Shown piece after piece: positions 1-64,000 of a stretch of DNA of 64,000 nt (positions within the stretch are counted from its first letter, which is position 1; every line of letters starts with the position of its first letter). Made by a program: the position numbers and the translations under genes. The notes below the pieces were generated by a model, which worked only from the letters and a program-made list of their open reading frames with translations, did not search any database and was not told the origin of the DNA. Where the stretch lies: the IMG/VR virus record IMGVR_UViG_3300046786_000774, positions 6,903 through 70,902 of that record, one strand, 5' to 3'. Source of the stretch: a virus (taxonomy: Duplodnaviria; Caudoviricetes).

Positions 1-91
1 CTTCCTTCTGCTGGGACTCCTCAACCTCTTGAATCAGAACCCTCTGGTTCAGCACTCGCTGGTTTGCAGCCTGTCGACTTGAAATTGTCAT
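1..91 (-). CDS. hypothetical protein, 5' part only (runs off window)
   Basis: ATG at 91 preceded by GGAGG SD; open to window edge (MTISSRQAANQRVLNQ...). Confidence 0.5.
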   Translation of the reverse strand, partial: MTISSRQAANQRVLNQRVLIQEVEESQQKE

Positions 92-266
92 ATGTTCTCC
101 TCCAGGAATCGTATCATGTTGAAAGAGCGTTGTCTACCGGCCACAGAAAACTAGACTAGTGGAGGATAACCAAGAAGAGAGAAGAAGGGGGAAATAGAAA
201 TATCTTAGAGACCCTTGCGAAGGAGGAGAGGGTGATTATCCTCTTAACCAGGAAAGAGAGACGAAC

Positions 267-500
267 ATGATCGAACGAAGCCGCCCATTCACGAAGGAAG
301 TTGTTGCTCGCGAAATCCAACGGATCGAGCTTGAGATTCTTTCCACCCAACGGGTGTACCTCCGGTCAATGGAGGAGCTTCGTGCTCGCCCTGAGAGCGA
401 GCTGGAGCAAGAGAGCACGACCCGTGTCCACCGAGCCTCCATGCAAGCTCTCAAGGAGCGCCTGGAGTTCTTGGAGGGAATGCACTCTCGGCTCCCCTAA
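267..500 (+). CDS. hypothetical coiled-coil protein
   Basis: 77-aa ORF, purine-rich RBS, phage-like codon use. Confidence 0.6.
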   Translation: MIERSRPFTKEVVAREIQRIELEILSTQRVYLRSMEELRARPESELEQESTTRVHRASMQALKERLEFLEGMHSRLP

Positions 501-572
501 GAGAAAACGCAAAATCAAGGTTGACGAGTCCAAAGCAAGCATTATCATCAAAAGCACCGAAGGAGAACTGAG

Positions 573-953
573 ATGAACACGAACCTCTTCAAGACCCTGG
601 TTTCGAATCCCTCTGGTTTCACGACTGCCGATGACGTGGGAATGGCTGTGAAGGCCGATGCCAAGGCAGCCCTCCTGGGTCTCTGCGAGGTGCTGGCTCG
701 TCAGACCGAGGACGAGCGTGTCACCAAGGGAACCGCCCACAAGAACAAGTTCGGGTTCTCCAAGCGTGAGGTGACCCGAGGAACCTTCCTCGCAACGAAG
801 TTCATGCAGGACGAGACCTCGATCACCCTCGATGAGATGACGGAAGCTTGCGCTCTGGCTCACCGTTACCGCAACCAGCTCTGGATGATCACCCTCGGAG
901 CGGTTCCTGTCAACAACCTCAACCTTCGTCCCACCCTCCGCTCGGCGGAGTGA
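573..953 (+). CDS. hypothetical protein
   Basis: 126-aa ORF, GGAGA SD, GC3-rich codons. Confidence 0.75.
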   Translation: MNTNLFKTLVSNPSGFTTADDVGMAVKADAKAALLGLCEVLARQTEDERVTKGTAHKNKFGFSKREVTRGTFLATKFMQDETSITLDEMTEACALAHRYRNQLWMITLGAVPVNNLNLRPTLRSAE

Positions 954-959
954 ATGGGG

Positions 960-987
960 TTGACTTGGGGGGTTGAAGCATTAACTT
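960..987 (+). promoter_or_regulatory. sigma70-like promoter TTGACT-N16-TAACTT
   Basis: intergenic, upstream of the 1006 gene; same layout as other TTGAC promoters in the window. Confidence 0.4.
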
Positions 988-1005
988 GGAAGTGGAGAGA
1001 AAACA

Positions 1006-1161
1006 ATGACTGGAAAAGCCTACATCGCCCTCGCAATTCTTGTGGCCGTGATCGTCACCCTCAGCGTGCTCACCATCTACGCAGCGTGGAACCACAATTT
1101 CTTGGCTGCTGTCCCCCTTAGCATTCTGGTGTTCATGAGCATCAAGCTCGTTATCAGATGA
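1006..1161 (+). CDS. small membrane protein (2 TM, 51 aa)
   Basis: MTGKAYIALAILVAVIV...; GGAGA SD; ATGA overlap with next gene; below ORF-track cutoff. Confidence 0.6.
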   Translation: MTGKAYIALAILVAVIVTLSVLTIYAAWNHNFLAAVPLSILVFMSIKLVIR

Positions 1162-1436
1162 GCAAGAGCAGGGTCTACAAGACAGAGCAAGCTGTTAAGA
1201 GCGCCATCAAGAAGATGCGCTCCGAAGCTCTCTTTGGTCTGCACCAAGATGGGTACGACCAAGAGAAGGCTGAGGCCATTTCCCGGAACCTGGAGCGCCT
1301 GGAGAGGTTCCTCTTGGCTCAATTGAAGGAAGATGCCTCCAACCTCCAAACCTCCCAGGATGAGGCTCCTGTGGAGGATAGGTGGCTTGGGGAGGACAAC
1401 GTCCCGAAGAAACCAGTTGGCGGTTGGAGTTGGTGA
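1158..1436 (+). CDS. hypothetical protein
   Basis: 92-aa ORF translationally coupled to previous gene. Confidence 0.65.
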   Translation: MSKSRVYKTEQAVKSAIKKMRSEALFGLHQDGYDQEKAEAISRNLERLERFLLAQLKEDASNLQTSQDEAPVEDRWLGEDNVPKKPVGGWSW

Positions 1437-1437
1437 C

Positions 1438-1465
1438 TTGACTCCAGCGAGTTACTGGTTAATCT
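1438..1465 (+). promoter_or_regulatory. sigma70-like promoter TTGACT-N16-TAATCT
   Basis: intergenic, upstream of AGGAG SD of the 1484 gene. Confidence 0.45.
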
Positions 1466-1483
1466 GACTGTCAGGAGAACGGA

Positions 1484-1894
1484 ATGACATACAAGAAGGT
1501 CGACTACGCAATCGAGGCCACCGACAACGAAGCTTTTCGGCTTTGGGAGGCGAATCATTCCAAGATGGAGTGGAAGCAGAACTCCTACGGCTACATGCCA
1601 ACCGTCAAGGAACTCAAAATCCTGAACGAACAAGGCAAGGTCAAGCTCGTTCCCGTCTGTGTGACCCTGACCTGGGCTATCGTCGAAGGACGCACCGTTC
1701 TGTTCTACGAGCCCACGAGCAACTTCGTGGACTGGGAGGCTGTTCATGAGTTCGTGAAGAACAACCTCTTGAACCCTGGATTCACGAAGACCAATGCGAC
1801 GAACGCTCACATTGTCTTCCACGCCATCCAGGATCGAAACGAGCGTGAAGGACGTGGAACCGACAGGGTTCAGGATATGAGGGAGCCGCAATGA
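1484..1894 (+). CDS. hypothetical protein
   Basis: 136-aa ORF, AGGAG SD. Confidence 0.75.
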   Translation: MTYKKVDYAIEATDNEAFRLWEANHSKMEWKQNSYGYMPTVKELKILNEQGKVKLVPVCVTLTWAIVEGRTVLFYEPTSNFVDWEAVHEFVKNNLLNPGFTKTNATNAHIVFHAIQDRNEREGRGTDRVQDMREPQ

Positions 1895-1990
1895 GTGCAG
1901 GAGACTTCATTTTCAACCACTCGGTTTTTGGCAGTCTTTTGTTTCTACTTTTTCCAGCACTCATTTCCCTATAATTATAGGGAACTGGTG

Positions 1991-2419
1991 TTATCTGGTG
2001 AAAGTTTCGGTGATCGTCATGTAGTTGGTTTCAGTTTTGAATTGAGTAACCAACTGCCTTTGGTATGTCACGTTTGTGGCCACACCATACTCAAAACAGC
2101 CATCCCTTTTTGCCCTATCAAGATCGATCATAAGCTCGTTGGATGGAATCCTGAGTGTATTCTGGTAGTTATACCGACCATTACTGAACCTGAAAGTATG
2201 CACCCCACACGATTCATCGCATGGAATCAAGGAGTATGGCCTTCCAGGACAATTTTCAAAGTGAGCAACCACATTAACATCTCCAACCAACCCAGGAACC
2301 TCGACATACTCAAGGTTGTTGAGGTTGGTTTCACGAGCAAAGGATGGAGGAGGAAAACCAACACATGCACTTGCAAAGAGTGCAACAAGGGCGACGATGT
2401 AGAATTTGATGGTTTTCAT
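1991..2419 (-). CDS. putative secreted lipoprotein
   Basis: signal peptide MKTIKFYIVALVALFASAC with lipobox-like Cys; AGGAG SD; AT-richer than flanks. Confidence 0.65.
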   Translation of the reverse strand: MKTIKFYIVALVALFASACVGFPPPSFARETNLNNLEYVEVPGLVGDVNVVAHFENCPGRPYSLIPCDESCGVHTFRFSNGRYNYQNTLRIPSNELMIDLDRAKRDGCFEYGVATNVTYQRQLVTQFKTETNYMTITETFTR

Positions 2420-2440
2420 TTCTCTCTCCTGTTGGTAAAT

Positions 2441-2469
2441 AGGATAACTCCTACGAGATGTAACGTCAA
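2441..2469 (-). promoter_or_regulatory. sigma70-like promoter TTGACG-N17-TATCCT
   Basis: canonical spacing upstream of the 2419 gene. Confidence 0.5.
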
Positions 2470-2528
2470 GGTGTTTTTACTCTTTTGCGTCCACCAGACC
2501 CAAAAGAAACCTTGAGCTCCATCTTTGC

Positions 2529-2807
2529 TTGTTTGATATCATTCAAAAGATCCTGGAGAACTTCTTCCTTGGTTTGGAAGGCATTGTGGATTTCACGGGC
2601 GAGGTCTTGAAGATACTTTTCGCCTTCATTCTCGTCGTGGTCGGCGTTGCTTCGCTGTTGGTGTTTATCGGTCTGCCTTTTTATGGCATTGCCGGGTACA
2701 TCACTAGCATTCCAGGAAAGAGGATTGTCTTCTCGATTCCATTCACCTTCGCCACAGTTCTCTTCATCGCCTGGATTGGGAGTGTGAGGTCAAAGTGGAG
2801 TTCCTAA
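2529..2807 (+). CDS. membrane protein
   Basis: 92 aa, two long hydrophobic segments. Confidence 0.6.
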   Translation: MFDIIQKILENFFLGLEGIVDFTGEVLKILFAFILVVVGVASLLVFIGLPFYGIAGYITSIPGKRIVFSIPFTFATVLFIAWIGSVRSKWSS

Positions 2808-3010
2808 TCTTCCATCTCATCAAGTACCTTATCGTTGCCGCAATCCTCCTCTATGGTGGATTCCCTCGTGGACAAGCAATTGCAGCAGCGGTTGTCCTTG
2901 GCTTCTTGGAGCTCTCGCTCAAGGTTTGGCTCGGACAACAGTTTGTTGCTGTGTACGATGCCGCCAAGGGAATCCATTCCACAGAAGAGCACACTAACCC
3001 ACAAAAATGA
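2795..3010 (+). CDS. membrane protein
   Basis: 71 aa, hydrophobic, overlaps previous stop. Confidence 0.55.
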   Translation: MEFLIFHLIKYLIVAAILLYGGFPRGQAIAAAVVLGFLELSLKVWLGQQFVAVYDAAKGIHSTEEHTNPQK

Positions 3011-3019
3011 CATAGTGGG

Positions 3020-3048
3020 TTGACGCGGTATTCAAATACATGTACAAC
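3020..3048 (+). promoter_or_regulatory. sigma70-like promoter TTGACG-N17-TACAAC (TG extension)
   Basis: 8 nt upstream of ATG 3057, no SD: probably leaderless or near-leaderless. Confidence 0.45.
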
Positions 3049-3056
3049 GCTGCGTC

Positions 3057-3521
3057 ATGAGTATCGCACAACTGATCCTAAGCGCCATCTTGGCAATTTT
3101 CCCATACATGTCCGGCAACAACAGGGCTTGCATCGTCGATCGGCAAACCCAAATTGCTCAACATGCAACAGAGGGGCAACAAACACACGGTGTTCCCGAG
3201 CTGGTGATGATGTCTGTCGGTTTCTCCGAGACTCATCTTGGATGTGATATCAACGAAGGTGGGAATTGGGGAGCTCCAATCTCACGCCACCAACGCCACA
3301 CCGCAGGAACCCCGAACCATGCCGCCGCTGCTCTCAGGAGGAGCTACGAGGTTTGCGGTAACTGGACAGGAGCTATCTCCAGGTTCCGCTGTGGCTTGTG
3401 TTCTTGCCCTGGGGGTACGGCTTCTTACACCCGAAGGGTTGTGGGACTTATGAGAACCTTGAGTGCTCGTGCCAACGTTCCTATGCCAGAGAACATGGGG
3501 AACTTGACAACGAGGAGGTAA
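3057..3521 (+). CDS. secreted lytic transglycosylase (SLT)-like protein
   Basis: signal peptide; GVPELVMMSVGFSETHLG resembles the SLT catalytic Glu motif. Confidence 0.55.
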   Translation: MSIAQLILSAILAIFPYMSGNNRACIVDRQTQIAQHATEGQQTHGVPELVMMSVGFSETHLGCDINEGGNWGAPISRHQRHTAGTPNHAAAALRRSYEVCGNWTGAISRFRCGLCSCPGGTASYTRRVVGLMRTLSARANVPMPENMGNLTTRR

Positions 3522-3541
3522 GTGCTCAACCTACCTTCACT

Positions 3542-3874
3542 ATGCACATCCAACGCGAAAACAACGTCACCCTGATCTTAGGGGCTCCATCAAGTGAAAG
3601 AGATCGCCTTCTTGCAGAAGAGGTGGCTTCCGTATCACGAGAAGGGGTCCCTTTGGTCATTTTGGACACCAAAGGAACGTTGGTTCCGTTGCTTCTGGAA
3701 TTGGAGCTTGCCTTTGCAGTGGCGACACGGCTTGAGGATGTTCCACCAACGGGCATCTCCTTGGTGATCAACGACGGGAATGGGTATTTGAGGTTGGCAA
3801 CGTCTCCAAACCTTGACTTGAGCCCAATCAGGGTTATTGCATCGGTTGATGTGGCTGAATTGCAGCCGCTCTGA
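3542..3874 (+). CDS. hypothetical protein
   Basis: start reassigned to ATG 3542 to avoid overlap with SLT gene. Confidence 0.55.
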   Translation: MHIQRENNVTLILGAPSSERDRLLAEEVASVSREGVPLVILDTKGTLVPLLLELELAFAVATRLEDVPPTGISLVINDGNGYLRLATSPNLDLSPIRVIASVDVAELQPL

Positions 3875-3880
3875 GGAAAC

Positions 3881-4249
3881 ATGGAAAAGAAGAAGCCCAG
3901 GAATTTCACCCTTCCGGCGAGTCCATTTTACGAGGCAATCGTCGGGCCAGCAGCAGAGGCACTGGTTGGGAAGATGGTTCGTCTCAAGAAGGAGACTGAG
4001 CTTTCCTGCGCTTTCGAGTCGGAATTCTCTGAGGGGCAGGAAAATGAGAATTTGGAGCTCAAGACCTTGCCACCGGGGATAATGGGATTTATCGTCGGTA
4101 CTGCAAATCCAAAAACGGTCTTGAGGTTCCTGGTTGTCAATGAGGAAGATGGCGTAACCCCTGGTGTCTACCACGTCAAGTTCATCGACCTTGAACCACT
4201 TCAGGAAAACCAAGAAGACCAACCAAAAGAAGAACAGGAAATCCCATGA
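3881..4249 (+). CDS. hypothetical protein
   Basis: 122 aa, GAGGA SD. Confidence 0.7.
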   Translation: MEKKKPRNFTLPASPFYEAIVGPAAEALVGKMVRLKKETELSCAFESEFSEGQENENLELKTLPPGIMGFIVGTANPKTVLRFLVVNEEDGVTPGVYHVKFIDLEPLQENQEDQPKEEQEIP

Positions 4250-4830
4250 ACAAGCAAATTCTCCGCTCCCTGATCAAGCGCATCTCCGAAGGTGAAACCA
4301 TCTCCGTTCGCCTTCGATCCATGGCGTCCCCCGCACGATTCTCTGTGGTCAAGAAGTCAATCGGACGAGGAAAGGGTGGTTCCCTTTTCTTGACACTTCA
4401 AGACGAGTTCGGTGGCGAGGTGACCATTGGAACGCCCACAAGCGAGCAGGTCTTGAGCATGGAGGTTGCAGGCGTGGTCGTCGGCGTCGATGATGAACGA
4501 GCCGATCTTCCTCCAGCAACGCCCAAGCTTGAGCTCGCAGCCGAAATCAAGGCCAAGATGCGCCCAATCGTGGGTGAGGGTGGAATTGGAAGAAAGGTCC
4601 GTTTGACCTCTTCCTTCGCACCCTTGAACGGTGTGTTCGTGATCCACTTCTCCAAGATCGAGAACGGAAAGTTCGGTCAGGTTCACTTTCTCCTGTCGGA
4701 CGAGCTTGATCCCGATGAAATGCTGATCGACTTCTGGAGCTACCGTCACTCCGGTTTGCTGGACTCGTTCGAAGTTCTCCCTGAGACCGATTCAGTCCCG
4801 GCCACCATCGACGAGAGCACGGGGGAGTGA
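4246..4830 (+). CDS. hypothetical protein
   Basis: 194 aa, ATGA-coupled. Confidence 0.75.
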   Translation: MNKQILRSLIKRISEGETISVRLRSMASPARFSVVKKSIGRGKGGSLFLTLQDEFGGEVTIGTPTSEQVLSMEVAGVVVGVDDERADLPPATPKLELAAEIKAKMRPIVGEGGIGRKVRLTSSFAPLNGVFVIHFSKIENGKFGQVHFLLSDELDPDEMLIDFWSYRHSGLLDSFEVLPETDSVPATIDESTGE

Positions 4831-5481
4831 CAGAGGACGGATGAGAGGTTGACCAATCCTTGCAACCCTCTCGAACTCCTTGACATCAAGCTCCTGAACC
4901 TGGAAGGTTGGAACTGGACCTGGGTCACTCGATTCAATCGAGGTGTCCCTTTCTCCAATTTCATTCACGAGGTGCGGATTCATGATCGCCAATCCCCTTC
5001 CAACAGGGCTGCAATCAATCCTTTCCTCGTTTGGAAGGCATACATGCTGCATCCCAAGGGAATGACCAATCTCGTGCATCAAGGCAGTCCTGAACTCAAG
5101 ATTGCCCTGTGTGCATGTTGGGTCAATGAAAATCTTCGACTCCCCCCTTGGAGTCATGTCGTATCTTGCAGCCCCAAGGACAGAGCAGTCCCCAGGATGA
5201 CCTCTGGTCAAGTCAGAGCTCACGACCTCGATGGAGTTGACACCCTCTCCTCCAAGTACAAACCTTGGACCAAGTCTGTTAAGCTCCTGGAGAGCTTCCT
5301 GGGCTTGTTCCCTTTGGTGCTGGGTAAAGTTCTCCGAGAGGTGAACGTGTACCTCTCCCCACTTCTGCCAGTTGTGATGGTTTGGTCGTCGAAAGACGAT
5401 GGCTGGGATGGTGACCATCAAAACAGCAAGTACGGCAAAAACCACACCCAGGATGACATTTCGTTTTGTTGAGGCTTCCAT
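4792..5481 (-). CDS. membrane-anchored zincin metallopeptidase (matrixin/M10-like)
   Basis: HEIGHSLGMQH (HExxHxxGxxH) followed by Met-turn AIMNP; N-terminal TM; AGGAG SD at ATG 5481. Confidence 0.8.
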   Translation of the reverse strand: MEASTKRNVILGVVFAVLAVLMVTIPAIVFRRPNHHNWQKWGEVHVHLSENFTQHQREQAQEALQELNRLGPRFVLGGEGVNSIEVVSSDLTRGHPGDCSVLGAARYDMTPRGESKIFIDPTCTQGNLEFRTALMHEIGHSLGMQHVCLPNEERIDCSPVGRGLAIMNPHLVNEIGERDTSIESSDPGPVPTFQVQELDVKEFERVARIGQPLIRPLSLPRALVDGGRD

Positions 5482-5482
5482 A

Positions 5483-5758
5483 ATGGCTCCTACAGGTAGA
5501 TATCCCCCCGGACAGCTTGTGTGGATTAAGGTTCGCTCGGACATTGCCGAGTTTGACTACGATGGAAGTTACACGCCGAGAATGGACGTAGCGAACTTCA
5601 AGGTTGGATTGGTAATCCGTGACGCTACTACTGCCGAAGCTGACCTCTACGGTTTGTATGAACCCGCGATGATAGTCCTTATCGAAGAAAGGATTACCCC
5701 CGTGATTGATAGCGCACTTTACTCCATCGACACCTTCCCATTGGATGACGAGCAGTGA
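5483..5758 (+). CDS. hypothetical protein, tandem paralog 1 (YPPGxLVW family)
   Basis: shares YPPG.LVWI and C-terminal [DE][TA]F[PS]L[DE] with the next two genes; start uncertain. Confidence 0.65.
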   Translation: MAPTGRYPPGQLVWIKVRSDIAEFDYDGSYTPRMDVANFKVGLVIRDATTAEADLYGLYEPAMIVLIEERITPVIDSALYSIDTFPLDDEQ

Positions 5759-5985
5759 ATTTCTACGACCAATACCCGCCAGGGTCACTCGTGTGGATCA
5801 GAAGTTCTGACCGAGCTGCAAAATGCCAAATTGGGTTTGTGGTGCGCAAAGCCACCGATAGAGACCGATTGCACTGGGGTGTCCACTATGGTAGTTTCGT
5901 TGTTGTCCTGGTTGGGGAACAACTCGATGTGTACGGACCTGGGTGGATCTTTCCGCTGGAAGCTTTCCCTTTGGACAGCAAATGA
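5755..5985 (+). CDS. hypothetical protein, tandem paralog 2
   Basis: YPPGSLVWI...PLEAFPLDSK; GTGA overlap. Confidence 0.65.
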   Translation: MNFYDQYPPGSLVWIRSSDRAAKCQIGFVVRKATDRDRLHWGVHYGSFVVVLVGEQLDVYGPGWIFPLEAFPLDSK

Positions 5986-6206
5986 TAAATGGGAGTATTG
6001 ACCCAGGTACCATCGTTTGGTGCGTGAAGGTGCCTCGCTCAGTCAGTCCTGGATTCACACCCCACAAAGAGGAGTGTGTGCTTACGTTGGTTGTTTCAAA
6101 TTTGGATGATGTCGATTCCTACGTCATCCTCAACGAGAAGGTTGTTTTAAGGTGCCGTTGTTGGTTTTACCCACTTGACACCTTTTCTTTGGAAGAAGAC
6201 GATTGA
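5982..6206 (+). CDS. hypothetical protein, tandem paralog 3
   Basis: IDPGTIVWC...PLDTFSLEEDD; ATGA overlap. Confidence 0.65.
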   Translation: MINGSIDPGTIVWCVKVPRSVSPGFTPHKEECVLTLVVSNLDDVDSYVILNEKVVLRCRCWFYPLDTFSLEEDD

Positions 6207-6231
6207 CGGGAACGAGCAGAGGGCATAGACT
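6203..6231 (+). promoter_or_regulatory. sigma70-like promoter TTGACG-N17-TAGACT
   Basis: canonical spacing upstream of rtcB. Confidence 0.5.
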
Positions 6232-6263
6232 AGTTACGCATTTCAATCTCCAAAGAGGAAATC

Positions 6264-7502
6264 ATGACGGAACAGAAGTACGAGTGGATCGAGACGGGTG
6301 GTAAGGTCGGAGCGAAGGCTTGGGTCAAGGGTGTCAAGTTCGAGGACGAGGCACGCCAGCAAGTCAGCAAGATGGCCTCCCTGCCGTTCATCCACAAGCA
6401 CATCGCAATCATGCCCGATGTTCATGCAGGAAAGGGCTCTACTGTGGGGTCTGTGATCCCAACGAAGGGTGCTGTGATCCCAGCTTGCGTCGGCGTGGAC
6501 ATTGGCTGTGGGATGATTGCTCTCCGTACGAGCCTCAAGGCTTCGGACCTTCCTGTGAGCCTCGCTGAGATGCGTTCGCTCATTGAAGAGAACGTTCCCC
6601 ATGGACGTACCGACAATGGCGGGGCGAACGACCGTGGAGCCTGGGGACAGGCTCCTGAAGAGGTGGAAGCTGCTTGGTTGAAGATGCAGCCTGGGTTGAA
6701 GCAGATCGTTGACAAGCACCCAAAGGTGTTCCGTCAGAACGATCTCCGTGGCCTGAAGCAGCTTTGCTCGCTGGGGACAGGAAACCACTTCATCGAGGTC
6801 TGCCTCGATGAGAACCAGAACGTGTGGGTCATGCTGCACTCTGGTTCCCGTGGAGTTGGGAACTCCATTGGTTCCTACTTCATTTCCCAGGCAAAGGAGG
6901 AGATGAAGAAGTTCCACATCAACCTCCTTGACCAGGACTTGGCTTACCTTTCGGAGGGAACCACTCTCTTCGATGACTACTGCCACGCTGTGGAGTGGGC
7001 ACAGGAGTATGCTCGAACGAACCGCATGCTCATGATGGGTCGAGTTCTCAAGGCAATCCGTGAAACCAAGGGAATCCCTCCTTTCAACACCGAAATGGAA
7101 GCCGTCAATTGCCACCACAACTACGTCTCCAGGGAGACTCACTTCGGTGAGAGTGTCCTGGTGACCCGCAAGGGTGCCGTCCGGGCTTCCAAGGGAACGC
7201 TTGGTATCATCCCAGGTTCGATGGGAGCTCGCTCCTACATCGTTCGTGGGCTTGGGAATCCAGAGTCCTTCGACTCTTGCTCCCATGGAGCTGGCCGAGT
7301 CATGTCACGTACGGAAGCCAAGAAGACCTTCTCCCTGGAAGACCACAAGCTGGCAACCAGCGGTATCGAATGTCGGAAGGATGAGGATGTGATCGACGAA
7401 ACTCCTGCCTGCTACAAGGACATTGACGCTGTCATGGCAGCTCAGGCGGACCTTGTCGAGGTTGTGCACACACTCAAGCAGGTGTTGTGCGTCAAGGGTT
7501 GA
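6264..7502 (+). CDS. rtcB: RtcB-family RNA 3'-phosphate/5'-OH ligase
   Basis: MPDVHAGKG, VGVDIGCG, SLGTGNHFIE, LHSGSRG, CHHNY, HGAGR, KQVLCVKG motifs. Confidence 0.97.
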   Translation: MTEQKYEWIETGGKVGAKAWVKGVKFEDEARQQVSKMASLPFIHKHIAIMPDVHAGKGSTVGSVIPTKGAVIPACVGVDIGCGMIALRTSLKASDLPVSLAEMRSLIEENVPHGRTDNGGANDRGAWGQAPEEVEAAWLKMQPGLKQIVDKHPKVFRQNDLRGLKQLCSLGTGNHFIEVCLDENQNVWVMLHSGSRGVGNSIGSYFISQAKEEMKKFHINLLDQDLAYLSEGTTLFDDYCHAVEWAQEYARTNRMLMMGRVLKAIRETKGIPPFNTEMEAVNCHHNYVSRETHFGESVLVTRKGAVRASKGTLGIIPGSMGARSYIVRGLGNPESFDSCSHGAGRVMSRTEAKKTFSLEDHKLATSGIECRKDEDVIDETPACYKDIDAVMAAQADLVEVVHTLKQVLCVKG

Positions 7503-7529
7503 TTTTCTCCAAGAAAGGCACGGAAACAC

Positions 7530-7808
7530 ATGTTGCTTTGGTTCATTTCGGTTGCCGTTTTGGCTCCCTTCATTGCTGCGACGCCACACATGGCGAAGAC
7601 GTCTACTTTCTCCGAGGCAGCGCGCGCGTTGGGGGCCAGTTCATTCTGGCTGTTGATTGGTGGTTGGTTGATTCACAGCACTTCATCTCCCACAGAAAGA
7701 GCTGACATGTATCCTGCTGTTGCAGTTGTTCTCGGGTTTTTCATTCTCGACGGCATCACCCTGTACTGGGTGAACAAGCGTTTGAAGGGTGACTGGACGC
7801 CTACTTAA
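7530..7808 (+). CDS. membrane protein (3 TM)
   Basis: 92 aa, hydrophobic. Confidence 0.6.
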   Translation: MLLWFISVAVLAPFIAATPHMAKTSTFSEAARALGASSFWLLIGGWLIHSTSSPTERADMYPAVAVVLGFFILDGITLYWVNKRLKGDWTPT

Positions 7809-7813
7809 AGGCA

Positions 7814-8017
7814 ATGTCGCACGGTAGGTACGTTTACATTCTTGTTGGTATGCACCCTGAGCAGTGGGCAAAGCTTTCTGCACAGCTTGGCATCGAGGGG
7901 GCATTGATTGGCTTCTCCAACAAGGAGCCGCACGTCCTTCTCACGAAGGAACTTGCGCAGCGTTTGAAGGATGAGTTCCGTGTAGAAGTAGACGGCCCTT
8001 ACGGGTGCGTCGACTAG
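7814..8017 (+). CDS. hypothetical protein
   Basis: 67 aa, AAGG SD. Confidence 0.55.
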   Translation: MSHGRYVYILVGMHPEQWAKLSAQLGIEGALIGFSNKEPHVLLTKELAQRLKDEFRVEVDGPYGCVD

Positions 8018-8271
8018 TCTAGGTCCTCAAGTGCTTCCTGGAGCATCTTCTTGAGCTTCTTCTTGAACTCTTGCAGGTGAGGTGGGACTGGAACATCCTT
8101 CTTTGGTTCTGGAGCCTTTGGCTGCTCAACCTTCTTCTGCTTTCTTTCGGTGAACAAGGCTTGGAGCATGACATTCTTCCCGGAGGTGTCCCCGCTTACA
8201 ACCTCGCCATCTTCCTCTTCTTGCTCCTCTTTCAGAAGATCAAGGAGGTCGTTCTTTTGTTCGTTGCTCAT
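8014..8271 (-). CDS. acidic hypothetical protein
   Basis: 85 aa; TATTTA-N5-ATG upstream. Confidence 0.65.
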   Translation of the reverse strand: MSNEQKNDLLDLLKEEQEEEDGEVVSGDTSGKNVMLQALFTERKQKKVEQPKAPEPKKDVPVPPHLQEFKKKLKKMLQEALEDLD

Positions 8272-8322
8272 GGGTGTAAATATCGCTTGCTGCCTACAAG
8301 AAGGCTTGCATCTTGGTAGTGT

Positions 8323-9120
8323 GTGATTATGGTGTTACTCGCCATGAAGAACAAAGCCAGCCGTACAGCAATCGTCCAGAAGAGTGGTACCAACGGGTTC
8401 TACAGTACCGGCATTGCCTACTGGAGCGACAGTTGTGACTCAGCAGCCAAGGGTTTCAAGGCTCTTGGGTTTCAGGTGAAGGGATACAACTCCCAGGAAA
8501 AGAACTGGTGCAAGAAGGTTGGAGTGGCCAAAGAAACTCCAGTTCGTGGCTCTGTGCAGTCTGTTCGTGCCGCTCTTCGATACCTTGGAGTTCCTGAACC
8601 CAAGAATGTCGACATCCCAAACGAGCTCATGGAGTTCGCTGGGAGGAAGGTTTGGCACTCCACGGTCGGAGAGGTCCAAAAGAAGGCGGCAGCCAAGGTT
8701 TTCGTCAAACCATTGGACTTCCAGAAGGATTTCTCAGGTCACACAGTGTACGATGGCTGGTCTTCCATTTTGAAAACTCTTCCCAAGAACTATCGGCTTC
8801 TTTGCCAGGAGGTTGTGCACCTCACAGAGGAGTTTCGCTGCTACATTGTGGAAGGGAAGATTGTTGGCATTCGTTCCGTGGAAGATTCCAGCCCCCCGCT
8901 TACATTCAGCGAGCTCAGCCTGCTTGAGGCGATGTTGAAGGCTTACAAGAGCCAGCCAGCAGGTTTCTGCCTCGATGTTGCTCGCAAGGTCACGGGGTAT
9001 TCCAAACAGCTCGTCATTGTTGAGACAAACGAGGGCTTCTCCTGCGGAAACTATGGTATTGACCATGCTAAGTTTGCCCAAATGATCAAGGCCCGATGGG
9101 ACGAGCTGGTATGTCGTTAA
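8323..9120 (+). CDS. ATP-grasp protein (DUF4343/R2K-like)
   Basis: VFVKP, QEVV..EEFRCYIVEGKIVG, FCLDVA, IVETNEGFSCGNYG. Confidence 0.8.
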   Translation: MIMVLLAMKNKASRTAIVQKSGTNGFYSTGIAYWSDSCDSAAKGFKALGFQVKGYNSQEKNWCKKVGVAKETPVRGSVQSVRAALRYLGVPEPKNVDIPNELMEFAGRKVWHSTVGEVQKKAAAKVFVKPLDFQKDFSGHTVYDGWSSILKTLPKNYRLLCQEVVHLTEEFRCYIVEGKIVGIRSVEDSSPPLTFSELSLLEAMLKAYKSQPAGFCLDVARKVTGYSKQLVIVETNEGFSCGNYGIDHAKFAQMIKARWDELVCR

Positions 9121-9434
9121 TTCTCACAGGTGACCAAGTTTTGCATTTCAAGTGCATCCATGCTTATGACTGGCGAATTGCTGTTCGTAGGAACAACCAA
9201 CTCACTTGGTCTCCTGGGGAGTTGGTTGAGCTTAATCTCTGGCGCACAATTGGAACGATCAACGTTTTTCTCGTCCAGAGGTTGACTACGGAAGAAAAGA
9301 CGCTATTCTTCAAAGAAAATGGCGTCTTGCTTCTACCCGCTCTGTTCCGACAGAAAATTTGGAAGGTGATCTACGAGGATCAGATCACCTTTGGGGTAGA
9401 AGCTTTGTTCACGAAGCTGAATGAGGAAACATGA
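9096..9434 (+). CDS. hypothetical protein
   Basis: 112-aa ORF (start may be 9111); PGELVEL motif like the small paralog family. Confidence 0.6.
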   Translation: MGRAGMSLILTGDQVLHFKCIHAYDWRIAVRRNNQLTWSPGELVELNLWRTIGTINVFLVQRLTTEEKTLFFKENGVLLLPALFRQKIWKVIYEDQITFGVEALFTKLNEET

Positions 9435-9814
9435 AGATCGTACCAGCAGAAATCGCAAAACTCCGCTACGTTCCCCAACGAGACAACGAATTCATTTGGC
9501 TTCATGAGCCAGATGACGATACTGTTCAGAGAGCTCTTGTCTTCAGGAAAGCAACGCTCGAAGAGAAGAAGAAGTACGTCGAAGACAACAGGAGCTACCT
9601 GGAGCCCAACCAAGAGTTCGACGAGAAGCAGCTACAAGTCTTCTTGGAGACGGACAACTACATCATCATTTACGGGGAGAATGCCCCGACTCTCTCGTGC
9701 CTGGACTACATTCTTGCGCCAGCGTACAACGACAAGGGTGAACCGCTTGACGTGTACGGGAACGTCATGAAAGATGACGAAACGCCCGAGCTCGACCAAA
9801 ACGTTGCTCGATAA
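9431..9814 (+). CDS. hypothetical protein
   Basis: 127 aa, ATGA-coupled. Confidence 0.7.
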   Translation: MKIVPAEIAKLRYVPQRDNEFIWLHEPDDDTVQRALVFRKATLEEKKKYVEDNRSYLEPNQEFDEKQLQVFLETDNYIIIYGENAPTLSCLDYILAPAYNDKGEPLDVYGNVMKDDETPELDQNVAR

Positions 9815-10709
9815 GCTTGAACTTCTCTTGGAGTTCTACCGGATCAGCTCCCTTGGAGATTGACCTACCCAGGTCAAAGAGAACCAGGGTCCCGTCAGCT
9901 CTTCTTCCATAGTTTCCGCCATGGAAGTCGTAATACTGGATACCAAGGGACTTCAAGCTCTTGAATAGCTGGCGCATGTTGTACCCCTTGGTCAGCCTGT
10001 CGAAGTCCTGGATGGACTTCGTTGAGCCATCCCGAACGTACTGAGCCACACGAGGATCATTCATGCCCTGTCCACCTTGTGCTGGATTAGCGTCCGGGAA
10101 TTGGGTGTAAGCCGACGTGGCAAGATTCCTAATGGTTTGCTGGGCCAACATTTGCATGGCCTTGTTCCAATCGTCTCCAGCTTGGTGGAGCAAGAGAGGG
10201 AATTTGGTATTGACCACGGATTGAGTAAGCTGTTGCTCTTCCTCCTTGGAGAGTGGAGTGAGCTTCTCGATGATCAGTCCATACCAGTTCACGTCTGGAA
10301 ACTTCCAAATGTCATAAACCTGCACGACATTCGGAATGTTCTTCCCAGCCACAATTGCCGAAGCCTTGGCTTCTCGCACATCCTTGGTCACCTTCAAAAC
10401 CTTGTCCCCGAGGTCGTAGGCGACTCCCATTGTTCCAACGCCGAGCTTCTTCAGCTTCGAGGCGTCAATGCCCTTCTTCTTGAGCTTGTCAGAAAAAGCC
10501 CTGAGAACGGTGGCGCTGTCTTGCTCAAGGTTGTTGGTTTCCCAGTTGCCTGCAAGTGGAGTTTGAAGATCAGCCTCGTGTCCCGCAGGCAGCGGTTGTT
10601 TCTTTGGGGGAAGAGGAGGTGGCCCTGCTTCGGCCAGCTCCTCCCTTGCTACCCCTCGGAGGAATTCCTTGAGCGATTGGGCAAATTCATTGTAAAGCCG
10701 GTCTTCCAT
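9765..10709 (-). CDS. protein-kinase-fold enzyme
   Basis: LGVGTMGVAY Gly-loop, VLKVT, IIEKL hinge, YDFHGGNY catalytic loop, LFDLG. Confidence 0.75.
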   Translation of the reverse strand: MEDRLYNEFAQSLKEFLRGVAREELAEAGPPPLPPKKQPLPAGHEADLQTPLAGNWETNNLEQDSATVLRAFSDKLKKKGIDASKLKKLGVGTMGVAYDLGDKVLKVTKDVREAKASAIVAGKNIPNVVQVYDIWKFPDVNWYGLIIEKLTPLSKEEEQQLTQSVVNTKFPLLLHQAGDDWNKAMQMLAQQTIRNLATSAYTQFPDANPAQGGQGMNDPRVAQYVRDGSTKSIQDFDRLTKGYNMRQLFKSLKSLGIQYYDFHGGNYGRRADGTLVLFDLGRSISKGADPVELQEKFKLIEQRFGRARAFRHLS

Positions 10710-10727
10710 GAGGGTAAGTATGAGAAC

Positions 10728-11693
10728 TCAACCTCTGAGAAGCCCCTTACGCCTCAACATTTCCCTGCTTTGTTGCGCAAGCTGCTCCTGGGCGGACATT
10801 GGACGAGTAGGCTGCTGTGGCATCATTGGCCTGTTTACTGGAGCATTTGTCAACAGTTGACGCTGTTGTTGCTGCATTTGTTGTTGCTGCTGTTGCATCT
10901 GCATTTGCTGCATCTGTTGAGGAGTCCATCCCCTACCATCGGTCAGGACCGTGCGGTTGGCTCCAGGTCCGCCACCAATCTCTTGGATTGCCTCTTGCGG
11001 CACCAGGAAGGTGCCAACAAGGGGAGCTGTAACCTTCACAAGAGTGCGAAGTCTCCCAGGTTCCATCTTCGACAGGTCGATCGTCTGGAGGCCATCAACA
11101 ACGTAAGCTGTCACGGTCTCATTGATCTCGAACTGCCTACCTTGGATGCCACGGAGTTGTCCACCCGACTTAGCAAGCGGCTGTGTCGTTCCAAAGCCTT
11201 GAATTTGCAAAGGTTGGAAGTAGGTATGGCCTTCAGAAAGGGTGCAGACTCTTGGGGCTGGGGTGTTGAATCCCCTTCCTGTTCCTGTAGCCATCCCATG
11301 CCCTGGCATTGGGCCGTGAGTAGGGCCACCGGGCATGGCAGCATTAGCAGCCATCCTGGACTGGAGAGCGGCTCCAATGTCGACTTCCTCATTTGGTCCT
11401 CTCATGGCAGTCGGAACAGAACCCATGAGCTTCCCTTGGGCCGCCAAGTATTTGTCGTCCCAAACGTTGACTCCGCCGACAACCTGTGGAATGCCACCAA
11501 TCTTGTTCTCCCTGAGAGCAACCTTCTGGCTTCTAGGGATAGCATAGGCATTCATCGACTTCTCAATTCTCTTGCCGTGTGTACGGTTGTGGAAATGTTG
11601 GTCGAGATTCACCCTTGCTTCTTGGTTTCTTTTCCAATAGTCCGGCTGTTCGTCTGGTACAGCCCCAAATCTGATATTCTCTGAGTTCGCCAT
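10728..11693 (-). CDS. hypothetical protein with Gln/Pro-rich C-terminus
   Basis: 321-aa ORF; TATTTA-N5-ATG upstream. Confidence 0.75.
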   Translation of the reverse strand: MANSENIRFGAVPDEQPDYWKRNQEARVNLDQHFHNRTHGKRIEKSMNAYAIPRSQKVALRENKIGGIPQVVGGVNVWDDKYLAAQGKLMGSVPTAMRGPNEEVDIGAALQSRMAANAAMPGGPTHGPMPGHGMATGTGRGFNTPAPRVCTLSEGHTYFQPLQIQGFGTTQPLAKSGGQLRGIQGRQFEINETVTAYVVDGLQTIDLSKMEPGRLRTLVKVTAPLVGTFLVPQEAIQEIGGGPGANRTVLTDGRGWTPQQMQQMQMQQQQQQMQQQQRQLLTNAPVNRPMMPQQPTRPMSAQEQLAQQSREMLRRKGLLRG

Positions 11694-11755
11694 ACCAGTA
11701 AATATCTCATTAAGGAGGAGATTGTGTATCTCCCCCTCTGTTCCCCACCGAACTA

Positions 11756-11950
11756 TCAGTTGTTGGGATCGCAGTCGCAGCCGTAGCGCCTACAAGACTT
11801 CTTCCGGCAAACTTGAATCTTTGCCTCCTTGACCATCTCTCGCACCGCTTTCTTGTCGCTATAACAAAGCGGACAAAGACAGTTGGGAGGGCATGGAGGG
11901 TCCATCAAATCATTGATTTGGACGGAGGTCATCCTGAAGGGATTCTTCAT
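11756..11950 (-). CDS. small Cys-rich protein
   Basis: CPPNCLCPLC, CRKKSC motifs; GAGGAG SD. Confidence 0.55.
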   Translation of the reverse strand: MKNPFRMTSVQINDLMDPPCPPNCLCPLCYSDKKAVREMVKEAKIQVCRKKSCRRYGCDCDPNN

Positions 11951-11952
11951 GG

Positions 11953-12240
11953 TCAGTTCTCCTCTGCCATTGAAGCCATGATTTGCCGGTGTTCTTCATC
12001 GTAGAACTCCTTGACAGCCCAACCAAGAAGGGTGCAAACCTCTTCTTCTTCGCGCTTCATGGCGTCGACAAGGGGCTTGTTGTTGATGAAGTCAACAACG
12101 TCCATCCCCAGTGCCTCAGCAGCCTTACGGTGCTTCCGGTGAACAGAGAAGATGGCATCACTGACGGTGTCGAAGTCGGCCTTGGTTCGCATCGTGTCGT
12201 TCATGCCTTCAAGACGTTCGACTCGAACCCGTACTGACAT
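11953..12240 (-). CDS. hypothetical protein
   Basis: start reassigned to ATG 12240. Confidence 0.6.
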   Translation of the reverse strand: MSVRVRVERLEGMNDTMRTKADFDTVSDAIFSVHRKHRKAAEALGMDVVDFINNKPLVDAMKREEEEVCTLLGWAVKEFYDEEHRQIMASMAEEN

Positions 12241-12244
12241 AGAA

Positions 12245-12802
12245 TCAGAGCCCCGCTGCTTTTCGTACGATGGCTTGTGCCTTGCCCACAAACTCGGTCA
12301 CGAGCGAGAGAATCTCCATCAGGAGAGCATCTCGATCGCTCTGATCCAGGTACTTTGGTGCCTCGTGCAGCACGACGGGCTTGAATGGACGAGGTTCCCC
12401 AACCGGCAAGTCACCTGGGCTTGGGTAGGACTTCCCGTTCACAACGATTGGGGGACGAACGGGTGCAGCTTCCTCTCGTCGAAGTCTTGGGTGGATGCGC
12501 TCCGCAAACGACTCGGTTCTCTCGGCTGGCGCAGGAGCCGGAATTCGACGAGTCTCCGAACGATTGTCGGCCACAGGCGGCACCGGTTCATCTCTGGTGT
12601 CAACAAGAAGAACTCGGCGGTCCCAGGGAATGGTGAAGAATCCTCGGGTGGTCCCAATGGACACCGTTCGTTCGCCCTTGGCCTTGCTGCACGACTGGAT
12701 GACACACTGCCCGACCAGTTCGGGAACAGTGTTTCGTGCCTTCTTGAACACCACGGTATCGCCCACTTGAATGGCGCTTGCTCGAATTTCCTTTGTCTTC
12801 AT
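12245..12802 (-). CDS. hypothetical protein
   Basis: 185 aa, AAAGGAA SD. Confidence 0.7.
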   Translation of the reverse strand: MKTKEIRASAIQVGDTVVFKKARNTVPELVGQCVIQSCSKAKGERTVSIGTTRGFFTIPWDRRVLLVDTRDEPVPPVADNRSETRRIPAPAPAERTESFAERIHPRLRREEAAPVRPPIVVNGKSYPSPGDLPVGEPRPFKPVVLHEAPKYLDQSDRDALLMEILSLVTEFVGKAQAIVRKAAGL

Positions 12803-12819
12803 GTTTCCTTTTCTCTTTC

Positions 12820-13452
12820 TCAGAACTCAACGGGCCAGTTGTTTTTCTCGTACTCAACCAACATCAGTTGGCGAGCAAGATCAAGACGGTCATTTGTGCC
12901 GCACTCAGGGGATCGAAGGATTGGATAGAGCACCTCCATCGTTTCCTTGATCTGCTTGTGTCGAAAGACTTCCTCGCACCCACCAAGGGTGCGGAGGTTG
13001 CTGATTCGGTCACAGGTCTTCACCACAAGAGTATCCACGTCTGCATGGTTGCGCAAGCGCTCGTAGTACCCTTCTTTCGGATTCTTGGTGAGCATGGTCA
13101 CCATCCTTGCAACCTTGGGGCCAAAGATGTGCTCCAGCATTGCAGCGTTGATGTCCATGGTGTCCTCGATGGAATCGTGCATCAGGCACGCCACGATCAT
13201 GTCTGGATCGTGAATGTTCAGCTCGTCGATCAGGATGAGAGCTGTGGCTCGGAGATGCTCGAAGTAACGAATCGGATGACCCTCAGCATCGAGCTCCTTG
13301 CGCTCCTGCCACCTGTGCGCGTGCTTGGCAAGAGCATAGGCAATCTCCACCTTCATGAGCTCGGAGGGAGCAAGAAGGGGCCGAAGACGACCGAAGAAGG
13401 CTTCTCGGTTCTCGGGGAATGGGCGGTTGCTGTCTCGGAGTGGATTTGGCAT
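12820..13452 (-). CDS. HD-domain (p)ppGpp hydrolase-like protein (stand-alone SpoT/Mesh1 type)
   Basis: AKHAHRWQERK, YFEH, ACLMHDSIEDT, FGPKVARMVTMLTK, VKTCDRISNLR. Confidence 0.85.
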   Translation of the reverse strand: MPNPLRDSNRPFPENREAFFGRLRPLLAPSELMKVEIAYALAKHAHRWQERKELDAEGHPIRYFEHLRATALILIDELNIHDPDMIVACLMHDSIEDTMDINAAMLEHIFGPKVARMVTMLTKNPKEGYYERLRNHADVDTLVVKTCDRISNLRTLGGCEEVFRHKQIKETMEVLYPILRSPECGTNDRLDLARQLMLVEYEKNNWPVEF

Positions 13453-13482
13453 ATACCCCCATTAACCACGCCAAAACCAAAG

Positions 13483-13770
13483 TCAACCCTCTTCTTTGAT
13501 GTAGTCCTCGTAGATGTGGATGGCGTTTACGGGCCACCAAAAGTTGATCAGATACATCGTTTCATCCCACAAGCCAACAACGCAGAGGACTTTTTCCCCT
13601 GGCTTTGCGAGAATCAGCAAGAATGGGCCGGAAATCACATCTGACATATCCATTTGGGACGAGAACACTCCGTTTTTGTGCTCACAGCGAAAGGCAAGCA
13701 TCTCCCTGTCAAGGTAACATAGAGTTCCCGGCTGGAAGCGCTTTAGTTTCTCGTCCAGGTGATCTTTCAT
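13483..13770 (-). CDS. hypothetical protein (small paralog family)
   Basis: FQPGTLCYL...LCVVGLWDETMYL; ATGA-coupled. Confidence 0.6.
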   Translation of the reverse strand: MKDHLDEKLKRFQPGTLCYLDREMLAFRCEHKNGVFSSQMDMSDVISGPFLLILAKPGEKVLCVVGLWDETMYLINFWWPVNAIHIYEDYIKEEG

Positions 13771-14084
13771 CCGGGAGCTGGCTCCTCTTCTTTGCAAGGG
13801 GTGAAATAGCTTTGCACGCTCCCTATTCCCACGAACGCAGGGAGTTGGAAAATCTCCTCGCCGCACATGAACACCACAGCAAGTCGGCAAAGGTCTTCCG
13901 TTTCGGTCATCGTGGTAACGGGAGATACCTCGACGGAAATCACATAAATCGGACTAGCGACAGGAAGGCTAGTGGATTCAAGGAGCTCCCCTGGCAAGTA
14001 TCGGTAAGCTCGCTGGACTGTTGTGTGATAGAGCCTACCTGGGATCAGGTAATCCTTGACGAACAATTCCACTACGCTAGCCAT
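13767..14084 (-). CDS. hypothetical protein (small paralog family)
   Basis: LIPGRLYHT...PIYVISV...AVVFMCGEEIFQL. Confidence 0.6.
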   Translation of the reverse strand: MASVVELFVKDYLIPGRLYHTTVQRAYRYLPGELLESTSLPVASPIYVISVEVSPVTTMTETEDLCRLAVVFMCGEEIFQLPAFVGIGSVQSYFTPCKEEEPAPG

Positions 14085-14224
14085 TGGTACAAAGCCCCAA
14101 GCTCGATCAAGCAAAGAATGGAGAAGAGGAAGACCGCAAATCCAACGGTCAGCTTGTAGATGACCAAAGCTGCTGTCTGAATGAACTCTTCCATGCTAAC
14201 ACCCTACGCCTTCTTCGGTTGAAG

Positions 14225-14461
14225 TCAATCGTCTACGTCTTGGAATTCAGAAACCCCGAGCCAGAACAAGAGTCCCACCCCGTAATCCTCAACGCTCCAA
14301 TGGTTCGAAGCGAGAGTGGCAAGAAGAACAGCCTTCTTCTCTTCCAGAGAAGCTCCACTCTCCTGCATCTCCTCCAGGATCAAGGAAATTTTGTCCTGGA
14401 GTTCAAAGAACACAGGTCGGGGTGTTTCCTCTCCGTCCTTGAGATCAAGAGTAAAGCTCAT
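14225..14461 (-). CDS. hypothetical protein
   Basis: start reassigned to ATG 14461. Confidence 0.55.
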   Translation of the reverse strand: MSFTLDLKDGEETPRPVFFELQDKISLILEEMQESGASLEEKKAVLLATLASNHWSVEDYGVGLLFWLGVSEFQDVDD

Positions 14462-14639
14462 TGAGCTCCTCCTCTCGATCGTCACGCTCATCCTCGTACT
14501 GAGCCATGAGCTCAGCCTGTTCGTTGGTGGCACCTCCACGAGGTTCAGCCTTGTGATCGAACTTCGCACTCTGGAAGAACATCAGGCTGTAGGCGTGGAC
14601 GTTGCGGTTGTTGCGAGGGGACTTGCCGTTCTTTTTCAT
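14445..14639 (-). CDS. hypothetical protein
   Basis: 64 aa, basic N-terminus and acidic C-terminus. Confidence 0.6.
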   Translation of the reverse strand: MKKNGKSPRNNRNVHAYSLMFFQSAKFDHKAEPRGGATNEQAELMAQYEDERDDREEELNELYS

Positions 14640-14692
14640 GTCAGAGAAGGTAGGCCCGCATATCCCAAAAGCAAGGGCCCCCTTTCATTTTT

Positions 14693-14968
14693 TCATTTTG
14701 CGTGCTTGGCAATCAACTTGCGAAGCTTGTGGCAGGCTGCTGCGTAGACGTGCCTGTTAGCACTTCCTACCGAGTAGCAGTCTCGCAGGGACTCCATTCC
14801 AGAGAGGAGAGCTTGGAGAACACGGATGTGCTCAGGTGATCCAAATTCCAACTCCTTGGAACCAAAACGAAACTTGACGCCTTCCTTGACAGCTTCCGAG
14901 AGGAAAGCAGCCTTCACCTCAGCCTCAATCGCTTCAGAGAGCGTTTCTTTCGTGATCTTCTGTGTCAT
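14693..14968 (-). CDS. hypothetical protein, possibly virion-associated
   Basis: start ATG 14968 (MTQKITKETLSEAIEAE); GAGG SD. Confidence 0.65.
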   Translation of the reverse strand: MTQKITKETLSEAIEAEVKAAFLSEAVKEGVKFRFGSKELEFGSPEHIRVLQALLSGMESLRDCYSVGSANRHVYAAACHKLRKLIAKHAK

Positions 14969-14981
14969 GGCCTCTTTCCTT

Positions 14982-15500
14982 TCACATGCCCGGAACGCCC
15001 GCTGCTGGAGCTGCTGGAGCCGCTCCTGGGGCTGCTGCTGGAGGTGCAACAGGAGGTTGAGCTCCACCACCGCCGCCAGCGACTTGTTGGGTTGTGTCAA
15101 CCTGAATGACGATCTTGTTCACATCCTGAAGGAACCTGTCGATCACGGCTTTGTCCGTTTCATTCAGACCCTTGAAGTAGGAGGTAAGCTGGCCGTAGAC
15201 CTCGGGATCAGCAAAGGAACGCCCACCACGGATGATGTTCATTCTCTCGATCATCGAGTCCACGTCAAATGGCTTTGGCTGTCCATCCTGCCCAGGTTGA
15301 GCCCCTGGGACTGGTGGGGCTGGTGGCATTGCAGCAGAGGTATTTGTTGCCTGAGCTGGTGGAACAGGGGATGGTGGAACAGCGGAAGCACCTGGAGTTG
15401 GTGGGACGGGGGCTTGCTCCTTGAGCATCCTCTGTGCTTCAAGGAGGTAAGCGGCGAGCAGTCGCTTCCTTGCTTCTTTTTCAAGTTTCAACTGATTCAT
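14982..15500 (-). CDS. hypothetical Pro/Ala-rich protein, possibly virion-associated
   Basis: 172-aa ORF, LxE-rich N-terminus. Confidence 0.7.
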   Translation of the reverse strand: MNQLKLEKEARKRLLAAYLLEAQRMLKEQAPVPPTPGASAVPPSPVPPAQATNTSAAMPPAPPVPGAQPGQDGQPKPFDVDSMIERMNIIRGGRSFADPEVYGQLTSYFKGLNETDKAVIDRFLQDVNKIVIQVDTTQQVAGGGGGAQPPVAPPAAAPGAAPAAPAAGVPGM

Positions 15501-15512
15501 GGTTTACCCCTA

Positions 15513-15710
15513 TTAGTAGCGTCTTGGACCCATCCAAAAGCGATCAACAGCGTGGTTGCTGTAGCGCTCACGGTATTCTTGGTTTGGAGTCTTCTCTCCC
15601 TCACCCGAGACAACAACAGCCTTCTTGGCTTGCTCGTGCTTCAGGGTGGACTCAAGGAACTTGGAGAAGTCCAGTGGTGCATCAAATGGGTCGTTATTGT
15701 CCTGGCTCAT
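15513..15710 (-). CDS. hypothetical protein
   Basis: 65 aa. Confidence 0.55.
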   Translation of the reverse strand: MSQDNNDPFDAPLDFSKFLESTLKHEQAKKAVVVSGEGEKTPNQEYRERYSNHAVDRFWMGPRRY

Positions 15711-15724
15711 GGCGTACCTTTGTC

Positions 15725-16180
15725 CTAAATAGGAGACTTGAAGGACAACCCGACAACAGCGCTCTTTCCAATGACTTCTCGGATGGAGAAGTTCTGAAGC
15801 TGGTACCCCTTAGCAGATTTCCACTCCATTCCTTCTTTGTTGGGGGACGTAAAGATAACCTTTTCCAGGCTCATGGGCTTGGTTAGGGTCATTGAGCATC
15901 CTTCGAGGGCTACCGATAGTAGCGCTTGAATCAAGAGCCCAAGGGAATCAAGTCCTGCTTCTGCTCCCTTCAGGAATCCGATGATCTTCATTTCATCTTG
16001 GTTGTGCCGAAGGTGAAGTTCCACGGTTGTTTCGGATATTTGGACTCCACGGGATGGTGCTTCTGGCGGAGCAACCATTGATTCAGCATCGAACTCCACG
16101 TCGCTTTCACTGGCAATAAGCTTGGCTCCCCCCAATCCAGTAACATCACCGAACTTCATTCGCTGCTTGGTAGAAGTCAT
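15725..16180 (-). CDS. hypothetical protein
   Basis: 151 aa, GAGGA SD. Confidence 0.6.
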   Translation of the reverse strand: MTSTKQRMKFGDVTGLGGAKLIASESDVEFDAESMVAPPEAPSRGVQISETTVELHLRHNQDEMKIIGFLKGAEAGLDSLGLLIQALLSVALEGCSMTLTKPMSLEKVIFTSPNKEGMEWKSAKGYQLQNFSIREVIGKSAVVGLSFKSPI

Positions 16181-16451
16181 TGATTTCCTCTGCCAGCGAG
16201 TTTGCGGCAGAGGTATTCAATTTGACAAAACCAATGGTCACATCAACAAGCCTACCCGATTCCGATACACATAGGCTCAAGGCACGATCGTGCTCACACA
16301 AGAGCAACTCCAGGGAGAACTCTTGAGCTCCAAGCTCCGACGAGAATTCGAATGCCTTCGCCATTTTACCTTCCGGGGTGGTGTTCCATCCAGAAGGTCT
16401 GATACTAGCAGGGTATGGGTCCGCTTTTTCTTTCAGTCTGAGTTGAATCAA
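16146..16451 (-). CDS. pterin-4a-carbinolamine dehydratase-like fold protein (HHP motif absent)
   Basis: GW..tpeGkMaKaFeF..e..a.eF pattern and size resemble PCD; catalytic His residues not seen. Confidence 0.4.
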   Translation of the reverse strand: MIQLRLKEKADPYPASIRPSGWNTTPEGKMAKAFEFSSELGAQEFSLELLLCEHDRALSLCVSESGRLVDVTIGFVKLNTSAANSLAEEINDFYQAANEVR

Positions 16452-16462
16452 AGCAACCGTAA

Positions 16463-17272
16463 CTAGCTCGTCTCGTCCTCATCTTCAGATGACCGAGCAG
16501 CAAGCCTCATGTCGGCGAAGATGAAGTAGGACACAGCGTTCTGATACGACCTGAACAGGTTGTCATCCTCTTCAATGTCGCAGAGAAGAAAGGGCACAAT
16601 CTCCTCTTGCTTCAGGTGCGCCAGCTCGCAGAGGGTTTGATACTCAGCTTCCGTGACCAGCTCAAATTCTGTTTTCGTGAGAATTCCTCGACTATTGAGC
16701 TTAGCCAGAAACCTCATAACCCTTCCGGCATGCTCCCAAAGGTTCTTGGCGAACCAAATCGCTGTTTCTTGCCTCACTCGGTCGATCTTCTCATTCAAGA
16801 GCAAATCGGCTTCTGGACTCATGTCCTCTGGACTAACTCCATCCAGAAGCCAAGAAATCTTGCTCAATCCCTTGGAGGCAATCTTTGCGATCATCGCCCT
16901 GGTGATCCCACCAAAGTCACTCCTCATTGAGTTGATTTTGATGTCCCACTTTTCATAGGTCGGCACCTCCTTCTCTCGATTGAGGTAAGACTCAACTGTC
17001 TGTGCAACAGGGCGATTTCTCTTGGAATTCAACCCTTCCAAGGAAACCTTGTCCCTCCAAAGCTCCACCAGGAAAATTGGGGAGATTGGAGAGGTTGGTT
17101 TGGTGAACTCCTCAAGCACGTTGTCCACGGTAACTCCCGGTCTGTACCATGGCTTACCAACCTGCTTCTCTGAGAAGTATTGCCTCAGCGCGTAGGCTGC
17201 GAGCTGGTCTCGCTCCTTATCGGTCAAAGGCAAACGATTCGTGATGGACGGGTAAATGACGGATTCTTCCAT
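16463..17272 (-). CDS. hypothetical protein with possible sigma-region-4-like HTH
   Basis: GITRAMIAKIASKGLSKI resembles the GxTRERVRQIExKALxKL pattern. Confidence 0.45.
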   Translation of the reverse strand: MEESVIYPSITNRLPLTDKERDQLAAYALRQYFSEKQVGKPWYRPGVTVDNVLEEFTKPTSPISPIFLVELWRDKVSLEGLNSKRNRPVAQTVESYLNREKEVPTYEKWDIKINSMRSDFGGITRAMIAKIASKGLSKISWLLDGVSPEDMSPEADLLLNEKIDRVRQETAIWFAKNLWEHAGRVMRFLAKLNSRGILTKTEFELVTEAEYQTLCELAHLKQEEIVPFLLCDIEEDDNLFRSYQNAVSYFIFADMRLAARSSEDEDETS

Positions 17273-17304
17273 TGAACTCCTTCACACCCGTAACCGGGTG
17301 GTGA

Positions 17305-17613
17305 CTAGGCGCTTGGCGGATTGGAAGTTGAGGCTGGATCTTCAACTTCTACCGACGACTTCGCCTGTACTGTAGAGCCTGTTTGTGGCAAGTCAAGGGT
17401 GCCTCCCTTGCCATCCGTCCAACGACGGCCAAAGTACAGTGCCAAGAGCGGAAGGAGATAGCCCATTGCCTGAGCGGAGTCAAATTGGCGGATTTCAAGA
17501 TTCCCAATCTTGGCAACGATGGAGACCACCAGCCAAAGGGTGACAACGATGAAACCGATGAAAGAGAAAGTCAAGCTGGCCGATGGTTGGCCTGCGGTGT
17601 TTTTGAGCCACAT
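17305..17613 (-). CDS. putative holin-like 2-TM protein
   Basis: two TM helices with basic YFGRRW tail; follows spanin-like genes. Confidence 0.45.
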   Translation of the reverse strand: MWLKNTAGQPSASLTFSFIGFIVVTLWLVVSIVAKIGNLEIRQFDSAQAMGYLLPLLALYFGRRWTDGKGGTLDLPQTGSTVQAKSSVEVEDPASTSNPPSA

Positions 17614-17650
17614 AGATTTTGTCCTCTACGGTAAGTAGAGGGACAAAAGC

Positions 17651-18277
17651 TTATGGACGGGGGGTTGTTGCAAGAACAACTCCACCGACAATCAAAGCCC
17701 CCAACACCAATCCACCACCTGCCCAAGCCAACCCTTCAAGGACGTGAGGGCCAGAAGCTTCCCTTTGTTGGACTTCCAACAGACGATTCAACCTGGAAAC
17801 GTCGGAATCCAAGCTGTTGATGATCACCTGATCCGTACGACGCTGGGTGTCAGCAACCAGCCTCAGTGTGGCCGTGTCTGCAATGTACCTTGCCTCAACC
17901 AAGGAAACTGCTCTGTTCTGCTCGATCAAGCAACGTTCCTGTTGACCTCTAAACTCAACAGCCACCCTTGCAACGGCTGGACCATTCAACAAGACGCCAT
18001 TGTAAGGCGCTCTGGAGCCCGTGGTCATTGGTGTGATCAATTCCCCATTGGCTCCCGTCCCTCCCAGGATAGGAGCTTGAGCTTCCGGCAATGAGGCATC
18101 CTGAGACTGTCTATCGGGCAAGCCGAGGAGCACAACATCAGGGCTTGGTAGGACAACTCCAGAATCCTGAGATGGTACCACCAAGGTTGAAGTTGTTCGA
18201 GTTGGGGTTGCAGAGCATGCAATGTGGAAGAAAGCCACAAAGAGCATGGCCAATGTCGAGAGAGTGTTCTTCTTCAT
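17651..18277 (-). CDS. putative spanin-like lipoprotein with C-terminal TM
   Basis: N-terminal signal ending IAC, coiled coil, C-terminal hydrophobic helix. Confidence 0.45.
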   Translation of the reverse strand: MKKNTLSTLAMLFVAFFHIACSATPTRTTSTLVVPSQDSGVVLPSPDVVLLGLPDRQSQDASLPEAQAPILGGTGANGELITPMTTGSRAPYNGVLLNGPAVARVAVEFRGQQERCLIEQNRAVSLVEARYIADTATLRLVADTQRRTDQVIINSLDSDVSRLNRLLEVQQREASGPHVLEGLAWAGGGLVLGALIVGGVVLATTPRP

Positions 18278-18292
18278 CCCTCGATGAATAAC

Positions 18293-18724
18293 TCACCCTG
18301 GGGGGAGTGTATACACCGGAAGTCCGAAAAGAGAGTTGATCTCCTGAGCCATGGCCCCTGGGTCATCATGGGTACGCTCAATGATCTGGCGCAACTCTTG
18401 CTCCTTGGCACGAGAGAGATTCTGGAGTTGGTCTCGGTAGTTTTGCTCGATCGAAGCAACCACTTCCCGATACTTCCTATCAATCTCCTGCTGCTTGGCA
18501 ATCTGCTCCTGTTGGATCTTCCTGAGCTCCTCAAGCTCCCGTCTGTTCTGAGCCTGCTGCTCACGGTACATCTTCCAGAGGTTCTCGTACGCATTGTCGC
18601 GTTTCTTTACAGCAATCAAGCCGTAAATCACTGCAACGCCCACAAGAATCAACATGAAGTTACCCTTGAGCCATGTGAAGGCGATCTTCAGGGCGTTTCC
18701 GACTTTTGTCAACCAGAGTGGCAT
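18293..18724 (-). CDS. putative i-spanin (Rz)-like protein
   Basis: single N-terminal TM followed by long coiled coil; start ATG 18724 with GAGG SD. Confidence 0.5.
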   Translation of the reverse strand: MPLWLTKVGNALKIAFTWLKGNFMLILVGVAVIYGLIAVKKRDNAYENLWKMYREQQAQNRRELEELRKIQQEQIAKQQEIDRKYREVVASIEQNYRDQLQNLSRAKEQELRQIIERTHDDPGAMAQEINSLFGLPVYTLPPG

Positions 18725-18731
18725 CTTGACC

Positions 18732-19034
18732 TCAGTTCCATTGTGAGTTGTTAGGGCGGGAGCTTGGCTGTTCCGTCCCTTCGTCAGACCCTTCCAGGTC
18801 ATGGAGGACTTCCTCCATTGTGGTGGTCAGCCCAACCGAAAGTTGCTCAAGCCTTTCCTGGGAGTCCCCAATGGCTTTCACCCTGGATGCGAGGTGATAC
18901 ACGGCCTTCTCGATATCCTGGAGCTTGGAGAGAATCATGGGTGCGCTGGTGGTATTGAGCTCATTTGCCACGGCCTTGATGAGCTTCTCGTCTGTCTCAA
19001 TGAACTTGCCTTTTGGAGCCTTAACCTTCTTCAT
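18732..19034 (-). CDS. hypothetical coiled-coil protein
   Basis: 100 aa. Confidence 0.6.
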   Translation of the reverse strand: MKKVKAPKGKFIETDEKLIKAVANELNTTSAPMILSKLQDIEKAVYHLASRVKAIGDSQERLEQLSVGLTTTMEEVLHDLEGSDEGTEQPSSRPNNSQWN

Positions 19035-19347
19035 TGCGCACCTCTTCTTCCTCTTCTTCTTTTGCTTCTTGTTCTTGCCTCTTCATGTCACGAAGGTGCT
19101 CCATCAGGGTGTAGAGCGATTCCTCGTCCGTGTGAACAATCTTCATGACTTCCTTTTGTGCGCGGGCTTTCTTTGCCTCAATGAGAAGCTGATAAACCCG
19201 ATCATCTCCCGTTGCCAGCAAGTGAACAACGTAAGAAAGGAACTCTTGGAACGAAAGGCCATGACGCCATAGGCGCTTCTTGACTTCAACCCAGGTGAAC
19301 TGGTTTACGTCAACATGAACTCCCCTTCGTCCCTCGACAACCTTCAT
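19021..19347 (-). CDS. hypothetical protein
   Basis: start ATG 19347 after GGAGG. Confidence 0.65.
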   Translation of the reverse strand: MKVVEGRRGVHVDVNQFTWVEVKKRLWRHGLSFQEFLSYVVHLLATGDDRVYQLLIEAKKARAQKEVMKIVHTDEESLYTLMEHLRDMKRQEQEAKEEEEEEVRNEEG

Positions 19348-19351
19348 CCTA

Positions 19352-20008
19352 TTATCCTCCACCACCTCCGCCGACACCCGTCCAGGCTCCACCGGCAATC
19401 GGAGCCGAAACCCCGTCATTTGCTTCCGCTGTGCGTGGCGACAGCCTGAATTGTGTCTCCAGAATGTCCATCATTTGCCTTGCAACACCTGCATCGTAGT
19501 TCTTCTCGATGAAGTATCGGGCTCTGTTCAAAATTGTCGTCCTTGGGTCAAGAAGACCCTCGTAGTTCAAAACAAGTCTTGCGACCGATTGAGCGAAATT
19601 TCTCACGTTGAAACGTGGATTCTCCACTTGAGGTTGAGCTGGAGCGGCTGGGGGAGCTCCTGCATCATCCCCGCCTGCACCCCCTGCTCCACCAGGATCA
19701 GCACCAAACCCAGCATCCCCACCGGCATCGCCACCAGCAAGGGGATCATCTCCCTCAGCTTCAAGCAACTGCTTTGCGAAGGACCGGAACTCAAACATCA
19801 TGTTCTCTGCCGACCCAGGGACAGCGTAGGTCTGCTGTGTTGGAAGGCTTTCTTTCTCATATTTCAGGAAATACGAGTCAACCTTCATGTCCATAGACAA
19901 GTTCTGGACGCTTGGGTCCGTTGGCTGGGCATCAGCAGGATTGATTGGAGCTCCCTCTTCGAGCAAAAGGGAAGCTGCCTCCTTAAAGGACTTGACTTTC
20001 TTCATCAC
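19352..20008 (-). CDS. hypothetical protein, possibly virion-associated
   Basis: 218 aa, N-terminal SFKE...LLLEE, Gly/Ala-rich linker. Confidence 0.7.
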   Translation of the reverse strand: MMKKVKSFKEAASLLLEEGAPINPADAQPTDPSVQNLSMDMKVDSYFLKYEKESLPTQQTYAVPGSAENMMFEFRSFAKQLLEAEGDDPLAGGDAGGDAGFGADPGGAGGAGGDDAGAPPAAPAQPQVENPRFNVRNFAQSVARLVLNYEGLLDPRTTILNRARYFIEKNYDAGVARQMMDILETQFRLSPRTAEANDGVSAPIAGGAWTGVGGGGGG

Positions 20009-20934
20009 TGCACCTTGTTCTGTTGAGCACCAACGGCTGGGCGTGGGTTGACTTGCATGTCCGAGCCCGGAGCTGGGATTGGCTCCACTCCACCTGGGGA
20101 GATTTGGCTCTTTCCGATTGGAGGGGTGTTTGCTGCTTGGTCGAGCATCTTGGTTGGTGTATTGTCAACCAACGGACGAACAAGGTACAGGTCCTTCAAC
20201 TGCGAACGCTCGGCAATGACCATCCTTGCCTCAATAACGTTCCAATTCAGCTCCCGCATCATGGAGTTCAGATAGCTCTGCTTGTCGTCTTGCACGTCAG
20301 CAAAGTACGAGTGAGACCACATATCCATGACGATCACAGGAACAGCACCAAGCGGAACGCCTGCATCATGCCCGTCAATCACGAGGTTCATGTACTTGTC
20401 CTTGTAGGGATCATAGCACACAACAGCCCATCCCTCACGAGCCGAGAGAGCGGTTGCAATGAAGTCAAACTGCCAGTTCTCGAAGCTGCCCCAATCCCTT
20501 GCGAGACGCATGAATGGAATGGAATCGCGGTGAATCTGAGACTCCAGGTCGGAAATGTTCCCGAAGTAGAGCTCGTGGAGCTTCACAGCGTTCATGTTGT
20601 AGGTCAAATCCCTCTTCAGGTTGCGGAATTCATCAACTTGCTCTCGGGAAGCTGAATCCAGCTTTGCCGAGACCTGATTGAACTTTGCCACATATTCCTG
20701 GTACAGGGTGTCGTGCGCCTTCTTCGTCTTGCTGGAAAGCCACTGGGTGCCAAGGTGAAAATGCTTTGGAAGGACAACAAGAGCTTCCTTCAGAGAAGCC
20801 TTTCCCTTCTCCACCACCGCTTGCACCACCGCCTCGGTCACCTTCTTAGGGGTATCTGAAGGGGGAATGGCACCGGAACGCTGGAGAGATTCCTTGATTG
20901 TCTTGGTGAGGAGGTTGGTGATGTTCTGGCTCAC
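20005..20934 (-). CDS. Fe/Mn superoxide dismutase-like protein (divergent)
   Basis: KLHELYFGNI, GWAVV, PVIVMDMWSHSY (canonical DxWEHxY), NWNVIEAR. Confidence 0.75.
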   Translation of the reverse strand: MSQNITNLLTKTIKESLQRSGAIPPSDTPKKVTEAVVQAVVEKGKASLKEALVVLPKHFHLGTQWLSSKTKKAHDTLYQEYVAKFNQVSAKLDSASREQVDEFRNLKRDLTYNMNAVKLHELYFGNISDLESQIHRDSIPFMRLARDWGSFENWQFDFIATALSAREGWAVVCYDPYKDKYMNLVIDGHDAGVPLGAVPVIVMDMWSHSYFADVQDDKQSYLNSMMRELNWNVIEARMVIAERSQLKDLYLVRPLVDNTPTKMLDQAANTPPIGKSQISPGGVEPIPAPGSDMQVNPRPAVGAQQNKVQ

Positions 20935-21028
20935 GGGTAATCCTTACCGATAAATAGACCCTTCTTTTGGACACGGTGAATTTTGACCATCTGCTACATA
21001 CCCGAGCAATCCTAGAAAAGAGGAAAAG

Positions 21029-21592
21029 ATGGCAGAAACAATTTCCGTAATGGTAGGTGACCCCCGTATTGGCGAAACTTCGGTTCTTCCAAAGATGACC
21101 GAAGAAGAGAAGGCTGAAGTCAGGGAAATCATGGCAAAAACCAAGGACCTGATCCAGGGACTTCAGAAGTGTCCGGTCAAGCCAGAGAATCAGATCGCCA
21201 AGTTTGATTTGCTTCTCGGCTGGCAATGGAGACTTGAACTTGAAGGAATCGACGCCTTCCTTGTCAAGAGGGTGGAGTTTCCAAAGTACGTCAGGGAGCG
21301 TGGAGACGACGTTTACAGCTTCGTTAAGAAGCAAAGGAAGCTCACGGTTTACCTCCATGAGGCTATTGCTCCTGCCACCTACCAGCAGGTAGAGGAAATG
21401 ATTCTTGGAACCTTCATGTTCCCGAGAACTGGCACCCTGCATTACGTGAACAGCAGAGGGGATACAGTCCGTGCTCGGCACTTTTCGGGTATCCGAGTGG
21501 ATGAAATGGAATGCTCCCCCCTTGATTACGGGTCCAAAGACCCGCTTGAGATCAAACTTGTTCTCTCTTACGAAGCAGAGAGACAGGTCTGA
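21029..21592 (+). CDS. T4 gp19-like tail tube paralog
   Basis: WRLELEGIDAFLVKRVEFP...LTVYLHE...LDYGSKDPLEIKLVLSYE pattern. Confidence 0.55.
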   Translation: MAETISVMVGDPRIGETSVLPKMTEEEKAEVREIMAKTKDLIQGLQKCPVKPENQIAKFDLLLGWQWRLELEGIDAFLVKRVEFPKYVRERGDDVYSFVKKQRKLTVYLHEAIAPATYQQVEEMILGTFMFPRTGTLHYVNSRGDTVRARHFSGIRVDEMECSPLDYGSKDPLEIKLVLSYEAERQV

Positions 21593-21606
21593 GGTCAGAC
21601 CTTTTT
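21585..21606 (+). terminator. intrinsic terminator at convergent junction
   Basis: AGGTCTG-AGGT-CAGACCT hairpin followed by T-run. Confidence 0.55.
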
Positions 21607-23895
21607 CTTGAGAATTCGGATGCCAGTTGGCTTGGCTCTCAAGCCGTAGTCATCCGATTCAAGTCGAAGAACGAGAATGTCGTCCTTCCTGTACAGGGTG
21701 TCCCGGTCACTCTTATAGTTCCACACCTTGCACTTCCGCTTTGCCCCGGATTCACCGTGGAAGGTCAAGGCAAGGTACTCATTTCCTGTCTTGGTCTCCA
21801 GGACAGAACAAGAGTCCACAATCGCCCAATAGAGCTTCTGTGGGCCGGTAAAGGAGTCAACGGACTCGATGTTGTTCTTGGTGAAGAACTCGACCATTTG
21901 GGGCGTGAGGATCAAGGAAACGTCGATTTGACCCGTGAGTTCCTTTGAGAACTCCAGCTTCTCGTCAAGGGTCCAGTCGCTTGGATCGGTGAGCTTCACG
22001 GTTTCAATAATTTCAAGCAGTTTGGCAACAGCGTCGTTGTCCTTCTTTCTTGAGGCAATTCGCTTGAGTAGCTCGTGGTTGTCGATCAAGGCGGTGTGCA
22101 TCTGCTTGTAATTGTCAAAGATGCAGCCTGGACCAACCAAGTTCATGGAATTGAAGGCGTTGGTCTTGATCAGGTGGGAAAGGGCCTTTTTGTTGAACTT
22201 GGAATGTCTCCAGGTTCCATCCCTGTTCACAATCAGGTCTCGGAGCTCCGTGTATGGTCGGTGTTGCTTCGCTTCCAGGAGTGAAGCCTTGCCGACACCC
22301 TTGATTGCACTGAACGAAGGGATCAACACCTTTCCTTCCCTGATGGTGAACTTGTCCTCCGAGTAATTGATGTCTGGCTTGCCAAACTTGAAACCCAACA
22401 TTTGGGCTTCGAGCATGGCAACAGACTTGGGGTCCTCACCGCTTGCACTCTTGCCTTTTCCGTCCGTGGCGAAGTCAAGGTAGGAGGCGATCCACTCCTC
22501 GGGGTAGTAGGTAAGGAACCAAGCACACTGGTAGGAGGTGATGGCGTAGGCCATAGCGTGCGACTTGTTGAAGCCGTAAGCCGTCCACTTCTCGAAGTCC
22601 TTCCAAACCGTCTCGGCGTGCTCCCTGGAAATGCCAGAGTGCTTCATGGAGTCTTCCACGAACTTCTCTCCCAGGGCCTTGATTTCCTTGGCTTGCTTCT
22701 CTGCGTTGCTCTTGTCCTTCTTCGTGAATGCCTTGCGGATCGAGTCTGTATCGTCCAGGTGCATTCCAGAGAGCTTGTTGACGATCAACTGGAGCTGCTC
22801 CTGGAAGATCAGAAGACCGCTGGTGTATTCCAGAACTTCCTTCAATGCTGGGTGTGCATAGTGCACAGAATTTGGGTCGTTTCGGTTGATCAAGAACATG
22901 TTCTGAGCCCCATGGACCTTTTCGCCATTTGGCAAGTCGATTTCCAAGCCCATTGGACCGGGACGGAAGATCGAGGTGGCAATAGCAATGTCGAGCACGG
23001 AACGTGGCTTCATTTCCTTCATAAAGCGCTGGACGTTGTCCTTGACGAACTGGAAGATGCCAGCGTACCTGCCTTCCCAATAGACGTGCTTGTAGACATT
23101 CAAGTCGTCCATTGTGTTGTTGTCCGGGTGGAGCTTCTCGAAGAACCACTTGTTGATGTCAGCCTGGGTAACGTACTTCTTGCCCTCTTTCTTGAGAATA
23201 CGGGTGATCGTGTCCTCGAAGATACGAAGGGTGCCAAGTCCGAGCACATCGAACTTCAAGAGCCCAAAGTCCTCAAGGTGACGAGCCGCCAAACCCTCTG
23301 GCCAAGGCGTCTGCAAGCCTCCCTTTGCCTTGATCAGGGGCATCGAATCCCTGGAGCCACTGGTGATGATCACGCCTCCTGCGTGCCTTCCAATGGTCCT
23401 CTGCTGCTTCCAGAGAACATCGAGCGTTTCCTGGAAGTTGGGGAAGTTGATGGCAACCTCTCGCATGAACTTCTGGAACGACGGAGAGTGCTCGGCAAGA
23501 TCCTCAAACGTCAACTCGTACTGAGCAGCATCGAACCCTGGCTCGGCCTTCTTTACCGCCATTACCTCGGGGATCATGGTTTTGGTATAGTCGTTCACCA
23601 ACTCGAACGGCACTCCGTTGAGCTTGCACAGATCCTTGATAAGAGACAAGGGCTTGAGAGCAGCAAAGAGGCTCACCGGAATGACGTTCTCCTCCCCAAA
23701 GAACTCCTGGAGAAGCTTCACTGCCTTTTCACGGTCAGCAAAGTCCGAGTCAATGTCAGGAAATGAGTTGTGAGTCAGGACGTAGTTTTCGTACGGCTTG
23801 TCGCTCACATAGAAGGTGTGGTCATCAGCAACGCCAATATCAATTAGCGTTGTTGGCTGTGAGAGAGTGACTCGTCGAACTTGTTTGATTTTCAT
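21595..23895 (-). CDS. dnaE: DNA polymerase III alpha, C-terminal half, preceded by split-intein C part
   Basis: IntC ...VLTHN|SFPDIDSDF; RHAGGVII, LLKFDVLGL, GIFQF, FQEQ, YGFNKSHA, C-terminal OB fold. Confidence 0.95.
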   Translation of the reverse strand: MKIKQVRRVTLSQPTTLIDIGVADDHTFYVSDKPYENYVLTHNSFPDIDSDFADREKAVKLLQEFFGEENVIPVSLFAALKPLSLIKDLCKLNGVPFELVNDYTKTMIPEVMAVKKAEPGFDAAQYELTFEDLAEHSPSFQKFMREVAINFPNFQETLDVLWKQQRTIGRHAGGVIITSGSRDSMPLIKAKGGLQTPWPEGLAARHLEDFGLLKFDVLGLGTLRIFEDTITRILKKEGKKYVTQADINKWFFEKLHPDNNTMDDLNVYKHVYWEGRYAGIFQFVKDNVQRFMKEMKPRSVLDIAIATSIFRPGPMGLEIDLPNGEKVHGAQNMFLINRNDPNSVHYAHPALKEVLEYTSGLLIFQEQLQLIVNKLSGMHLDDTDSIRKAFTKKDKSNAEKQAKEIKALGEKFVEDSMKHSGISREHAETVWKDFEKWTAYGFNKSHAMAYAITSYQCAWFLTYYPEEWIASYLDFATDGKGKSASGEDPKSVAMLEAQMLGFKFGKPDINYSEDKFTIREGKVLIPSFSAIKGVGKASLLEAKQHRPYTELRDLIVNRDGTWRHSKFNKKALSHLIKTNAFNSMNLVGPGCIFDNYKQMHTALIDNHELLKRIASRKKDNDAVAKLLEIIETVKLTDPSDWTLDEKLEFSKELTGQIDVSLILTPQMVEFFTKNNIESVDSFTGPQKLYWAIVDSCSVLETKTGNEYLALTFHGESGAKRKCKVWNYKSDRDTLYRKDDILVLRLESDDYGLRAKPTGIRILKKKV
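23767..23895 (-). mobile_element. split intein C-fragment (43 aa)
   Basis: MKIKQVRRV...IDIGVADDHTFYV (block F)...LTHN (block G), +1 Ser. Confidence 0.92.
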
Positions 23896-24712
23896 GCTTT
23901 ATTACCAAATGAGCAGTTTTCTTGTAGCTGCGCTGTTCAAGGTTTGGGACCGCAGTCCACAGGTTGGCATCTTTTATTGCAGAAATAAACTCCTTCTGCG
24001 TTACTACCAACACCCTAATCCGATACTGGGCTTCCACAATGGGTATCTTGTCGAGATTCTTTCGCCAATCAGCTTCGTGTGGATGATCCGTCTTCGCTTC
24101 CAACCCTTTCAACTCAACGTACATGTCGAACTCAGGTAGGAAGAAGTCGGGTGTATATGTGTACCTGCCAACGCGGAACGTCGTAGGTTCATACACGGCT
24201 CTGATGCCAAGATGATTCATTGCACGCTGGAAATCTGCCTCCAAAGAGCTACGGAAGCGTATGCTTCCCAGGTCTGCCCGATAGCCACTGCGTCCCCAAG
24301 TGGAAGGGACTACATCGGAAGTAAAACAGCTCCATGAACAGTAACTTCCGTTCAATCTTGCTGGCTTTTGCGTGAAAACAATCGAACAGCGCCTACAAGT
24401 GTTACTCTTGAACCGCTTCTGGGAAGCGTTCTTGCATTCATAAGAGCAGAACTTACCCCGTTGCGAAGGGTATCTCAGAAATGTCTTAGAACAGCTCTGA
24501 CACGAGGCTTCAACCTTGTCGGCGGCCTTCTTCCTGCCAAACAAGTTCTTGCAGCCATCCGAGCAAAACACCTTGCGAAACACATTTGAAGAGCCGCGAC
24601 CTGTGCCAGTCTGCTGTATTTCAAAGGTGTCGCCGCACTGCTTACAGCTTCTCGAAAGCGTATCGCTCGTCAAAGTGCAGTTTGATGAGTTCGTCTGTTT
24701 CTTGGAGTTCAT
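23840..24712 (-). mobile_element. free-standing putative homing endonuclease (CxxC repeats + PD-(D/E)XK domain)
   Basis: repeated CxxC..F..CS..C modules; FRSSLE...YEP...YTPDFFLP...YVELKG; overlaps both dnaE halves. Confidence 0.8.
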
Positions 24713-26552
24713 CTGCTCTTACTTCCGCTCTCTGACCGTCCCGGATCACTACCCAAAGGTGATTTGGACTGCATGTGATGGTGGTCCCATCCTCAGCTTC
24801 CACCTCAATCAACTCCTGGTGCTCAGACTCCACCTTGGACACCACAGGCTTGTATTCTCCAGTGTGAGTCAAAACCTTGTGGAAGCCAGAGTCGAGATAT
24901 TGAAGCTGGCACGCTCCAACATTGGTCAAAACATAAGTAGTTGGAAGTAGGCAGCGCTTCTTGCGAGTCATGAAGCGCTCGAACAGGAGATCGTGCTTGA
25001 TTGGGTCCATTTGGGTGATCCCCAGGACGTATGCAAGCAAGGAGCCACCAGCAGACCCACGAGCATTGCCAAGGAGCATGTGCTCACCACACACCCGCAT
25101 GATGTGGTAGTAGGTCAGGAAGTATTTGGCAAACTTCAAGGTCTTGATGACTTCAAGCTCATATTTGAGCCGGTCAATGTAAGCCTGTTTCCCAGCAACC
25201 TTGCGGTTCTTCAACCCCTCAATGGCGTATTGCTTCACAGCTTGGAAGGCAATTGAGTCCTCGTTGTCAGCTTCCTCGGCTGGCAACTTGCTCTTGAACT
25301 CCTCCACGCTCTCCTCGTCCAGGAGTCGCTGAATTGCAGGAAGCTTCACCCTGCGATCCGGCTCTGGCTTCCCAATTTGCTGGTGTGCAATGTCATGGGT
25401 CCGCTCGATGGCGTCAGCCACGACATCATCATCGTAGAAGCTGTACTCCTTGCAGTATTCCTTGTAGCTGGCCCAAATCTGCTCAACGTTCTTTGGGTAG
25501 AGCTCACACTTGAGCTCGTCCACGCTGGCCGGAAGTTCGTCCCTCTGGTCTTCGGGCTTCATGAATTGAAGCCGCCCCATCATCTTGTAAATCTCCCTCT
25601 CTCGCCAGTGTGTTGGATCGGCGTAGTGGGCATCACAAGTCACCACCAACGGGGCTCCTGTGCGCTTGGAAGCCTCGATCAGGTGGTAGTTGACAAGGTG
25701 TTGGGCTCCAAGCTTGTTGAACTGGAGTTCGAGGTAGTAGTTCTCAGGGCCAAGAGCATCCTGGAACTGCTTGATTGCCTCGGCAAGCTTGCTCTGGATC
25801 AGCTCAAAGTTGTTGTCGTTTGGCCCCCAAAGCTTGAAATCGCCGCCGTCCTGGTGATCAAAGATGATCTTTGCAGGGTATCCACCAATGCAAGCGGACA
25901 GGGCAACGATGTTGCCCTTAGCATACTTGCGAATCATCTCCAGGTCCATCCTGGGGTAGCGGTAGAAGCCGTCAGCCGCCGAATCGGATACCAACCTGAA
26001 GAGAGCCTTCAATCCCTCATCGTTCTTTGCCAGCAAAACCAAGTGGTTGCGCTGGTACAGGGGATTGCGGACCTTTTGCTTGGATTCCTCCTCGTTTTCG
26101 ACAATGGTTCCACCGGAATCGTCACTGTCGGCATTCTGCAATGCGTCAATGGCTTCCTTGACATCAGTGATGGCTGTATCGAGAGCCTCAACGAGTTCCT
26201 CAGCAGGCGCAGCACCCTTCTTGGTGTTCTTGGCTTGCGCCTTAGCCTCTCGGGCAGCAGCGTTCTCCGCTTGCTGCTTCTGGTAGAGCTCCCTCCACTC
26301 CTCCAGGGAAGGAATGAAATAAGCCTCAACGCCAAAGATTGGCTTGAACTTGACTCCCTTCCCCTCCAGCTTCTTTGCATGGAGGTACTGGTGGGAGAAA
26401 CCATTCATGTTGCCGTGGTCAGTCAGGGCCAGGGAGTCGGAGCCATTCTTGATGGCAAAGTCGATGTGGTCCTGTGGACGCCCAATGGCATCGTATGTGG
26501 AAAAGGTGCTGTGCGAGTGAAGGCCAACGAAGCGGTTAGGTGCTCTGCTCAT
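24642..26552 (-). CDS. dnaE: DNA polymerase III alpha, N-terminal half (PHP domain), followed by split-intein N part
   Basis: LHSHSTFS, ALTDHG, FGVEAY, HLVLLAKN, RGSAGGSLLAYVLGIT, LLFERF then CLLPTT intein start. Confidence 0.95.
   Translation of the reverse strand: MSRAPNRFVGLHSHSTFSTYDAIGRPQDHIDFAIKNGSDSLALTDHGNMNGFSHQYLHAKKLEGKGVKFKPIFGVEAYFIPSLEEWRELYQKQQAENAAAREAKAQAKNTKKGAAPAEELVEALDTAITDVKEAIDALQNADSDDSGGTIVENEEESKQKVRNPLYQRNHLVLLAKNDEGLKALFRLVSDSAADGFYRYPRMDLEMIRKYAKGNIVALSACIGGYPAKIIFDHQDGGDFKLWGPNDNNFELIQSKLAEAIKQFQDALGPENYYLELQFNKLGAQHLVNYHLIEASKRTGAPLVVTCDAHYADPTHWREREIYKMMGRLQFMKPEDQRDELPASVDELKCELYPKNVEQIWASYKEYCKEYSFYDDDVVADAIERTHDIAHQQIGKPEPDRRVKLPAIQRLLDEESVEEFKSKLPAEEADNEDSIAFQAVKQYAIEGLKNRKVAGKQAYIDRLKYELEVIKTLKFAKYFLTYYHIMRVCGEHMLLGNARGSAGGSLLAYVLGITQMDPIKHDLLFERFMTRKKRCLLPTTYVLTNVGACQLQYLDSGFHKVLTHTGEYKPVVSKVESEHQELIEVEAEDGTTITCSPNHLWVVIRDGQRAEVRADELQETDELIKLHFDERYAFEKL
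24645..24953 (-). mobile_element. split intein N-fragment (103 aa)
   Basis: C1 block A CLLPTTYVLT; block B ITCSPNHLWVV; ends ADELQETDEL. Confidence 0.92.
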
Positions 26553-26588
26553 AGTCGAGGAGCATACTAACCACCCCGTTCAATGAAT

Positions 26589-26906
26589 TCAAGTCCCGCT
26601 TGCCTCTTCAAACAACGGTGTGACATTCTTTGGGTTGTTGAACCGGTGACCAGAATCAGCTAGCATGTTTAGCAGGTCAATTACGTCCCATTCCTTTGGG
26701 ACTTCAAAATTTCCCACAAATACCCACGGATAATCAAGCTCAACTTTGACCAGCTTGAGTTTGACTCCAAAATAGGAATGGCATCCATCCTTCATGTCCG
26801 GTCGAGTCGAAAAAGAAATTTGAACTTGCTTGATCGACTCAGCTTTTTGGCTGTCAATGTCCTGAGTGCCATTCCGAATGGTGTTGTAGCGGCGAATCAT
26901 CTTCAT
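26589..26906 (-). CDS. hypothetical protein
   Basis: 105 aa, AAGGAG SD. Confidence 0.6.
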   Translation of the reverse strand: MKMIRRYNTIRNGTQDIDSQKAESIKQVQISFSTRPDMKDGCHSYFGVKLKLVKVELDYPWVFVGNFEVPKEWDVIDLLNMLADSGHRFNNPKNVTPLFEEASGT

Positions 26907-26914
26907 CTCCTTGG

Positions 26915-27850
26915 TTAGCGATACATTGCAGCGAAAGTGTCAACTGCCCTGTGAAGAGCGGAACCCTTCTTGCAGAGGTCATCGCACAAGAGGAAGTGGC
27001 GATAGCCAAGGGTGAAAAGCAGCTCCAACTCTGCAAGATCCGAGCACGCTGGAACGTTGTTGTGAAACAGGGAAAGAAGCATCCTGGAGCCAACAACCGC
27101 ATACTTGTCGGCTTGAATGATCGTGCGGTGAGCCTCCAAGATGTGGTGAGGCTTCTCAACCTCCACATACAGATCGCCACGAGCACAAGCCAACCGAATA
27201 TTCCCGTGGTCGTTGCCACAAGAACGGTGGTAGGTTCGGAACGAGGTTTCCGCATATTCCAAACCAGCAAGATTCTCGATCTTGAGGATCAGGTTTGCTT
27301 TCCGTCCAACAAGCTCTTGGAACTCCTCAACATCCTTCTCCTTTTCCACGTATGAGAGGTAGAAGTTCTTGAAGCCAAGCTTCACAGCTTGCTGAATCTT
27401 GTCCTTTTCGTCGTTGGTGAAAAGCGCATCGGTGATCTTGACGTTCTGGTCTCGGAAGTGAACCGAATCCCCAGGCTTCACCCGATACTTCGGAAATCCA
27501 TCCCCACGAAGAATCAGACGCTTCCCATCGACAACCTTCTCCACGGTTGCCCAATCTTCTCCAGCCTTGAAGATGATTGGGTGCGGAGTCGGGAGCTTGA
27601 TGGAATGGTTCATCACCAATTCCAGGTGGTCGGGGAAGTATTCCGCAGCTTCCACCCGAAGCTGCCTCCCCTTTGCATCCAGCCAAAGGGGGACTGTTGC
27701 CGTCCCTGGGATCTTTGCCAGTTCCGCCTTCAAATCACTTGACTTGAAGAGCAGTCCGTTCATCCTGATTCCCCCAACATTGGGATCATTGATGAACTCT
27801 GCAAAGTGAGCGTCGGCAGGAACAGCGGTGATATGCAGCTTTGGGTACAT
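26915..27850 (-). CDS. pyruvate kinase-like barrel protein lacking the C-terminal regulatory domain
   Basis: IRMNG, LDAKGRQLR, LSYV, LILKIE, ARGDLYVE, GSRML correspond to PK motifs RLN, LDTKGPEIR, SFV, KIE, ARGDL, ATQML. Confidence 0.75.
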   Translation of the reverse strand: MYPKLHITAVPADAHFAEFINDPNVGGIRMNGLLFKSSDLKAELAKIPGTATVPLWLDAKGRQLRVEAAEYFPDHLELVMNHSIKLPTPHPIIFKAGEDWATVEKVVDGKRLILRGDGFPKYRVKPGDSVHFRDQNVKITDALFTNDEKDKIQQAVKLGFKNFYLSYVEKEKDVEEFQELVGRKANLILKIENLAGLEYAETSFRTYHRSCGNDHGNIRLACARGDLYVEVEKPHHILEAHRTIIQADKYAVVGSRMLLSLFHNNVPACSDLAELELLFTLGYRHFLLCDDLCKKGSALHRAVDTFAAMYR

Positions 27851-27900
27851 TTGGTCTCCTATCCGCCCCTATAGGAACCATTCCCCCCCGATTGTCAAGC

Positions 27901-28905
27901 TCACAGGAGCGGCTTCGTTGCCCGTCCGTGGCTTGCCGTGTGCATCGTGCTCTTGCCAGAGCCAAGCTGCTTCGTCACCGTGGTGGGCATCTTGGGAAGG
28001 GTGTAGTTGGTCTTCTTGATCGACCCGTAGAGGTCGTGGAGAGCCGTCATCACAGTGCGGACCTGCTCTGGAGTCTGGCGATCCGTGAGCTCCTTCTTGA
28101 AGCTGTCAACCTTGCCGCTTGCAGCAGCGAGGATTCCAAACATCACGTCCACAACACGCTCTGGAGCGTCCAGTGGGATGATGTGCTCGGGAGGCAGAAG
28201 AGGTCTCCAGGTGTCGCGAACCGAAGCCGTGATAGAATCCATGGACGTGCTGCTGCCGTATGGCTTGTGAATCAGGAAAACCTCGTACATGGAGTTCAAG
28301 GTGGTAAACGCATCAGCCGTTGAACGGGTTTCAGCGTCAGTCACACCGAGAGCACGAAGCTGGTCAGCGTTGATCGTGTCGTATGGGTGCTCGTCACCGA
28401 TGAACACCAAGATTGGACGAACCGAGCGAGCAACGTTGGGGACCGTTGCAAAGTACGCAGCAGCGAGCTCGTAGCTTTCCTTGGTCTGTCCACCGCCATT
28501 ACCTTCGATCACAAGCCCTTCCAGGGCTTCCTTGGCTTCCTCGAAGGTGTCAGCGGGCTTCTTGATTTGAAGCGGGTAGTTGTCGGAATAGGCATCTCCG
28601 ACAGCCGCCATGATGAGCTTCGCATCCTCTCCGAGGTACTGCTTGAGCTCGTGACGAAGGTAGGGAAGCTTGCCAAACATCACGGCAGGCCACTTTCCCA
28701 TCGACCCTGTGACATCCGTGACGACGATCAAGGAAGGGGTGTCGATGTTCAGGTCAGGGAGCACAAGATCCCTTGCGCTGACACGGGCTGCGGTTGCTGC
28801 GGAGTAGCTCCTGTCAACCACGGAACTCGTGTAGGCTGCTCTCGCATCCTTGTAGTCATGGCTGGGAACCCAGGAAGTGGCTGTGTAGTCGGCTGATTCG
28901 CTCAT
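27901..28905 (-). CDS. vWA-domain protein
   Basis: MIDAS-like TDVTGSM, AVGD, EGNGGG..ESYELAA, FIGDE. Confidence 0.85.
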   Translation of the reverse strand: MSESADYTATSWVPSHDYKDARAAYTSSVVDRSYSAATAARVSARDLVLPDLNIDTPSLIVVTDVTGSMGKWPAVMFGKLPYLRHELKQYLGEDAKLIMAAVGDAYSDNYPLQIKKPADTFEEAKEALEGLVIEGNGGGQTKESYELAAAYFATVPNVARSVRPILVFIGDEHPYDTINADQLRALGVTDAETRSTADAFTTLNSMYEVFLIHKPYGSSTSMDSITASVRDTWRPLLPPEHIIPLDAPERVVDVMFGILAAASGKVDSFKKELTDRQTPEQVRTVMTALHDLYGSIKKTNYTLPKMPTTVTKQLGSGKSTMHTASHGRATKPLL

Positions 28906-28912
28906 CTTTTCC

Positions 28913-29944
28913 TCACTTGATCAGATCGTAGGTCACCCCGGGGAAGGCTTTCCCCCTGGTGTTGCGGCTTCCGAAGGCTTTCATTCGAACCTCTGCGATT
29001 TGCCCGAGAAGATCGGTTGACTGCCAGTTCGGCCGCTTGAGTACATCCCGGTCAGTAAGGCGTCGAATGAACGCCGTCAAGTGTTGTGGGATGTTGGTCA
29101 TCCTGGAGAGTTCCTCGGGAGTGGTAAGCTTTCCCGTGAGAGCAAAAGCCATGGTCATCCCAAGGGCGTAGAGATCGGTTTCAGGAAGCAAGGGCGGCCT
29201 GTTAGACCAAAGCTGCTCAGGAGGGGAGAAGTGCTCCGTGAACCCAATGTTCCGGCTCTTCTTGTTGGGCTTGATCATCGCCAACCCGAAATCGATCATC
29301 ACAGCTCCGTGACTCTCGGGTTGGAGGATGATGTTCTGCGGCTTGATGTCGCCGTGAACCACTCCATTCGCATGGAGGTAATTCAGCCCAGCCAAGAGAC
29401 GTTCGAACATCCACCCAACGTGAATGGGATCAATCGACCCAATCTGTTCCACTGCCTGTTCGATGGTGGGGCCGGGGATATGGGACATGATGATCGCCAG
29501 GGCCCCATCCTCCATCTTGAGAACTTCGCGAACAGCAGGAAAGGCGTAGTGACGAATGTCCCAAATCGCTTGGGCTTCATTCAGCATTGCCTCCTCGAAC
29601 TCCGGGGAAACCTCAAGGCAATACTTGAGCACGGCGAGCTTCCTGGTGAGGACATGGCGAACGATGTAAGTTCGTCCCATGGCTCCCTCAGCGAGGTACT
29701 TTACAACCTCGTAGGAACCAATGACCTTCTTCCCATCAAACTCCGAACCCAGGCTCCTGTCGTAGTTTCGACGACGACTCTCATCCGAGAGAGTATCCCG
29801 AGCCTCTGTGAGCCTCGCAAAGAGCTTTGCGCTACCCGTTGGCTTGTCGGGGTGGTACTTGAGAGCCAGGGCCTTGAAGGCAGCCTGGATTACCTCAACT
29901 GAGGCACGGCGGTCGACATTGAGAACTTCGTAGTGGGTTGTCAT
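28913..29944 (-). CDS. J-domain / Ser-Thr protein kinase fusion
   Basis: HYEVLNV...YHPDK J-domain; LAEGAMG, HGDIKPQN, DFG, PPEQ, DLYALG. Confidence 0.92.
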   Translation of the reverse strand: MTTHYEVLNVDRRASVEVIQAAFKALALKYHPDKPTGSAKLFARLTEARDTLSDESRRRNYDRSLGSEFDGKKVIGSYEVVKYLAEGAMGRTYIVRHVLTRKLAVLKYCLEVSPEFEEAMLNEAQAIWDIRHYAFPAVREVLKMEDGALAIIMSHIPGPTIEQAVEQIGSIDPIHVGWMFERLLAGLNYLHANGVVHGDIKPQNIILQPESHGAVMIDFGLAMIKPNKKSRNIGFTEHFSPPEQLWSNRPPLLPETDLYALGMTMAFALTGKLTTPEELSRMTNIPQHLTAFIRRLTDRDVLKRPNWQSTDLLGQIAEVRMKAFGSRNTRGKAFPGVTYDLIK

Positions 29945-29967
29945 GTCTCCACCATAATCATCCCCAT

Positions 29968-30081
29968 TTACCGGGCAAGGGGTTGATCCGTAGTTTGTGG
30001 ACGGGGAATTTGTTCATTTCTACGGCCGTAAATGCCATAGAAAATAGCAGCAAAGGCTGCAAGGAAGAAGATCCTTCCCAT
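29968..30081 (-). CDS. small membrane peptide (37 aa)
   Basis: TGATG-coupled, one TM. Confidence 0.4.
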   Translation of the reverse strand: MGRIFFLAAFAAIFYGIYGRRNEQIPRPQTTDQPLAR

Positions 30082-30200
30082 CAGCCTACCGCCCTCTTCA
30101 CCTTGCCCTCAACGATAGCTGCGACAGCTCCGATCAAGGCAATTGTGGTGTAGATTCCAAGGATTCCGCAAAACCCAACGAAACGGATGTAGCTATTCAT
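30081..30200 (-). CDS. small membrane peptide (39 aa)
   Basis: one TM, follows the 30212 gene. Confidence 0.4.
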   Translation of the reverse strand: MNSYIRFVGFCGILGIYTTIALIGAVAAIVEGKVKRAVG

Positions 30201-30211
30201 CTTTTGCTCTT

Positions 30212-31570
30212 TCAGCGAGGTCCAGTCACCCGGAAGTCACCAGCATGGTTGTACTCGATATTCCAGGTCGCTCCAACGTGGTACTGGTTGTATTCCGTGA
30301 GTGAGGTGGGGGTGTAGTTCCTTGTCCCACGCTCACCAGCATCGAGAGTGACAGCGTAGGTCACGTTCTCTTGGTGGCAATCTACCACTCCATTGTTGGC
30401 AATGTAAAGCTGCTCAGGGTCGCTGGGACACGAAAGGTTGCTTTGTGCACGGAGGGTAGGACGGACAGGAGTGTGGTCGGAACCAGAAAGGTGTGCCCGA
30501 TCCACAGCACTCCAACGTGGGTACTGGTAGGTGCACATCTGGTCGTAGTCAGGGCAGCGGTGGTAGCAGGTGTCGTATGCCGTTCGGTAACAGGTATCAC
30601 AGCTCGTGCTCGACGAACAGGATGTGGTGGTCCTGCAACGCTCGCTGCAAGAAGAGGACCGGGTGCCATTGCTGGAACAAACCGTACGGCAAGAGGTGCT
30701 CGGGCGGCATGTTTCCACCGAACGGCACCGACAGTCATAGGAGACTTGGTGAGGGTTGCACTGGTAAGGATCACAGTTGTGATAGCTACGGATTTCACGC
30801 TCGCAGCTTTCGTTGAAAGAATGGGCAGGTTCCTGGTCTCTCCAGGAATGTCCATTTTGAATGCTTCGCTGGAGAGTTGAAACCTCGTAGTTCCAGGAAG
30901 TGGAGAAGATGGTCGCTGTTCCTGAATGCCAGGAGAACAACCAGAAGAAGAAGTAGATCACCAGGGCAACTGCCACAAATCCACCAACAGGAAGCAAGAG
31001 ACGGGACTCAAAGGTCACTTTCGTCACTTCCTCGTCATCGGACTCTGTGAAGGTGGGTGCACGGTAGTGAGAAGGCTTCCCCGAAGGAGGCGGGGTGGGC
31101 TTAGGGCGCTTGGACGCAGGCTTTGAGCGAGGTCCATCGTAGTCAGGATTGACAATTAGCTGAGGAGTGGAACTGGTGTGGCTGTACTCCTCGAAATACT
31201 CGGGACGGCCCTTGTCGTCCACCTTCGGTGCAGGAAGCTTGGAACCTGGAGTGGTCTCCTGCCCAGAAGAGACGATTTGCTTCTTCTCGGATTGGTCGGA
31301 CCCGCATTCCTCGCACTTCCCCTTAGAAGCACGGTTGCGGTGGCTGCAATACTTGCAGATCCAATCCGGGTTCTTCTCCTCGAAGACCTTGGTGTCCTGA
31401 ACTCGGTTATCGTAGGACATATCCCAGGGGATAATCTCCTCGTGGGTGTCATCAATGGGCTTCCCGCAAGCAACACACTTGTCCTCCCGCCCCTTGTTGA
31501 AGGTGCGGCAGTGTCCGCACTTCCAGTCGTGCTCGATGGTCCAGGTCTTCGTGGTGTACTCTTCGCTCAT
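30212..31570 (-). CDS. membrane protein with two RanBP2-type zinc fingers and a Cys-rich extracytoplasmic insert
   Basis: WKCGHC..N...C..CG, WICKYC..N...C..CG; central TM; Cys/Ser/Thr-rich segment. Confidence 0.8.
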   Translation of the reverse strand: MSEEYTTKTWTIEHDWKCGHCRTFNKGREDKCVACGKPIDDTHEEIIPWDMSYDNRVQDTKVFEEKNPDWICKYCSHRNRASKGKCEECGSDQSEKKQIVSSGQETTPGSKLPAPKVDDKGRPEYFEEYSHTSSTPQLIVNPDYDGPRSKPASKRPKPTPPPSGKPSHYRAPTFTESDDEEVTKVTFESRLLLPVGGFVAVALVIYFFFWLFSWHSGTATIFSTSWNYEVSTLQRSIQNGHSWRDQEPAHSFNESCEREIRSYHNCDPYQCNPHQVSYDCRCRSVETCRPSTSCRTVCSSNGTRSSSCSERCRTTTSCSSSTSCDTCYRTAYDTCYHRCPDYDQMCTYQYPRWSAVDRAHLSGSDHTPVRPTLRAQSNLSCPSDPEQLYIANNGVVDCHQENVTYAVTLDAGERGTRNYTPTSLTEYNQYHVGATWNIEYNHAGDFRVTGPR

Positions 31571-31576
31571 GCAGCC

Positions 31577-31604
31577 AAGGTACGCACAGAGAAAGCTCTG
31601 TCAA
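31577..31604 (-). promoter_or_regulatory. sigma70-like promoter TTGACA-N16-TACCTT, 6 nt before ATG (leaderless)
   Basis: perfect -35; no SD before ATG 31570. Confidence 0.5.
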
Positions 31605-32152
31605 GCATTATACGTGTGCCCAGGAACAAGAGAATGGTACTCGTCCGGGATGTACACATTGGAGATACCGTAGTCCCACTCACTGTCAGTTTCAGCCATC
31701 TCCTTGGCGATAGGGTGGTCTATCTTCGAGATGTCCACAGCAGCAGCAAGGAGTGAATCCCCGTAGATGTCAATGCAGAGCACTTCTTCCCTATTCGCAC
31801 TCAAGAGAGTGGAAATGGGCTCCCAAGGACTCCAACCCTCAAGGTCAACTTCGTAGCTGTCAGCAATCTTCTTGCTTACCGAACACAGCCAAGAGGTGAA
31901 TTCGTCGAGACTTGGAGCTCGTTTTTGAAGGTATGCTCCGCAGCCAGGGCAGTAAGCATGCTTCTTTTTCATTTTTTTGCAACAAGAGTTCAGGTGGTAC
32001 ACCTCCTGGAAGAACTTCTTCAAGAAAGCATTCGCCAAGCTCCTGATCGCATCCTGCGGAGTTTCGTGCAAGGTATCAGAGGTCAGAACCAAGTGACCCA
32101 AAAGGGTTTCGGCTCCATAACCCATCCTGAGAGTTACGAATTTGATAGCCAT
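31601..32152 (-). CDS. hypothetical protein with zinc-ribbon motif
   Basis: YCPGCG; 183 aa. Confidence 0.65.
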   Translation of the reverse strand: MAIKFVTLRMGYGAETLLGHLVLTSDTLHETPQDAIRSLANAFLKKFFQEVYHLNSCCKKMKKKHAYCPGCGAYLQKRAPSLDEFTSWLCSVSKKIADSYEVDLEGWSPWEPISTLLSANREEVLCIDIYGDSLLAAAVDISKIDHPIAKEMAETDSEWDYGISNVYIPDEYHSLVPGHTYNA

Positions 32153-32333
32153 GAGTCAATTACCACCTTTCCATCGTCGCCAAAACGCCGCCAATAGTAA
32201 CCCCAACAAGACCAAGGACCATGATGATCAACGTAAACGTTGTTTTGGCATCACTTCGAGTGCGCAGCAACTCAGCTTGCCTAATTTGCTTGCGACGTTC
32301 AATTTCCTTGTAAATTTCATCTTCTGTCACAGG

Positions 32334-32567
32334 TTACTCCCCCAGGAAGATGATATCAAACCGGGTTGCGGAGGTTCCATCCGGTTCAATACGGACAGGA
32401 ATCCTCCAAACGGGGTTGGTTTCCGTTTTGAGTTGCTGCTGCCTGATCATTTCAGCTTGTCTGTTCATTACTTCCAGCTTTGCTGGTGTGGCAATGAAAT
32501 ACGGGTTGAGCTCTGTGAGCTTGCGGTAGTAGAAGTCTCTTGCAAGACGAAGGGTGATGGTATTCAT
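32334..32567 (-). CDS. hypothetical protein
   Basis: start reassigned to ATG 32567. Confidence 0.5.
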   Translation of the reverse strand: MNTITLRLARDFYYRKLTELNPYFIATPAKLEVMNRQAEMIRQQQLKTETNPVWRIPVRIEPDGTSATRFDIIFLGE

Positions 32568-32607
32568 GGTTCCTGAGTCTAGGATACCAGAAACCATTTG
32601 TTCTCGC

Positions 32608-32919
32608 TCACTTCAGAGCCTCAATTGCCGAACAAGCAGCGGCATACCGGGCAATGGAAATGCACTCAGCAGTATTATCCCACTCTGATTTGGTGAAAAC
32701 ATCCTCGTCGTTCTCGATACCAGTCAGTTGGGTAATGTTCACACGCCGGATGTTTTCACCGGCCACCACCGTAGCCCAGGAAAATTCACGCTCCAACTTT
32801 GTCACAAACACAAGAGTTCCCCATGGAACTCCAAGGTCACTGGCAGCAAGAGGAGACACAATCTGAGCGGTTCCGCCCTCGGAAACTGGTTTTGGCTGCT
32901 TATGGGAAAATGGTTTCAT
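32608..32919 (-). CDS. hypothetical protein (SH3-like)
   Basis: start reassigned to ATG 32919. Confidence 0.55.
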   Translation of the reverse strand: MKPFSHKQPKPVSEGGTAQIVSPLAASDLGVPWGTLVFVTKLEREFSWATVVAGENIRRVNITQLTGIENDEDVFTKSEWDNTAECISIARYAAACSAIEALK

Positions 32920-32926
32920 CGTGCCT

Positions 32927-33991
32927 TCACTTCCTCTTCCTCGTCTTGTAGTCTTCGCCCACAAATTTGAAGATGGTCCTCTGAGTCTTGGGATTCCACC
33001 TCTCTTGGAGAGGCTTGATCACATAACCCTCTCGGGTGTGACCCGGATAGAGCACAGAAGGTCCGTTCCTCAGAGACTCAAGAGAAGGCTCCCAGGGGCC
33101 TCTGTAGAGCTCGGGAACAACGTCCAGGCCCATTGCCAAGGCAATGGCTTCCGTGACATTCCAGTCGTTGTAGCGGCCCAGGGAAGGGTTCCAGGAGTCA
33201 AACACCCGGAAGGTAGCTCCCTTGTCAACTCCATAGCGAAGATCCTGGACTTGACCGTAGACTTCACCGTAGATCACGGTTCCTTCAAGGTTGATGTCGT
33301 TGAATTTGAAAGCCCCGGAAAGGAGTCGCTTGAACCTCTCCTCCATTCCAAGATTCTTGGCGACCTGCCACCAGAGATTCCTCTCTACGCCATCCTGGTC
33401 GACATACTCGGCCTTGACACAAGTACGAGAGCCAACCCAAAGGCGACCATCACGGTAACAAAAACGTCCATTAGCACCATGGATCTTCTCCAGGATGACA
33501 ACCTCGTCACCCTCGTTGATGAGCCCAGCATTTCGGTACTTGGCCCAACCATCAATGTCGGTGTAAATCGGCATGAAGCCGGGATCACGCTCATTCTCAC
33601 CTGTCGTTGCGAGCGTGTCACCTTGGTCCTCGTACTTGGTCAATCCAAGTCGTTCGGCAACATGCGTGCCAACGGGGATCGAGGCAAGCTCCTCCTTGGT
33701 GAAGAGGATCTTTGCAGGGACAAGCAATCCATTTGAGAAGATTCCACGAAGACGAACAGCGTCGATCCTTCGCCCCGGCTTCAATCCTGGGTTGTCCTTG
33801 AGAATTGGGTGCTCCGGGTCCGTTGGGAGAACAGTGTCAGGCGGCAAGAACACCGCCAAGTCACCATTCTCGTACGTTCCCGTACGGAAGATGACGTTCT
33901 GCCCATAGACCTGGGTGATGGAAAGGGTATCGGCGTTTGGGTGTTTGCCAAATCCGCCAATTTGAACCAAGTGAACAAGCCAGTCGCTCAT
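32927..33991 (-). CDS. ATP-dependent RNA ligase (Rnl2/DRB0094 type)
   Basis: KHPNADTL N-domain, EKIHGAN motif I, YGEVYG, FRVFD, EGYVIK, FKFV. Confidence 0.9.
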   Translation of the reverse strand: MSDWLVHLVQIGGFGKHPNADTLSITQVYGQNVIFRTGTYENGDLAVFLPPDTVLPTDPEHPILKDNPGLKPGRRIDAVRLRGIFSNGLLVPAKILFTKEELASIPVGTHVAERLGLTKYEDQGDTLATTGENERDPGFMPIYTDIDGWAKYRNAGLINEGDEVVILEKIHGANGRFCYRDGRLWVGSRTCVKAEYVDQDGVERNLWWQVAKNLGMEERFKRLLSGAFKFNDINLEGTVIYGEVYGQVQDLRYGVDKGATFRVFDSWNPSLGRYNDWNVTEAIALAMGLDVVPELYRGPWEPSLESLRNGPSVLYPGHTREGYVIKPLQERWNPKTQRTIFKFVGEDYKTRKRK

Positions 33992-34012
33992 ATTTTCCTC
34001 TTTTGCCGCAAA

Positions 34013-34456
34013 TCAACGATGAAGCGGCATCTTCATGATCTCAACGAATTCAAGGCGTTCGAAGTAACCATCCCACGGACGGTAGCTCCCATAGTCGCCC
34101 TTCTTGACAGGGGTCTCACAGGCTCGCCTGTCCTCGATTGCTTCTTGCTCTGTCTTCCTCACAGAGTAGAAGTGGAAGTTGCCCAGGGACCTTCCAAAGG
34201 TATCACCCGTTTGGTAGCGAACAACCACCAAGTAAACCTCCGAGCACTCCAGCACGGAAGGATCAACCTCAACGGAGTCCTTGAAGAAGAGATGCTTTGG
34301 CTCAGAAGCATAGAGCCTCTGCACACTCAAGGTTGTGGTCTGGTCAGCTCGATCAGACCAACGCTCCTCGGGGTTTAGCCGCTCTCCACCAGTGGTGGAG
34401 CTGGTGTACTCGATGTAGACCCTGGGAGAGTCGCTCTCTGTGCTATTTCTTTGCAT
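34013..34456 (-). CDS. hypothetical protein
   Basis: 147 aa. Confidence 0.7.
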   Translation of the reverse strand: MQRNSTESDSPRVYIEYTSSTTGGERLNPEERWSDRADQTTTLSVQRLYASEPKHLFFKDSVEVDPSVLECSEVYLVVVRYQTGDTFGRSLGNFHFYSVRKTEQEAIEDRRACETPVKKGDYGSYRPWDGYFERLEFVEIMKMPLHR

Positions 34457-34496
34457 GGTCCCAGGAGAGTAAGAACTCCTGGGAGGAAGTCAAGCT

Positions 34497-34757
34497 TCAC
34501 TTTTCAAAAGTGCCTTGCCCAACGATAATCCTTGGGAAGTTTGAGAGTGGTCCATTTTGGGTCAAGGTGATCTTGACTGAGGTTGGCCCAGTAGAGATTC
34601 GGTTATCGTAGTCTGGTTCGTAGACCTTGAATTCAACCTTCGCGTTGTCGGAGAAGTTGTGTACTTCGTTGATGAATTCCCGAAGGTCCTTGATGGTCGT
34701 GGGCAAGGTGAACTGGTACTCGACTGTGGTGGTGGTTGCGACTTTTGTAGCTGCCAT
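34497..34757 (-). CDS. hypothetical protein
   Basis: 86 aa, GGAG SD. Confidence 0.65.
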   Translation of the reverse strand: MAATKVATTTTVEYQFTLPTTIKDLREFINEVHNFSDNAKVEFKVYEPDYDNRISTGPTSVKITLTQNGPLSNFPRIIVGQGTFEK

Positions 34758-34811
34758 TTGAAATCTCCGAAGGAAGGGTAATGCTCGCCAGGGAAACTGG
34801 CAAGGGGGAAT

Positions 34812-35132
34812 TCACTCGGTATAGAGCGCGTACTCCATCTCGTCCGCTGAGACGTAGAAGAGCTCTTCATTGTACAGACAAACTAAGAAGAGTTTCCTTG
34901 CTGCAAGCCTCCAAACGTAGAGGTAGCAAACATCGACGACATAGACCGGTTCGCGGAAAGGAATCGTTTCTACGTCAAGAAGGTCAGTGGCGGTGGAGTT
35001 GGCTCTCACACCGTTAACCCGCCCAAGGAACTTGATTAGCTGCCCTTTGTAGTCAGCTCTCTCCCTGCTTACAATAAAGCGCTGCGGTCCGCTCAGGTAT
35101 TCGTCGGAAACAGGACGATACAACCTTGGCAT
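34812..35132 (-). CDS. hypothetical protein (small paralog family)
   Basis: PVYVVDV...LFLVCLYNEELFYV. Confidence 0.65.
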   Translation of the reverse strand: MPRLYRPVSDEYLSGPQRFIVSRERADYKGQLIKFLGRVNGVRANSTATDLLDVETIPFREPVYVVDVCYLYVWRLAARKLFLVCLYNEELFYVSADEMEYALYTE

Positions 35133-35135
35133 GAT

Positions 35136-35453
35136 CTACTCTCCATCTCCCAGGACTTCGTAAACTGGTTCACGGAGGATTACCAAGCGTTCTTCGACCA
35201 AGCAAACCAGCGAGACTGTGCCATCCGTTTTATGGATGTAGTCGTTGGTAACCGTCGAGAGAACAACATCAACCACGAAAAGGGTGTCCAGAGACTTAAA
35301 GTCGAGCCCTTCGGACGAACTAAAGTTTCGCTTGTTGCTCTGGATGAAATAGCCGAAATGTTGGCATCCCAAAATGATGTTCTTCCCGATCAAGGTCTTG
35401 CGTCTGGCTGCAAGAAGCCCCTGAGTGAACTTTGGCAACTTATCTTCGGGCAT
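35136..35453 (-). CDS. hypothetical protein (small paralog family)
   Basis: LFVVDVV...SLVCLVEERLVIL; start reassigned to ATG 35453. Confidence 0.55.
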   Translation of the reverse strand: MPEDKLPKFTQGLLAARRKTLIGKNIILGCQHFGYFIQSNKRNFSSSEGLDFKSLDTLFVVDVVLSTVTNDYIHKTDGTVSLVCLVEERLVILREPVYEVLGDGE

Positions 35454-35472
35454 AATGGTGAAAAAACCGGCA

Positions 35473-35706
35473 TCACAGCACCTTGACGGCATCCGTCTCA
35501 AGAATGCCGTACTCACCATCGGTGAGGAGTACCTTGATTTCACTCTTCCCACCCGAGATGAAGTCAACAACCTCCAAGGTGGAGCCTCTGCCATAGTCAC
35601 TTCCGTACCAGAGCTCTCGTCCGGTACGTGGATCGGCGAACTTCACCTCGGTGTCCCTTGTGAACTGAATCTTGAACCTGGGGAGTTGGCTGACTCTAGT
35701 ATTCAT
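35473..35706 (-). CDS. hypothetical protein
   Basis: 77 aa, AAGGAG SD. Confidence 0.65.
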   Translation of the reverse strand: MNTRVSQLPRFKIQFTRDTEVKFADPRTGRELWYGSDYGRGSTLEVVDFISGGKSEIKVLLTDGEYGILETDAVKVL

Positions 35707-35757
35707 AAGGGCTCCTTCTTCTCTCTTCTTGGTAATCCTCCACTATGAGAGGAGTTC

Positions 35758-36072
35758 TCAGAACTCAGAGTCCTGGCACTTGCAAGAGTTGCAACAGTGG
35801 ACGGTCTTCTCTTTGCGTCGGTACTTGATCAACTTTTCCCGGTAACGTCTGTTGCACTCCACGGTGCCGTCTTTCTTGCATACATCACAGCGCAAGTCTT
35901 CCTCAAGACCGCAGTGCTTGCACTTCCGCCAGTAGAACTCGGGATCATAGATCCCAAAGAAGTCCTCCGAGCAGTAGATGTTGGGCTCCACATCCTCCCA
36001 GGAGTGAAACCCACAAGCGCAGAGAGCTCGTCGGAAGATGGAAGGCTTCGGTTGATTGGTTTGTTCGGCCAT
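35758..36072 (-). CDS. Cys-rich hypothetical protein
   Basis: LCACGFHSW, CKHCG, CDVC; start ATG 36072. Confidence 0.6.
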   Translation of the reverse strand: MAEQTNQPKPSIFRRALCACGFHSWEDVEPNIYCSEDFFGIYDPEFYWRKCKHCGLEEDLRCDVCKKDGTVECNRRYREKLIKYRRKEKTVHCCNSCKCQDSEF

Positions 36073-36086
36073 GGTACTCTTTCTTG

Positions 36087-36134
36087 TGGTCGCCTTTCCA
36101 AGAATCGAACTCGGATATCGTGCCAACAAAGGCG
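36087..36134 (-). ncRNA. armless tRNA-like element (acceptor stem + T-arm + A-CCA, 48 nt)
   Basis: CGCCTTT / AAAGGCG 7-bp stem, 13-nt linker, CCGAG-TTCGATT-CTTGG T-arm, discriminator A, CCA. Confidence 0.65.
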
Positions 36135-36476
36135 AATGGGGTTGTTGCTGATTGAATCCGTCCATGCTCGGCCCCTTGCGAGAATTAGACTTTCCTGGAC
36201 CTTTAGGCGTGACCGAGTTGGTCGATCCAAGTGGGATCATTTACTTCAACACCACTTGGTCCCATAAAGGGTGGTGTCAGAGCTTCTGTTTTCAGGAGAA
36301 CCAGCGCCCGAAGCAACGCTGGACATTCCATTTAGACAGGCAAGGCTTCTACTCCATTAGGCTTTGCGGGTGGGTTTCTACAAAGTTCCGGGCGATGAGT
36401 TTAGGCACTTTGGCCTTCTAGACAGGCATTGGGACGGCGTTTCCTTCTTAGCTCTCAGTTGGTCGTTGCTGCCACA
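36087..36476 (-). ncRNA. candidate ~390-nt structured ncRNA
   Basis: longest stretch without a convincing ORF; own promoter; several hairpins incl. cUUCGg; ends in tRNA-like element. Confidence 0.45.
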
Positions 36477-36481
36477 CCCAC

Positions 36482-36509
36482 CATTTAACCAGCCCCCTCT
36501 TGTCGTCAA
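36482..36509 (-). promoter_or_regulatory. sigma70-like promoter TTGACG-N16-TAAATG
   Basis: same TTGAC...TGGTTAA layout as promoters at 1438 and upstream of the HD hydrolase. Confidence 0.45.
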
Positions 36510-36519
36510 CACCCTTCGT

Positions 36520-36867
36520 TCATTTTGGCGAAAGGAACACGTCGTAGGAGTGTTGGTTCCCTCTGGTTGCCGTGACGAAGTACAGATCGCCAAGCAACGC
36601 CTGGATCAGGTCGACCGTAGGGAGCTTGGTCTCCTTGATGATCCCGACCGAGAGGAACTCCACCAGGGAGCTCCGCTTGTTGAGCCCGATCACGAAGGTG
36701 CCTCGCCAGTATTCCGGGTTGAACTTCAGGGAGTGGTAATCCAGCTCGCAAGCTGTAACCCTGGAGAACCAAAAGGTATCTGCCGTGTGATCAGCGTACG
36801 AGACGTACGGCTGCGTCAACACCAAAAACGGCATTCGGGCCTTGATTGCTTCAAGAGAGTCTACCAT
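36520..36867 (-). CDS. hypothetical protein
   Basis: 115 aa. Confidence 0.65.
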   Translation of the reverse strand: MVDSLEAIKARMPFLVLTQPYVSYADHTADTFWFSRVTACELDYHSLKFNPEYWRGTFVIGLNKRSSLVEFLSVGIIKETKLPTVDLIQALLGDLYFVTATRGNQHSYDVFLSPK

Positions 36868-37876
36868 TCACCATTTCCTTCACCGTGAACAACTCCCCAA
36901 GGAGTCGCTTGATAGCCTCTCCATGCGAGGCATGGGTTGTCCACTCCTTTGTGGCTGGATTGTACTTCCTCTGCTTGACCGGAATCTTCTTGATCTCACC
37001 GATGAGAGCGTACATCGCTTGATTTTGGTTTTTCAGCCAAGGAAGCACGAACACCGTCCAGTCTCCATTCGTCCTGGCGATGATCACAGGCTTCTTATCA
37101 GCCCCCTCAGCGGCTTCCAGTTCCTCGAACGAGGGAACCGCCATTGGGTTGCTCTCGACCCACTGTGCAGCCTCCTGGGCAAGCTGCTGAATGGTTCCGC
37201 CTTCAACGGGCTGACCGTTGGCATCCGAGACGACATAGAAGGGCCAGAAGTTCTGAACAGCTTCGAGGAATAGAGCAGCCTGGGCTGCTGGAACAGAGAA
37301 CGGTTCGCCATTACCCCTTCGAGCTGGGACCTTGATGCCGGGAATAGCCTTCATTGCAAGGAAGCCAGCCTTACAGGAAGCTCCCTTGAGGTAGAGGAAC
37401 CCGTCCTTGAACCAGAGAGGAGCCGACGAGGTGGAAGCCTCCAAGGAGAGGACGGCAGCGAGGGCACTGTACCCAAGCCACTTGACAGCGGAGACAAGGA
37501 ACGCTCGCTCCTTCTCTTCCATCCTGAAAGAGAGAATCCAGTCCAGCCCCTTGATGATCTTCCGAAGATCCTCTCCAGTGAGCTCGAATTCCCTTCCACC
37601 TTCCGAAGCCATGGCAGCCTTGTTGCTATGCTTGAGCAAGGCATCACGGATCTCATTGAACTTCGGGAGACAGGCTTCCGGGAGGTTCTCGGGGTTCATC
37701 CCCCAAATGATCGAGATGGCAAACGGGTAGTTCGCCTCGATGGTCTTTGCGTAAAGGTGGGTATCCTTCCTTGCACAAATGGGACCATAGCCCCTTTCTT
37801 CGCTCGCTGGGTCTTCCAGGGGCAAACCACAGCGAGAACAGCGACGACGTTCATTCCGTTGGAAGGCAAGACTCAT
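36851..37876 (-). CDS. DUF6011-like zinc-binding protein with C-terminal HARP-like segment
   Basis: CSRCGLPLEDPASEERGYGPIC; C-terminal IKKIP..RKYNPATKEW; GAGGTG SD at ATG 37876. Confidence 0.65.
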   Translation of the reverse strand: MSLAFQRNERRRCSRCGLPLEDPASEERGYGPICARKDTHLYAKTIEANYPFAISIIWGMNPENLPEACLPKFNEIRDALLKHSNKAAMASEGGREFELTGEDLRKIIKGLDWILSFRMEEKERAFLVSAVKWLGYSALAAVLSLEASTSSAPLWFKDGFLYLKGASCKAGFLAMKAIPGIKVPARRGNGEPFSVPAAQAALFLEAVQNFWPFYVVSDANGQPVEGGTIQQLAQEAAQWVESNPMAVPSFEELEAAEGADKKPVIIARTNGDWTVFVLPWLKNQNQAMYALIGEIKKIPVKQRKYNPATKEWTTHASHGEAIKRLLGELFTVKEMVNGRLS

Positions 37877-38068
37877 CTGAACACCTCTATTCAAGAATAA
37901 TGTCTGTTTCGCCGGGGTCAAGGGAAATATTATTTCTCCGATGCATTCTTGCCACTTTTCCCAAGTGATTACAAGGCGTTGGGCGAATAGAAGGCTCCAG
38001 TTTTGTAAACTTAATCTGGAATCTATTCAGGTCAACTCTCAGACAATTGAGAAACTTGAAAAGCAAAT

Positions 38069-38326
38069 GTGGGGATGGCTGAACCAGTTCGGTGCAAGGG
38101 CAGTTCCCTGATTCACTCTTTCCAGTATGATAAGGAAGAGAGGATTCTCCGGGTATTCTTCTTGAGCGGCTACGTCTATGACTACTTCTTTGTCCCTGAA
38201 GAGGTTGTGGAGGAGTTTCAAAAGTTGGCCGAGCAGGGTGGAGAGAGTCTTGGGAAGTGGTTTGCCAAGAACATCAAGAAGACCTTTGAGTACCAGAGAG
38301 TAAAGCAGGAAGATGACGACAAATAG
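38069..38326 (+). CDS. KTSC-domain protein
   Basis: SSLIHSFQYD...LRVFF.SG.VYDYFFVP...SLGKWF..NIK. Confidence 0.85.
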   Translation: MGMAEPVRCKGSSLIHSFQYDKEERILRVFFLSGYVYDYFFVPEEVVEEFQKLAEQGGESLGKWFAKNIKKTFEYQRVKQEDDDK

Positions 38327-38795
38327 GTTCTCCGCAAGTGACGAAGGCAAGCTGTTCTACATCATTGGGGATTTCCCGGTGGCGATGTTCGAGTTCGACG
38401 GGCTGGCTTCAGACATCCTATCGTATCGAGGACTTGTGAACATCAACAGCAGCGAGACCGCCCTGCTTTACATTGGCTCAAGGGTCCCACAGCCGATCAA
38501 TGGTAGGGTAACCACCTTCTACGTCTTCCTCTACGATGAGAAGGTTGTTGGACTCCCCACACATCTCTACGACGAGTCCAGCAATCCAATCATCTTTGTG
38601 GAGCTTGGAAAGGACCCCGTCCGTAGCAATGCAAGGTACGGAGACAACCTACCACTTGCTCCAATTGCCATCACTGTTGCCAAGTCGACACTGCTCAAGC
38701 TTGCTCAGGTCGATAAGGACAGCGAAGCTCAAGAAGAAAAGAGCAGTTTTGTGAAAAAGTTCCGTGGAATGTTCCTGGACTTTTTCAGAGCTTGA
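38313..38795 (+). CDS. hypothetical protein
   Basis: 160 aa; EGKLFY...FYVFLYDEKVV resembles small paralog family. Confidence 0.65.
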   Translation: MTTNRFSASDEGKLFYIIGDFPVAMFEFDGLASDILSYRGLVNINSSETALLYIGSRVPQPINGRVTTFYVFLYDEKVVGLPTHLYDESSNPIIFVELGKDPVRSNARYGDNLPLAPIAITVAKSTLLKLAQVDKDSEAQEEKSSFVKKFRGMFLDFFRA

Positions 38796-39722
38796 TCACT
38801 CCGGGTCAGCCGACTTCCGAATGATCCAGTTGATGTCGTTCACTTGGTAAGGGACTCCTACCTCGGCGCAGAACGCCTTGACACAAGTCCAGCCTTTGTA
38901 GGTTGCTAGTTTGCCTCGCAAAAGCAATGAAAACCTACCAGGGTCCAAATTGTGTTCAAGAGCGAACGCCTTGATATTGGTTACTTCTGAAAACACTACT
39001 CCATCAGGTGATGTTAAGCAAATACCAGCTATCGTTTTAGCATGCCTTGCCTCTCCTGGCTTGAATTGAGTTTGAGGAGAAGAATGCTTGCCTTTATGAG
39101 CTTGACTCATCCGGGCAGCATAGGGTTCACTCTTCCAAAGTTCAGTAACAATTAGGCGATTTGCTGCACCGATCTTTTCTTTGTGTTTTTCACCAAGCGG
39201 CTTACCTTTTGTGGGGCTCGGCTTTCCATACATCGGATTCAATTTACCTACCAAACCAATGTGCCCTGGCTTGAATTGGGTTGCTACTACATTTGGATGT
39301 GTTTTACCTACCAACCGCAATTTAGCTCTGGTTTCTTCCGAAGTTGTTTTTCGGTACGAAGCCTTATCAGCTCTTTTTCGCATGTTCATGATCTTTTCAG
39401 ACCAAAAGCGATCCAAGAACTCTTGCTCTTTGAGTTGTCTATCCAACTCCGTTGATTCCTCCATCACTTCAAGAACCTCAAACACAAAAACCGTCTCCCC
39501 GTATTTGTTGAAACAGTTTTGCATCTTCTTGCTGTGGTGAGTTCCTCGTCGAAGAGAAGTTACATGGCCACGTAGCCTTCTCTTGAATTCCTTGCAACTG
39601 CCAATATAGAAGTATTGGTTAGCCGTGCAAGTTATTTTGTAGATCCCCGCTGACTTACTATGCCCTTTGTAGATGGTATGCACACCAATAACTAGTGTGC
39701 GCGGGGGACCGAATTTCTTCAA
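38796..39722 (-). mobile_element. GIY-YIG homing endonuclease with NUMOD3 repeats, fused to an old methyltransferase C-terminus
   Basis: GIYKI...FYIGS...R..GH; NPMYGK, HKEKI NUMOD3-like; AT-rich; likely real start GTG 39683. Confidence 0.88.
38818..38883. repeat. diverged direct repeat copy A (methyltransferase 3' end)
   Basis: 54/66 nt identical to 39732-39797 by manual alignment. Confidence 0.9.
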
Positions 39723-40387
39723 ACATCCTTACGAATGATCCAGTTAATGTCATCTACAGTGTAAGGAACGCCTACTTCGGCACAAAACGCCTTGACAGCA
39801 TCAGATACGCTACTCCAAGGCCAATCATCACCGAAAATAGCGCCGCCAGGAGATAGTAGCTCCCAATAAGCGATAAGGTCGTCATACACATCCTTTTCGT
39901 CATGACTTCCGTCAATGTAGATCAAATCTGCCTGGAGCTTGAAGTCCTGCAAAAAGGAAGCTCCAAGCTGGCTTGGCATCGACAATGGAACGATCTTGTC
40001 GGCACATCCGGCTTGGATCATGTTGCTCAAGAACCTCTTGTAGAAGGTTGGTCGCCCATTCTCCATTTCAAGATGTTTCTTGAGCTCGGCATCTCTCCAG
40101 TGCTCCTTGGAACCAAGCCAAGTATCAATGCAAATCACCGCTGTGTCGAGGTCAAGCGCTGTACAGGAGTTTGCAAGGTTAGCTGCGCTCAATCCCATCC
40201 AGCTACCAACCTCAATGATCAACTTGGGACGGAGATGGCTCACCAAACCTGGGAAGATTTGCCTGTCTCCATTCCAACCCCAAAGGCGAGTTCCTGGGAC
40301 GGCAGAGAAGTCCTCGAAAGCATCCGAGAGCTCTAGTTTCGCAAGGAGTTCCTTCTTGTTCATCGTCTTTCCTTCAGAGAAATGCAA
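39719..40387 (-). CDS. class I SAM-dependent methyltransferase (Methyltransf_24-like)
   Basis: IIEVGSWMGLSA, CIDTW, DLIYIDGSH, LSPGGAIFGDDW. Confidence 0.85.
   Translation of the reverse strand: MHFSEGKTMNKKELLAKLELSDAFEDFSAVPGTRLWGWNGDRQIFPGLVSHLRPKLIIEVGSWMGLSAANLANSCTALDLDTAVICIDTWLGSKEHWRDAELKKHLEMENGRPTFYKRFLSNMIQAGCADKIVPLSMPSQLGASFLQDFKLQADLIYIDGSHDEKDVYDDLIAYWELLSPGGAIFGDDWPWSSVSDAVKAFCAEVGVPYTVDDINWIIRKDV
39732..39797. repeat. diverged direct repeat copy B (methyltransferase 3' end)
   Basis: 54/66 nt identical to 38818-38883. Confidence 0.9.
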
Positions 40388-40572
40388 ATCAACTTTGTCT
40401 TGGAGCCCGGAATGAACCCAACCGTGTAGTTGTACATCCTGTTGAACTCATCTCCCATGGCAACGATCTCGTGCATCGCTTCCGGTGTGAAAGTTAGGGA
40501 AAATGTGAAATTCACACCGTTCCCTCTCACAGCATCATGTCGGGCACGAATCATCTCGCGCACAGTTGCCAT
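40360..40572 (-). CDS. hypothetical protein
   Basis: 70 aa, TGATG-coupled. Confidence 0.5.
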   Translation of the reverse strand: MATVREMIRARHDAVRGNGVNFTFSLTFTPEAMHEIVAMGDEFNRMYNYTVGFIPGSKTKLICISLKERR

Positions 40573-40916
40573 CAGTTGGCCTGAGCTTTCTCCCGCTTGC
40601 CAACAAGCTTGCCAGTTGCCGGATCACGAGAAATCACGATTTCTTCCTCTGGTTCCTCAACTTCATCGGTAGCCAGTGTGGTAGCTTGAGCCCTTGCCTT
40701 CTCTTCGGCTTGCCTCTGGAGAGCTTCGCCCATCTCGTTCCAACCCTTCACGTAATCCTCCGAAAGGATCAGAACGCCAGGATTCGCTTCGCTTTCCTCA
40801 AGGCGGACAGCTCGACAGTGATCAACAACGCTCTGTTGCGTGATGATGCACATTGTGAGGAGCTCACGGATTTGACCAACTACTTGGTCGCTGAACTTGT
40901 AGACCTTCTTAGCCAT
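40572..40916 (-). CDS. hypothetical protein
   Basis: 114 aa. Confidence 0.7.
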   Translation of the reverse strand: MAKKVYKFSDQVVGQIRELLTMCIITQQSVVDHCRAVRLEESEANPGVLILSEDYVKGWNEMGEALQRQAEEKARAQATTLATDEVEEPEEEIVISRDPATGKLVGKREKAQAN

Positions 40917-40947
40917 TGCTTTTTTCCCTTAGTCATGGCTAGAGTGT

Positions 40948-41766
40948 TTACTGCTTCGCGACTTGTTCAAGCCTTTCCTTGTAAAGCTTCAGGGCTTCCA
41001 AGGCTTCCGCGGAGATGTTCTCTGGAATGTAGGTTTCCAGGTCGATTCGGATGATCAAATCACCAACTTTGGTCTCGTTGGGCCCCCTTGGGATTCCACC
41101 ACCGGCAACCCTCATGGGAGACAGTGGTTGAAACCCAGCAGGGATCTTCAACTCCTTCTTAGTCCCATCAAGGAGTGTTACGGTCCTGGTCCCACCAAGC
41201 ACCAAGGTTGGGTAATCAACCGGCACAGCCGTGAGAACGTCGCCGTTGTGGCCGAACTTGTAGGGTCCATTGACCCGGAAGGAAACAATCAGTTCGACCC
41301 GAGTCCCCTCAATCTCCTCTCGGAAAATCAAGGAAATACCATCTCTGCAACCCCTCGGGAACTTGAATTTCTGAATGTGCTCGTATGGAGTGGATTCAAG
41401 CCCCTTGCCAACACGACGAGTCTTAACCAAGTTGATCGGAACTTCCCTCTCACCACCCTCAAGGACTTCCTTGATTGAAATGTCGATGGTGATGCCAGTC
41501 CTCATTGTCCTATTGACGAAAGCATTGGTGAAAGCGTACTCAAATGGGTCAAACGCAGGCCCATTCAAGGAATAGTCATACTCCTGCCTCTTCTGTGGAT
41601 CAGAAAGAGTAGAGTACGCCTCGTTGACTTCCTTCATCTTGGCTTCCGCCATACCGTCCCCAGGGTTGCGATCGGGATGGTACTTCTTTGCCAATTCCCT
41701 GTAAGCAGCCTTGATCTCTTCGGGGGTAGCTTCAGGCGAAACGCCCAGGATCTCATAGAACGTCAC
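40948..41766 (-). CDS. dnaJ: DnaJ-family co-chaperone without zinc finger
   Basis: FYEILGV...KYHPDRNPG; C-terminal substrate-binding domain GDLIIRI. Confidence 0.92.
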
Positions 41767-42257
41767 AGCTTCTTCTTCCTTTTCTTTCCGGTAAACTGAA
41801 CTCCACCAACAGGAGCCTTCTGGTTAGCAGCCGATTCAAGAATCCCATTGGCAACGATGGCAGCCATCGAGCCGCCTGTCATCGTAGGGAGCGGAGGAGG
41901 AGGGGGAAGAGTTGAAACACGGCCCACGTCAGCTTCAAGTTGGCCTCGGGCTTTCTTGACCCTTCTAAGACCCAGCAACCCGTAACCAGCAATGTCCTGG
42001 TAGGGAGACTCTCCAAGGGCATCCCTGTCAGTCGCAATCCGTTTCATCTTGTCGAAGATGCGAACCAACGCCAAGGCATCCCCGTACTGGGAAGGTTGGA
42101 TTCCATTTGGATAGAGGAGACGCAGGAATTCCCCTGCATCATCAAAGCTCGACCCATAGGCTGCGTTCTTCACATCAACAAGTGCCCCGACTCTCTGGCC
42201 GAGCGATTCGTAGTTGTCCTTTGTCATGGGGACTACGGTAGTCCCTATTCGACCCAA
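41763..42257 (-). CDS. DUF1599/Nmad1-like protein
   Basis: KNAAYGSSF...RIFDKMKRI...[10 protein letters not shown]; start may be ATG 42227. Confidence 0.6.
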
Positions 42258-42259
42258 AG

Positions 42260-42745
42260 TTAACCAATCCGGTCGTAAATCAAGTACGAATGGGTTGAGA
42301 GGACTTTGCTCTCAACAACCTTCCACTTCTTGGTATCAAGGGAAGGGAAAAAGGCATCACCTGGATGCCGCCCATACACTCTTGTGAGATACACCCTGGA
42401 GGCGAATGGGAGAGCTTGGCTGTAGATGTCAGCCCCACCAATCACCATAACCTCGGCCCCTTGGGAGAAAAGGGTTGCCAACCCCAATGCCTCTTCCCAG
42501 GAACGAGCAATGTGAATGCCCGTACCCTCTAGAAGAGAACGGCTGAGGACGATGTTCCATCTGTTTGGAAGTGGCTTTCCAATCGACTCATAGGTCTTAC
42601 GACCCATGATAACGCTCTTCCCAAGGGTGAGCTCCTTGAACCTTTTCAGGTCCCCAGGAGCATGCCAGCCAGGAAGAGCGCCATTGTGACCAATGACCCC
42701 ATCATCGTCTGCCGCCACAATCAAGCTTACTTTTGTTTCCATCAT
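42260..42745 (-). CDS. folA: dihydrofolate reductase
   Basis: IVAA..GVIG..G.LPGW..DLKRFK..T.GK.VIMGRKTYESIGKPLPNR; GGADIY; GDAFFP. Confidence 0.96.
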   Translation of the reverse strand: MMETKVSLIVAADDDGVIGHNGALPGWHAPGDLKRFKELTLGKSVIMGRKTYESIGKPLPNRWNIVLSRSLLEGTGIHIARSWEEALGLATLFSQGAEVMVIGGADIYSQALPFASRVYLTRVYGRHPGDAFFPSLDTKKWKVVESKVLSTHSYLIYDRIG

Positions 42746-42961
42746 ACCATAGAGAGGTTCGCTCGGTTGAAACTCAACCTCCAGCAGTAGGATGAAGTTG
42801 ATCAACCTGCAATTTCAGTTTGATCACCGTGAATCGAAAAGGTGACTTGTGTCCGTATTTGTAGTTCAGGTAGAAAACCTGCCCAACAGGTCGGCTCATC
42901 GGTTGGATCGCTACAATTTGCAACGCTGCTATGGCTGGGAAAATGCTACTTGGCAGCAGCA

Positions 42962-43825
42962 TCAGTTCTTCCAGCTTTGCATCGCCGCTGCAAGCTCGTG
43001 GTCTTCCTTGAAGATTTCATCATCGTGGAAGACCGTGGTGGGCTTGCCATCCTTCTTCGGAGGAGTGGCGGGCTTTGCTGTGGGAGCAAAGTGCTCAGGA
43101 GCCTGGATCAGCTTCGGGCCAGTGAGCGGAGCGTTGGGCTTGAAAGAAGCTCCGTCTGTGACAGCATCCTTCCCAAACCTCTCAAAGATCGCGTCCAATT
43201 CCTTCTGGAAGTCAGAAGGCTTGGACTTCTGGCCCTTGCCCTTTCCGGCGCTCGGAACCTTGCTGTTCATGAGAACTTGTGGACCCTTGAACGAGTCGTT
43301 CGAGTACCACACATTCTTGTGCCACGTTCCCATGTGCTCGTTGAGGATGATGGTTTCGCCATCGGAGTTCATGAAAACAACCTTGGAGTAGCCAATGTAG
43401 GATTTCAGGGTGGCACGAATGAAGGAGTTCTTCAAGATCGAAGCCGGGTTCTTGTAGTTCTCCGCAAGCATCCTCGCGAACACTGCCGAATCACTCTCCT
43501 TGGCAGAGGTGAGGTTGGTGAGCGAACGAATGATGCCGTTGTGAGCAAGAGCGAGCTTGTTCTTCACGACCCAAAACGGGTGGGTGTTCTCGGGAGTCAC
43601 GTCACCATGGGTCTTGATGCGGAAGTGCACGACCATCTTGCGAAGCGGTCCAGCTTCCTGGTACGCATCCCAGAACTCGTTGAACTTCATGAAGCCCTTC
43701 GAGATGACAACCTTGTCGCCGGTTGCGTACATGAAGCCCGCTCCGTCCGAGTTGGCCTTCCACATGGTGCGGAAGCTGTCTGCCGAAATCATGACCTTCT
43801 CAGGCTTCACAACGATGATACACAT
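42962..43825 (-). CDS. class II glutamine amidotransferase-like protein
   Basis: N-terminal MCII, NSDGAG, HFRIKTHG, HPF, LAHNG, SDS. Confidence 0.88.
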   Translation of the reverse strand: MCIIVVKPEKVMISADSFRTMWKANSDGAGFMYATGDKVVISKGFMKFNEFWDAYQEAGPLRKMVVHFRIKTHGDVTPENTHPFWVVKNKLALAHNGIIRSLTNLTSAKESDSAVFARMLAENYKNPASILKNSFIRATLKSYIGYSKVVFMNSDGETIILNEHMGTWHKNVWYSNDSFKGPQVLMNSKVPSAGKGKGQKSKPSDFQKELDAIFERFGKDAVTDGASFKPNAPLTGPKLIQAPEHFAPTAKPATPPKKDGKPTTVFHDDEIFKEDHELAAAMQSWKN

Positions 43826-43881
43826 TTGTTTCTCTCCTCTGCTCTCTCTGTTCTTTCAACCTAATTCGTTTTCCAAGCCCG

Positions 43882-44133
43882 TCAAGTGAAAATCTTACCA
43901 TCCGGTCGGAGGGTGATCCAAGGGAAGCAAGACCAAGCAGATGGAAGTTTCCAGTCAGGGGAATCGACGTTGCCGTTCTCCTCAAGAGAGTACAAGCCGC
44001 CAACCTCGAACCACCCGCTCCAGTGGTCTGCTCGTTCTGTACAGACCACCTGTCCGTCAGAGATCACCTTGAAGGCAAGGCCCCCGCCGTCGCCTGTTCG
44101 ATATTCAGATCCCAGTGGTAGATTGAGTTTCAT
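43882..44133 (-). CDS. hypothetical protein
   Basis: 83 aa; resembles next gene (GxGLAF[KE]V...W..G..Y.L...PW). Confidence 0.6.
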   Translation of the reverse strand: MKLNLPLGSEYRTGDGGGLAFKVISDGQVVCTERADHWSGWFEVGGLYSLEENGNVDSPDWKLPSAWSCFPWITLRPDGKIFT

Positions 44134-44163
44134 GGTGGAACTGTAACCACCATCACCGGGAAG

Positions 44164-44463
44164 TCAACGGTAGTGCTGAACCAATCCGTTGGTATAGAAG
44201 ATGTGCCACGGCAAAAGGTGGCTGGCAGCGACGTAGTTTTTGATCTTTTCAGAAACAAATGTCGCTTCCCGGAGCTCGTATTCCTTCCCAGCCACCCAAG
44301 TCTCCTGCATCACAGATGGGTTGTTCGGCATCGCAACGCGGTGAACGTTCTGCCAGAACTTCGAAACCGTAAGGCACTTGACCCTCACCACAGGTTCAAC
44401 CTGGATGACCTCAAAGGCAAGGCCATCACCTTCCAACTTCTGCCCAATCGTGAACTCGCTCAT
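44164..44463 (-). CDS. hypothetical protein
   Basis: 99 aa; probable paralog of the 43882 gene. Confidence 0.6.
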   Translation of the reverse strand: MSEFTIGQKLEGDGLAFEVIQVEPVVRVKCLTVSKFWQNVHRVAMPNNPSVMQETWVAGKEYELREATFVSEKIKNYVAASHLLPWHIFYTNGLVQHYR

Positions 44464-44466
44464 AGC

Positions 44467-44823
44467 TCAGCCCGTAACCATTCCACTGTCTTCGTCAAGG
44501 AAGTATTCCGTGAACTCGGAGAAGATGGGGTATTTGTCCATTTCAACAAGCACTGCGTTCTTGTGTCGGTTCTCCCGCGTCCAAATGATGGTTGGGCCAG
44601 CCACCTCAATGGCGCAGGTGCATTCCTCTGTAAAGCCCCCCGCTTCAGCAAGGGTGTAGTACATGGAGAATGTAGCCAGGAGGAACTGAATATCACTAAG
44701 GCGCGATTCCCTTTCTTCCTCAGACAGGAATGGCCACCCGTCGTGCATCTTAGTGAGCCTCTGTGGGAGGTTACTAATAGCCGTGGCAAGTCTTTTCAGC
44801 TCAGGACGAGGATCAGCGCTCAC
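44467..44823 (-). CDS. hypothetical protein
   Basis: GTGA-coupled start at 44823. Confidence 0.6.
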   Translation of the reverse strand: MSADPRPELKRLATAISNLPQRLTKMHDGWPFLSEEERESRLSDIQFLLATFSMYYTLAEAGGFTEECTCAIEVAGPTIIWTRENRHKNAVLVEMDKYPIFSEFTEYFLDEDSGMVTG

Positions 44824-45317
44824 CGCAGCCGTTCTCTGAACATTGCTTGGTTCAACTGGAAGGAAACCCAGTGATTTGGGACAATCTGAGGGTTTCGCCT
44901 CTTGGTGTTCCAATACCCCAAACCAGCAAACATCCCAGTAAAGTCGACAACAGCTCCAGAACGGCACATCCCGTGCCTACAGTGGGCAATGAGAAGAACT
45001 CTTTCTGGAACTGCATGCCACTTCTTGATGAACTGGTAAATCTTCTCGGCATGAGCCTCTGTCATGTACTCGGTCCCAGGCGGAACAACGAAGTCAATGT
45101 TCATTGGCTCAATGTCGGCGAACTCAACAGCGCAAATGTCCTCGGCGTCCCTGAATGGCTTCTCCATTTCGGAATCGCAGATTGACACCAAAACAACCTT
45201 GTCGTGTGGTTGAATCTTGTTGTCCCCGCTAACAGCCTCCGGGATAAACGGAACGGGCTGTCCAACCAAAAGATACTTCGCTTGCTGAATCCCAATTGCT
45301 CGGGCGTCGACGATCAT
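44820..45317 (-). CDS. protein-tyrosine/dual-specificity phosphatase-like protein
   Basis: HCRHGMCRS = HCxxGxxRS; ...PN.WV. Confidence 0.82.
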   Translation of the reverse strand: MIVDARAIGIQQAKYLLVGQPVPFIPEAVSGDNKIQPHDKVVLVSICDSEMEKPFRDAEDICAVEFADIEPMNIDFVVPPGTEYMTEAHAEKIYQFIKKWHAVPERVLLIAHCRHGMCRSGAVVDFTGMFAGLGYWNTKRRNPQIVPNHWVSFQLNQAMFRERLR

Positions 45318-45324
45318 TTCTTGC

Positions 45325-45651
45325 TCACTTCCTGTAGAACCTGACGATTGCATCAGAGTTCAGAACCTCAAACACGATGTAAGATCCGTCTTGTTCCGGC
45401 AGTGTCTTGCAAGTAATGACTTGATCATTCACCTCGACGATTTCCACGTCGTAGTAGCAGCAATCGTCATTTGGCTTACCATCAACCAAGTGGGCTGGGT
45501 CCACAACCATGAACATGTGCTTTGGTGGATTGAACTTCTCACCATTCTCCTCGAAGAGAGGGCACATGTAAGGGCTTCGAACAGCCTGGACTCTCCAGTG
45601 CTCCCCGACCTTCACCGTATGAAAGTTTCCGCCTTCAATTGCTGACATCAT
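45325..45651 (-). CDS. hypothetical protein
   Basis: 108 aa. Confidence 0.6.
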
Positions 45652-46544
45652 ACCGCAACATCTCCCTTGATTGCCGGGTGAGACTCGTATCCGTCCAGGC
45701 GAATGTCTTCAAGCTTGAAGGCGTCGATGTTCTTGACTTCCGGGTTCAACCACAGGGTTGGAAGCTTCAATGGAGAACGAGAAAGCTGGAGCTTCACCTG
45801 ATCCATGTGGTTCTCGTAGATGTGCAGGTCTCCAAAGGTGTGGACAAACTCCCCAACCTCCAAGCCCGTCACCTGGGCGATCATATGGGTCAGGAGAGCG
45901 TAGGAAGCGATGTTGAATGGAACTCCCAGGAAGGCATCAGCGCTCCTCTGGTAAAGCTGGCAGTTCAACCTCGTTCCCCCATGAGACACCCGGAACTGGA
46001 ACAGGGTATGGCATGGGGGCAAGCTCACTTGATCGCAGGTTGCAGGGTTCCAACCTGTGACAATCAACCTGCGGCAAGACGGATTCGTCTTGATGCGCTC
46101 GATCACACGAGCAATTTGGTCGATATGTTGGAGTTCGAAGCCATTGTGGACGCTACCATCCGAGAGGATGTATTCTTCCGTTACTGGCTTCTTGAGGTCC
46201 GCAGCTTCCCACTTCCTCCACAAAGGACCATAGATAGGACCCAGGTCGCCTTCTTCACGTCCAAACTTGCTGGTATGTTCCTTCGTCGCCCAATCATCCC
46301 AAATGCGGATTTCCCCATGCTTGTGAAGGTCCTGAACCATAGAGCTCCCTGAGAGGAACCAAAGTAGCTCAGCAGCAATCAAGCGGAAGGAAACCTTCTT
46401 CGTGGTAACCATGGGGAAACCATCGCGGAGGTTGTAGCGATTCTGATAGCCAAAGACGCTGTAGTAGCCTTCCTTGGTCCTGCCATTCCCGATGTACTCG
46501 CCATTCTCAAGGATATGGCGAAGCATTTCCTGATATTGCTTCAC
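45648..46544 (-). CDS. thyA: thymidylate synthase
   Basis: [53 protein letters not shown]. Confidence 0.98.
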
Positions 46545-46786
46545 GACTTCACCGCAACTTTCGAGAACTGAGGGAAGATCATCAACTCCTTGGCGGTGAT
46601 CTTCGCATTCATTCGATCAATGACCTGCTGAATTGTCATGTTGTCAGCAACAGACATGATTTCGAGAACTCTCTTCAGATCCGAGGCCGAAATCCAAACA
46701 ATCTGCTTGGGTGCTGCGGGCTCTGTGGTCGTAGCGGCTGGTTCACTGTTCTTGCGTCGTGTACGCTTTGGTGCTTTCTCTGTCAT
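46541..46786 (-). CDS. hypothetical protein (possible DNA-binding)
   Basis: start ATG 46786, 6 nt after TATGCT. Confidence 0.55.
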
Positions 46787-46847
46787 GGAGATAGCATAGT
46801 GCGCTGACCGAGAAGAAGTTACCGGGGAAGCTACTTTCTGTCCCGAC

Positions 46848-47159
46848 TCACCACCAATAGCTCGACTCATGAACCAGAAAAAGATCGCCTGACTCATCTC
46901 TCAACAACACGCTTGGCAAAAGCATTTCCAAGCAGTCCCGGAGCATGTCTTCTGAACTGCAAGACATTTTGAGAATTGGCTCAAGGTCCTTCCGGGACAC
47001 ATTTTTGAGGCGTTGACATTCAGCCAACGAAGCACGTTCAATGACTTTTGAGGCAACATGGCCTTCCCCCAACAAGAAAAGGCATCTAAACGTAAGAACC
47101 TTGGTTTGGTTGTTGAAGATCGTCGATGTGGTCCCATTTGGTGATTCTTCTTGGTGCAT
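46848..47159 (-). CDS. hypothetical protein
   Basis: 103 aa. Confidence 0.5.
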   Translation of the reverse strand: MHQEESPNGTTSTIFNNQTKVLTFRCLFLLGEGHVASKVIERASLAECQRLKNVSRKDLEPILKMSCSSEDMLRDCLEMLLPSVLLRDESGDLFLVHESSYWW

Positions 47160-47165
47160 GAAATC

Positions 47166-48353
47166 CTACTTTCTGTCCTTCAGGGAAGGTCGAGTGATCG
47201 AGATTCCCATTCCGGGAGGATCATGGAGGGCATAGGGCTTCTTGTCGAGGTTCTTGTTGACCTTCTTGACAATCTTGCTCTGCTTCTCCCGACCTGATTC
47301 ATCTTCATTCTTTCCAGAGGAGAACCCAACGTAGGTGTCACCGTAAGGGCTCTTCCTGGAAGCTCCTCCAACGTGTTTCTGTCCCATCTGGTCCAGGACG
47401 TTTTCTTGGATAGGCCACTCAATCTCCCAAAGCTCGGAAGGCATTGGGTTGTATTCCATCTTTGGGCCCTTCCCCTCGTTCTTTGGGTTGCTCCACATTT
47501 TCTTGTGGGTAGGTTCAGGATCGCCTCCAAGGGGCCCTGTGTAGCCTTGAACGGCTCCTGTGCCCATTGCATTGAACTCGTCCAGGAACTCCTCCATGAT
47601 GGCGTCCACATCGTTTGCAGGCTTGGCCCCAACGAACTTGGATACATCGTAGACACCCTTCTCCACGGGAAGAGGAGCGGTCTTTCCTGTGTACTTCCAA
47701 ATGTACCAAGTTGTAGCTTGGACAGCCTGGACAGGAACTCCGAGCTGTTGAGCAGCTTCTTGGTAGTCCTGGATCATCTGAGCTCTTTCCTTGGTGCTTG
47801 GGTTTTTGAGCCCTTTGAGGTTTTCCTTGGCACCACGCCAAATGTTGATGGCGTGTCCATCAAGGACCATATCCTTCTCGACAGAAGAAGGGTCCATCAG
47901 GGACTTAAAGAAAACGGTAACCTTTGGTCCGGTTACGAGCTTGGTATCCCCCTTCTTGAGGATCTCCTTGGCTCTGAGCACCTGACGAGGATAGGCATTG
48001 ATCTTCTCCTCTCCTCTCAAGAGCTTCTCGGCAGCGGAGAGGTTGCTATTCCACTTGTTGCCTGGAGATAGAACGGCAACAATTGCGGCTGCAACAGGAA
48101 ACGGGAGTTTGAAGGCAAGAGCAAGGTCCTCAACATCCGATTTGGCGTTGTGATACCATTTGCCCCAATACTCCTTTTCCTCGGGAGTTGCTTGGTTGTA
48201 GACGGTCACAATGTTGTGAACGCCGCCCCCAGGTTTCAAACCAAGCTGGTCGACAGCCAACCCACTTCTCTTTGGCTCCTTGATCTTGGAGAGCTCGTCG
48301 AGTTCTTGCTGGGCTGTGTTCTCAAGAAATTCAAGAAGTGAGGACTCTTTCAT
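47166..48353 (-). CDS. DUF7178-like protein (possible HhH glycosylase-like fold) with extensions
   Basis: WY..A...AAIVAVLSP..KW..N, GPKV..F, VLDGHA, QATTW. Confidence 0.55.
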   Translation of the reverse strand: MKESSLLEFLENTAQQELDELSKIKEPKRSGLAVDQLGLKPGGGVHNIVTVYNQATPEEKEYWGKWYHNAKSDVEDLALAFKLPFPVAAAIVAVLSPGNKWNSNLSAAEKLLRGEEKINAYPRQVLRAKEILKKGDTKLVTGPKVTVFFKSLMDPSSVEKDMVLDGHAINIWRGAKENLKGLKNPSTKERAQMIQDYQEAAQQLGVPVQAVQATTWYIWKYTGKTAPLPVEKGVYDVSKFVGAKPANDVDAIMEEFLDEFNAMGTGAVQGYTGPLGGDPEPTHKKMWSNPKNEGKGPKMEYNPMPSELWEIEWPIQENVLDQMGQKHVGGASRKSPYGDTYVGFSSGKNEDESGREKQSKIVKKVNKNLDKKPYALHDPPGMGISITRPSLKDRK

Positions 48354-48382
48354 GTCCCTAAATAGTTCTCAAGATAGGGCAT

Positions 48383-48649
48383 TTACCTCCGACGAATAGA
48401 CTCCACGATCACCGGTTCCGCAACTTTCACCAATCCGCTCTCAAAGAGCTCGTTGAGCTGGGGAATGGTTGCCTTGACTGTGTACCCGTCCATCCAATCA
48501 AAGTACGCAGTGACCTCAATTCCCTTTTCGTTGAAAAGGTTTCGGGAAGTCCCCTTTTTGAGGATCACAAACCCACCAACCACCTTTGGGGGCTTTGCGT
48601 CATCAAATTCCGTTCGCTTTTGCAATAGTCCGTAGTAGTAATAGCCCAC
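48383..48649 (-). CDS. hypothetical protein
   Basis: 88 aa. Confidence 0.6.
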   Translation of the reverse strand: MGYYYYGLLQKRTEFDDAKPPKVVGGFVILKKGTSRNLFNEKGIEVTAYFDWMDGYTVKATIPQLNELFESGLVKVAEPVIVESIRRR

Positions 48650-48678
48650 TTTGCTCTTTCCTCGCCCCCACTGTAAGT

Positions 48679-50610
48679 TCAGTCCTTTGGAACGTCAAGG
48701 GTAAGAGTACGAATGTCCCGTTTGCCCTGGAGGACTTGGAGCATGTCCTCTTCGATTGTCCCAGCAGCGTAGTAGTACAGGGCTTGCACTGGCTTGGATT
48801 GTCCGAGGCGGTGAACACGTCCTGTCCTCTGGTCTAGCCGAGCTGGGTTCCATGGGAGCTCTGTGTGAATGACCACGTCGGCGGCCATCTGCAAGCCATC
48901 CAAGCCAACACCACCAGCATCCGAAGCGAGGAACACCGAAACCCTTGGGTCGACAGTGAATGCCTCGACACTCTTCGCCCTTTGCTTTTCCGATTCCCTT
49001 CCGGTGAAGAAAACGTGCTTGATCCCATCGTTGGTTAGCTCCCTGGAAAGCAGGTCCAGGTACTCTGTCCACTGAGAGAAGAGCACAATCTTGTGCCCTT
49101 TAGCAATCAGGTCTTTCACGTCTTTCAAGACGTTCGCTGTCTTCGAGGAAAGTGGGCTGGCAGCTTTGGTGATCAGGTCCACAGCATTGCAAGCTTGTCG
49201 TGCCTTGAGGAGGTAAGCCTGGAGCATCATCTTCTCTGCAAAAGAGAGACCGGAAGCAAGAGCCTTTGCCAGCAACCGCTTTGCCATTTGGTGGAAGTCG
49301 TCATGGACTTTCCGTTGCTGTGGGGTCATGCCCACCGACTTGTGGATGTGGGTAATCGGAGGAAGGGTCAGTTTGTCGTACCCAAAGACCCTTCCCTTGA
49401 TCTTTTGGTGCAATTGCTCGATGTTCTTGATTCCGGCAAACACCAGGACCTTCCTGTTGACGGAGATGACGTTCTGAAACTGATCGCAGAACTTCCACTT
49501 TGGCCCAAGTGAACCTGGAGCGATCACGTCCATGATCGAATAGAGGTCATCGAGACGGTTCTCGATGACTGTGCCAGAAAGGCCGAAGAAATACTCGCTT
49601 TTCAGCGTTTTGGCGGCTTTCCAAGCCTTGGACTCGTCGTTCCGAATGAACTGGATTTCGTCCATGATCACCAAGTCGTACTTCTGCTCAGTGAAACGCT
49701 CGTGACGTTTCGCAAAGGTCTGATAGGTGACGATTTCCACGCTCTTCGTCCCCAACTTCTCCAGGTGCTTTGGGGTGTTGACGAGCAAGGAATCCATACC
49801 AAGAGCTCGCTTCACCTCCTTTGCCCACTGGATCTTCAATGACTTTGGACAGATCACCAAAAGGCGGGCATTTGGGTTGAGGTTTGCCCGGAGCCAGCCA
49901 TAGCAGGCAATCGAGGTCAGGGTTTTCCCCGAGCCCATGGTCATGGAGCAAACAGCCTTCTTTGCCTTGAGCATGGAGGCAAAGATTTCCTCTTGGTAGT
50001 CGTAGAGATTCAGTGGAGCCGCAAGGATGCCAGCGCTCGATGGGACAGAAGCCAGAAGCTCGCTGTCCGTGACCATGGAGTCTAGGTTGAATCTCTCCCG
50101 AAATGTGGGAATGGCAACGCTCTCGATGACCGGTGCAGTCTTGAGGGCTTGCTTGGTCCCTGTGGTGTAGGTGCAAATGCCATCACTCTCCCCACTATAC
50201 CCCTTGAGCTTGAAGGCTGTGGTTCGATACAGAGGGCTGAGCTTTCTCTGTTGGATTGCTCGCTCGAACTTCTGGAATACTCGAAATTGAGCAACCCACG
50301 GGAAAGCTTGAGCATGCTTCAAGATTCCAATGTGCTCGCAGTGATCCGTTTGCGTTTCCACAAACTCCTTGCAAGAGCACTGCCACACGTCGGCCAAGTT
50401 CTGGACGTAGAACGCCTTTCGGTGTCCATCAACAACCTTGTACTCCACCAATTTGATGGCTTCTGGGCGTTCGGGGAGAAGGGTGAAATCGTATTGCTTC
50501 CTGAGTGCTGTTAGCGTCTGGTGGTATCTCTGGAACGAAAGAGCGTCGGTTGGAATTGCGGGCAGGAACTTGATCTCTTCGTCATCAGGTCTAAATGAGA
50601 CAGTGGTCAT
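48679..50610 (-). CDS. SNF2-family helicase with N-terminal SWIM finger
   Basis: CSC..(9)..CEH; MGSGKT, DEIQ, LSGTVIENRLDDL, FSQW, GGVGLDG, QRTGRVHRLGQ. Confidence 0.93.
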   Translation of the reverse strand: MTTVSFRPDDEEIKFLPAIPTDALSFQRYHQTLTALRKQYDFTLLPERPEAIKLVEYKVVDGHRKAFYVQNLADVWQCSCKEFVETQTDHCEHIGILKHAQAFPWVAQFRVFQKFERAIQQRKLSPLYRTTAFKLKGYSGESDGICTYTTGTKQALKTAPVIESVAIPTFRERFNLDSMVTDSELLASVPSSAGILAAPLNLYDYQEEIFASMLKAKKAVCSMTMGSGKTLTSIACYGWLRANLNPNARLLVICPKSLKIQWAKEVKRALGMDSLLVNTPKHLEKLGTKSVEIVTYQTFAKRHERFTEQKYDLVIMDEIQFIRNDESKAWKAAKTLKSEYFFGLSGTVIENRLDDLYSIMDVIAPGSLGPKWKFCDQFQNVISVNRKVLVFAGIKNIEQLHQKIKGRVFGYDKLTLPPITHIHKSVGMTPQQRKVHDDFHQMAKRLLAKALASGLSFAEKMMLQAYLLKARQACNAVDLITKAASPLSSKTANVLKDVKDLIAKGHKIVLFSQWTEYLDLLSRELTNDGIKHVFFTGRESEKQRAKSVEAFTVDPRVSVFLASDAGGVGLDGLQMAADVVIHTELPWNPARLDQRTGRVHRLGQSKPVQALYYYAAGTIEEDMLQVLQGKRDIRTLTLDVPKD

Positions 50611-50671
50611 CCGTCACCTTCGGTAGAAGGTAACTAATCACCACGCTCAAATCCACCAAGAAGACAAATTT

Positions 50672-50917
50672 TCAACCCCACTCAGAGCACATGCAAATAC
50701 CCTTTTCATCCATGTACTTTGACATCAAACCGTCAGGGTGCCCGCATTCGTCTACTACTGGAGTAGTGGTTGGGTCGATTTCTTTGATTGAAGCGAAAGT
50801 GTTTTCACTTTCGCGAATATCCTCATTCGCAAAGTCAATTGCCTCTTTTTCATCAGAGGCAACAACCCAGTAAGTAACTCCAGCATCATCCATGATTTCG
50901 TATACCTTATTTGTCAT
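50672..50917 (-). CDS. hypothetical acidic protein
   Basis: 81 aa. Confidence 0.55.
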   Translation of the reverse strand: MTNKVYEIMDDAGVTYWVVASDEKEAIDFANEDIRESENTFASIKEIDPTTTPVVDECGHPDGLMSKYMDEKGICMCSEWG

Positions 50918-50944
50918 GTGACAACTATAGCAGTAAAAAGCCGC

Positions 50945-51970
50945 TTAATCCACTAGGAAATGCGAAATTTTGGATCGAACAGTTTCAATGTTGTCACTCT
51001 CCCAAATTACCAATACTTGGTAACCCTTTGAACGAAGGTAATCAAGTTTTCGTTGGTCCCTGTCCCATTTTTCTTGAGCCGTGTAACTCTCTCCCGGAAT
51101 TCGAATCACATCATCAGCATTATACTTGGCCGGGTTGGCATGGATGTAATCGCCATTGATCTCGATGATAATTCGCTTCTCTGGATGGAGTTCATCAGCA
51201 ATGTACGGACCGATTCGCTGTTCACTACCGAAGCCGAATTGTTCTAAATCGAGTTGGTTACGAATGCGCTTGTGTAGCTTCGACAGATGGCCAAAACCAG
51301 ACCCAAAGAACATTCGAACATGCTCTGGATTGTTCATTTGTTCTGTTGCCAATTCACGTCTTCTCTGGCGTTCCTCTGGCTTGTTTACAGCTTCCTTGAT
51401 GGCGGCACTCATCCGAGCCTTTACAGCCGGATCAGCCCACATTTTCTTCGAGTTCACAGAGTGCTTTGCCTTTGTTGCCTCAGAGACCGCTACTGTCCTG
51501 CCCATGTTCGATTCAGAGATGGCTTGTTGAACTTCTGGCAATTTGGAAACGTTATCAACACCGTACTTCGCCTGCACCACCTCTCGGATGCGTTCCTGTG
51601 TCGACGACTTTGAGAACCCATTCTGTTTGCCTTGGCAAGTGAAGGAGCAAAACTTGTTAGGTTGTCCTCTGTGAAAAGTAACAGGTGAGCCACAGGTCAA
51701 ACATGTTGGATTGCCGTGTTTCGCAACGTAAAGCTCAGCGCGCTTCTCAAACAAGTCATGTCCAAAAGCATAGCGCTTGAACTTGCCACGATAAAACACA
51801 GGTTGTTCTTCGCAAAGACCACAGGCACACCTGGGTGGTATACCCCCGAAGTTGACTTGGATCGTGTAGTCTTCAAGAGAAAGAGAATGGACAGACCTAA
51901 CGTGTTGCGTTAGCTGCCCACCCAGGTTGTTAGTGAATGTTTCGTGGCAAATCCAACACTCTATGCTCAT
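50945..51970 (-). mobile_element. free-standing putative homing endonuclease (Vsr-like/EDxHD type, DUF559-like)
   Basis: N-terminal CxxC/C2H2 fingers, NUMOD-like repeats, IADELHP...IIEINGDYIH...RD..K...GYQVLVIWESD. Confidence 0.82.
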
Positions 51971-52014
51971 ACACCTGAGTGTAGCATGGGTTGCTCAAAG
52001 CGTAAACAATGTGG

Positions 52015-54513
52015 TCACGAACATTTCGATCCACCACAGTCGAGGCAGGTCACGCAGCCTTGCTGGTAGCTGAGGTTGGTGGACCCACAATCCGGGCACT
52101 TCTTTTGGCTGGCCTTGGTTCCATCCTTGATGTAGTTCTTCAACACCCTGGACATAACCTTGGAGAAGGAGAACAGGTCGGACTCTTTCTCAGCACCCTT
52201 GAGGAGTTGCTCCACGACGTACTGCACAGGAGCTCCGTGGCGGAGAGCCAAGGAGATTGTCCTTGTGAAGGCGGCGTGGGTTGCGTTCTCAAAGATGTTG
52301 CCAATGTCCTTGATGATGGTCTCGTTCTCAGGGCTCTCGAAGTCGTAGTGGAAGTCGTACTCCGCTGGGTTAACCTCTCCATTGCGCTTGGCAATCTTTC
52401 CCTCGCGGACACGCTTTGGAAGCGTGATGTGCTTGGAAAGTCCGCCCATTACCTCGTAAGGACGACCGGAAAGCTTTCCAATGAAGATCGTCCACTTCTC
52501 ACCTTGGATGGTTGGGTGATAAACGTCGCACTCCAGCTCGGCAGGACGCTTCGGAGCATGGTGTTCAACGAACATCTCCTCTTCGACATCCGAACCACCT
52601 TCTGCGGAGAGAATCACACCGTCACGGCAGCCATCACGGTAGATCGTGATTCCCTTGCAACCAGCTTCCCAACCCTTCATGTAGACCGCCTTCACGGTCT
52701 CCACAGAGGCGTCACGAGGAAGGTTGGTGGTATTGGAGATGGAGTGGTCAATCCACTTCTGAGCTGCACCCTGCATCTCCACCTTGGCAACCCAATCCAC
52801 ATCAGCAATTGTCGACTTCCAGTACGGGGATTGCTCCACGTCCTCATCGCCCTTTTGGTTGATTTCCTTCCAGGCAGCAAAGCCTTGGTTGTAGACCTTG
52901 TACTCTGTCCACTTGTCGCCCTGGGCATCCACGAAGTCAACCCTTGCGTTGGTGTCACTTGGGTTGATCTTCTTCCTGCGAAGGTAGAATGCAGCGAAAA
53001 CGGCATTCTCAATTCCAGAGGTGGTTCCAAAGCCCATCACAGCCTTTGCCAGGATGGAAGTGGAACCGGCTGGAGCGGTGGTGTTGTTTGCGATGTTCCT
53101 GCGTCCGTACTTCAGGTATGCCTCGTAGAAGTCAGGACGGGCGTCCCAAATCCTTTGAAGGAATGGGTCATTCTTCTCCAGGTCGTGGCTGAATGCTGGG
53201 AATGCCCCACGCTCCTTGGCGAGTTCGATGCTGGAAGCGTAGCTGTTCAGAGCAAGTTGCTTGTAGAGCTCCTCGACGACACGAATGCTTTCCTCGGAAC
53301 CATAGCGCATGCCAAGGGCAGCAACAAAGTCGCCAACTGCGGTAACTCCGAGACCGGTACGACGACCTCTCTCGCAAGCTTGACGGATGTTGGTCCAAAG
53401 CCTCTTCTCTGCGGCCTTGATGTGCTCTGGTTCAGGGTCGTTGGCAATCTTTGCGAGAATGCGATCAATCGACTCCAGCTCCATGTCGATGATATCGTCC
53501 ATGAGACGCTGAGAATGGCGGACAACCTCTCCAAAGTGAATCCAATTCACCGCTGCGTTCTTGGTGTATGGTTGATTCACAAAGGAGAGGGTGTTGATCA
53601 AGAGCAGACGGCAGGAGTCATATGGAGAAAGGGTGATTTCTCCGCATGGATTGGTAGAGGAAGTTCTGTACTCGGGGTAGTTGTTTGCTGGGCAGTATTT
53701 CATGATCGGGTCCCAAAAGAGAAGACCCGGCTCTGCGCTTGCATGAGCTGCTGTCACGATCTCGGTCCAAAGGGCACGAGCATCCACCATCTTGCGAATC
53801 TTTGGCGTTGGCGAATCAACAGGAAAACGAAGTTCCACGTCCTTGCCGTCCCTGACAGCTTCCATGAATTCGTCGGAAAGGCGAATGGAGATGTTTGCTC
53901 CCGTGACCCTGGACTTGTCCTTCTTGATATCAATGAAGGTTTGGATCTCCGGGTGGTGAACCGAAATGGTGAGCATCAAGGCTCCTCTGCGCCCGTTCTG
54001 AGCCGTCCTGCGGCAGGCATCAGAGAAGTCGTCCATGAACACAGCAATGCCATCTGTGGTGCCTGCGGCGTTGCTGGTTTGCATTCCCTTTGGTCGAATA
54101 GGGGAGATATCAAAGCCGACACCACCACGGCGCTTCATGATCTCCTTCTCTTCACCCATGGTGTAGGTGATACCCGACATGGAGTCATGTGGGGGCGGAA
54201 TCACGAAGCAATTCGACAAGCTCATGAGCTGGTACTTGTTACCGATACCAGCCATTGGGGAACCCTGGGGGATGACGTACTGGAACTTGTCCAAGTAGGA
54301 GAAAATCTTCTCCTCTGAGAGTGGGTTCTTGTACTTGCTCTCGATCCTTGCGAATTCCTTGGCAAGACGGCGGTGCATTTGCTCTGGAGTTGCCTCCACG
54401 AGCTCACCATTCTCGTTTTTCAAGGCGTACTTCGACACAAACACGTTGGCGGCGAGGGTGTTGCCTTCGAAATACTCTGTTGACTGCTGAATTGCTTCCT
54501 GAAACGAAACCAT
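52015..54513 (-). CDS. nrdJ: class II (adenosylcobalamin-dependent) ribonucleotide reductase
   Basis: SNCFV, RRGGVG, RRGALM, TNPCGE, RRTGLG, RRNIANNTTAPAGSTS, TSCPD-like C-domain and terminal Cys pairs; no beta-subunit gene adjacent. Confidence 0.9.
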   Translation of the reverse strand: MVSFQEAIQQSTEYFEGNTLAANVFVSKYALKNENGELVEATPEQMHRRLAKEFARIESKYKNPLSEEKIFSYLDKFQYVIPQGSPMAGIGNKYQLMSLSNCFVIPPPHDSMSGITYTMGEEKEIMKRRGGVGFDISPIRPKGMQTSNAAGTTDGIAVFMDDFSDACRRTAQNGRRGALMLTISVHHPEIQTFIDIKKDKSRVTGANISIRLSDEFMEAVRDGKDVELRFPVDSPTPKIRKMVDARALWTEIVTAAHASAEPGLLFWDPIMKYCPANNYPEYRTSSTNPCGEITLSPYDSCRLLLINTLSFVNQPYTKNAAVNWIHFGEVVRHSQRLMDDIIDMELESIDRILAKIANDPEPEHIKAAEKRLWTNIRQACERGRRTGLGVTAVGDFVAALGMRYGSEESIRVVEELYKQLALNSYASSIELAKERGAFPAFSHDLEKNDPFLQRIWDARPDFYEAYLKYGRRNIANNTTAPAGSTSILAKAVMGFGTTSGIENAVFAAFYLRRKKINPSDTNARVDFVDAQGDKWTEYKVYNQGFAAWKEINQKGDEDVEQSPYWKSTIADVDWVAKVEMQGAAQKWIDHSISNTTNLPRDASVETVKAVYMKGWEAGCKGITIYRDGCRDGVILSAEGGSDVEEEMFVEHHAPKRPAELECDVYHPTIQGEKWTIFIGKLSGRPYEVMGGLSKHITLPKRVREGKIAKRNGEVNPAEYDFHYDFESPENETIIKDIGNIFENATHAAFTRTISLALRHGAPVQYVVEQLLKGAEKESDLFSFSKVMSRVLKNYIKDGTKASQKKCPDCGSTNLSYQQGCVTCLDCGGSKCS

Positions 54514-54527
54514 AAGCTATCTCCTGT

Positions 54528-56006
54528 TCACTCTTCCGTACGGGAGGATGTCAATTGCATTCCCGATTCATTTGCTCTGTTCAAAACGTTCCTGAAGGAC
54601 CGTTGAACGAAGTTTCTTTCTTCCTTGGCTTCCCGCTCTTGTTCTGCTGTCAAGCCTCGAACCTCATCCTCGGAAAGGAGAGAGAACCTTGAACGAGCGG
54701 TGTCGATCTTGATTGGGAAGCTGAGTCCGTCGATACCATTTCTGTTCTTGGCGATAAACAGGGTGCCGATACCAGTTGCTTTTTTGCTCTCAGGGCGTCC
54801 AAGACCGACCACGAAGTCACAAATGTGAGCCTGGGCGTACGCCTCTGCCATGTTGGCAAGAGAGATGATGTCAGCCTCAGCACCTTCCTTGTTGGACTGA
54901 GAGGCTGTCCAAATTGGCAGGTCCAGTTCCGAGGCGAAAGCACGGAGCTCCTCGAAAATCTTCTTGAGCTCCATCCTTGGAAGGTCGTACTTTTCTGTAG
55001 ACCGCATGATCTGAGCGTAGTCGATCACCAACATGTCAGGGCGGAAGCCCTCAAGCGCAAGCTTGTCGATGAACGACCGAAGGGTTTGAACCGTAGCAGT
55101 TCCCGTTGGGAAATACTTGATCCTCAGCTTTCCAAGGATTCCGGCGTTGTCCGCGTAGTATTTCTTGATCTCATCCATTCTCTCCGCACAATCCAAGGAA
55201 TCAATTCCAAGGAGGTGAGAGTCGTAACGAACTCCAACCGCACGCTCAGCAAGCTCAAAGGTGAAGTGAAGAACGTTCTTTCCCTGGGTCAATGCCTGCG
55301 CACCAACGTGGGTAAGCCAGTGGCTCTTTCCCACGCCAGTTGGCGCAATCACCACATTCAACTCTCCAGAGCCAGTTCCTCCATTGAGAATCTTCTTGGC
55401 GTCCAACGAAGGGCCGTCAATCATATCCCAATTTGAGGAACGGACACAAATGTTCGTCCTGATCGTGTTGCGGAAGGTAACAGAGTACCTCGCATCAATG
55501 TCGTCTTCCAGAGACAGAGCTGGAGCGGTTGCTTGTCCCGAGGAAATAGCCTTCTTGATGATCTCCAGGGAGAGCTCGTACTTGTCTTCCGACTTTGCAA
55601 GCTCAGCACACTGAAGAAGGGCACTTGCAAAGGAACGGTGGCGACAGAACGCCATTGCCGTTTCCTTGACGTACTGCAAGTCACCGTAATCCTTCTTGAT
55701 CTTGGTGTTCTTGATAACGCCAATCACCTGCTCAGCCAAGGCGGGGTCGTTCACAACCTTGAGTTCGTCCCTCATCACTGTGATGAACAGGTCCAGGGAC
55801 GGAAACTCCTTGTACGCCCTGTAGTACGAGAGGTATTTGCTTGCCATCGTACGGAGGTAGGCATACTCGAAATACTCGACATCAAGGATCTCTGCCGCTT
55901 GGGCCGCCCAAACCCGATCCGTCAAGAGAGCCTGGACGATCTTCTCTTGAAAAGCACGGTCGAACTTGGCAAATGAGTTCCTGTTGTCTTCACTTGTGGT
56001 GGACAT
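54528..56006 (-). CDS. dnaB: replicative DNA helicase (DnaB/gp41-like)
   Basis: APTGVGKS Walker A, FTFEL, VIDYA, WTASQSN, AKNRNG. Confidence 0.92.
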   Translation of the reverse strand: MSTTSEDNRNSFAKFDRAFQEKIVQALLTDRVWAAQAAEILDVEYFEYAYLRTMASKYLSYYRAYKEFPSLDLFITVMRDELKVVNDPALAEQVIGVIKNTKIKKDYGDLQYVKETAMAFCRHRSFASALLQCAELAKSEDKYELSLEIIKKAISSGQATAPALSLEDDIDARYSVTFRNTIRTNICVRSSNWDMIDGPSLDAKKILNGGTGSGELNVVIAPTGVGKSHWLTHVGAQALTQGKNVLHFTFELAERAVGVRYDSHLLGIDSLDCAERMDEIKKYYADNAGILGKLRIKYFPTGTATVQTLRSFIDKLALEGFRPDMLVIDYAQIMRSTEKYDLPRMELKKIFEELRAFASELDLPIWTASQSNKEGAEADIISLANMAEAYAQAHICDFVVGLGRPESKKATGIGTLFIAKNRNGIDGLSFPIKIDTARSRFSLLSEDEVRGLTAEQEREAKEERNFVQRSFRNVLNRANESGMQLTSSRTEE

Positions 56007-56185
56007 TCAATTCTCCTTGGTCATTCCAACCCTCTTGAAAGGTAGGGGTTGGAAGAGCTAGCTTACATCAGCAAGATTTGGGATTTACCGCTCTGTTCAC
56101 TTGGTTGCGTTTTTTAACATCGGCGAGAAGCGGCACTCACTGCCATCGGTAAGAGGTAAGTACCTCTCGGGCTGGTGAACTTCCT

Positions 56186-57235
56186 TTATCCGATATTCGA
56201 ATTTTGAACCGAGTGGATCAATGCCACTTGCATATCATAAACAAGGGCATCGTAGTTGATACTGCTCACAATCTTGGAATTCAGCAGGGATTTGATGAAT
56301 TCCATCTTGTTGCAGGCGGGCGAGAAGTTCTCTACGGCGAAGTCAATCTTCTTCATCTGCTCGTAGGACATAGTCGACTCTGTGAGGAACATCAGTTGCC
56401 AGTTCCTCCAAATCATATCCCCACAGGAAGCCACGGAACCGTAAGCCTTGAGGGCCTTCTTTTCCATTGACTTGGCCTTGGCGACCTCAACAAGCTCCTG
56501 GACGCTTCGGTCTTTCTCGCTATCCAGGAGTTCAGGGAAGAGTTTCAAAGCCGTCTTGAAGCCAAGTCCTGGGACCCCAGGGATGTTGTCTGAGTCATCT
56601 CCTGTGAGAGTCCTTACCAAGGCATAGTTCCGAGCCGGGATATTCACAAATTCATCCTTCCCAACCTTCACCTTCACGATGGGGCCACCGTGGAGTGATT
56701 TGTCGGCTGGGTTGTAGAGTTGAACATTTGGATCGTCCAGGAGTTGGTAGAAATCCCTGTCGGAGGACACAATGACTTTCATTGCATCGACCGATTTCAG
56801 CTTGTTTTGGATCAGGTAGGCGATCACATCGTCGCATTCGGTATCTGCAACGTAAAGTTGACACACAGGGAGATGCTTGAGAGCAGCCACAAGGTTCTTG
56901 GTTTGCGTCAACTTGTTCTCCTTGTCGTCCTTGATCCACTTCTTCGAAGGGACCCCATTGGGAGGAAGACCAATGGCCTTGAACTCCGAGCTCACCTTCA
57001 TTCGGTTGGCTTTGTACTCAGGGAAAATCTTCCTTCTCCTGGGACAGCCCCCGCCTTGCTCCCAAACGACGTATAGGCGCACTGGGTTGAACTGTTGGGT
57101 GAGAGAGTGCAGAGCCTTGATGAACCCAACAACTCCCCCGCACGGGTCCCCTACGGTCGTTACAGCATCATTCGCCATGAAGTGCCTCACGAAGATGTTC
57201 ATAGAATCGACTATTAAGATTGGCCTTTCGTTCAT
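56186..57235 (-). CDS. 5'-3' exonuclease / flap endonuclease (PolI N-domain, RNase H-like)
   Basis: LIVDSMN, VVWE, YKANR, ECDDVIA, SSDRDFYQL, GDDSDNIPGVPGLGFKTA; start ATG 57235 (TAATG overlap). Confidence 0.93.
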   Translation of the reverse strand: MNERPILIVDSMNIFVRHFMANDAVTTVGDPCGGVVGFIKALHSLTQQFNPVRLYVVWEQGGGCPRRRKIFPEYKANRMKVSSEFKAIGLPPNGVPSKKWIKDDKENKLTQTKNLVAALKHLPVCQLYVADTECDDVIAYLIQNKLKSVDAMKVIVSSDRDFYQLLDDPNVQLYNPADKSLHGGPIVKVKVGKDEFVNIPARNYALVRTLTGDDSDNIPGVPGLGFKTALKLFPELLDSEKDRSVQELVEVAKAKSMEKKALKAYGSVASCGDMIWRNWQLMFLTESTMSYEQMKKIDFAVENFSPACNKMEFIKSLLNSKIVSSINYDALVYDMQVALIHSVQNSNIG

Positions 57236-57903
57236 TAATTTACCTTCTTTGCAAAAGTGTCTGTCTTGCGATGGCAGTCGTCGCATAGAGTTCGTCCATT
57301 GTCAAACTCCCACAACTCACAGCATTCCAAAGCATCCTCCAATGTTTTGACTGAATTCTCCTTGAGAATCAAGGCGAACTGTTTAATGTGGTCCGCATTA
57401 AGAGTTCCACCCCGGTGATTGCAGAACTTGCAGGTGTAGTTGTCTCGTTCAAACACCTTCTTCCTCCAGTCTTGCATTTTCACACAATCACGAATTTGCT
57501 TGTAAAGAGGAGATTTTCGTTGCTCGGGCGGCAACCATCGAGGGTGATTTGGTCCAATGTACTTGCCACCCCACATACCATTTTTCGCAACAGACATCCT
57601 GCGCTTGGTTTCTTCGGAGAAGACAACACCTTTTCGCTTTTCACTCATCAAAGCTGCATGTTCTGGGCGCACTTTACCAAAAAATGGATGATTTGCTCCA
57701 CTTTTGGCTTTTGCTTGCTTTTCCTTTGTTCGAGCAGTATGCTTCGTTGATAAACGAGCTTCAATTCCTGCCTTTTGAATCATATTGCACACAGTTTGTG
57801 CAGAACAGCCAAAGTGATGTGCAATCTCCTTCATTGACCACTGCTCGTCGATATACAGCCGCCGCAGCTCTGGTTCTGGAATTATGATTCGCTTCTTCGC
57901 CAT
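57235..57903 (-). mobile_element. HNH homing endonuclease with HTH and NUMOD3 domains
   Basis: HPFFGK, FSEETKRRMS; WRKKVFERDNYTC..C...LNADHI...NGRTLCDDCH. Confidence 0.9.
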
Positions 57904-57911
57904 TGCACTAA

Positions 57912-57968
57912 CTATGCTCTGACGAAGATGTTCATGCCGTCGATGATAAGGATTGGTCGTTCTTGCAT
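57912..57968 (-). pseudogene. orphaned 5' end of the exonuclease gene (MQERPILIIDGMNIFVRA*)
   Basis: 18-aa mini-ORF nearly matching exonuclease N-terminus MNERPILIVDSMNIFVRH. Confidence 0.8.
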
Positions 57969-58012
57969 GGAGTTACCTATGCAAGGACTCTCTCACATCT
58001 CGCGGTATTTTT

Positions 58013-58516
58013 TTACCGCCCGGTCGAACCAAATCCACCCTCCCCACGAGAGGTGTCTTCGACTTCTTCGACTTCAGTCAAGTTAACAGTCCCGATGGAG
58101 CTGTGTGTTGCAATCACCTGAATCACAACCTGAGCGATCCGGTCTCCAGCCTTGAAGGCAATCGGGCATGGATCAAGGTAGTAGCCACCCCAAGAGTCCC
58201 TTTCCAATTTTGGAAAGTTGCCGTTGTGGAGCAAAACTCCAATCTCTCCTCGGTACGTGGGGTCCACAATGCCACCGATTGGGAAAATTCCCTTCTTGGC
58301 AAGACCGCTTCGACCGAGGATTTGAAGGAAAACATCCTGGAGTTGGGTGTTTGAGACCGAGGCAAGTTTCAAGCCAGTTTTCACCAAAAGGGTTTCCCCG
58401 GCCTTCAACTCAAAATCCTCGACGCAATAGAGGTCAAAACCCGCATCCCCAGGGTTAGCTTGGGTTGGGAGCTGAGCGTTTGGGTGGACCTTCTTGAAGC
58501 TGATGTTAATGCTCAT
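58013..58516 (-). CDS. dut: trimeric dUTPase
   Basis: GDAGFDL, RSGLA, GIVDPTYRGEI, GDRIAQ, RGEGGFGSTG. Confidence 0.97.
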   Translation of the reverse strand: MSINISFKKVHPNAQLPTQANPGDAGFDLYCVEDFELKAGETLLVKTGLKLASVSNTQLQDVFLQILGRSGLAKKGIFPIGGIVDPTYRGEIGVLLHNGNFPKLERDSWGGYYLDPCPIAFKAGDRIAQVVIQVIATHSSIGTVNLTEVEEVEDTSRGEGGFGSTGR

Positions 58517-59739
58517 TCGTCGTCTTCCTGCTTTCGCATTTCCTCATAGGAATTGGCGTCAACACCCTTGAACGATGGATGCTGGACATCCTCTCCAGCA
58601 ACAAGGGCAGTGGCGCAGAGAGCGTCAACATACTCCTTGTACTCGGGGACATTCAACACCGAAGAACGGAAATCGTCCTTGTAGAACTTCACCTCATGGA
58701 TGATCTCTCCGTCCGAGGCATTCACAACAGAGAAGGTCTTCCAGGCTTGAGCGCCTTCAATCTTCAGACGCTTCCCATTGTAGATCACGGGGCCGTTAGC
58801 CTCGCAGAACTGCCTGAGAGAGTCAAAGAGTGGCCCATCGTCAACAACTCCCTTTCCAAAGATAATCGAGAGCTCAGCGGCACGGAAAGGTGGGGCAACC
58901 TTGTTCTTGATGACCTTCACCTCGACGTTGATGCCGTAAATCTTGTCCTTTTCTCCCTTGATAGGCTGACCCGTCATCACACGAAGTCGAACAGAGCAAG
59001 CGTAGGGGATTGCGGAGCCACCGGGGGTGGTTGTTGGATCGCCGTACATCACACCAATCTTCATGCGCTGCTGGTTGATGATCAAGAGAACCACCTTCTC
59101 GCTGGCGATGATGTTGCTGATCTTCCGCATGCCCTTGGAGAGCACACGGGCCTGGAGACCGATGGAGTTGTCGGTGTACTCTCCCTGAAGCTCAGCCTTT
59201 GGGGAGGTGGCAGCAACAGAGTCCCAAATGATCAACATTGGAACGTTCTTGTTGAGGGCACGAGACTTGAGAATGGCCATTTCAATGAACTTGAAGACCT
59301 CCTCCGTGCAGTTGTTCTGAATGAACACGAAGTTCTTCTTCACGTCCAATCCAAGCGACCGGAGGTTCTCAGGAGAGGTTGCATTCTCCGTGTCGATGTA
59401 AACCACAATGCCACCCATCTCTTGGCAGCTCTTTGCAGCCTGGAATGCAAGGTGGCTCTTTCCACAAGAAGGAGGACCTTGAATCTCAATGATCCTTCCT
59501 TCTGGAAAGCCACCACCAGGGCGGTTCGAGATGGCATAGTCCAGGAGGACAGAGCCAGTGCTCACCCAACGCTTGATGTTCGTTGGTGCGGAAACATCAC
59601 CGAGATTCCAAGCAACTTGCTCCTTTGCCTCTCGGTTGATCTGCTTGATCAATTCCGACGAGTAATCGTCGGCGTTGTCCATTGTGGTGGTAGCTGCTGT
59701 TACTGGAGCCGCTTCTTTCACTGTCTTTGCTTTTGCCAT
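58513..59739 (-). CDS. recA: RecA/UvsX recombinase
   Basis: STGSVLLD, GRIIEIQGPPSCGKS, YIDTENA, WDSVAA, QARVLS, INQQR, GGSAIPY, KNKVAPPF. Confidence 0.95.
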   Translation of the reverse strand: MAKAKTVKEAAPVTAATTTMDNADDYSSELIKQINREAKEQVAWNLGDVSAPTNIKRWVSTGSVLLDYAISNRPGGGFPEGRIIEIQGPPSCGKSHLAFQAAKSCQEMGGIVVYIDTENATSPENLRSLGLDVKKNFVFIQNNCTEEVFKFIEMAILKSRALNKNVPMLIIWDSVAATSPKAELQGEYTDNSIGLQARVLSKGMRKISNIIASEKVVLLIINQQRMKIGVMYGDPTTTPGGSAIPYACSVRLRVMTGQPIKGEKDKIYGINVEVKVIKNKVAPPFRAAELSIIFGKGVVDDGPLFDSLRQFCEANGPVIYNGKRLKIEGAQAWKTFSVVNASDGEIIHEVKFYKDDFRSSVLNVPEYKEYVDALCATALVAGEDVQHPSFKGVDANSYEEMRKQEDDE

Positions 59740-59797
59740 TGCTTTGCTTCCTTGATTCTGTGAGCTAATTTCTGGTCGGAACGAATACTTGAATTGT

Positions 59798-60124
59798 CTA
59801 TTCGTCCACTTGTTCGCAAAAAACCAGGGTGACCGAGGACGGCGTGGCCTTCCACTTCCAACGAGCCGTGATCATTCCCTTGATCAAGGTTGCCTTCTTC
59901 ACCATATCGGCAAAGCTGCTCCCATCCATCAAGTAGAAGCCATTTGTTGTAAGGTCCTTCAGATAGAACCTCTCGGCGTTGTAGCTGAGCACACCCATGC
60001 TGGCCTGAAAGGAATGCTCCGAGAGAACGTGCTCCCGGACAACCTTCTTTTCAAAGCCCGATGGAATGGAGGCGTAGAAAATGCCGTCGACTGTCTCGAA
60101 AATCTTGCTTGGTTTGCTTGACAT
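59798..60124 (-). CDS. hypothetical protein
   Basis: 108 aa. Confidence 0.6.
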   Translation of the reverse strand: MSSKPSKIFETVDGIFYASIPSGFEKKVVREHVLSEHSFQASMGVLSYNAERFYLKDLTTNGFYLMDGSSFADMVKKATLIKGMITARWKWKATPSSVTLVFCEQVDE

Positions 60125-60143
60125 TTCTTTCCCCTAGAATGCC

Positions 60144-60181
60144 AAAAACCCCCACCAGTTTTCACCGATGAGGGTTTTTTT
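60144..60181 (-). terminator. intrinsic terminator after SSB gene
   Basis: ACCCTCATCGG / CTGGTGGGGT imperfect stem flanked by A- and T-runs. Confidence 0.5.
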
Positions 60182-60197
60182 CTGCCTTTTTTCTGTA

Positions 60198-61013
60198 TCA
60201 GAGGCCGTTGAACTGATCCTCAACCGACTTCAGGGCTTCGTCGTCAGAGCCAACTTCTGCGTCGGCAGTTCCAGCGATGCTTCCTGCGTCAATGTCGAGG
60301 TACTTGCGGAGCATCTGAGCAAGCTCGTCGTAGCCCTTGACTTGCTTCTTGAAGATTTCAGCAAAGTTCGGCACGCTGGCAACCAGCTTGTCAATCTCCT
60401 CTTGCGTTGCAGCAAGCTTCGAGGTCTTGCCACCAGGACGAACGTCAACGTCGTTCACAGGGTACGACTTGCCGGTTGTCTCATTCGTAAACGTCTTTCC
60501 GCTTGGGGAAACCGTCAACTTGAAGTCACGACCAACCATCGGGTCGTTGAGCTGCTCCTCGGCGTACTCCTCGTCAAGGAAGTTCGCATAGAACTTCTTG
60601 CAGAGATTACGGCTCACCTCGTAAACCTGCACACCCTTCTCCTTCTCCTCACGAACGAGGATTGGAGCGTAGAAGCGAGGCTGAGGAAGGAGACCACGGA
60701 TCGTGTTCCAGGCGTTCTTGTTTCCGCGATCCTTGTTGAGCTCGACAACAAGCTCTGCAACTGGATCGGGAAGACCGAACTGAGCAGGGGCAACAAGACG
60801 GAAAGGGCTCAACTTCTTGTTGTCGTAGTAGTTCAACTCGAAGAACGGCTGTCCGTCAAAGCTCGTTGGCATGCAACGGATGTTGAAAGTACGTGCCTTT
60901 CCATCCTCGGTCAAGGTTGGCTTCCAAAACGGAAGCGAGGGACCCGCCTTCTTCTTCTTTTCACCGGAGAGCTCAGCGAACTTTTCTGCGAGTGCCTTGA
61001 TGTTGATTGTCAT
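60198..61013 (-). CDS. single-stranded DNA-binding protein (gp32-like)
   Basis: FWKP..IRCMP..PFFE..Y, PDPVAEL, RFYAPILVR, GRDFKL, acidic C-tail; position next to recA. Confidence 0.75.
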   Translation of the reverse strand: MTINIKALAEKFAELSGEKKKKAGPSLPFWKPTLTEDGKARTFNIRCMPTSFDGQPFFELNYYDNKKLSPFRLVAPAQFGLPDPVAELVVELNKDRGNKNAWNTIRGLLPQPRFYAPILVREEKEKGVQVYEVSRNLCKKFYANFLDEEYAEEQLNDPMVGRDFKLTVSPSGKTFTNETTGKSYPVNDVDVRPGGKTSKLAATQEEIDKLVASVPNFAEIFKKQVKGYDELAQMLRKYLDIDAGSIAGTADAEVGSDDEALKSVEDQFNGL

Positions 61014-61014
61014 T

Positions 61015-61068
61015 TTGGGTTTTTCCTTTGGGTTTTACTTGGGTTGTGATTGGGTTGAAACTTGGGTT
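61015..61068 (-). repeat. five AACCCAA repeats, 11-13 nt period, in SSB leader
   Basis: TTGGGTT at 61015, 61028, 61039, 61050, 61062 (plus strand). Confidence 0.85.
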
Positions 61069-61180
61069 TTACTATTGGGACAGCCGTTTTGCTGTCTTTC
61101 TAAGTATGGCCCAGGAGGGGTGAACTGTTAACCGCCGTGTACGATTTATCTCCAGTGAATTCGCACACTTATACGATTTT

Positions 61181-61789
61181 TCAAAGGGTGACCTTGCTCT
61201 TGTCACGACCTTGGTGGCAGGAGATTCCGATAGCTTGACGGAGCATGACAGCGAGGGTTGGCTCGTTGGTCATTGGCATGTCAGGGTCACGATTTGCTTG
61301 ATCAAAGTTGTAGATCGCTGTGAACTCACCTTCGCTCAGCACAGCACCGGCTGCTTGAAGCTTGAAGAGGGAGAGCTGCGATACCTTCGTCGAACTGAAT
61401 ACCGGATTGACCTCGTAGAAGATACCACGAGAGGCATGCCAGTCGGAATTTTTTGGAAGGTAATACTCGACGCCATCCTTCCCAGCTTTCCCGACATCAT
61501 GGAAAAGGGAGACGACCACCATTTCCTCAATCGAGAGTTTGGTCTCAAAGCTCTTGTTCAGGATGCTCATGTTCTTGAGCACCTTGAGGGAGTGCTCGAC
61601 AAGTCCACCAGGGAAAGCTCCGTGGTACTCTCGCCTTGTGGATGCAGGAGCCAACACAAGCTCCGGGGTATCCCCAAGGACTCTGAGAAGAGCTTCCTTT
61701 TTCTGAGATGAGGACTTAACGTTGTCGGCAACGAACTTCTCAAGCTTCTGGAAGTTGCTTACCGCTTTGTCGAACTCGGGTGTTGTCAT
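61181..61789 (-). CDS. HD-domain phosphohydrolase
   Basis: YHGAFPGGLVEHS...SLFHDVGK. Confidence 0.85.
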   Translation of the reverse strand: MTTPEFDKAVSNFQKLEKFVADNVKSSSQKKEALLRVLGDTPELVLAPASTRREYHGAFPGGLVEHSLKVLKNMSILNKSFETKLSIEEMVVVSLFHDVGKAGKDGVEYYLPKNSDWHASRGIFYEVNPVFSSTKVSQLSLFKLQAAGAVLSEGEFTAIYNFDQANRDPDMPMTNEPTLAVMLRQAIGISCHQGRDKSKVTL

Positions 61790-61835
61790 GTCCGACAAGA
61801 TAGCTGGCAAGAAACTTCGATTTAACCGCTAGAAG

Positions 61836-63107
61836 CTAAAATCGTTCGGCCTTGAGAGGAAAGGTAAAGCCTGGGAAGAGGGGGATGCCCTGAGAGCCAA
61901 CTTTGCAAAGCTCGGGAAGCCTACCCTCCGCTTCCTCGTGTACGTCGAGCACAATCGAGTCGATCACAAGGAACAAGGGAACGATCATTGTATCCCCTTC
62001 AATGGCTTCCAGGACCCTCTTGAAGCCGTAGAGAGCTACGTCCACAGCGGTGCTCTGGATGAAGTAGTTCAGGAGCATGTAGTCCTCAGCCTCTCTCGTA
62101 TCCACATGGCGACCAAAGTGACTCTTGAGGAAGGTACGACCGGAAGCTTCATTCTCTTCTTTCAAGCGTTGGCGCATTTTTTGCAGCCCAAAAAAGTCAT
62201 CGAGGAGCTCGATCAATCCATCGGCATCCCTAACTGAGTCCAGCTTGGAAACAACCGTCTCACGGCTTGCTCCGTAGAGCTGACTCAGGACAACTTCCTT
62301 CACTGTGTTCCTCGGGATTTCGGAAATGCCCAATTTCTTGGAAATATGAGCATACAGGTCTTCCACGACTGTAGGTGAAGGTGCGAGTGGAGGATTACCA
62401 AGAAGAGAAGAAGAAGGGGTAATAGTAATAGTAGTAGAAGGATCTCCCCCAAGAGCCAGGGCAACCCATGGTTCAAGGGAGCGGTAGTCCAAGGAGATGA
62501 TCTTCCCCTTTCTTCCGAACCTTGAGGTAAGCAGGGAACGCTTATCCTTGGGGAGCGACAAAATCTTTGGACCGGAGACAACCTTGGTTCGACCGGTCTT
62601 TGTTTCTCTTGAATAGACCACGTCCTGAGCGAACCCAAGCTGGTCTGGTTCAAAGGATCGAATGATCTGAGTGGCATGCTTGTCCTCCCCGAACACCTTC
62701 CAAGCTACCGGATCAATCTTTGCTGGTTGCAGGTGATCAAATACCTCGGAGGTAGCCTTGACGTGTGTCAGGTAATACTCCAAGTCCAGGGAAGAGAAGT
62801 TGTCGATGAGGTAGTCCCCCAACTCTCTCAAAGCCCCCAGGAAGACCGACTGAGGCATTGTGAGAGCCCAAGGGACCCTAGACACCTCCTGACCAGCCAA
62901 AGCCGTTTGAAGGGCCTTCTTGTGCGAAGCAGGGGGGAACTCTGGAGAGGTCAACCCATGGAGGTGAGCGATCTCCTCGAACTGCTGTGTCCCGTAGACC
63001 AATGGCGTATCGGGAAGCTCCTTGACTTTCAGGATTTTCCGTGTATCAGATTGGCATACAAGGTGTTGAGAGAACCCAACGGCATCTTTGTGGATGTAAA
63101 TGTCCAT
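61836..63107 (-). CDS. truncated, divergent family A DNA polymerase
   Basis: TKTGR, LDYRSLE (motif A), RNTVKEVVLSQLYG (motif B), NYFIQSTA, LVIDS (motif C variant). Confidence 0.75.
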   Translation of the reverse strand: MDIYIHKDAVGFSQHLVCQSDTRKILKVKELPDTPLVYGTQQFEEIAHLHGLTSPEFPPASHKKALQTALAGQEVSRVPWALTMPQSVFLGALRELGDYLIDNFSSLDLEYYLTHVKATSEVFDHLQPAKIDPVAWKVFGEDKHATQIIRSFEPDQLGFAQDVVYSRETKTGRTKVVSGPKILSLPKDKRSLLTSRFGRKGKIISLDYRSLEPWVALALGGDPSTTITITPSSSLLGNPPLAPSPTVVEDLYAHISKKLGISEIPRNTVKEVVLSQLYGASRETVVSKLDSVRDADGLIELLDDFFGLQKMRQRLKEENEASGRTFLKSHFGRHVDTREAEDYMLLNYFIQSTAVDVALYGFKRVLEAIEGDTMIVPLFLVIDSIVLDVHEEAEGRLPELCKVGSQGIPLFPGFTFPLKAERF

Positions 63108-63146
63108 CCTGAGATGGTAACACAGGACTCAACTAGAATCCAGGGC

Positions 63147-64000
63147 TCATCTCAACCTTGTTGGTGCACCCGTTGGTTGACCTGTTGGGGTGTTGTTTGC
63201 GTTCGCTTGAATATCGTTCAAGATCGTTTGGGCGTTCTTGATTGTGTCGATCAAGGAACGGTACTTGCCCCAACCATCGTAAGGTGAGAACTTGGCATCG
63301 GTCGTAAAGACTCCTGCCTCGATTCTGTGGGAGATACCTGTGACGTAGTAGAAGTTGTCAATGGTTGTCCCAGTCTTGAAGTCAACAAAGAACTTCGTCC
63401 CGTACTCCAGGAGAGGACAGCCAAGGGAAGGGATGGAAAGATCGCAAGGGATCACCTGGAGAGGTAGTCCCCCAGGAGATTCACCATTTGGCTCCAGGGG
63501 ATCTGAGTGAAAGGAACGAAGGAGGTTGACTGTGGAAAGCTGCGCGTTCTGTTGAGTCGAGAGAGCTGCGTTCTTTACTGCTGTACCCTGTGCCCCAACA
63601 AGGATGTAGGGCGAGGTCTTCATCATGAACTCCCGCAACTTTGCTGGCCCGCCGTTAATCCTGTAAATTGGCGGGTTGGAGTTGGGGATTTGGGTAATCA
63701 ACCCAGCGTTCTGAGCAGCTTGGATAACGGAGTTGGCCTCCATTGCATGGGATTGAGAAACCCCAGGATTGCCTCCTTGTTGGGTTGGGACAGGACGGAT
63801 GGACCTGAGCTCATCCTCTCGGTTGGCTTCCAGGAGAGCAGCCTGTGTATCGTAGGAGGTTGTGTGCTTATCGAAGATGTGCACACGGAGGATGGATACC
63901 CCAGAAGCGGTATCGGAGTTTGCGCCTTCTGGCAAAGCTCTTGCTGTCCTTGGGATGCACTCAATGAAGTAATCAAGCTGTGGGAGCTTGAAGCTTCCAT
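63147..64000 (-). CDS. 3' part of a large protein, possibly baseplate hub-like (runs off window)
   Basis: frame open to the window edge; C-terminal NFYYVTGISHRIEAGVFTTDAKF resembles gpD/hub beta-barrel ends. Confidence 0.5.
   Translation of the reverse strand, partial: GSFKLPQLDYFIECIPRTARALPEGANSDTASGVSILRVHIFDKHTTSYDTQAALLEANREDELRSIRPVPTQQGGNPGVSQSHAMEANSVIQAAQNAGLITQIPNSNPPIYRINGGPAKLREFMMKTSPYILVGAQGTAVKNAALSTQQNAQLSTVNLLRSFHSDPLEPNGESPGGLPLQVIPCDLSIPSLGCPLLEYGTKFFVDFKTGTTIDNFYYVTGISHRIEAGVFTTDAKFSPYDGWGKYRSLIDTIKNAQTILNDIQANANNTPTGQPTGAPTRLR

Follow-up and report, generated by a model that had tools for sequence, protein, structure and literature searches.

Acceptor/T-arm minihelices of the pAT1 type, a man-made design, serve as synthetic RNase P substrates. 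In nature, tRNA-like folds occur in tmRNA, in the Y RNA YrlA, at the 3′ ends of plant virus RNAs, after the long non-coding RNAs MALAT1 and MEN-beta and, as mitochondrial 'tRNA punctuation', between genes. Bacterial RNase P has natural substrates other than tRNA precursors, among them phage M3 RNA, the precursor of the P1/P7 C4 antisense RNA, operon mRNAs, tmRNA and 4.5S RNA (PMC11143913), and a 3′ RCCA promotes cleavage by the enzyme (PMC11143913). We compared with these systems a 48-nt element found in the window, by which we mean the whole 64-kb stretch of phage DNA analysed here. The element contains the top half of a tRNA, that is, an acceptor stem, a T arm and an encoded CCA, without an anticodon arm; the place of the D arm, the anticodon arm and the variable loop is taken by 13 nt. 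On the minus strand, 36134..36087 reads CGCCTTT-GTTGGCACGATAT-CCGAG-TTCGATT-CTTGG-AAAGGCG-A-CCA, exactly as the initial annotation of this DNA had described it, and that annotation was also right that the base at -1, read as T at 36135, could pair with A73. The canonical letters of the T arm are all present (G53:C61, T54, T55, C56, G57 and A58, R57 being a G), and the acceptor stem begins with C1:G72, G2:C71 and C3:G70 next to the discriminator A73. Since the acceptor and T stems adjoin on the 3′ strand, they could form one stacked helix of 12 bp, like that in the top half of a tRNA. The transcribed strand of a non-coding gap carries this minihelix; a single base separates it from helix P1 of the structured RNA upstream, and 14 nt from the start codon of a Cys-rich protein gene downstream (Table 1). 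Within the clade that carries it, the 14-nt leader between the CCA and the start codon has a single variable position (36077, G/A). A switch that sequesters the Shine-Dalgarno sequence was considered and rejected: the 5′ acceptor strand is predicted to pair weakly with the purine-rich leader, a trivial outcome of the composition of the acceptor 3′ strand.

Table 1. Features of the minihelix locus and related genes, in window positions
Feature	Position	Strand	Basis or remark
tRNA-like minihelix, 48 nt	36087..36134	minus	sequence
Acceptor stem, 7 bp, all Watson-Crick	36134-36128 with 36097-36091	minus	sequence
13-nt linker GTTGGCACGATAT	36127-36115	minus	sequence
T stem CCGAG/CTTGG, 5 bp, one G:U, closing pair G53:C61	36114-36110 with 36102-36098	minus	
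T loop TTCGATT, 7 nt	36109-36103	minus	sequence
Discriminator A	36090	minus	sequence
Encoded CCA	36089-36087	minus	sequence
U at -1, single base between helix P1 of the upstream RNA and the acceptor stem	36135	minus	sequence and consensus structure
14-nt leader CAAGAAAGAGTACC from CCA to start codon, purine-rich, Shine-Dalgarno-like	36073..36086	minus	sequence
Conserved structured non-coding RNA or leader, ~346 nt	36136..36481	minus	alignment and covariation
Insertion of ~86 nt in the structured RNA, boundaries approximate	36343..36428	minus	alignments
Promoter-like block: TTGACG, 12 variable nt, TGGTTAAAT	36483..36509	minus	conserved in all relatives, L146 included
DUF6011 protein gene	36851-37921	minus	
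115-aa protein gene, no assigned function	36520..36867	minus	last codons overlap the conserved block
104-aa Cys-rich protein gene, no assigned function	35758..36072	minus	
RNA ligase gene, Rnl type with PHA02142 OB domain	32927..33991	minus	2 kb downstream of the minihelix; syntenic in L133
RtcB gene	6264-7499	plus	29 kb from the minihelix

The source record in IMG/VR is 70.9 kb long and CheckV puts its completeness at 20%, which for a record of this size indicates a jumbo phage; the protein cluster of the downstream gene has one member on a contig of 297,674 bases. DNA of the phage comes from freshwater, wastewater and activated-sludge metagenomes, where 20 runs from 14 studies hold all or part of the stretch. 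On the minus strand, the DUF6011 gene is followed by the 115-aa gene, a gap of ~450 nt, the 104-aa gene, several small ORFs and the RNA ligase gene. The 104-aa gene starts with ATG at 36072-36070 (GTG in L135/L136), and its product belongs to no Pfam or PHROG family and has only weak Atlas matches. Public gene callers place a 160-aa ORF across the minihelix (P0001, 22 members); we rejected this ORF as an artefact, the true start being the ATG at 36072. P0001 and other read-through 'proteins' of 135-190 aa correspond to window positions 35758-36240 and run from the 3′ part of the structured RNA through the minihelix into the 104-aa gene. The gap did not prove coding or recoded either, each of the six frames being interrupted by stops or an antisense artefact. 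The phage also has three tRNA genes, which lie outside the window (G000:C1:3792-6439; Cys-GCA, Thr-GGT and Thr-CGT); none of them encodes CCA and none resembles the minihelix. Together with RtcB and the Rnl-type ligase, these tRNA genes make up an RNA-repair and tRNA toolkit. Such genes show a phage engaged with tRNA damage; they carry no link to the minihelix.

The RNA upstream of the minihelix is ~346 nt long here and ~270 nt in relatives (about 270-350 nt overall). Its ends are closed by helix P1, in which GUGGG(U)GU (36481-36474) pairs with ACCCCAU (36142-36136) and which in L143 shows a double change from G:C to A:U; since its 3′ strand ends at 36136, P1 reaches position -2 of the minihelix. 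Among the hairpins inside the RNA are CCAGCG..CGCTGG and CACCAC..GTGGTG. Eight sequences representing four lineages gave a consensus structure of 58 pairs, with 98.3% of cells paired and compensatory changes in 5 pairs, a level of support reached in 0 of 500 shuffles and with 0-1 in slid controls; the structure was predicted from the same alignment in which the compensatory changes were counted. The RNA is ~88% identical in nucleotides to that of L133, as against 55% amino-acid identity for the flanking protein. We found the RNA in the clade of the window phage, in L133, in L140-144 and in the IMG/VR relative; a covariance model of its core (R2) matched this clade only. No Rfam family was assigned to the window, L133 or L143 versions, either at gathering thresholds or at E<=10. 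The gap was thus rejected as a tmRNA (two-piece forms included), an RNase P RNA, a group I intron or a member of another Rfam family, ARAGORN and Rfam both being empty. The string AGGAAAGTC is reminiscent of the CR-I region of RNase P RNA; it stands in the wrong place and was discarded as a hint of that class.

A promoter-like block precedes the structured RNA and is followed by GGTGGGTGTGGCAGCAAC in all relatives. The block (36483..36509) would work as a promoter. With TGGTTAAAT as a -10 box, the expected transcription start falls within the 5′ strand of P1, a conflict that calls for revision of the promoter reading or of P1 in its outer pairs. In L146 (L146:3340-3800) the block is kept (TGTTGACG...CTGGTTAAATGGTGGGTGTGGCAGCAA) while unrelated sequence, in which an ORF of 107 aa is called, takes the place of the RNA body, so that the block behaves as a portable module. 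The pattern TTGAC-N13-TGGTTA also occurs, with 2 mismatches, at window positions 1438-1464 (+), 13460-13486 (-) and 44141-44167 (-). With at most 3 mismatches it was observed 8 times against 4.25 expected, and 5 of 100 shuffles did as well; it may be a recurring promoter type of the phage. The insertion of ~86 nt inside the structured RNA is present only in the clade that bears the minihelix and has two flanking copies of TGCCTGTCTA(G/A)A. One of these copies is like the L133 version and the other like that of L140, which suggests a duplication or a recombination.

We then compared the minihelix with known RNA classes. No tRNA or tmRNA gene was called in the window by ARAGORN, permuted tmRNA forms included, and Rfam gave no match at the minihelix at gathering thresholds, nor at E<=10 on the surrounding 701 nt. 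The same tRNA model (RF00005) detected 3 real tRNAs elsewhere in the record. These empty results agree with the earlier prediction that no full tRNA or tmRNA would be called. The T arm, the 7-bp acceptor and the discriminator are those of the tRNA class as defined by RF00005 and ARAGORN; the cloverleaf with D and anticodon arms is not there. A tmRNA was ruled out by the C3:G70 pair, by the local acceptor stem and by the lack of an ARAGORN (permuted included) or Rfam match, and the locus has no tag ORF, so that the initial annotation was also correct in denying the element a G3:U70 pair and a tag frame. A bacterial Y RNA of a Ro RNP was rejected as well, with no match to PF05731 in G000-G002 (13-44% of the genomes) and none to Rfam, and no gene for a CCA-adding enzyme was found in the fragments examined, which cover 13-44% of these genomes. 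Searches for an origin were likewise empty. With the T arm and the acceptor 3′ strand as query, allowing 3 degenerate positions, there were 0 matches in one genome for each of 185,579 GTDB species, and a looser pattern in the one-per-species genomes gave no tRNA among the first 120 matches listed. IMG/VR contained no complete tRNA that shares the acceptor stem and T loop of the minihelix, short-word BLAST found no donor sequence, and a covariance model of the minihelix (R1) found no further copy in the window, 17 loci and five whole viral records. The best secondary match of the minihelix covariance model was the 3′ half of the phage tRNA-Thr(GGT), at E = 3.3; a decayed copy of one of the phage's own tRNAs was rejected on this value and on the lack of CCA in those genes. 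An 11-nt string, AAAGGCGACCA, inside the RNA of L143 was judged a chance match (E about 2). Because a tRNA sharing the acceptor and T arm was found neither among cellular nor among viral sequences and the phage tRNA genes lack CCA, an origin as an att site or a tRNA relic is without support; the outcome that the earlier annotation had named as fatal, a decayed tRNA 3′ half or an att site, did not turn up among the phage tRNAs, in IMG/VR or in GTDB. Judged by its sequence, the minihelix is outside the tRNA, tmRNA, Y RNA and att-site classes. It fits by sequence the functional class of minihelix-type RNase P substrates, having 7+5 bp, a TTCGATT loop, ACCA and U-1.

The distribution of the minihelix was determined among relatives of the window phage, further contigs of which were reached through homologues of the flanking proteins in a large protein collection. 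The 48 nt are identical in four distinct variants with 95-96% identity (L003, L135/136, L137/138 and L139). The surrounding 1.1 kb contains 86 change events among these variants, or 0.078 per nt, and the minihelix 0 in 48 positions as against about 3.7 expected (P = 0.02 for the prespecified 48 nt). The minihelix lies inside the longest invariant run of the 1.1-kb region (36078-36141); an invariant run of that length anywhere in the region is ordinary (P = 0.36). Its pseudo-translation is invariant in all 14 of the 14 cluster members that cover it, and a word search of 5.8 billion proteins with this pseudo-translation matched its own cluster alone. Scans of IMG/VR and JGI metagenomes, by DNA pattern and flanking proteins, gave one near-identical contig only, and the phages collection gave no match. 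All the more distant syntenic relatives (L133, L140-144 and L146) lack it. In L133 the flanking proteins are 53-55% identical to those of the window phage; the 115-aa protein is 71% identical in L140-142, 70% in L143/144 and 69% in L146. In these minihelix-free relatives, 24-45 nt of other, unrelated leader sequence connect the RNA to the start codon. An intermediate lineage is represented by contig L147, whose 115-aa protein is 86% identical and which breaks off 19 nt past that gene. Absence from the more distant syntenic phages indicates that the minihelix is a recent, lineage-specific addition. As the clade in which it is invariant is shallow (at least 95% identity), covariation is impossible. 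Thus, where the initial annotation had looked to conservation or covariation in relatives, we found invariance within the shallow clade; covariation could not be seen there, and beyond the clade the element is absent. More distant phages that share only the DUF6011 synteny (L004-L010) had neither the structured RNA nor the minihelix. One of the relatives, L140, is filed in public data under a 'Spirochaetes bacterium' MAG (GCA_008012165.1, contig SSEG01000007.1, 198.7 kb). This contig is syntenic with the window phage, with a methyltransferase, DUF6011, the 115-aa homologue and the structured RNA, and is probably a jumbo-phage contig that was binned into a bacterial MAG.

How often would such an element arise by chance? 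In 300 dinucleotide shuffles, a T arm with a 7-bp acceptor closure within 100 nt occurred 0.30 times per window, and the same motif with CCA 0.0067 times per window (2 of 300 dinucleotide-preserving shuffles). The minihelix is the only such motif in the 64-kb window. The motif with CCA is therefore rare in one window, yet it is not rare across a scan of many windows, and the motif by itself is no proof. Its fold energy, -13.2 kcal/mol, is thermodynamically ordinary (z = -1.2 against shuffles). The stems have a predicted probability of 0.8-0.95 in isolation; in longer precursor contexts that of the acceptor stem falls to 0.04-0.44, and with the minihelix placed at a new 5′ end, after a modelled RNase P cut at +1, the prediction is 0.8-0.85. 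With an ordinary energy and a motif that is not rare across a scan of many windows, the case for the minihelix rests on its position and its conservation. Parts of the locus were present at low depth in four RNA-library runs (X15-X18, wastewater/sludge metatranscriptomes), as assembled contigs that carry no information on RNA ends and in which a lack of cover over a part has no meaning; depths at the locus were 3-8, similar to those of neighbouring genes. One metatranscriptome contig (X16, record 12) spans 36078-36231 and ends 9 nt past the CCA. Its span places the 3′ part of the structured RNA and the minihelix on one molecule in an RNA library, where DNA carry-over is possible.

These observations can be read in several ways. 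The one that we favour, tentatively and with a chance that we put somewhat short of even, is that the minihelix punctuates the transcript in the manner of a tRNA, marking it for RNase P and 3′ trimming; its exact placement at the border between the structured RNA and the gene makes a punctuation mark the most economical reading. All parts would belong to a single precursor transcript, in which the promoter-like block comes first, the structured RNA second, the minihelix third and the Cys-rich protein mRNA last. The acceptor and T stems of the minihelix would stack coaxially over 12 bp, with a canonical T loop at one end and ACCA on the 3′ side. Bacterial RNase P recognises this as a minimal substrate shape and would cut between U36135 and C36134. 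A U, as at 36135, is the favoured -1 base of bacterial RNase P. The structured RNA on the upstream side would thereby be released, its ends paired and its 3′ end carrying a tail of 2 nt. Downstream, what remains would be an mRNA with a 5′ monophosphate hidden inside a stable helix; alternatively, a second cut with trimming back to the CCA would separate this mRNA from a free mini-RNA of 48 nt. Going beyond the observed anatomy, junction position and distribution, we infer that the locus is transcribed as a single precursor, that the minihelix folds in vivo, that RNase P cleaves it and that stability or expression may be affected. That the CCA is encoded here while the three tRNA genes of the phage lack it suggests that it is kept for a reason other than tRNA ancestry. 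An earlier suggestion that the element is an RNase P processing tag for the upstream RNA fares well as to the setting, with a covariation-supported RNA whose P1 ends one base away and a U at -1, and less well in that the RNA exists tag-free in relatives. Since this holds for every more distant relative, the tag would be a dispensable, recent add-on and not integral to the RNA. Several points count against cleavage or against punctuation altogether. The leader is paired by P1 up to -2, and U-1 may pair with A73; either feature could hinder or shift the cut. The low predicted probabilities of the acceptor in precursor contexts (0.04-0.44) and the unremarkable z = -1.2 speak against a signal, as do the shallowness of the clade (at least 95% identity) and a conservation test that reached only P = 0.02.

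A neutral origin is a possibility that we consider real, if on the whole unlikely: the 63-nt segment between RNA and gene would be a recent, functionless insert, derived from a tRNA gene by internal deletion or resembling one by chance, and would look conserved only because the clade is young. Confinement of the minihelix to a clade at least 95% identical and its absence from all other syntenic relatives are as expected for such an insert. So are the leader between the structured RNA and the start codon, which differs and is unconstrained in every lineage, the fold stability, which is not unusual, and the impossibility of covariation; the chance frequency of the motif (0.007 per window) also matters across many windows. 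The second insertion in the same clade, inside the structured RNA, suggests that the locus was recently rearranged. A relic is harder to reconcile with 0 changes in 48 nt where about 3.7 were expected (P = 0.02), with canonical T-arm positions that are all intact and a perfect 7-bp Watson-Crick acceptor, with a CCA that the phage's own tRNA genes lack, and with the exact junction of the minihelix with P1. Nor was a parental tRNA found in the phage's own set, in IMG/VR or in GTDB at one genome per species, where an unsampled donor is possible. Alternatively, the 48-nt RNA, released by RNase P and 3′ trimming, might accumulate and act in trans as a decoy, sponge or substrate, which we regard as improbable. 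Candidate targets would be toxins that modify the CCA end or cleave the acceptor, CCA-adding enzyme, EF-Tu or an aminoacyl-tRNA synthetase. The element is indeed a complete top-half tRNA with an encoded CCA in a phage that invests in tRNA and RNA repair (RtcB, the Rnl ligase and three tRNA genes). We take A73 with G2:C71 and C3:G70 to recall the initiator tRNA acceptor, and C1:G72 with A73 presumably recalls bacterial tRNA-Pro; both serve as leads only. On the other side, the element is single-copy and RNA contig depths of 3-8, like those of its neighbours, give no sign of high expression; close relatives with the same repair genes lack it; and a full-text literature search gave no described phage minihelix decoy. 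Having no anticodon arm, it would be no decoy for anticodon nucleases, the best-known tRNA-directed defences, and only enzymes of the acceptor or CCA end could be its targets. To the specific version in which host tRNA-maturation enzymes release a free CCA-ending 48-nt top-half tRNA that works in trans as a toxin sponge or a chargeable minihelix we give little credence. It is also quite improbable that RNase P makes no cut and that P1, U-1:A73 and the acceptor stack as one long helix, the mature RNA then consisting of the structured RNA plus the minihelix with a CCA-OH end that is protected or repaired like a tRNA 3′ end, in the manner of a 'genomic tag'. A single base, able to pair with A73, separates P1 from the acceptor, the CCA is encoded, and the RNA-library contig 36078-36231 stops 9 nt after the CCA, a very weak indication as such contigs lack RNA ends. 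However, relatives make the structured RNA without any such cap, and neither a terminator nor a known cleavage site follows the CCA. Finally, the usual core of a tRNA-type att site consists of the T arm, the acceptor 3′ strand and CCA, all of which the minihelix has, and in principle it could be an attP with a copy of the 3′-terminal part of a host gene for tRNA or tmRNA. We find this hardly credible and rejected it: exact or near-exact matches (3 degenerate positions) were absent from the genomes of all 185,579 species, none of the first 120 looser-pattern matches listed was a tRNA, the adjoining 5′ acceptor strand would be superfluous in an att core, no integrase was among the 25/39 Pfam families listed (55 ORFs), and the genome looks large and of lytic type, with its own replication genes.

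If RNase P cuts the minihelix, the locus would provide a natural bacterial-virus counterpart of MALAT1/mascRNA and of the synthetic minihelix substrates, with a minimal armless tRNA mimic as the punctuation between a structured non-coding RNA and an mRNA. Should the reading as a free 48-mer be true instead, the conflict between phage and host would include a naturally occurring armless mimic of tRNA. The locus also draws attention to a conserved, covariation-supported RNA with no Rfam family in a jumbo-phage lineage that is widespread in freshwater and wastewater. The lineages with and without the minihelix are a ready-made natural experiment on what the tag contributes, and this contrast, together with the adjacent conserved RNA, makes the minihelix experimentally tractable. 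The public annotation of a 160-aa 'protein' across the minihelix should be corrected.

Among known systems, the plant RNA virus 3′ tRNA-like structures, or 'genomic tags', are likewise top-half tRNA mimics with a CCA end on a larger viral RNA. They stand at the extreme 3′ end of RNA genomes, have a pseudoknotted acceptor and are aminoacylated, whereas the minihelix is internal to a DNA-phage transcript and a gene follows it. The Y RNA YrlA, encoded next to rsr and rtcB, is also a tRNA-mimicking module in a genome with RtcB. YrlA, however, differs from the minihelix in having its tRNA-like part inside the molecule and a Ro-binding stem made by the ends; here, no Ro60/TROVE gene was found in the fragments examined, RtcB is 29 kb away and Rfam gave no Y RNA match. 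The tRNA-like domain of tmRNA shares with the minihelix the acceptor and T arm, the lack of an anticodon arm, the discriminator A and the CCA. Its acceptor, however, joins the 5′ and 3′ ends of an RNA of 300-400 nt, while that of the minihelix is a local hairpin, and tmRNA has G3:U70 for alanylation, a tag frame and pseudoknots in contrast to C3:G70 and no tag ORF. MALAT1-mascRNA, MEN-beta and the mitochondrial 'tRNA punctuation' similarly place a tRNA-like fold after a long structured non-coding RNA or between genes, and there RNase P creates the ends of the neighbouring RNAs. Those systems are eukaryotic or organellar and the minihelix is encoded by a bacterial phage; mascRNA folds into a complete cloverleaf, anticodon-like arm included, and has its CCA added post-transcriptionally, whereas the minihelix is armless and has its CCA in the DNA. 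The phage RNase P substrates, phi80 M3 RNA and the P1/P7 C4 precursor, are likewise phage-encoded and embedded in a longer precursor. To our knowledge, M3 and C4 are hairpin-type RNAs with a regulatory function of their own and no canonical T loop; compared with them, the T arm of the minihelix is complete and canonical, its linker measures 13 nt, and its cleavage is a prediction. The pAT1-type synthetic RNase P substrates offer the same 12-bp coaxial acceptor and T stem, T loop, 3′ RCCA and single-stranded -1. The minihelix is best described as a putative, narrowly distributed variant among tRNA-like processing signals.

Follow-up and report, generated by a model that had tools for sequence, protein, structure and literature searches.

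The window, by which we mean the whole stretch of 64,000 nucleotides of viral DNA that was analysed, is part of a 70.9-kb IMG/VR virus record with a completeness of 20% (CheckV). The contigs of close relatives reach 298 kb, so the source is an uncultured jumbo phage. The DNA and RNA runs that contain this stretch originate from wastewater, activated sludge and freshwater; among cultured phages neither a DNA match to the 3-kb locus nor a match to its DUF6011 protein was found. The genes near the RNA described here lie on the minus strand, and the locus is arranged as follows.

37921-36851, minus strand: DUF6011 protein gene, upstream neighbour of the RNA
36867-36520, minus strand: gene for a 115-aa protein, upstream neighbour of the RNA
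36482..36509, minus strand: promoter-like element with -35 TTGACG (36509-36504), a 16-nt variable spacer and -10 TAAATG (36487-36482)
36462..36483, minus strand: invariant 5' segment UGGUGGGUGUGGCAGCAACGAC, including the 5' strand of a possible closing helix P1 (36483-36477) and a possible PK1 strand AGCAACG (36470-36464)
36331..36416, minus strand: optional 86-nt block between copies of the 10-nt direct repeat TGCCTGTCTA
36135..36159, minus strand: 3' tail with CAACCCCAU, able to form P1 with the 5' strand or PK2 with the GGGG of the P5 loop
36087..36134, minus strand: tRNA-like minihelix with acceptor CGCCUUU/AAAGGCG, a 13-nt linker, the T-arm CCGAG-UUCGAUU-CUUGG, discriminator A and CCA
35758..36072, minus strand: gene for a 104-aa Cys-rich protein, downstream of the RNA and first ORF of the operon headed by it, with substitutions at third codon positions from 36072

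Past the 104-aa gene there are several small ORFs and then an RNA ligase, at most 31% identical to those of huge uncultured phages and Caulobacter phages. Ten neighbouring proteins compared with Pfam, PHROGs and the protein atlas gave no clue to the function of the RNA, their sole matches being DUF6011, the RNA ligase and a GIY-YIG endonuclease 2.3 kb off; for the 104-aa Cys-rich protein no family was found in Pfam or PHROG.

The gap between 36073 and 36519, whose RNA lies on the minus strand, is interrupted by stops in all six frames with the exception of two ORFs, one of 89 aa on the plus strand (36152-36421) and the other formed if the downstream gene is prolonged upstream as far as 36240. 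In a simple ranking of gaps by their ORFs, spurious frames filled this one. All three kinds of stop remain in each frame under alternative stop-codon readings. Codon positions were compared with L002, a 95% identical relative that served as the reference. The substitutions in the plus-strand ORF and in the extended 160-aa ORF fell mostly on codon positions 1 and 2, and both candidates were rejected; in the true downstream gene (start 36072) they fell on codon position 3. The homologs also carry one- and two-nt indels within the RNA region. The sequence-only reading had placed a structured non-coding RNA here rather than a protein gene, and both the indels and the codon-position pattern indeed oppose a conserved coding frame.

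The gap differs from L002 by 10 substitutions in 447 nt, lower per site than the flanking coding DNA, and the next gene differs by about 17% at third codon positions. In four other relatives (L012, L018, L004 and L007) the RNA core is 80-89% identical, while the DUF6011, 115-aa and downstream genes of the same relatives are 64-72% identical as DNA and 50-70% as protein. Judged by these sequence comparisons, the RNA is the best-conserved part of the locus and is evidently under purifying selection.

The alignment of the core comprised eight sequences (the window, L002, L049, L012, L018, L004, L007 and L050) representing about five independent lineages; more distant relatives were found via the flanking proteins. 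One of the eight, L004, is the 198.7-kb contig SSEG01000007.1 of GCA_008012165.1, deposited as a Spirochaetes MAG. Its gene order (J-domain protein, methyltransferase, DUF6011, RNA, small genes) is the same as that of the phage, and it is probably a jumbo-phage contig mis-binned in the MAG. As far as the collections show, the RNA family is so far confined to a few uncultured giant phages of wastewater and freshwater, a narrow distribution within what was searched.

RNAalifold applied to the homologs yielded five internal helices, P2, P3, P4, P5a and P5b:

36294..36330, minus strand: P2 hairpin, stem 36322-36315/36308-36301, loop GCUUCG
36329-36327 with 36297-36295, minus strand: outer extension of P2, GGA with UCC
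36243..36283, minus strand: P3 hairpin, 36283-36271/36255-36243, with a 15-nt loop containing the invariant UGGGAYCAA
36194..36231, minus strand: P4 helix, ACUUGGAU(C) at 36231-36224 with (G)GUCCAGG at 36201-36194
36223-36202, minus strand: variable insert of P4, containing a GACC/GGUC hairpin
36160..36190, minus strand: P5 domain, composed of P5a, P5b and a G-rich loop
36190-36187 with 36163-36160, minus strand: P5a, GUCU/GGAC, with the compensatory change U-A>C-G
36182-36178 with 36172-36167, minus strand: P5b, CUCGC/G.CGAG, with the compensatory change C-G>G-C

Across the eight sequences 95.5% of the helix cells pair. Ten pairs are changed on both sides as compared with 3.8 in column shuffles, and ten were reached in none of the 500 shuffles, a control that is not to be read as a probability; the set holds only about five independent lineages. 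When the partners were slid by 1-3 columns, 0-2 pairs changed on both sides were found. Each of the five helices has at least one compensatory pair. There are three in P2 (A-U>G-C, C-G>U-A and G-C>A-U) and two in P3 (A-U>G-C and C-G>U-A), in which 100% of the cells pair. The two in P4 (G-C>A-U and A-U>U-G) both come from L049, and L004, L007 and L049 lack 15 nt of the P4 insert. Conserved G-U pairs in P3 and P4 would become A-C mismatches on the opposite strand, which places the RNA on the minus strand. The folding energy of the single sequence was not better than that of shuffles (z = 0.85) and was not significant for either strand; the case for structure therefore rests on comparison between sequences.

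Part of this fold had been anticipated from one sequence. The CCAGCG/CGCTGG hairpin and the stem GACACCAC/GTGGTGTT are present, and compensatory changes support the pairing of both. The proposed GATCC/GGATC hairpin is not conserved, and its sequence is taken up by the conserved P4 (ACUUGGAU/GUCCAGG); the GACC/GGTC hairpin does exist but lies in the variable insert within P4. The alternative pairing CCAAGTGG/CCACTTGG, which had been put forward as a switch or pseudoknot, is present in the window but is broken in L007 by a change that P3 compensates. Written as RNA, the GAUCC/GGAUC hairpin was rejected together with the proposed switch, CCAAGUGG/CCACUUGG, as the homologs gave neither any support.

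The Rfam 15 families covered in our searches included RNase P, tmRNA, 6S, GOLLD, ROOL, raiA, Y RNA/YrlA, riboswitches, group I/II introns and self-cleaving ribozymes. No match was obtained for the whole window at gathering thresholds or for six homologous or syntenic loci, and no relevant match for 35900-36700 at E up to 10. Thus RNase P, tmRNA, 6S, GOLLD, ROOL and raiA, the classes singled out for checking at the outset, were searched and none matched. ARAGORN at default settings called neither a tRNA nor a tmRNA. The faint resemblance to RNase P RNA that had been noticed in short segments does not hold: an RNase P RNA should carry CR-I (GGAAAGUC...) and CR-V (ACAGAA...) in the correct order, forming P4, and here no Rfam match was found and ACAGAA (36289-36284) precedes GGAAAGUC (36195-36188), in reversed order. 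ACAGAA itself is not conserved, being AGUGAA or AUAGAA in homologs, and there is no RNase P P4 complementarity. A guide or template RNA (retron/DRT, omega/reRNA, CRISPR) was also considered and rejected, there being no adjacent reverse transcriptase, TnpB/IscB or Cas and only two 10-nt repeats.

With nhmmer and the covariance model R1 of the core no new member was found in 29 sources (262 kb), including 25 distant DUF6011 loci. Pattern scans of IMG/VR returned only the close relative; of the scans of JGI metagenomes one gave nothing and the other a single chance match in an unrelated context (L020), and a scan of GTDB genomes gave nothing. We found no description of such a phage RNA in the literature. 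Taken together, covariation, conservation above that of the flanking genes and the lack of an Rfam match bear out the view of an unclassified structured non-coding RNA, and the comparative data confirm that a conserved phage RNA, belonging to a family not described before, does exist in the gap.

The TTGACG-N16-TAAATG promoter proposed at the start of the gap was found, and both hexamers are invariant in every homolog with the spacer variable. They are kept even in L010, a related locus that is without the RNA, and L012 and L018 match the promoter block at 100% of its positions. The layout TTGAC-N14-GGTTARAT recurs at the distant locus L017, and near-copies precede other minus-strand genes (6 matches against 2.06 expected). 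Three near-copies with two mismatches each, at 38035-38009, 44167-44141 and 13486-13460 on the minus strand, sit in short gaps 5' of minus-strand genes. This layout may represent an early-promoter type of this phage. A generic sigma-70 scan misses the element because the final T is absent from its -10 hexamer. The conservation of the motif and the recurrence of its layout fit a promoter from which transcription would start near G36475.

No minus-strand terminator was found between the RNA and the 104-aa gene, so the RNA heads the transcript of a small-gene operon. The earlier picture of a stand-alone gene with its own promoter has accordingly been replaced by that of the first element of an operon transcript. 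At L010 (3386-3752) the identical promoter and the first ~20 transcribed bases are followed by a 107-aa ORF of no known family that replaces the RNA; the gene for the Cys-rich protein comes next, as in the window.

The ends of the RNA are less clearly defined than its core. The 5' segment is identical throughout, save that L007/L050 have a single G>A, for which a C>U in the P1 partner compensates. A 7-bp closing helix P1 is possible in all sequences, joining UGGUGGG (36483-36477) to CCCAUYN (36140-36134); its 5' strand overlaps the -10 element, and a start near 36475 would exclude that strand from the transcript. Two pseudoknots offer another arrangement: in PK1 the 5' AGCAA(CG) would pair with the P2 loop, one pair being changed on both sides and the outer pair being broken in L049, and in PK2 the 3' CCCC would pair with the GGGG of the P5 loop. 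Every sequence allows the 3' tail to form either P1 or PK2, and each of these pairings has one covarying position. PK1 and PK2 have only one covarying pair each, a number of both-side changes that 94 of the 500 shuffles equalled. It is thus possible, from the alignment, that the ends are held together either by P1 or by PK1 and PK2.

Two parts of the locus are modular. The first is the 86-nt block, which is present in the window, L002, L049 and L012 and absent from L018, L004, L007 and L050; L018, without it, is otherwise near-identical to L012. As the block is optional, the RNA measures about 345 nt here, whereas the short forms reach about 245-270 nt. In wastewater, a metatranscriptome contig (run X15, a window-like strain) joins 36330 to 36417 and so skips the block, which indicates that closely related strains with and without it occur side by side in nature. 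The 10-nt direct repeat TGCCTGTCTA was confirmed at 36428-36419 and 36342-36333. On the minus strand it reads in all lineages as a three-codon frame, (A/U)UG-CCU-GU(C/U)-stop. The stop is UAG, UAA or UGA, GUC>GUU is a synonymous change, and AAGGAA ahead of the frame is invariant; this frame may be a minigene or leader peptide, or a coincidence.

Metatranscriptome contigs cover the RNA, in run X17 only at 36188-36387 and in run X15 together with the flanks. Such contigs show neither ends, strand nor level, and neither their uncovered parts nor the contig ends at 36446, an assembly branch at the block boundary, are informative about transcript ends; we regard the contigs as a weak hint of expression.

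The second modular part is the tRNA-like minihelix. Its acceptor has 7 bp (8 bp if U-1:A73 is included) and its T-stem 5 bp, with the T-loop UUCGAUU. It begins one nucleotide past the final nucleotide of the P1/tail region (36135), and 14 nt separate its end from the AUG at 36072. No other such element occurs in the 64 kb, and in shuffled controls a T-arm with a 7-bp acceptor and NCCA arose in 6 of 200 cases; ARAGORN does not call it. The acceptor is coaxial with a T-arm bearing a canonical T-loop, and the position is at the boundary of the RNA, as in elements of the t-element and mascRNA type. Thus a tRNA mimic does exist 3' of the RNA as the sequence-only reading described it, but it is lineage-specific and not part of the conserved RNA, as it was found in only three of the eight sequences (the window, L002 and L049). 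L049 retains the T-loop; a T-stem G.U has become A-U there, the linker has shortened to 8 nt and the tail reads CCG. The retention of the T-loop and of T-stem pairing under a changing linker length suggests that the minihelix is under selection. L012, L018, L004, L007 and L050 all have the RNA without the minihelix, and in the first four of them the RNA tail runs directly to a short unrelated spacer and then to the next gene. The element therefore cannot be the general route by which the 3' end of the RNA is made.

Distant relatives carry different tRNA-like RNAs at the same position, 3' of the DUF6011 gene:

L017:4325-4489: tRNA-like RNA
L022 ~4984-5142: tRNA-like RNA
L014:3717-3875: tRNA-like RNA
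L014:4370-4567: tRNA-like RNA

These have a perfect 7-bp acceptor, a D-arm, a canonical T-arm and mostly an NCCA end, with 78-102 nt at the site of the anticodon loop. When introns were allowed, ARAGORN called the L014 tRNA-Thr(UGU), with a 102-nt insert, at the default threshold and the others only at 80%. The insert hairpins in L017 and L022 show compensatory changes. This genomic slot may be a hotspot for RNAs that mimic tRNA.

To our minds there is about an even chance that the RNA is a trans-acting phage RNA cut from the operon transcript. Minus-strand transcription from the conserved sigma-70-like promoter would yield the RNA as the first element of the small-gene operon, with a compact core (P2, P3, P4, P5a and P5b) lying behind an A/C-rich single-stranded 5' arm. 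After excision the RNA would act in trans, probably as a protein-binding or decoy RNA early in infection. In the lineage of the window the minihelix appears to be an insertion placed precisely where the RNA ends, ahead of the ribosome-binding site from which the next gene is translated. Bacterial RNase P cuts acceptor/T-arm minihelices bearing an RCCA tail, and in this lineage the host enzyme would probably cut between U36135 and C36134, which would set the 3' end of the RNA and free the downstream message. From one lineage to another, the segment separating the RNA from the next start codon varies in both length and sequence. A separable trans RNA is favoured over an obligatory cis-regulator by three observations: the occupation of the RNA slot in L010 by a protein gene, the lack of a conserved expression platform and the tolerance of a 48-nt insertion before the ribosome-binding site.

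The main competing explanation, which we consider unlikely, is a cis-acting 5' leader, that is, a riboswitch, protein-binding operator or mRNA stabiliser that stays part of the message and governs how long it lasts or how it is translated. The RNA does follow the promoter and precede the first ORF, from which no terminator separates it; its size and closed multi-helix shape recall large riboswitch aptamers, and the alternative pairings of the 3' tail (P1/PK2) and of the 5' segment (PK1/P2) could serve as a switch. However, the spacers of 24-65 nt from RNA to start codon are unrelated among the lineages and contain no conserved expression platform, L010 combines the same promoter and downstream gene without any RNA, and no riboswitch match was obtained in Rfam. 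In the lineage of the window, moreover, a 48-nt probable cleavage signal is inserted between the RNA and the ribosome-binding site, and in L049 the outer pair of PK1 is lost although P2 shows a compensatory change.

It is quite improbable that the conserved stretch acts through tiny ORFs, chiefly the (A/U)UG-CCU-GU(C/U)-stop minigene or leader peptide. The occurrence of this mini-frame in all lineages with three different stops, the synonymous GUC>GUU, the AUG or UUG start and the invariant AAGGAA ahead would suit such a role, but the events are few and the spacing from AAGGAA to the start is irregular (4-13 nt). The longer frames are not conserved, being disrupted by one- and two-nt indels and, in L012, by a stop, and the conserved covarying helices downstream would be left without explanation.

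A tmRNA-like or chargeable tRNA-like RNA, with aminoacylation of its acceptor/T-arm end and a tag encoded by an internal frame, is scarcely credible. In its favour are the similar size, the acceptor stem, T-arm and ACCA end, a frame after UGG that is open to a stop in homologs, and a tmRNA called by ARAGORN at 80% (36427-36091, tag DPTWIDQLGHA*). The same program was silent at default, 95, 90 and 85%, and at 80% it made 19 calls in the window, which marks that call as noise. The acceptor pairs C1-G72, G2-C71 and C3-G70 do not include G3:U70, and the 5' strand of the acceptor lies 13 nt from the T-arm and not at the 5' end of the RNA. The tags would end in GHA, GHV, RKA or RNA, unlike tmRNA tags with their hydrophobic ...AA-type tail, and the Rfam tmRNA models found nothing; the absence of the tRNA-like end from five of the eight homologs largely refutes this explanation. 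Just as doubtful is a DNA-level element (an origin of replication or a site of packaging or recombination) or a slow-evolving spacer without RNA function, since, although direct repeats with a promoter are typical of some phage origins and single-sequence folding is unremarkable, the compensatory Watson-Crick and G-U pairs work on one strand only, conservation is far above that of the neighbouring genes and the region occurs in RNA libraries.

To return to the RNA released to act in trans, it is possible, and we suggest it only tentatively, that it represents a new phage RNA class, a swappable cargo of an early operon that works as a decoy or as part of a ribonucleoprotein in host takeover or counter-defence and is released by RNase P in one lineage. 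To our knowledge, few structured RNAs of phages are understood, and environmental giant phages are almost unexplored for RNA genes. As the most conserved element of its locus, with a fold supported by comparison and no described family, the present RNA is a clean candidate for a new functional RNA. Nature also supplies variants for experiments in the form of the optional block, the optional cutting signal and the protein gene that replaces the RNA in a sister phage. If RNase P does cut the minihelix, then phages use tRNA-shaped punctuation to carve RNAs from operon transcripts, a device that we know so far mainly from organelles and mammalian long non-coding RNAs.

Among known systems the large RNAs GOLLD and ROOL are also phage-borne, structured and adjoin tRNA-type elements; our RNA is much smaller, its core is not tRNA-like and the Rfam 15 models of these families give nothing. 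The stable RNAs species 1 and 2 of T4 (rnaC, rnaD) are presumably comparable as structured stable phage RNAs near tRNA-type elements. With tmRNA it shares a length of ~350 nt, an acceptor/T-arm end with CCA and an A-rich single strand followed by several hairpins. Synthetic acceptor/T-arm minihelices are minimal substrates for RNase P, the CCA-adding enzyme and synthetases; like them, the phage element has a 7-bp acceptor on a 5-bp T-stem, the loop UUCGAUU with G53-C61, discriminator A, CCA and U-1, but it is natural, lies within an operon transcript, has C1-G72 and no G3:U70, and ends in CCG in L049.

The closest parallels are found where tRNA-shaped elements define RNA ends. Such t-elements define mRNA ends in plant mitochondria (PMC1920247), and in MALAT1/mascRNA and NEAT1/menRNA a tRNA-shaped element 3' of a longer RNA is cut by tRNA-processing enzymes, which defines the ends (PMC8457004). 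The phage minihelix similarly lies directly after the predicted 3' end of the RNA and before an mRNA; in contrast to MALAT1/mascRNA and the t-elements, it belongs to a bacterial virus, has no D-arm or anticodon arm and is found in one sub-lineage, and its cleavage is predicted. Processing of the MALAT1/mascRNA kind is a reasonable analogy for this lineage only and, if true, would make the element a bacterial-virus counterpart of MALAT1/mascRNA and the mitochondrial t-elements.
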